A stretch of DNA of 32,000 nt from an uncultured Actinomycetota bacterium. GTDB lineage: Bacteria > Actinomycetota > Actinomycetes > Propionibacteriales > Nocardioidaceae. This document shows positions 1 to 32,000 of the stretch, piece after piece. Made by a program: the position numbers and the translations under genes. The first letter of the stretch is position 1. Each line of letters begins with the position of its first letter. The stretch is taken from the NCBI GenBank assembly GCA_963759525.1, contig CAVWZO010000016.1, positions 100,036 to 132,035 on the forward strand, written 5' to 3'. A model generated the notes under the pieces. The model had not been told where the DNA came from and did not search any database. It was given only the letters and a program-made list of their open reading frames with translations.

Positions 1-135
1 CTCCCGTGACAGCGACGGATCCCCCAGCTGGAGGAACGCGACCGTGCCGTCGTACTCCCTCGCGAGTGCCGTCAGCCGGTCGCGCTCCTGGACCTCGCGC
101 ACCGACATGCCCACGAGAACAAGGTGGTCGCTCAT
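1..135 (-). CDS. Partial CDS (first 45 codons; continues past the left window edge), hypothetical protein
   Basis: Minus-strand ATG at 135-133, preceded by the Shine-Dalgarno GGGAGGAA (reverse complement of 139-146). It reads MSDHLVLVGMSVREVQERDRLTALAREYDGTVAFLQLGDPSLSRE with no stop down to position 1. It is absent from the ORF track because the window truncates it. No family recognised. Confidence 0.4.
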   Translation of the reverse strand, partial: MSDHLVLVGMSVREVQERDRLTALAREYDGTVAFLQLGDPSLSRE

Positions 136-205
136 CGGTTCCTCCCGGGGCGCGGTGCTGGCCACGGGCACGTTACCGGTCACTTCGTGCTCCAGCTGCG
201 CAGGT

Positions 206-225
206 TTCCCCGGCCGGCCGGGGAA
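206..225 (-). terminator. GC-rich hairpin, possible intrinsic terminator of the minus-strand operon ending at 351
   Basis: 20-nt perfect palindrome TTCCCCGGCCGGCCGGGGAA (8-bp stem, 4-nt loop), about 125 nt downstream of the stop of the 351..2381 gene. No U-tract follows, so the call is weak. Confidence 0.35.
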
Positions 226-230
226 GCCTG

Positions 231-289
231 CTCTTTGTCACGGGAGGGCTGCCCTGGGGGCCGGGCCGCAACCCTGGTGTGACAAAGAG
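231..289. repeat. Perfect 11-bp inverted repeat with a 37-nt spacer (stem-loop or operator)
   Basis: CTCTTTGTCAC (231-241) is the exact reverse complement of GTGACAAAGAG (279-289). The comparatively AT-rich arms flank a GC-rich spacer. It lies between the stop of the 351..2381 gene and the start (135) of the next minus-strand gene. Confidence 0.6.
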
Positions 290-350
290 GGCGACGACCG
301 TGTCCGGCACATTTGGCCTTGAGGCCCGCGCCTCGCAGCTTGATCAGCCC

Positions 351-2381
351 TCACTTGATCCCCTCGACGATGAATCCAACCGCTCGGAGGAATCTGAAGA
401 ACTTCCGGTCATTCGTTACGACGGGAACGCCCTCACGGGCCACGCTCGCCGCAACTCTTGAATCTTTGAGATGCAGTGATCGGCCCAGGCTATGGGCGAG
501 CGCCCGGAGCTCTGTGGCGGATGTTTCTGTCCCGGCGGCCGCTAACCGCCCCCCATTCTCCGTGAGGAACTCGCGAAGCGAACTGGTTGTCCCTTTCTTC
601 AAGAACTCCTTCGCGACCGTGATCGGGACGATGGGAGCACGGCCAGCCAAGATGTCTTTGGACTTACCCTGCTGAATGGCGGCTACGAGCGCGTTCGTGT
701 CGAGCGCCACTATTCCCTTCGCTGCGGACCCTGCTCCCTTGCGTGCCAGGGCATCAGCCTCAATCTCCGCCGCGCTCACAGATGTCGTAGCCCCCTTTCC
801 ATCCTCAGCTGAGGAGCGCAGGCGCGGGATGGGCTCCAGACCCCAGATCGGGTCGACATGCGCCGGCTCCGGGTGCACCGGCTCCACATGAACCGGCCCG
901 CTGTAGTCGGGGTGGTTGGGGTCGTTGATGTCGAGGTCCCAGGTCGCGTCCAGGTACACCGGTTCCGGGTGTACTGGTTCGACGTGGACGCATTCGATGT
1001 AGTCGGGATGACTCGGGTGCGTCGGGTCCAGATCCCACAGCTCCACGTGCACCGGCTCCTCATGGCGCAGCTCGTCATGGACCGGATCCACGTAGTCAGG
1101 ATGACTCGGGTGCGTCGGGTCCAGATCCCACAGCTCCACGTGCACCGGCTCCTCATGGCGCAGCTCGTCATGGACCGGATCCACGTAGTCAGGATGACTC
1201 GGGTGCGTCGGGTCCAGATCCCACAGCTCCACGTGCACCGGCTCCTCATGGCGCAGCTCGTCATGGACCGGATCCACATAGTCAGGATGACTCGGGTGCG
1301 TCGGGTCCAGATCCCACAGCTCCACGTGCACCGGCTCCTCATGGCGCAGCTCGTCATGGACCGGATCCACATAGTCAGGATGACTCGGGTGCGTCGGGTC
1401 CAGATCCCACAGCTCCACGTGCACCGGCTCCTCATGGCGCAGCTCGTCATGGACCGGATCCACATAGTCAGGATGACTCGGGTGCGTCGGGTCCAGATCC
1501 CACAGCTCCACGTGCACCGGCTCCTCATGGCGCAGCTCGTCATGGACCGGATCCACATAGTCAGGATGACTCGGGTGCGTCGGGTCCAGATCCCACAGCT
1601 CCACGTGCACCGGCTCCTCATGGCGCAGCTCGTCATGGACCGGATCCACATAGTCAGGATGACTCGGGTGCGTCGGGTCCAGATCCCACAGCTCCACGTG
1701 CACCGGCTCCTCATGGCGCAGCTCGTCATGGACCGGATCCACATAGTCAGGATGACTCGGGTGCGTCGGGTCCAGATCCCACAGCTCCACGTGCACCGGC
1801 TCCTCATGGCGCAGCTCGTCATGGACCGGATCCACATAGTCAGGATGACTCGGGTGCGTCGGGTCCAGATCCCACAGCTCCACGTGCACCGGCTCCTCAT
1901 GGCGCAGCTCGTCATGGACCGGATCCACATAGTCAGGATGACTCGGGTGCGTCGGGTCCAGATCCCACAGCTCCACGTGCACCGGCTCCTCATGGCGCAG
2001 CTCGTCATGGACCGGATCCACATAGTCAGGATGACTCGGGTCGAACACATCGACCCCGTAGGACGGGTCCAAGTGCACCGGCTCGCTCATGAACCGGATC
2101 CACAAAGTCAGGATGACTCGGGTCGAACACATCCGACCCCGTAGGACGGGTCCACAGTGCACCGGCTCCTCATGGCGCAGCTCGTCATGGACCGGATCCA
2201 CAAAGTCAGGATGACTCGGGTCGAACACATCGACCCCGTAGGACGGGTCCATATGCACCGGCTCGCCATGAACCGGATCCACAAAGTCAGGATGACTCGG
2301 GTCGAACACATCCACCCCGTAGGACGGGTCCACATGCGGCTCGAAGTCCATCGGGTGGGGTTCGGAGTTGTACTCGCTCAT
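351..2381 (-). CDS. Repeat-rich acidic His/Pro protein with a C-terminal PIN-like (VapC-type) nuclease domain
   Basis: 676-aa ORF. The N-terminal ~540 aa consist of degenerate plus eleven near-identical 31-aa repeats (HPDYVDPVHDELRHEEPVHVELWDLDPTHPS). The C-terminal ~122 aa carry the PIN acidic-residue pattern: IVALDTNALV (Asp), ITVAKEFL (Glu), HLKDSRV (Asp), VVTNDRKFFRF (Asp). The start is uncertain: ATG 2381 (MSEYNSEPH), or in-frame ATG 2090 (MSEPVHLDPSYG) just after an out-of-frame-looking island. Confidence 0.75.
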   Translation of the reverse strand: MSEYNSEPHPMDFEPHVDPSYGVDVFDPSHPDFVDPVHGEPVHMDPSYGVDVFDPSHPDFVDPVHDELRHEEPVHCGPVLRGRMCSTRVILTLWIRFMSEPVHLDPSYGVDVFDPSHPDYVDPVHDELRHEEPVHVELWDLDPTHPSHPDYVDPVHDELRHEEPVHVELWDLDPTHPSHPDYVDPVHDELRHEEPVHVELWDLDPTHPSHPDYVDPVHDELRHEEPVHVELWDLDPTHPSHPDYVDPVHDELRHEEPVHVELWDLDPTHPSHPDYVDPVHDELRHEEPVHVELWDLDPTHPSHPDYVDPVHDELRHEEPVHVELWDLDPTHPSHPDYVDPVHDELRHEEPVHVELWDLDPTHPSHPDYVDPVHDELRHEEPVHVELWDLDPTHPSHPDYVDPVHDELRHEEPVHVELWDLDPTHPSHPDYVDPVHDELRHEEPVHVELWDLDPTHPSHPDYIECVHVEPVHPEPVYLDATWDLDINDPNHPDYSGPVHVEPVHPEPAHVDPIWGLEPIPRLRSSAEDGKGATTSVSAAEIEADALARKGAGSAAKGIVALDTNALVAAIQQGKSKDILAGRAPIVPITVAKEFLKKGTTSSLREFLTENGGRLAAAGTETSATELRALAHSLGRSLHLKDSRVAASVAREGVPVVTNDRKFFRFLRAVGFIVEGIK
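354..719 (-). other. PIN-like domain (C-terminal 122 aa of the 351..2381 protein)
   Basis: KGIVALDTNALVAAIQQ...ITVAKEFL...LHLKDSRVAASV...VPVVTNDRKFFRFLRAVG. The hhhhDTNhh start and TxD..F end, with intervening Glu and Asp, match the four-acidic-residue PIN signature known from VapC-family RNases. Confidence 0.65.
1007..2029. repeat. Tandem array: 11 copies of a 93-bp unit (in-frame, 31 codons) inside the 351..2381 CDS
   Basis: The unit GATGACTCGGGTGCGTCGGGTCCAGATCCCACAGCTCCACGTGCACCGGCTCCTCATGGCGCAGCTCGTCATGGACCGGATCCACATAGTCAG recurs at 1007, 1100, 1193 ... 1937, with an exact 93-nt period. By eye only one position varies: CGTAG in the first two units versus CATAG in the other nine (a synonymous Tyr codon). 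Degenerate relatives flank the array at about 860-1006 and 2030-2350. Confidence 0.95.
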
Positions 2382-2415
2382 CGGTCCAGGCGCCCTTACA
2401 TCTCAGATGAGTAGC

Positions 2416-3081
2416 TCAGCTGCGAATGTTCCGGATGATGCCCATGCGCATCTGATGGATGATGTTCTGCATCTGGGTGGCGGCCTGCACGTCTTCGACC
2501 TGCAGCTGAATCGCCTGCTGGGTCTTCGCAAGTTCTTTGCTCTCGAGCGCCGCTTGCATGTGACGTTCCGCCTCACGTCGCTTTATCTTGAGAATCTCCA
2601 GCTCCATCTCGCCTTTGGTGAGCTTCCCCCGCTGCTGAGGGGGAGGGGCTGCCGGCTGACCGGCACTACCAGTGCGGGGACGGTTCGGCTGACCCTGGGG
2701 GTGCGCGGTCGAGAGTGTTTGGTTGGAAGGGCCAGCAGGTCGCGGAGCCTGAGGCGCGGGAGCGTTTCCGTGCGGAGCGGCTGGGGGCTGAGGCTCCGGG
2801 GTCACAGAGGTGCCCAACGCCTGACGAATGAGCCCGGCGACGAACTGTGATTTGCCGCCAGCAGTTGGCTCTTCGACCGCACCGATGATCTCCTTCGCAG
2901 CGGCTCTGAGCAGCCGAGGTCCAAGCCCATCCGGACGTCTTGTCGCGGCCGCCAGGACCAGTTCGGCGGTGGGGATACCGCCGTGTGCCTTCGCGCTGTG
3001 CGCCTGGACCTGTCGGACGAGCTCGTCGGGGTGACGCGCCTTCATGTGGGAACGGCAGATGGGGCAAGTGACCTCAAGCAT
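2416..3081 (-). CDS. Hypothetical protein: small N-terminal CxxC domain (DUF1059-like, tentative), Pro/Gln-rich linker, C-terminal coiled-coil
   Basis: 221-aa ORF. ATG 3081 is preceded by AAAGGAA. N-terminus: MLEVTCPICRSHMKARHPDELVRQVQAHSAKAHG. Middle region is low-complexity (PEPQPPAAPHGNAPAPQAPRPAG...). The C-terminus is heptad-like (KGEMELEILKIKRREAERHMQAALESKELAKTQQAIQLQVEDVQAATQMQNII). The stop lies 34 nt upstream of the repeat/PIN gene. Confidence 0.7.
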   Translation of the reverse strand: MLEVTCPICRSHMKARHPDELVRQVQAHSAKAHGGIPTAELVLAAATRRPDGLGPRLLRAAAKEIIGAVEEPTAGGKSQFVAGLIRQALGTSVTPEPQPPAAPHGNAPAPQAPRPAGPSNQTLSTAHPQGQPNRPRTGSAGQPAAPPPQQRGKLTKGEMELEILKIKRREAERHMQAALESKELAKTQQAIQLQVEDVQAATQMQNIIHQMRMGIIRNIRS

Positions 3082-3113
3082 GGGAGTTCCTTTCGGGAGG
3101 TTGTGCGGGGTTT

Positions 3114-3566
3114 TCAGCGGTAGGGCTGGATGGTCGGAAGTCCGTCAGGGCCGCCGTCGTCCACCTGACAGTGGACGCCGTCGACGAGCCTGGTAGCGAC
3201 CACCTGCATGCGATCGCCATCTCGGTCGAGGAGGCGAACTGGTGTCCTGATCGGCATGCGCGAGACGTCGAAGGATCCGCCACAGGTGCGGCCGTGTCGG
3301 TCTGTCACGGCGTTAAGCTCGTTTGTGTACAGATAGAACCGGACAGGGCCGCAGTTGGCAGTGTCGGCTCCGCGCAACGTGACCGAGAGGGAATTTTGTG
3401 CGGGCGAGTCCTCCGATCCGCTTCCACTCGGTGGGGTGGCGTAGGAAGGCGCCGTCACAGTGGGGTTCGAACCAGCGCCGGCGCCCCCGCGGCCAGAGTC
3501 CAAGGCGCTGACGACCATCTCCGCAAGGGCCTGGCGAACTGCGGCCATCACGCCAGGGCGGCTCAT
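3114..3566 (-). CDS. Hypothetical protein (150 aa if started at ATG 3566); possibly the C-terminal part of a frameshifted longer gene
   Basis: This is the high-GC3 portion of ORF 3114..3719. Protein-like sequence begins at MSRPGVMAAVRQALAEMVVSALDSG..., followed by a Ser/Gly/Pro linker and a beta-rich-looking C-terminal region (SLSVTLRGADTANCGPVRFYLYTNELNAVTDRHGRTCGGSFDV...). The ATG overlaps a TGA in another frame (ATGA at 3563-3566). No family recognised. Confidence 0.6.
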   Translation of the reverse strand: MSRPGVMAAVRQALAEMVVSALDSGRGGAGAGSNPTVTAPSYATPPSGSGSEDSPAQNSLSVTLRGADTANCGPVRFYLYTNELNAVTDRHGRTCGGSFDVSRMPIRTPVRLLDRDGDRMQVVATRLVDGVHCQVDDGGPDGLPTIQPYR

Positions 3567-4050
3567 GACGTCGCACCTCTGGAGGCATGCGTCCCGGGTG
3601 ACGGGCGCCGCGGACGGACGCGGCACTGGACGCGGCACTGGGAGTGCCCCGATCGTGCTCCTGCAAGACGGTGCGCCAGCGGTGGAGACTCGCCACCGCG
3701 TTGACCAGCATGCGCGCATCCTCGACGTGGCTGCCGGTCGGCGGACCCGTAAAGGAGATCCGGTGTCGCTGTGTTCCCACGGTGAGGGTCAGTCCCATGG
3801 TGAGCCAGTTGTAGGAGATCGCGTCGACATCGGCGAGAACGAGATCGAAGATGGTCTTGCCGGCCGCGTCCTCCTTCTCGTACCAACTGCTGAAGGCGGT
3901 CCCGGCGGGGGCTGCTACGAACTTCAGCCGTCCGCCTCGCAGAGCCAACGAACCTGGCCTGCCGCGGGCGAACATCACGCGCTCGTAGTGCCAGGCCTGG
4001 GTCTGCAGGTGTTGCCGATTGTCGGTCTTCTCGGTCTTCATTGCATTCAC
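3313..4050 (-). CDS. Hypothetical protein with a PH/GRAM-like N-terminal domain; the C-terminal ~110 codons look out of frame (3' end doubtful)
   Basis: GTG 4050 lies 6 nt downstream of a strong AAGGAGAA Shine-Dalgarno. Residues 1-130 are protein-like (AWHYERVMFARGRPGSLALRGGRLKFV...TIFDLVLADVDAISYNWLTMGLTLTVGTQRHRISFTG...LHRWRTVLQ). After about position 3660 the frame becomes rich in Arg/Trp/Cys/His and overlaps the better-looking frame of 3114..3719. There is no stop until 3313. Confidence 0.55.
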   Translation of the reverse strand: MNAMKTEKTDNRQHLQTQAWHYERVMFARGRPGSLALRGGRLKFVAAPAGTAFSSWYEKEDAAGKTIFDLVLADVDAISYNWLTMGLTLTVGTQRHRISFTGPPTGSHVEDARMLVNAVASLHRWRTVLQEHDRGTPSAASSAASVRGARHPGRMPPEVRRHEPPWRDGRSSPGPCGDGRQRLGLWPRGRRRWFEPHCDGAFLRHPTEWKRIGGLARTKFPLGHVARSRHCQLRPCPVLSVHKRA

Positions 4051-4134
4051 TTCCAGTTCTCCTTGTTGCGTGGTGCCCTCGCGTCGGGTCGCGCGGGGGC
4101 TCGAGGTGTGAGCCGGTCTCGTCGGATCCGGACG

Positions 4135-4308
4135 TCAGCGTCGGCCGAGGCTTGCCGAGATCAGCTGGGCAGCCGACCGCACGCGCGGGTTCTTCGATCG
4201 ACTCGCCACCAGGTTGGAAATGCTCAGTGCGATCGCCTTGAGCGCCTCTGGGTCGGTCCCTTGAGCGGCTGGCTGGTTCCCGGGAGGTTCCTTGTCTGCG
4301 GTACGCAT
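4135..4308 (-). CDS. Candidate small ORF (57 aa), hypothetical
   Basis: Found by hand; it is below the length cut-off of the ORF track. It reads ATG 4308 ... TGA 4137-4135: MRTADKEPPGNQPAAQGTDPEALKAIALSISNLVASRSKNPRVRSAAQLISASLGRR. Third-position GC is about 75% by hand count. The Shine-Dalgarno is weak. It sits 84 nt upstream of the 4050 gene on the same strand. Confidence 0.25.
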   Translation of the reverse strand: MRTADKEPPGNQPAAQGTDPEALKAIALSISNLVASRSKNPRVRSAAQLISASLGRR

Positions 4309-4538
4309 CGTGACTACCTACTTCGTGTGTCGTGGCAGACCGGACGCCGGTGGGGCCGCCGGCTGGAACACTCTTGGTTCCGCTGCCGTGCCTTGACTCT
4401 TGCGGCGGAAGTGGCCCGTTCACATGGGCTCGTTGTCACATTTCTCCGCGATGCGGGGCCCCATTGCGAAGCCGCGCCAGCGGTCTGCTGAGACTTACGC
4501 GCCGATGGACCAGGTCGCCTGTCCCAGCTAGATGAGCC

Positions 4539-6914
4539 GTGTGTCCCATGCCCTTGGGCGCAGAGCAAGCGCATCATGAACGCATGGCCGTCGAGCTCCG
4601 TGCAGGACACCAGAACCACCGCTCCTGGCGAGCTGGCTCTGTGTCTCCCCCGCGGGTGGCCGGCGCCGTCCTCTTCCTGGTCGCCTTGCCCTTGGCCTGG
4701 CTCTCGTGGTTGATGCTGGCCCAGACCAGTGCCCCCTGGGACGGCACCCGGATCGGCGCGGCGCTCTACCAGGAGAGTGAATGGCGAGAGGGCGTGGAAC
4801 TGCACAACCCGCTCGACCCCACGAACAGTCCGCTGAGGCACGGCGACATAGTCGTCGCGATCGACGGAACCCCCCTCGGGGACTGGATCGTCGCTCACCG
4901 CGCCGAAGAGTTCGAGGTCGGCGACCGCCTCAGCTACGGCGTGATCCGCGAGGGGCACCCGGAGACGTTCGAGGTGACGCTGCGGCCGTACGACTGGGGC
5001 AGGGCAATCGGGTACAGCGCCCCGACGCTCGCTGTTGTGTTGTGTCTCTTCGTTGTCGCGCTCGGAGTGGTGGTGGCGCGCCCCGGGGTCCCTGCGGCCC
5101 GGGTGCTGTTTGCGATTGCCTCAGTGGCACCGTTCGGGTTCCCCGACTGGCCGTTCAGAGGACAGGTGCTGGGCCTGGCGCTGTCCCCTTGGCCCATGTG
5201 GCCGCAACTCGTCGCTGGCGCCGTTTGGGCGCTCGTGTGGGGGGCGATGATCCCGCACTTCGCGCTCGTCTTCCCAAGCCCCCCACCGATCCTTGCCCGG
5301 CGCAGGTGGCTGCTGCCTGCTCTCTACGCGTCGCCGTTCCTGGTCTACGCCGCCTACCTCGCGGCAACCTTGCCGCTGGCCGCCAACCGCCTCGAGGCGC
5401 TGGAGCGGGTGTCCGCGACCTGGCTGGTGACCCAGAGGTACGCCGCGGTGGCAGTGATAGCGCTGATGGCCTGGTCCTACGTGCGCACCCGTGGATCCCA
5501 GGACCGTCACCGGGTGGCACTGGTTGCTGCGAGTCTGTTGACGGCCTTCACGATCAACCTCCTCGGTGTGCAGCTTCCTAACCTCATCGTCGGCACGTCT
5601 GTGATTCCGCGGCCGGTCTGGGCGTGGGTCTTCATCATCGTTCCGGTCGCCATCGCGGTGGCAATCTTGAGACATCAGCTCTTCGACATCACTGTCGTGC
5701 TGCGACGATCCCTGCTCGCGGCAGGGTTGGCCGCCGTGGTTGGCGGCGTCTACGTCATCTGCCTCCTGCTTCTCGGACACCCGACGCGTGCGGAGCTGCC
5801 GTACTTCCTGATCGGTACGGCGGCCGCGCTGATCCTGCCCCGTCTGTATCGATGGCTGCGCACGGCGCTGACCCACAGCATCTACGGTGCCCGCGACGAT
5901 CCGTATGAGCTCGTCGAACAGATCGTGAGCCTCGATCCCGGCAGCGATCCGGAGCTGTTGCTCCAGCGTCTCGCGCGAACCCTCAGCGAAGCCCTGCATC
6001 TGCGGTTCGCCGCGATCTCGCTGAACGAACCCGGAGGCACGCTGCGGGCGTCATACGGCACCAGCGAGGGAGTCCCCCACCGTGTCCGGCTGGTCCGTGG
6101 GACCGAGGACGTGGGATACCTCGAGCTCGATGTGGGCCATGGTCGAGAACCGTTCGGTCAGGCCGACCAGAGACTGCTCGCCGCGATCGCCACCCACGCA
6201 GCAGCCGCTGTGTCCGCGACCACGCTCAACCGCGACCTGCAGGAGTCCCGCGCTCGCCTCGTCACCCGTCGAGAAGAAGAACGTAGACGTATCCGTCGTG
6301 ACCTGCACGACGGGGTTGGACCGAAGCTCGCACTACTCGCTATGAACCTCGAGGTCATCAAGGACTTGATCAAGCGGGATCCGGACTCTGCAGAGCGGCT
6401 TCTCGATGACGCAGGCTCCCGGACACACGAAGCGATCAGCGAAATCCGCCAGGTGGTCAGCAACCTGCGACCGGCCGTTCTGGACGAGCTAGGTCTCGAG
6501 GGGGCGTTGAGCATCCTCACCGAGCAGACCTCCGACGCTCACCGGCACGACAGGGCCGGGCCGTTCGACGTCACCCTCGAGGCCACGCCGGCCGGCTGCC
6601 TCGGACAGCTGTCGGCAGCCGTGGAAGTGGCTGCATACCGAATCATCAGCGAGGCAGTGAACAACGCGAGCAGACATGCTCAAGCCACCTGCTGCAATGT
6701 TCAGATCCAGGTCGACGGCCGGCTGACAATCTCAGTCCGCGACGACGGGAAGGGCATTCCTCCTGGTGCCGTTCCTGGAACAGGTCTGGCATCCATCGCG
6801 GAGCGCGCCCACGAGCTGGGCGGAACAGCCGCCGTACGACAGGCGCCCAGTGGCGGAACCCTCGTCACGGCCACCATCCCCCTCCAGCCGAAGGAGTCAG
6901 AGCATGAGCAGTGA
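4539..6914 (+). CDS. Polytopic sensor histidine kinase (HisKA_3/NarX-type) with an extracytoplasmic PDZ-like domain
   Basis: PDZ-like segment: LRHGDIVVAIDGTPLGDW...VGDRLSYGVIREGHPETFEVTLRP. It is followed by multiple hydrophobic helices and a GAF-like linker. Kinase motifs: H-box RRRIRRDLHDGVGPKLA, N-box EAVNNASRHA, G1 VRDDGKGI, G2 GTGLASIAERAHELGG. The start is uncertain (GTG 4539, ATG 4548, ATG 4584 or a later GTG). Confidence 0.9.
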   Translation: MCPMPLGAEQAHHERMAVELRAGHQNHRSWRAGSVSPPRVAGAVLFLVALPLAWLSWLMLAQTSAPWDGTRIGAALYQESEWREGVELHNPLDPTNSPLRHGDIVVAIDGTPLGDWIVAHRAEEFEVGDRLSYGVIREGHPETFEVTLRPYDWGRAIGYSAPTLAVVLCLFVVALGVVVARPGVPAARVLFAIASVAPFGFPDWPFRGQVLGLALSPWPMWPQLVAGAVWALVWGAMIPHFALVFPSPPPILARRRWLLPALYASPFLVYAAYLAATLPLAANRLEALERVSATWLVTQRYAAVAVIALMAWSYVRTRGSQDRHRVALVAASLLTAFTINLLGVQLPNLIVGTSVIPRPVWAWVFIIVPVAIAVAILRHQLFDITVVLRRSLLAAGLAAVVGGVYVICLLLLGHPTRAELPYFLIGTAAALILPRLYRWLRTALTHSIYGARDDPYELVEQIVSLDPGSDPELLLQRLARTLSEALHLRFAAISLNEPGGTLRASYGTSEGVPHRVRLVRGTEDVGYLELDVGHGREPFGQADQRLLAAIATHAAAAVSATTLNRDLQESRARLVTRREEERRRIRRDLHDGVGPKLALLAMNLEVIKDLIKRDPDSAERLLDDAGSRTHEAISEIRQVVSNLRPAVLDELGLEGALSILTEQTSDAHRHDRAGPFDVTLEATPAGCLGQLSAAVEVAAYRIISEAVNNASRHAQATCCNVQIQVDGRLTISVRDDGKGIPPGAVPGTGLASIAERAHELGGTAAVRQAPSGGTLVTATIPLQPKESEHEQ

Positions 6915-7575
6915 TCCCATCCGGATCCTCGTCGCCGACGACGACACCGATTTCCGGCAGGGGCTGCTGGCCCTTCTGCGTACGGTCGAGCGGGTCAGCG
7001 TGGTCAGTGAAGCCGCCACCGGCGCCGAGGCAGTTGAGCGCGTGGCTGAGTTCCAGCCCGACCTCGTGCTGATGGACCTGAACATGCCGCTGGTCAATGG
7101 CATCGAGGCAACGAGGGCCATCGCCGGGAGCAGCCCACACGTCGCAGTGCTCATGCTGACCATGTTCGAGGACGACGAGTCAGTCCTGGCTGCGATGCGT
7201 GCTGGTGCGAGAGGCTACATCTTGAAGGGTGCAGCGCGTGCCGAGATCGTGCGGGCCATCGAGGCGGCCACTGACGGCAGCGTCATCTTCGGACCTGGCG
7301 TCGCCAAACGGGTGTTGAGTCGATTCGCCCCCCGCGACCCCGAGGCGGAGACGCCGTTCCCCGAGCTCACCACCCGCGAGCGCGACATCTTGACCCGTGT
7401 TGCCCGCGGCCTCAACAACGACGCTATCGCCCGGGAGCTGACGCTCAGCTCCAAGACTGTCCGGAACCATGTGCACAGCATCTACAGCAAGCTCCAGATT
7501 CAGAGCCGAGGAGAGGCCATCGCCCAAGCTCGGGACGCTGGTCTCGGCGAGCGGGGTTCGAAGCGCAACCAGTAG
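6904..7575 (+). CDS. Two-component response regulator, NarL/LuxR family
   Basis: ATG 6904 is preceded by AAGGAG (6891-6896) and overlaps the kinase stop (6912-6914). Receiver domain: IRILVADDD...DLVLMDLNMPLVNG...LMLTMFEDD...GARGYILK. LuxR-type HTH: LTTRERDILTRVARGLNNDAIARELTLSSKTVRNHVHSIYSKLQI. The track ORF start at 6766 is an Arg/Pro/Ser-rich extension lying inside the kinase gene. Confidence 0.95.
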   Translation: MSSDPIRILVADDDTDFRQGLLALLRTVERVSVVSEAATGAEAVERVAEFQPDLVLMDLNMPLVNGIEATRAIAGSSPHVAVLMLTMFEDDESVLAAMRAGARGYILKGAARAEIVRAIEAATDGSVIFGPGVAKRVLSRFAPRDPEAETPFPELTTRERDILTRVARGLNNDAIARELTLSSKTVRNHVHSIYSKLQIQSRGEAIAQARDAGLGERGSKRNQ

Positions 7576-7616
7576 TCAGCCCAGAAGTCAGCCCAGAAGT
7601 CAGCCCAGAAGTCAGC
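7575..7616. repeat. 12-bp tandem repeat GTCAGCCCAGAA, 3 full copies plus a partial, in the convergent gene junction
   Basis: Copies at 7575-7586, 7587-7598 and 7599-7610, with a partial copy at 7611-7616. The array starts on the last base of the response-regulator TAG (7573-7575) and runs into the TGA (7612-7614, minus strand) of the patatin-like gene. Confidence 0.9.
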
Positions 7617-10600
7617 ACCGTCGTGACCCAGAGGGCAGGCCGAGGGCCGTCAGCACGTCGTGCAGGGTGCCGTACTTCTCGTGGTCCTTGGTGTCCTTCT
7701 GGCCGTCCCCATCGAGAAGCCCGCTGGGGTTCTTCTCCTGCACACACAGGTCGTCGTCCATCTCGGCGACACTCGCCTTGGACAACACCCAGCCCAGTGG
7801 GGCTGCCATCGACGGCTGCCGGGTCTGGTGAACGACGTAGGAGTGAATGCGCGTGTGCTTGTTGTGCTTGAGTGCCTCGCACGCCGCCCCCGACCCCGAG
7901 CACAGGGAGTCGGCTACCTCGGCCTCGGCAAGCTCGAGGGCGGCCAGTGCCTTTGCCTTGTGGTTCGGAGCGTTGTAGTAGCCGATCGGCGGGATGAGCA
8001 CTTCGGGGATGTCGAGTGTGCGTGGCCAGTTCCAGGAGTTGCCGCCCTTGGTCTTCTCGGCCGTCTTCTGTGCCTTGACTTCCGCGGGGGTGACGCCTTC
8101 CGCTTCTGCGTCAGGAACCGTGTAGTCCTCGCCTGCGCCGTTCTCCAGGAACACGACCATGGGAACGACGAGGTCGCCAGTCCTCTGGGACAGGACCGCG
8201 TCGTTGTGGTCACGAACCAGGTCGGTCCACTGGTCAGCGAGGTCGACGATGGTGCCGAGTCCGGAGTTGTCGGTGTAGCCGCCGTCGATCGCCTGCAGGG
8301 GCTTCCGGTCGCCGCACGGCCCGACCACCCCGGACGGGGTGACGTAGGGGAACCTGCTTGCGAGTAGGCCTGCAGTGAGCGTGCGCACGTTTCCCAGGCA
8401 GTGTTTGTTGCCGGCGTCCTCTGGTTGCTCGCCTTGAGGTACCCCATACGTGCTGAACAGGTCGAACCCGTTCTTGCCTGCTTCATCTCCGCCACACTCG
8501 GGCCACCCGTCGAGGGACTTCGCGGGCCCGGCGAGCTTCATCTGGCTCAGTAGGGCTCGGCACCCGTCGAGTGGGATCGAGCTCACCAGGACCAACTGCC
8601 CGGTCACCGACCCGTCGGAGTCGGTGGCGTCCTTGACGTCGTCGGTCACGAACGCGGTCTGGAGCTCGCTGAGCCCCGGGATGTCCTCCCAAGTCGTCTC
8701 CATCAAGCCCGCCCGGTCCAGGCCTTGGCGGTCCGGGTTGCGGTGCTCGGCCCTGGAGCCGAACCGGATCCCGGCGGAGCTGGTCAGCAGGTCGCCCGCG
8801 ACCAGTGAGATGGCGGCGGCGCCGAGCGCATCGGGGCCGGCCATTCGTTCTGTCGCGTGCCTCGGGGCGTCGCTGAACCTGCTGACGGCCAGCCCGACGG
8901 CGCCGCCACTCGCGCCAGTGGAGAAGAATGCTGCGTGGCGCCCACACGTGGGAGAGTCCTCGCGGTCGCCCTCGCCGGGGTAGGCGATCCGGTCGAGGGC
9001 CGATGCAGTCCAGTACGCAGCGCGAATACCGCCGCCTTCGGCTGCGTACATCAGCATCGGTCGAACCCGGAACCGGTTGTCCTTCTCGTACGGGACCGTG
9101 CAGGCGCCGGGCGCATTGACCCAAGCGGTGAACGCGTCGGCCATCGTTGGGCGTTCGGGGAGCGTGGCGCTGTCGTTCTCGACCGCGTGGACGTCGGTGC
9201 TGCCTCCGGCAAACGCGGCCAACCCGACGGCGACGATGAACATGGCTGTGACCGGCGTGGTGCGAACGCGTCTGTCCCGGTCCTTTGCCCGGTTCCGCCA
9301 CGGCCAGCGGACCTGGAACAGCTCAGGTGGCTGATGCTCCTGGGCGTAGGCCACCAGCAGCCCCAGCATGATGATCAGTGTTCCGACCGTCAGGGTCGCT
9401 GCGGCCAGCGCGCCGATCCTCTCAGCGGTGCCTCTCGGGAAGACGCACAACAAGATGAACACGCCGCTGGAAAGGGTGAGGCTGCCGAGGAGGAACTCGA
9501 CACGCTCCGTGATCCTCGGCGAGTCCCCTTTCTCGCGCGGGGGGTCGAAGCCCGGGACCACCAGCGCTCGTAGCCCGACGGGGTCGGTCTGTTCGTCCAG
9601 GCTGCTCCTGACCGCGCTCGCGGCCCGGTCCGCCAACCTCCCGGGCAGGGACTTGCGCTGACTCGGGTCGCGTGCGCCGGTGCCCGCGACGCTCCCGTCG
9701 GCGATCCGGGAGAGGGCGGCGGAGGGAGGGCCATCACCCAGCGAGGACAACAGCGCCCTGGTGAACGGCCAGGCAGCGATCGCACCTGCGAAACCGAGCA
9801 GGAGCAGGACCCACTGGCCCACTGCGCGCAGGTTGCCGAGGTCGAGCAGCCCCCACCAGCTCATCACGACAGGGCCGGCGAACGCGCGAACCGCAGCCAG
9901 TCCGATCAGGGACGCCGCCGCGGCGACGATGACGTCGCCGACCGCCATCACGTCGCTGCCGAAGGTGTCCTCGCGCGCATGCTGTCGCTCATCAGGCTCC
10001 CGGTCTCGGCGTTGTTGCGGTGGCAGCAGCCGGGGGGCCTTGCCCGCCTGGCGCGCCTTGCGCTCCATGCGCAGAAGGGCCAATGAGGCGATGCCTACCA
10101 CCACCGGGACGCTGCAGAACGCGACCAGGCGCGGCCAGTACACGTGCCCACCCGACAAGGAGCCGATCCCTGCAGCTACGAGCAGCAGCGCCGGGCCGCT
10201 GAACCAGAACGCGGCGTGGAGCCTGCGCGCGGAGGTCTCGTCCGGGTTGTCCGGGTTGGCCTGCGGGGAGTCATAGTTCGGCCACCAGTCACCGCGATGT
10301 TGGCGGCGAACCGCCCAGTCGGCGCGGATGCGGCACAGGAAAAGTATCGGGAGCCACACGGCGAAGACGAAGATCAAGGCGGCCCAGCCCAGGTCGAACA
10401 GGTCAGACCATCCGTCGAGCCATCTGCGTTGCACGTCCGGCAGCTGGTCGAACAGGTCGCTCACGACGCTGCCCAGCGGCAGCACGGACAGCGCGGCTAT
10501 CGGGAGGAACGCCAGGAGACTGAACCGTTGTTCCCACGTCGCGACGACGAGCTCCCGGGTCCGAGCCCAGAACGGTTCCCAGGCCCGGCGGGCCGCCAGC

Positions 10601-11280
10601 GCGCCGGCCACGATCACCACTGCGAGGAGCCCCCACTTGACCAAGGTCACGACCACCGAGCCATCGATCAGCGAATCCGGCACACATCCCCGGGGGTCCG
10701 GGCACCGCTGGATGGCCATGAGTGTGTGCAGAACATTCTCGAGCAGGTCCGCAGCAGCAAGGGCTACCACGAGCCATGACGCCCCGGAGATCGTTTGGCC
10801 GCGCACCGTCACCGGCCACTTCCCGCGGTACTCCTCGCCCTGAGGTCCATCTTGGAGCTTCTTCTGTACGGCGCGGACCACGGCCAGCAGCGCGATCGTG
10901 TAGATGACGATGAAGCACAGGTCGAGGAGTTGGTAGAACAACACCATCCGCGACCAGACGACTTGCGGCTCCAGGCCATCGATCAGGTCACCACTCAACG
11001 CGTCGTTCCAATGGGTCGACGCTTTGCGCGCCCATGGACTGCCGAGCATCCCGGGCGAGGTGTTGTCGCCGACGCCCGTGACGAACCCGGCACACAGGGT
11101 GCTGAGCTCGTGCATGGCCAGAGCCAGGGCCGCGAGAGCAGCCACCACGGCGCCCGGCGTGTGGAACTTCGCCAGTCGCGGTGGCTGGATGGGAGGTGGT
11201 GTGGTCGTCGCTGGCGACGATTGCTCAGGTAGGCCCGTGTGGAGGTCCTGCGCGCCCGACGGCTGGGTCTGCGAGGTCAT
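7612..11280 (-). CDS. Large polytopic membrane protein with a patatin-like phospholipase domain
   Basis: 1222 aa from ATG 11280 (MTSQTQPSGAQD...). The N-terminal ~750 aa contain many hydrophobic helices. The C-terminal region carries the patatin triad of motifs: oxyanion AEGGGIRAAYW (about 9015-9045), nucleophile elbow GASGG (8901-8915) and catalytic AIDGGYTDNSG (about 8262-8292). The track start at 11424 adds an Arg/Cys/Pro-rich leader that I consider non-coding. Confidence 0.85.
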   Translation of the reverse strand: MTSQTQPSGAQDLHTGLPEQSSPATTTPPPIQPPRLAKFHTPGAVVAALAALALAMHELSTLCAGFVTGVGDNTSPGMLGSPWARKASTHWNDALSGDLIDGLEPQVVWSRMVLFYQLLDLCFIVIYTIALLAVVRAVQKKLQDGPQGEEYRGKWPVTVRGQTISGASWLVVALAAADLLENVLHTLMAIQRCPDPRGCVPDSLIDGSVVVTLVKWGLLAVVIVAGALAARRAWEPFWARTRELVVATWEQRFSLLAFLPIAALSVLPLGSVVSDLFDQLPDVQRRWLDGWSDLFDLGWAALIFVFAVWLPILFLCRIRADWAVRRQHRGDWWPNYDSPQANPDNPDETSARRLHAAFWFSGPALLLVAAGIGSLSGGHVYWPRLVAFCSVPVVVGIASLALLRMERKARQAGKAPRLLPPQQRRDREPDERQHAREDTFGSDVMAVGDVIVAAAASLIGLAAVRAFAGPVVMSWWGLLDLGNLRAVGQWVLLLLGFAGAIAAWPFTRALLSSLGDGPPSAALSRIADGSVAGTGARDPSQRKSLPGRLADRAASAVRSSLDEQTDPVGLRALVVPGFDPPREKGDSPRITERVEFLLGSLTLSSGVFILLCVFPRGTAERIGALAAATLTVGTLIIMLGLLVAYAQEHQPPELFQVRWPWRNRAKDRDRRVRTTPVTAMFIVAVGLAAFAGGSTDVHAVENDSATLPERPTMADAFTAWVNAPGACTVPYEKDNRFRVRPMLMYAAEGGGIRAAYWTASALDRIAYPGEGDREDSPTCGRHAAFFSTGASGGAVGLAVSRFSDAPRHATERMAGPDALGAAAISLVAGDLLTSSAGIRFGSRAEHRNPDRQGLDRAGLMETTWEDIPGLSELQTAFVTDDVKDATDSDGSVTGQLVLVSSIPLDGCRALLSQMKLAGPAKSLDGWPECGGDEAGKNGFDLFSTYGVPQGEQPEDAGNKHCLGNVRTLTAGLLASRFPYVTPSGVVGPCGDRKPLQAIDGGYTDNSGLGTIVDLADQWTDLVRDHNDAVLSQRTGDLVVPMVVFLENGAGEDYTVPDAEAEGVTPAEVKAQKTAEKTKGGNSWNWPRTLDIPEVLIPPIGYYNAPNHKAKALAALELAEAEVADSLCSGSGAACEALKHNKHTRIHSYVVHQTRQPSMAAPLGWVLSKASVAEMDDDLCVQEKNPSGLLDGDGQKDTKDHEKYGTLHDVLTALGLPSGSRRC

Positions 11281-11398
11281 GGAGACTGCCCCGTCCTCGA
11301 GATGGTCTTGCGCCGAGTAACAGCAGCGTCGCAGACAAACGCCCACTGACGGTGGATGCGGCGGGGTTGTTGCTCGCCCGGTCCAGACCTGTGCGCAC

Positions 11399-11420
11399 GG
11401 CTCCGGCATCCGCCGGAGCC
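11399..11420 (-). terminator. Hairpin downstream of the DUF4242-like gene (candidate terminator)
   Basis: GGCTCCGGC-ATCC-GCCGGAGCC: perfect 9-bp stem and 4-nt loop, 35 nt downstream of the stop at 11455. No U-tract. Confidence 0.4.
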
Positions 11421-11454
11421 GCACGCGCTCCCTCTGGCCCGAGCACCCCGTCGA

Positions 11455-11709
11455 TCAGCTGCCCTCGACGACCTCGTAGATCTGGTCGGCCACCAGCCCG
11501 TGGGCCTCACGGTGCACGGTGATCGCGGCTTCGGCGCTGTCGGCTTCGACGAGGCAGAAGACCTTGCCGTTGTTCTCGTCGACCCAGTACTGCTTGTACG
11601 AGACGCCGTACTGGCCCTGGGTCTCCAGATCGGCCTTGTGTGCGGCGGCCACGTCGGTGGCGGTTGCGCCGTCGGGAAGCTGCTCGTGTACGTCCATGAA
11701 GAGTGGCAT
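11455..11709 (-). CDS. DUF4242-like small protein (SCO4226-type putative metal-binding fold)
   Basis: 84 aa: MPLFMDVHEQLPDGATATDVAAAHKADLETQGQYGVSYKQYWVDENNGKVFCLVEADSAEAAITVHREAHGLVADQIYEVVEG. The MP.FMDVH start, AH..DL..Q..YGV, YW.D...G.VFCL.EA and VH.EAHG motifs match my memory of the DUF4242 family. Confidence 0.8.
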   Translation of the reverse strand: MPLFMDVHEQLPDGATATDVAAAHKADLETQGQYGVSYKQYWVDENNGKVFCLVEADSAEAAITVHREAHGLVADQIYEVVEGS

Positions 11710-11753
11710 CGGATGCTCCTTGACTGGGTGGTTGGTCTGACACACTCAGTGTC

Positions 11754-12773
11754 ATGCTGGGGTCTCTGGCCGAGAATGATCGCCCAGCCGCCGTACCTGA
11801 CCGGGAACCCACGGCGGCGCTCGCCGACGCGCTGTCCCGCCTTCGACTGCAGGGCGCGATCTTCCTGCGCGGCGACTACACCGAGGGATGGGCGTACGAG
11901 TCACTGCCGTCAGCCGACGCGGCGGCGGTCCTCGCCCCGAACGCCGGCCGGGTGCTGCTCTTCCACGTGGTCGCATCGGGGCGCTGCTGGGTCGACGTAC
12001 CCAGCGGTGAACGGGTGTGGGCGGACGCAGGCGACGTGATCGTGCTGCCCTACAACGACCAGCACCGGATGGGCGGTACGACGGACGCGACCGTGGTCCC
12101 GATCGCGACACTCATCAGCCCCCCGCCCTGGGAACGGATGCCGGTGATCCAGCACGGCGAGGGCGGCGACCCGACGAGCGTCATCTGTGGCTACCTGACC
12201 TGTGAAGACCCGTTGTTCGACCCGAGGCTGCGGATGTTCCCTCCGGTCTTCGTGGTCAGCCCGCCGCCCGGCCCGGCCCGCGAGTGGGTGAAGGCCAGCA
12301 TCGAGTACGCCGCACAACAGACAACCAAGGTGGGGGTCGACCGCTTCGAGGCCCCGTCACAGGTACCCGAGCTGCTCCTCGTCGAGATCCTCAAGCTGCA
12401 CCTGGCGAACGCTCCCGCCACCGACCATGGCTGGACGAAAGCGATCCGGGACCCCGTGCTCGCGCCCGCGCTTGCTGCGATCCACGGCTCTCCCGAACAC
12501 AAGTGGAGCGTGGCGACCCTCGCCGCTGAGGCCAGCGTCTCGATCTCGTTGCTGGACGAGCGGTTCCGCGAGGTGCTCGGTCTGGCGCCGATCCGCTACC
12601 TGACCGGCTGGCGGATGCACATCGCCGAGGACCTTCTCCGCTCCACCGACCTGAGCGTCGCCGGCATTGCCCGACGGGTCGGCTACGACTCGGAGGAAGC
12701 ATTCAGCCGTGCCTTCAAACGCATGCAGGGCCAGGCGCCGAGCGTATGGCGAGAGAGGTCGGCGAGACGCTGA
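11754..12773 (+). CDS. AraC-family transcriptional regulator with a cupin-type N-terminal sensor domain
   Basis: 339 aa. The N-terminal cupin-like region includes LLFHVVASGRCWVDVPSGERVWADAGDVIVLPYNDQHRMGG. The C-terminal dual HTH reads WSVATLAAEASVSISLLDERFREVLGLAPIRYLTGWRMHIAEDLLRSTDLSVAGIARRVGYDSEEAFSRAFKRMQGQAPSVWR. It is divergent from the DUF4242-like gene across a 44-bp gap. Confidence 0.92.
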   Translation: MLGSLAENDRPAAVPDREPTAALADALSRLRLQGAIFLRGDYTEGWAYESLPSADAAAVLAPNAGRVLLFHVVASGRCWVDVPSGERVWADAGDVIVLPYNDQHRMGGTTDATVVPIATLISPPPWERMPVIQHGEGGDPTSVICGYLTCEDPLFDPRLRMFPPVFVVSPPPGPAREWVKASIEYAAQQTTKVGVDRFEAPSQVPELLLVEILKLHLANAPATDHGWTKAIRDPVLAPALAAIHGSPEHKWSVATLAAEASVSISLLDERFREVLGLAPIRYLTGWRMHIAEDLLRSTDLSVAGIARRVGYDSEEAFSRAFKRMQGQAPSVWRERSARR

Positions 12774-12820
12774 CGTCTGGCAGGCGGGAGGCGGCAGGCG
12801 GCAGGCGGGCCCCCGAGCCA

Positions 12821-12881
12821 CACATTTGTTGGATCGGGACGTCGAGACCGGTGAGCTGAACGTCCGGATCCAACATTTGTG
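12821..12881. promoter_or_regulatory. Imperfect 22-bp inverted repeat (19/22 match) with a 17-nt spacer; candidate operator upstream of the cupin gene
   Basis: CACATTTGTTGGATCGGGACGT (12821-12842) compared with the reverse complement of ACGTCCGGATCCAACATTTGTG (12860-12881). The AT-rich ACATTTGT cores are conspicuous in GC-rich DNA. The right arm ends 45 nt before the cupin ATG (12926), and the left arm starts 48 nt after the AraC stop. Confidence 0.5.
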
Positions 12882-12925
12882 GGGTCGGGTGGCCGCCGGG
12901 CCCAGCAGGCGACAGAGTTGGTGGC

Positions 12926-32000: not shown

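Follow-up and report, generated by a model that had tools for sequence, protein, structure and literature searches.

The minus-strand gene at 351-2381 of the window, by which we mean the whole 32-kb stretch of DNA analysed, encodes a 676-aa protein with a PIN domain at its C-terminus, and the relatives of this PIN module are C-terminal domains of polymorphic toxins that together make up an unannotated family. The gene constitutes a natural experiment, as it presents a toxin of this family that has neither an immunity gene nor a known carrier and is mounted on a 545-aa polyanion, and if the protein is active, its control or its delivery must follow a way not yet described. We tentatively read the product as an effector nuclease whose disordered polyanionic N-terminus may serve both as carrier and as a mask in cis, and we give this reading not quite an even chance. 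The gene, its parts and its upstream neighbour are laid out as follows.

351..2381, minus strand: complete open reading frame of 676 aa with an ATG start; acidic His/Pro-rich repeats followed by the C-terminal PIN toxin module
354..776, minus strand: toxin module, residues 536-676 (family profile E=2.8e-55 over residues 536-675)
354-716, minus strand: PIN core, residues 556-676 (Pfam, AF2, Foldseek)
795..1010, minus strand: two older degenerate units (residues 458-529, diverged repeats), then the linker to the toxin module
1011..2033, minus strand: eleven perfect 93-bp (31-aa) tandem units HPDYVDPVHDELRHEEPVHVELWDLDPTHPS, as assembled; in frame, found by Tandem Repeats Finder
2034..2381, minus strand: N-terminal region with four older 27-aa-type units of 81/82-bp period (seen over 2034-2337), motif DPSYGVDVFDPSHPDFVDPVH
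2085..2156, minus strand: garbled unit, residues 76-99, reading CGPVLRGRMCSTRVILTLWIRFMS, with three single-base insertions in the DNA alignment
2416..3081, minus strand: upstream partner of 221 aa, pI 10.3, located 34 nt upstream of the toxin ORF

The sequence MSEYNSE with which the 676-aa frame begins recurs in a relative, L007, where it follows the homologue of the upstream gene, and the product of that homologue is 77% identical to the 221-aa protein of the window. The protein has no N-terminal hydrophobic segment, its N-terminus MSEYNSEPHPMDFE being acidic. About 366 unique codons of the non-repeat part are open at 64% G+C, for which we estimate a chance of ~5e-5. Two further frames across the repeats, one on the plus strand (858-2144) and a second one on the minus strand (776-2050), were rejected as they are open merely through the repetition of a stop-free unit. 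GC3 in the repeat region does not separate sense from antisense; the reported frame is favoured by its continuity with the PIN module, by the conserved start and by a synonymous variant among the repeat units that is described below. Exact-sequence look-ups in the public protein collection returned no record, whether for the 676-aa product itself, for versions from four other start sites or for the ORFs of both alternative frames.

The C-terminal domain had been placed at 354-719 in the preliminary description, coordinates that were right to within the core given above. In sequence searches the excised domain scored 23.8 bits against the Pfam PIN model (PF01850, cut-off 23.6), the whole protein scored 19 bits, and the score for TIGR00028 was 14.4 bits against a cut-off of 73.6. 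An AF2 model of the domain reached a pLDDT of 80.7 (85-90 in a second run), and in a Foldseek comparison with the PDB the top 29 matches were all PIN/VapC-type structures, with best TM scores of 0.70-0.75. As modelled, the domain is a PIN fold, a three-layer alpha/beta/alpha arrangement with a parallel sheet. All seven residues conserved in the family (D561, N563, E592, R634, D640, T656 and D658) are intact, and the acidic tetrad D561, E592, D640 and D658 is 88-100% conserved among 139 family domains. In the model one of these four residues follows strand 1, a second lies within helix 32-41, a third where helix 83-95 begins and the fourth behind strand 99-101, which are the canonical positions of the predicted fold. 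The PIN assignment proposed earlier for the C-terminal 120 aa holds on structure prediction and conserved columns, with the tetrad intact. VapC toxins (PF01850; PDB 3zvk, 4chg, 3tnd, 3dbo) provide the best structural matches and share the fold and the same four acidic residues, and at the sequence level the family profile matches M. tuberculosis VapC-5 weakly (3dbo, E=6e-4). However, the PIN domain here comprises residues 556-676 of a 676-aa chain and is not a stand-alone protein of ~130-150 aa. It is accompanied by no recognisable VapB-type antitoxin with a DNA-binding domain (AbrB, RHH, Phd/YefM or HTH), and the relatives of the domain use a different, downstream immunity protein.

These relatives define a family of about 300 representative clusters at E<=1e-3, 54 of them at E<=1e-30. 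Of 151 members, with lengths of 75-3026 aa, 149 end in the PIN domain, and the partner domains seen are RHS, SpvB/TcdB, YD-shell, PT-HINT and PT-TG; among solved structures, a profile of the pre-PIN region finds the TcC/Rhs core end with E values down to 6e-18. The PIN domain of the window is 43-63% identical to the C-termini of Rhs/Tc-type proteins and shares with its relatives the toxin boundary ...AAKG-IVALDTN. Homologous carriers include a 2113-aa Rhs protein (L003), a 2063-aa protein assigned by eye to the Tc/Rhs type (L005) and one that combines SpvB, TcdB and RHS (P0006). Many members are short ORFs consisting of a leader and the PIN domain, among them a textbook orphan cassette (L017) whose leader copies the pre-toxin region of the main gene, and some carry a signal peptide or a lipoprotein signal. 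The domain had been set against VapC-type toxins, a comparison that does not stand: it is not a VapC-type toxin with an added tail, and its relatives are the tips of Rhs/YD, TcB-TcC and other polymorphic toxins, each with a downstream immunity gene. In none of the 151 members is the PIN module preceded by a leader comparable to the repeats.

As in polymorphic toxin systems, a C-terminal toxin domain is thus common to proteins with unrelated N-termini. The 2012 survey by Zhang, Iyer, Aravind and coworkers that defines these systems (PMC3482391) stated that polymorphic toxins make no use of PIN nucleases, which it assigned to toxin-antitoxin systems, and in the literature outside subscription journals we found no description of PIN domains on Rhs, TcC, T6SS or polymorphic toxins. 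As the survey excluded PIN from polymorphic toxins, the family appears to be undescribed in the literature searched. Across its ~300 clusters PIN appears as a regular cargo of Rhs, TcC and pre-toxin proteins with an immunity family of its own, which links two toxin worlds and adds an unannotated toxin-immunity pair.

Although the gene in the window has the homologous PIN domain at the extreme C-terminus and the same boundary as the Rhs/TcC toxins, it differs from them in lacking an RHS/YD shell, the core-end autoproteolysis motif and any pre-toxin or trafficking domain, as well as the downstream immunity gene and 5' homology to the TcB-TcC gene of the window. The absence of the immunity gene concerns a constant feature of the family. 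In 14 of 14 loci of relatives a homologous immunity ORF abuts the toxin stop codon; it encodes an acidic protein of ~110 aa, with zinc-ribbon cysteine pairs in most cases, and the five immunity proteins measured have pI values of 4.5-5.2. The corresponding position here contains the following.

1..350, minus strand: immunity-gene position of the relatives; by sequence inspection an intergenic region with a hairpin (200-231)
1..135, minus strand: unrelated gene that starts at 135 and runs off the window, truncated by the window edge

The 350 bp past the toxin stop codon contain no immunity gene, and neither hmmsearch with all filters off nor tblastn with the five immunity proteins yielded a match in the whole 32-kb window. 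An immunity gene could be located elsewhere in the genome, and one without homology to the family could be what begins at 135 and is cut off by the window edge.

The region that takes the place of a carrier is dominated by the eleven-unit array. Each 31-aa unit contains 5 His, 9 Asp/Glu, 1 Arg and 5 Pro, exactly as had been counted by hand, so that each unit has a charge of -8 and the array one of -88. Taken as a whole, residues 1-545 have a net charge of -121 and a pI of 4.5, with 13% His, 16% Pro and 26% Asp+Glu; 72 histidines lie in the repeats, with H-x2-H, H-x4-H and H-x7-H spacings in each unit. The residues modelled by AF2, two units (396-457) plus the degenerate units and linker, had a pLDDT of ~30-35 (27-44 per 10-residue block), and this low confidence in the modelled part is consistent with disorder. 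The architecture had not been recognised in the preliminary description, and indeed a search of 5.8 billion proteins brought up no relative of the repeat region; a PDB search gave no relative and one insignificant match. Matches to Shewanella and Salmonella repeats in a tblastn search of plasmids were rejected as an artefact of repetition and composition, since the match inspected (H1) lies on the strand opposite an annotated traG-N gene. No Pfam or NCBIfam domain was found in residues 1-545, which contain no Pfam pre-toxin domain, no signal peptide or known trafficking domain and no cleavage motif, in agreement with the earlier failure to see a signal peptide or trafficking domain. Of the former suggestion of a polymorphic effector, the kinship of the toxin domain is borne out, while the protein of the window offers no secretion signal or trafficking domain to go with it. 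Note that the repeat motif HPDFVDPVHGE resembles the nPvsFVDPsGre of the Rhs core end. A derivation of the repeats from the core-end motif was rejected, as a profile including the Rhs core end, run with all filters off at E<=1000, had no match in residues 1-545.

The PIN domain itself is basic (pI 10.4, charge +7), in contrast to the -121 of the N-terminal region, and the upstream protein is basic as well. On the reading that we prefer, the 676-aa protein would be a conflict effector, an RNase dependent on Mg2+ or Mn2+ that kills by cutting RNA. Its polyanionic N-terminus would replace the Rhs-type carrier and would also act as a pro-region in cis, so that inside the producer the basic nuclease would stay masked or unfolded up to the point of export or processing. 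The basic 221-aa protein may serve the acidic region as its dedicated partner, either a chaperone or an adaptor. Masking in cis, which we infer from the charge complementarity and the missing immunity gene, would explain the possible loss of an immunity gene acting in trans. The lack of a secretion signal, trafficking domain and cleavage motif weighs against this preferred reading. So do the garbled unit and the absence of the product from public proteins, as they could reflect decay or a sequencing problem.

Decay leads to the first of the alternatives, that the gene is a non-functional relic, a cassette that has lost its immunity gene and carrier and is translated by read-through out of a minisatellite-like ORF that evolves fast, being silent, inactive or on its way out. 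We consider this unlikely, and the evidence at the DNA level cuts both ways. Tandem Repeats Finder reports a 93-bp unit in 11.2 copies with 99% matches over 1000-2041. Nine of the eleven perfect units are identical, and the other two differ by a single T>C (TAT>TAC), so the array is a very recent in-frame expansion; as near-identity also points to an expansion free of constraint, it suits a relic, as do the missing immunity gene in the window, the repeat region without relatives and the exact product missing from public protein sets. The GC3 of the two-gene unit (0.70-0.78) is lower than that of its neighbours (0.79-0.90), a further point for a relic, although this difference also suggests acquisition by transfer. 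The garbled unit may be read in the same way: its three +1 insertions scramble 24 aa before the frame is restored, and they are either real compensated mutations or polishing errors. On the other hand, the three insertions sum to +3 and all 676 codons remain open, and the seven family-conserved residues of the toxin are without exception intact. The TAT>TAC change is the sole polymorphism among the perfect units and is synonymous solely in the reported frame. The older, diverged units retain a motif at the protein level, residues 458-529 keeping HPDY..PVH..EPVH..W.L(D/E)P, and the start codon as well as the upstream partner are kept in the 77%-identical relative, all of which argues against a relic.

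That upstream partner bears on a second alternative, an intracellular module of the toxin-antitoxin or abortive-infection kind, in which the helical C-terminus of the 221-aa protein would block the PIN domain as an antitoxin, its Cys/His N-terminus would regulate, and the toxin would act in the producer under stress or phage attack. The 221-aa protein begins with a DUF1059-like Cys/His part, continues with a linker rich in Pro and Gln and has a helical C-terminus. Its homologues include an identical protein and a 77%-identical one, and the two-gene unit is kept in one relative, L007. The order of the genes, with the small one first and a gap of 34 nt, is similar to that of VapBC, the pair is retained in a relative, the usual downstream immunity gene is missing, and PIN proteins are the classic toxins of toxin-antitoxin systems (PMC3482391). 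Nevertheless we regard this module as rather unlikely. The 221-aa protein has no DNA-binding antitoxin domain, no antitoxin family was found in it with Pfam or NCBIfam, and its DUF1059 match (20.2 bits) stays below the cut-off of 21.1. It is basic (pI 10.3), like the PIN domain that an antitoxin would need to neutralise, the PADLOC defence models give no match to it, all relatives of the toxin domain are secreted-toxin tips with downstream immunity, and the module leaves no place for the 545-aa polyanionic tail. An affiliation with defence systems or phages was rejected: the one match with PADLOC, at E=0.072, was not significant, PHROGs yielded a single weak match, to a family of unknown function (E=3e-4), and tblastn against phages gave none.

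The two genes lie 11 kb from a toxin locus of the very kind on which, in other genomes, this PIN domain is carried.

13409..31323, minus strand: Tc (ABC) toxin locus (Pfam matches)
25126-31323 and 21570-25115, minus strand: split TcA (Pfam matches)
13409-21568, minus strand: fused TcB-TcC with its own, unrelated C-terminal region (Pfam matches)

Comparison of 1-2450 with the rest of the 32-kb window, including the Tc locus, by blastn and tblastn showed no similarity, and with no sequence in common the PIN gene was rejected as an orphan cassette of its neighbour. Like the orphan cassettes downstream of rhs/cdiA-type genes it has no carrier of a known type, but such cassettes keep the immunity gene and 5' homology to the nearby main gene, neither of which is found here, and in place of their leader stands a repeat protein of 545 aa that has a start codon and an upstream partner of its own.

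The missing immunity gene of an otherwise constant pair lends some weight to the early idea that the tail acts as a fused antitoxin. In its full form this proposal says that immunity in trans was replaced by a built-in one, the disordered, His-rich polyanionic array acting in cis, either as a mimic of nucleic acid or as an electrostatic pro-region, to mask the PIN domain; the masking would be released by processing, export or metal binding, and the repeat number would set its strength. Acidic inhibitors of basic nucleases and nucleic-acid mimics such as barstar, the colicin Im proteins and Ocr/ArdA are folded, separate proteins with specific interfaces. A polyanion facing a basic nuclease would be the element in common by analogy, and the five immunity proteins measured in the family are acidic too, whereas the acidic part in the window is fused, repetitive and predicted to be disordered. 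We see only a small chance for built-in immunity in this form.

PIN enzymes are dependent on metal ions, and with repeats rich in His, Asp and Glu a metal-gated nuclease comes into view, in which the repeats would bind Zn2+, Ni2+ or Cu2+ as a switch or buffer Mg2+/Mn2+, and which could be combined with the other readings. The composition, the regular spacing of the histidines, the metal requirement of PIN enzymes and the DUF1059-like Cys/His motif in the upstream partner fit this proposal. We nonetheless find it quite improbable, since its basis is composition, no metal-binding family was matched in Pfam, NCBIfam or the PDB, and high proline content with predicted disorder fits many other roles.

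Very improbable, finally, is an assembly or polishing artefact of long reads in the repeat number, the three insertions or the fusion of repeats and PIN itself: short reads cannot reach across a perfect array of 93-bp units, two short-read contigs stop there and three single-base insertions in one unit resemble long-read errors, but a real repeat would break short-read contigs at the same point, the repeat-PIN junction (795-1010) is unique sequence without a stop, and the independent contig L006 supports the assembly at the other end. This short-read contig ends at window position 2283, right at the first repeats, and up to there its 5' end, start codon and first unit are identical to the window with 0 mismatches; the second contig, according to its gene table, ends ~80 bp into the gene. 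The locus may be hypervariable, with the perfect in-frame 93-bp array as the candidate for variation in length.

The gene under study encodes an intact PIN nuclease module that belongs to a family of secreted toxins, joined to a polyanion that is predicted to be disordered.

351..2381, minus strand: PIN gene, 676 codons, ATG start

The excised C-terminal domain scores 23.8 bits against the Pfam PIN profile, just above the cut-off of 23.6, while the whole protein reaches 19 bits. An AF2 model of the domain from a three-sequence alignment had a pLDDT of 80.7 and a second run 85-90, and in a Foldseek comparison with the PDB the top 29 matches were all PIN or VapC-type structures, with TM values up to 0.75. 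The canonical positions of the acidic tetrad are occupied by D561, E592, D640 and D658. The PIN fold claimed in the preliminary description, which had proposed structure prediction as a check, is thus borne out. The best-conserved columns among 139 family domains are D6 (88%), N8 (82%), E37 (91%), R79 (88%), D85 (99%), T101 (96%) and D103 (100%), and all seven are retained here.

A word-indexed search yielded two relatives only, in each case with a homologous small ORF directly after the gene, and a profile run against 1.84 billion representatives yielded 300 proteins at E<=1e-3 and 54 at E<=1e-30. Of the 151 matches listed, 149 carry the PIN domain at their extreme C-terminus, in proteins of 75-3026 aa, and the long family members contain RHS repeats, SpvB, TcdB and FG-GAP domains. 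In 77 members of intermediate size we found RHS repeats (11), YD-shell (5), PT-HINT (3) and PT-TG (3). Elsewhere in the family a proline-rich linker follows a signal peptide or a lipoprotein signal. The consensus tract before PIN resembles the core end of solved TcC/Rhs proteins (YenC2, TccC3, Tse5 and others), at E-values as low as 6e-18. The C-terminal position, the toxin contexts and the downstream immunity ORF are what characterizes the C-terminal domain of a polymorphic toxin and its cognate immunity protein. The VapC-type identity assumed in the preliminary description therefore fails, although its alternative of a polymorphic effector does fit the family of the domain. A 2017 classification of PIN domains makes no mention of Rhs, polymorphic toxins or immunity (PMC5499597). 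As we found no description of the PIN/immunity family in the open-access literature, it looks unannotated there and appears to be undescribed.

An ORF of about 110 aa, homologous throughout, abuts the toxin stop codon in 14 of 14 relatives' loci (L001-L005, L008-L014, L016, L017), namely the first two, ten from genome and metagenome scans and two from exact look-ups. Its consensus starts MSA[YF]N and includes QFK[FY]G..Y.Y.VGD..W. Most members have two zinc-ribbon-like Cys pairs, with weak zinc-ribbon Pfam matches, while the one in L005 lacks these cysteines; the pI is 4.5-5.2 in five proteins measured. Locus L017 (1-3887) is a textbook orphan cassette, in which a Rhs-type gene and its immunity gene are followed by an orphan 'leader + PIN + immunity' unit, and the tract MEQDPNAVPSAPLGVDDGSPQQDG... 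that precedes the toxin of the main gene repeats as the cassette leader. The cognate immunity gene is absent from the 32-kb window, where a five-protein profile run over every open frame with filters off, as well as tblastn, found nothing. The 350 bp 3' of the toxin stop hold a GC-rich hairpin (200-231, 14-bp stem), and at 135 begins an unrelated gene that has a strong Shine-Dalgarno sequence and exits the window. Note that an 11-bp inverted repeat, CTCTTTGTCAC (279-289) / GTGACAAAGAG (231-241), adjoins the hairpin, both lying between the toxin stop and the next gene; this is possibly a repeat element, or else a terminator that lacks a U-tail.

Residues 1-545 have a net charge of -121 and a pI of 4.5, the last 121 residues +7 and 10.4. 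Tandem Repeats Finder identified a 93-bp unit in 11.2 copies with 99% matches, and 11 perfect in-frame copies of HPDYVDPVHDELRHEEPVHVELWDLDPTHPS occupy window 1011-2033; the ORF is thus confirmed as a sequence feature, and the earlier hand count per unit (5 His, 9 Asp/Glu, 1 Arg, 5 Pro) is exact. Older, diverged units lie on both sides of this array, four with an 81/82-bp period on the N-terminal side and two degenerate ones on the C-terminal side. The latter retain the protein-level motif HPDY..PVH..EPVH..W.L(D/E)P, and the repeat theme hence predates the recent expansion. In one N-terminal unit (2085-2156, minus strand) three single-base (+1) insertions replace 24 acidic residues by the basic/hydrophobic stretch CGPVLRGRMCSTRVILTLWIRFMS before the frame is restored. 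The shifted frame also yields an internal ATGAGCGAG (MSE), nine bases that match the gene start.

Neither 5.8 billion proteins nor the PDB contain a relative of the repeat region, and 0 of 151 family members have a comparable acidic, His-rich leader. Residues 1-545 gave no Pfam or NCBIfam domain above curated cut-offs and no match to a Rhs core-end profile, and the gene product has no signal peptide, in agreement with the first reading, which had recognized neither signal peptide nor trafficking domain. The AF2 pLDDT of the repeat region, about 30-35, is consistent with disorder.

The basic partner of the PIN gene is conserved. It encodes 221 aa (pI 10.3) 34 nt 5' of the PIN gene, with a DUF1059-like Cys/His N-terminus whose match is just under threshold; a Pro/Gln-rich linker connects this to a helical C-terminus. 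Its one relative, 77% identical, is followed by a gene that starts MSEYNSEHFADQPEFADP before the contig ends, so that conservation extends to the two-gene arrangement and to the acidic N-terminus. GC3 is 0.70-0.78 in the unit versus 0.79-0.90 in the neighbours and the rest of the window, which suggests acquisition by transfer. The G+C content of 0.63-0.65 for the PIN gene and its partner (window 1-3100), versus 0.65-0.72 elsewhere in the window, is likewise consistent with horizontal acquisition of window 1-3100, with the left border outside the window.

Taken together, we tentatively favor an effector RNase with an acidic carrier or mask and a 221-aa chaperone or adaptor. The PIN gene product would be a conflict effector RNase, its acidic region would replace the Rhs-type carrier and might protect the producer from the basic nuclease, and the basic 221-aa protein could bind this region as chaperone or adaptor. 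As a parallel, the five immunity proteins measured are likewise acidic; that immunity is built into the toxin itself as a polyanionic tail seems rather improbable. The PIN tip is shared with Rhs/Tc polymorphic toxins, but here it stands on an unprecedented carrier and the immunity gene is missing, and this combination is new.

A relic that has lost its function is unlikely, as the frame is open with the three insertions totalling +3, the conserved residues are all intact, and start codon and upstream partner are conserved. Moreover, nine of the 11 units are the same at the DNA level and two carry one TAT>TAC change, and this sole variant between units is synonymous in the reported frame alone and non-synonymous in two other open frames. 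That the 221-aa protein acts as antitoxin in a toxin-antitoxin-like module has a low probability; the family contexts and downstream ORFs match polymorphic toxins. Gating by metal through the His-rich repeats is compatible with the other readings and is itself quite doubtful. An assembly artefact is highly improbable, as independent short-read data match the 5' end exactly and the short-read contig breaks where a real repeat would break it.

The remainder of the window contains a Tc locus and further neighbours.

13409-31323, minus strand: complete Tc (ABC) toxin locus, by Pfam matches
13409-14350, minus strand: C-terminal region of TcB-TcC, ~310 aa, after the core-end motif ...MVDPDGQW
3313-4050 and 3114-3719, minus strand: overlapping ORF pair, overlap ~400 nt
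7612-11424, minus strand: protein of 1270 aa, many membrane segments predicted

PKS genes, a guess from ORF size alone, were discarded once Pfam domains identified the Tc toxin complex. TcA comes as two separate pieces, one of 2065 aa (VRP1, ABC_toxin_N, neuraminidase-like) and one of 1181 aa (TcA_TcB_BD), followed by a fused TcB-TcC of 2719 aa (SpvB, TcdB midN/midC, FG-GAP, RHS). A Tc-type machine carries this PIN domain in the relative P0006, as evidenced by Pfam, and L005 is similar by eye. The Tc locus of the window lies 11 kb from the PIN gene with regulators between, the two have no sequence in common, and its TcB-TcC has its own C-terminal region, unrelated to PIN. This region is Ala/Gly-rich with glycine-zipper-like hydrophobic runs, has no Pfam match and may be membrane-active cargo; no immunity-like ORF follows TcB-TcC, and the opposite strand carries a cupin gene.

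Located between the two-gene unit and the Tc toxin genes, 4539-7575 (plus strand) and 11455-13360 encode a HisKA_3 histidine kinase, a LuxR-type response regulator, an AraC/cupin regulator, a cupin and an SCO4226-like nickel-responsive protein, the last a curiosity beside the His-rich repeats. In the overlapping ORF pair the codon-position signal changes from one frame to another near 3600-3650, at the 12-bp tandem repeat GGACGCGGCACT x2.2 (3616-3641), and the pair may represent one frameshifted gene or result from a sequencing error; it has no Pfam match at E<0.05, and by eye its N-terminal part resembles a small PH-like domain. The 1270-aa protein has no Pfam match either, and a GGGIRAAY motif in its C-terminal part is by eye reminiscent of patatin-like lipases.
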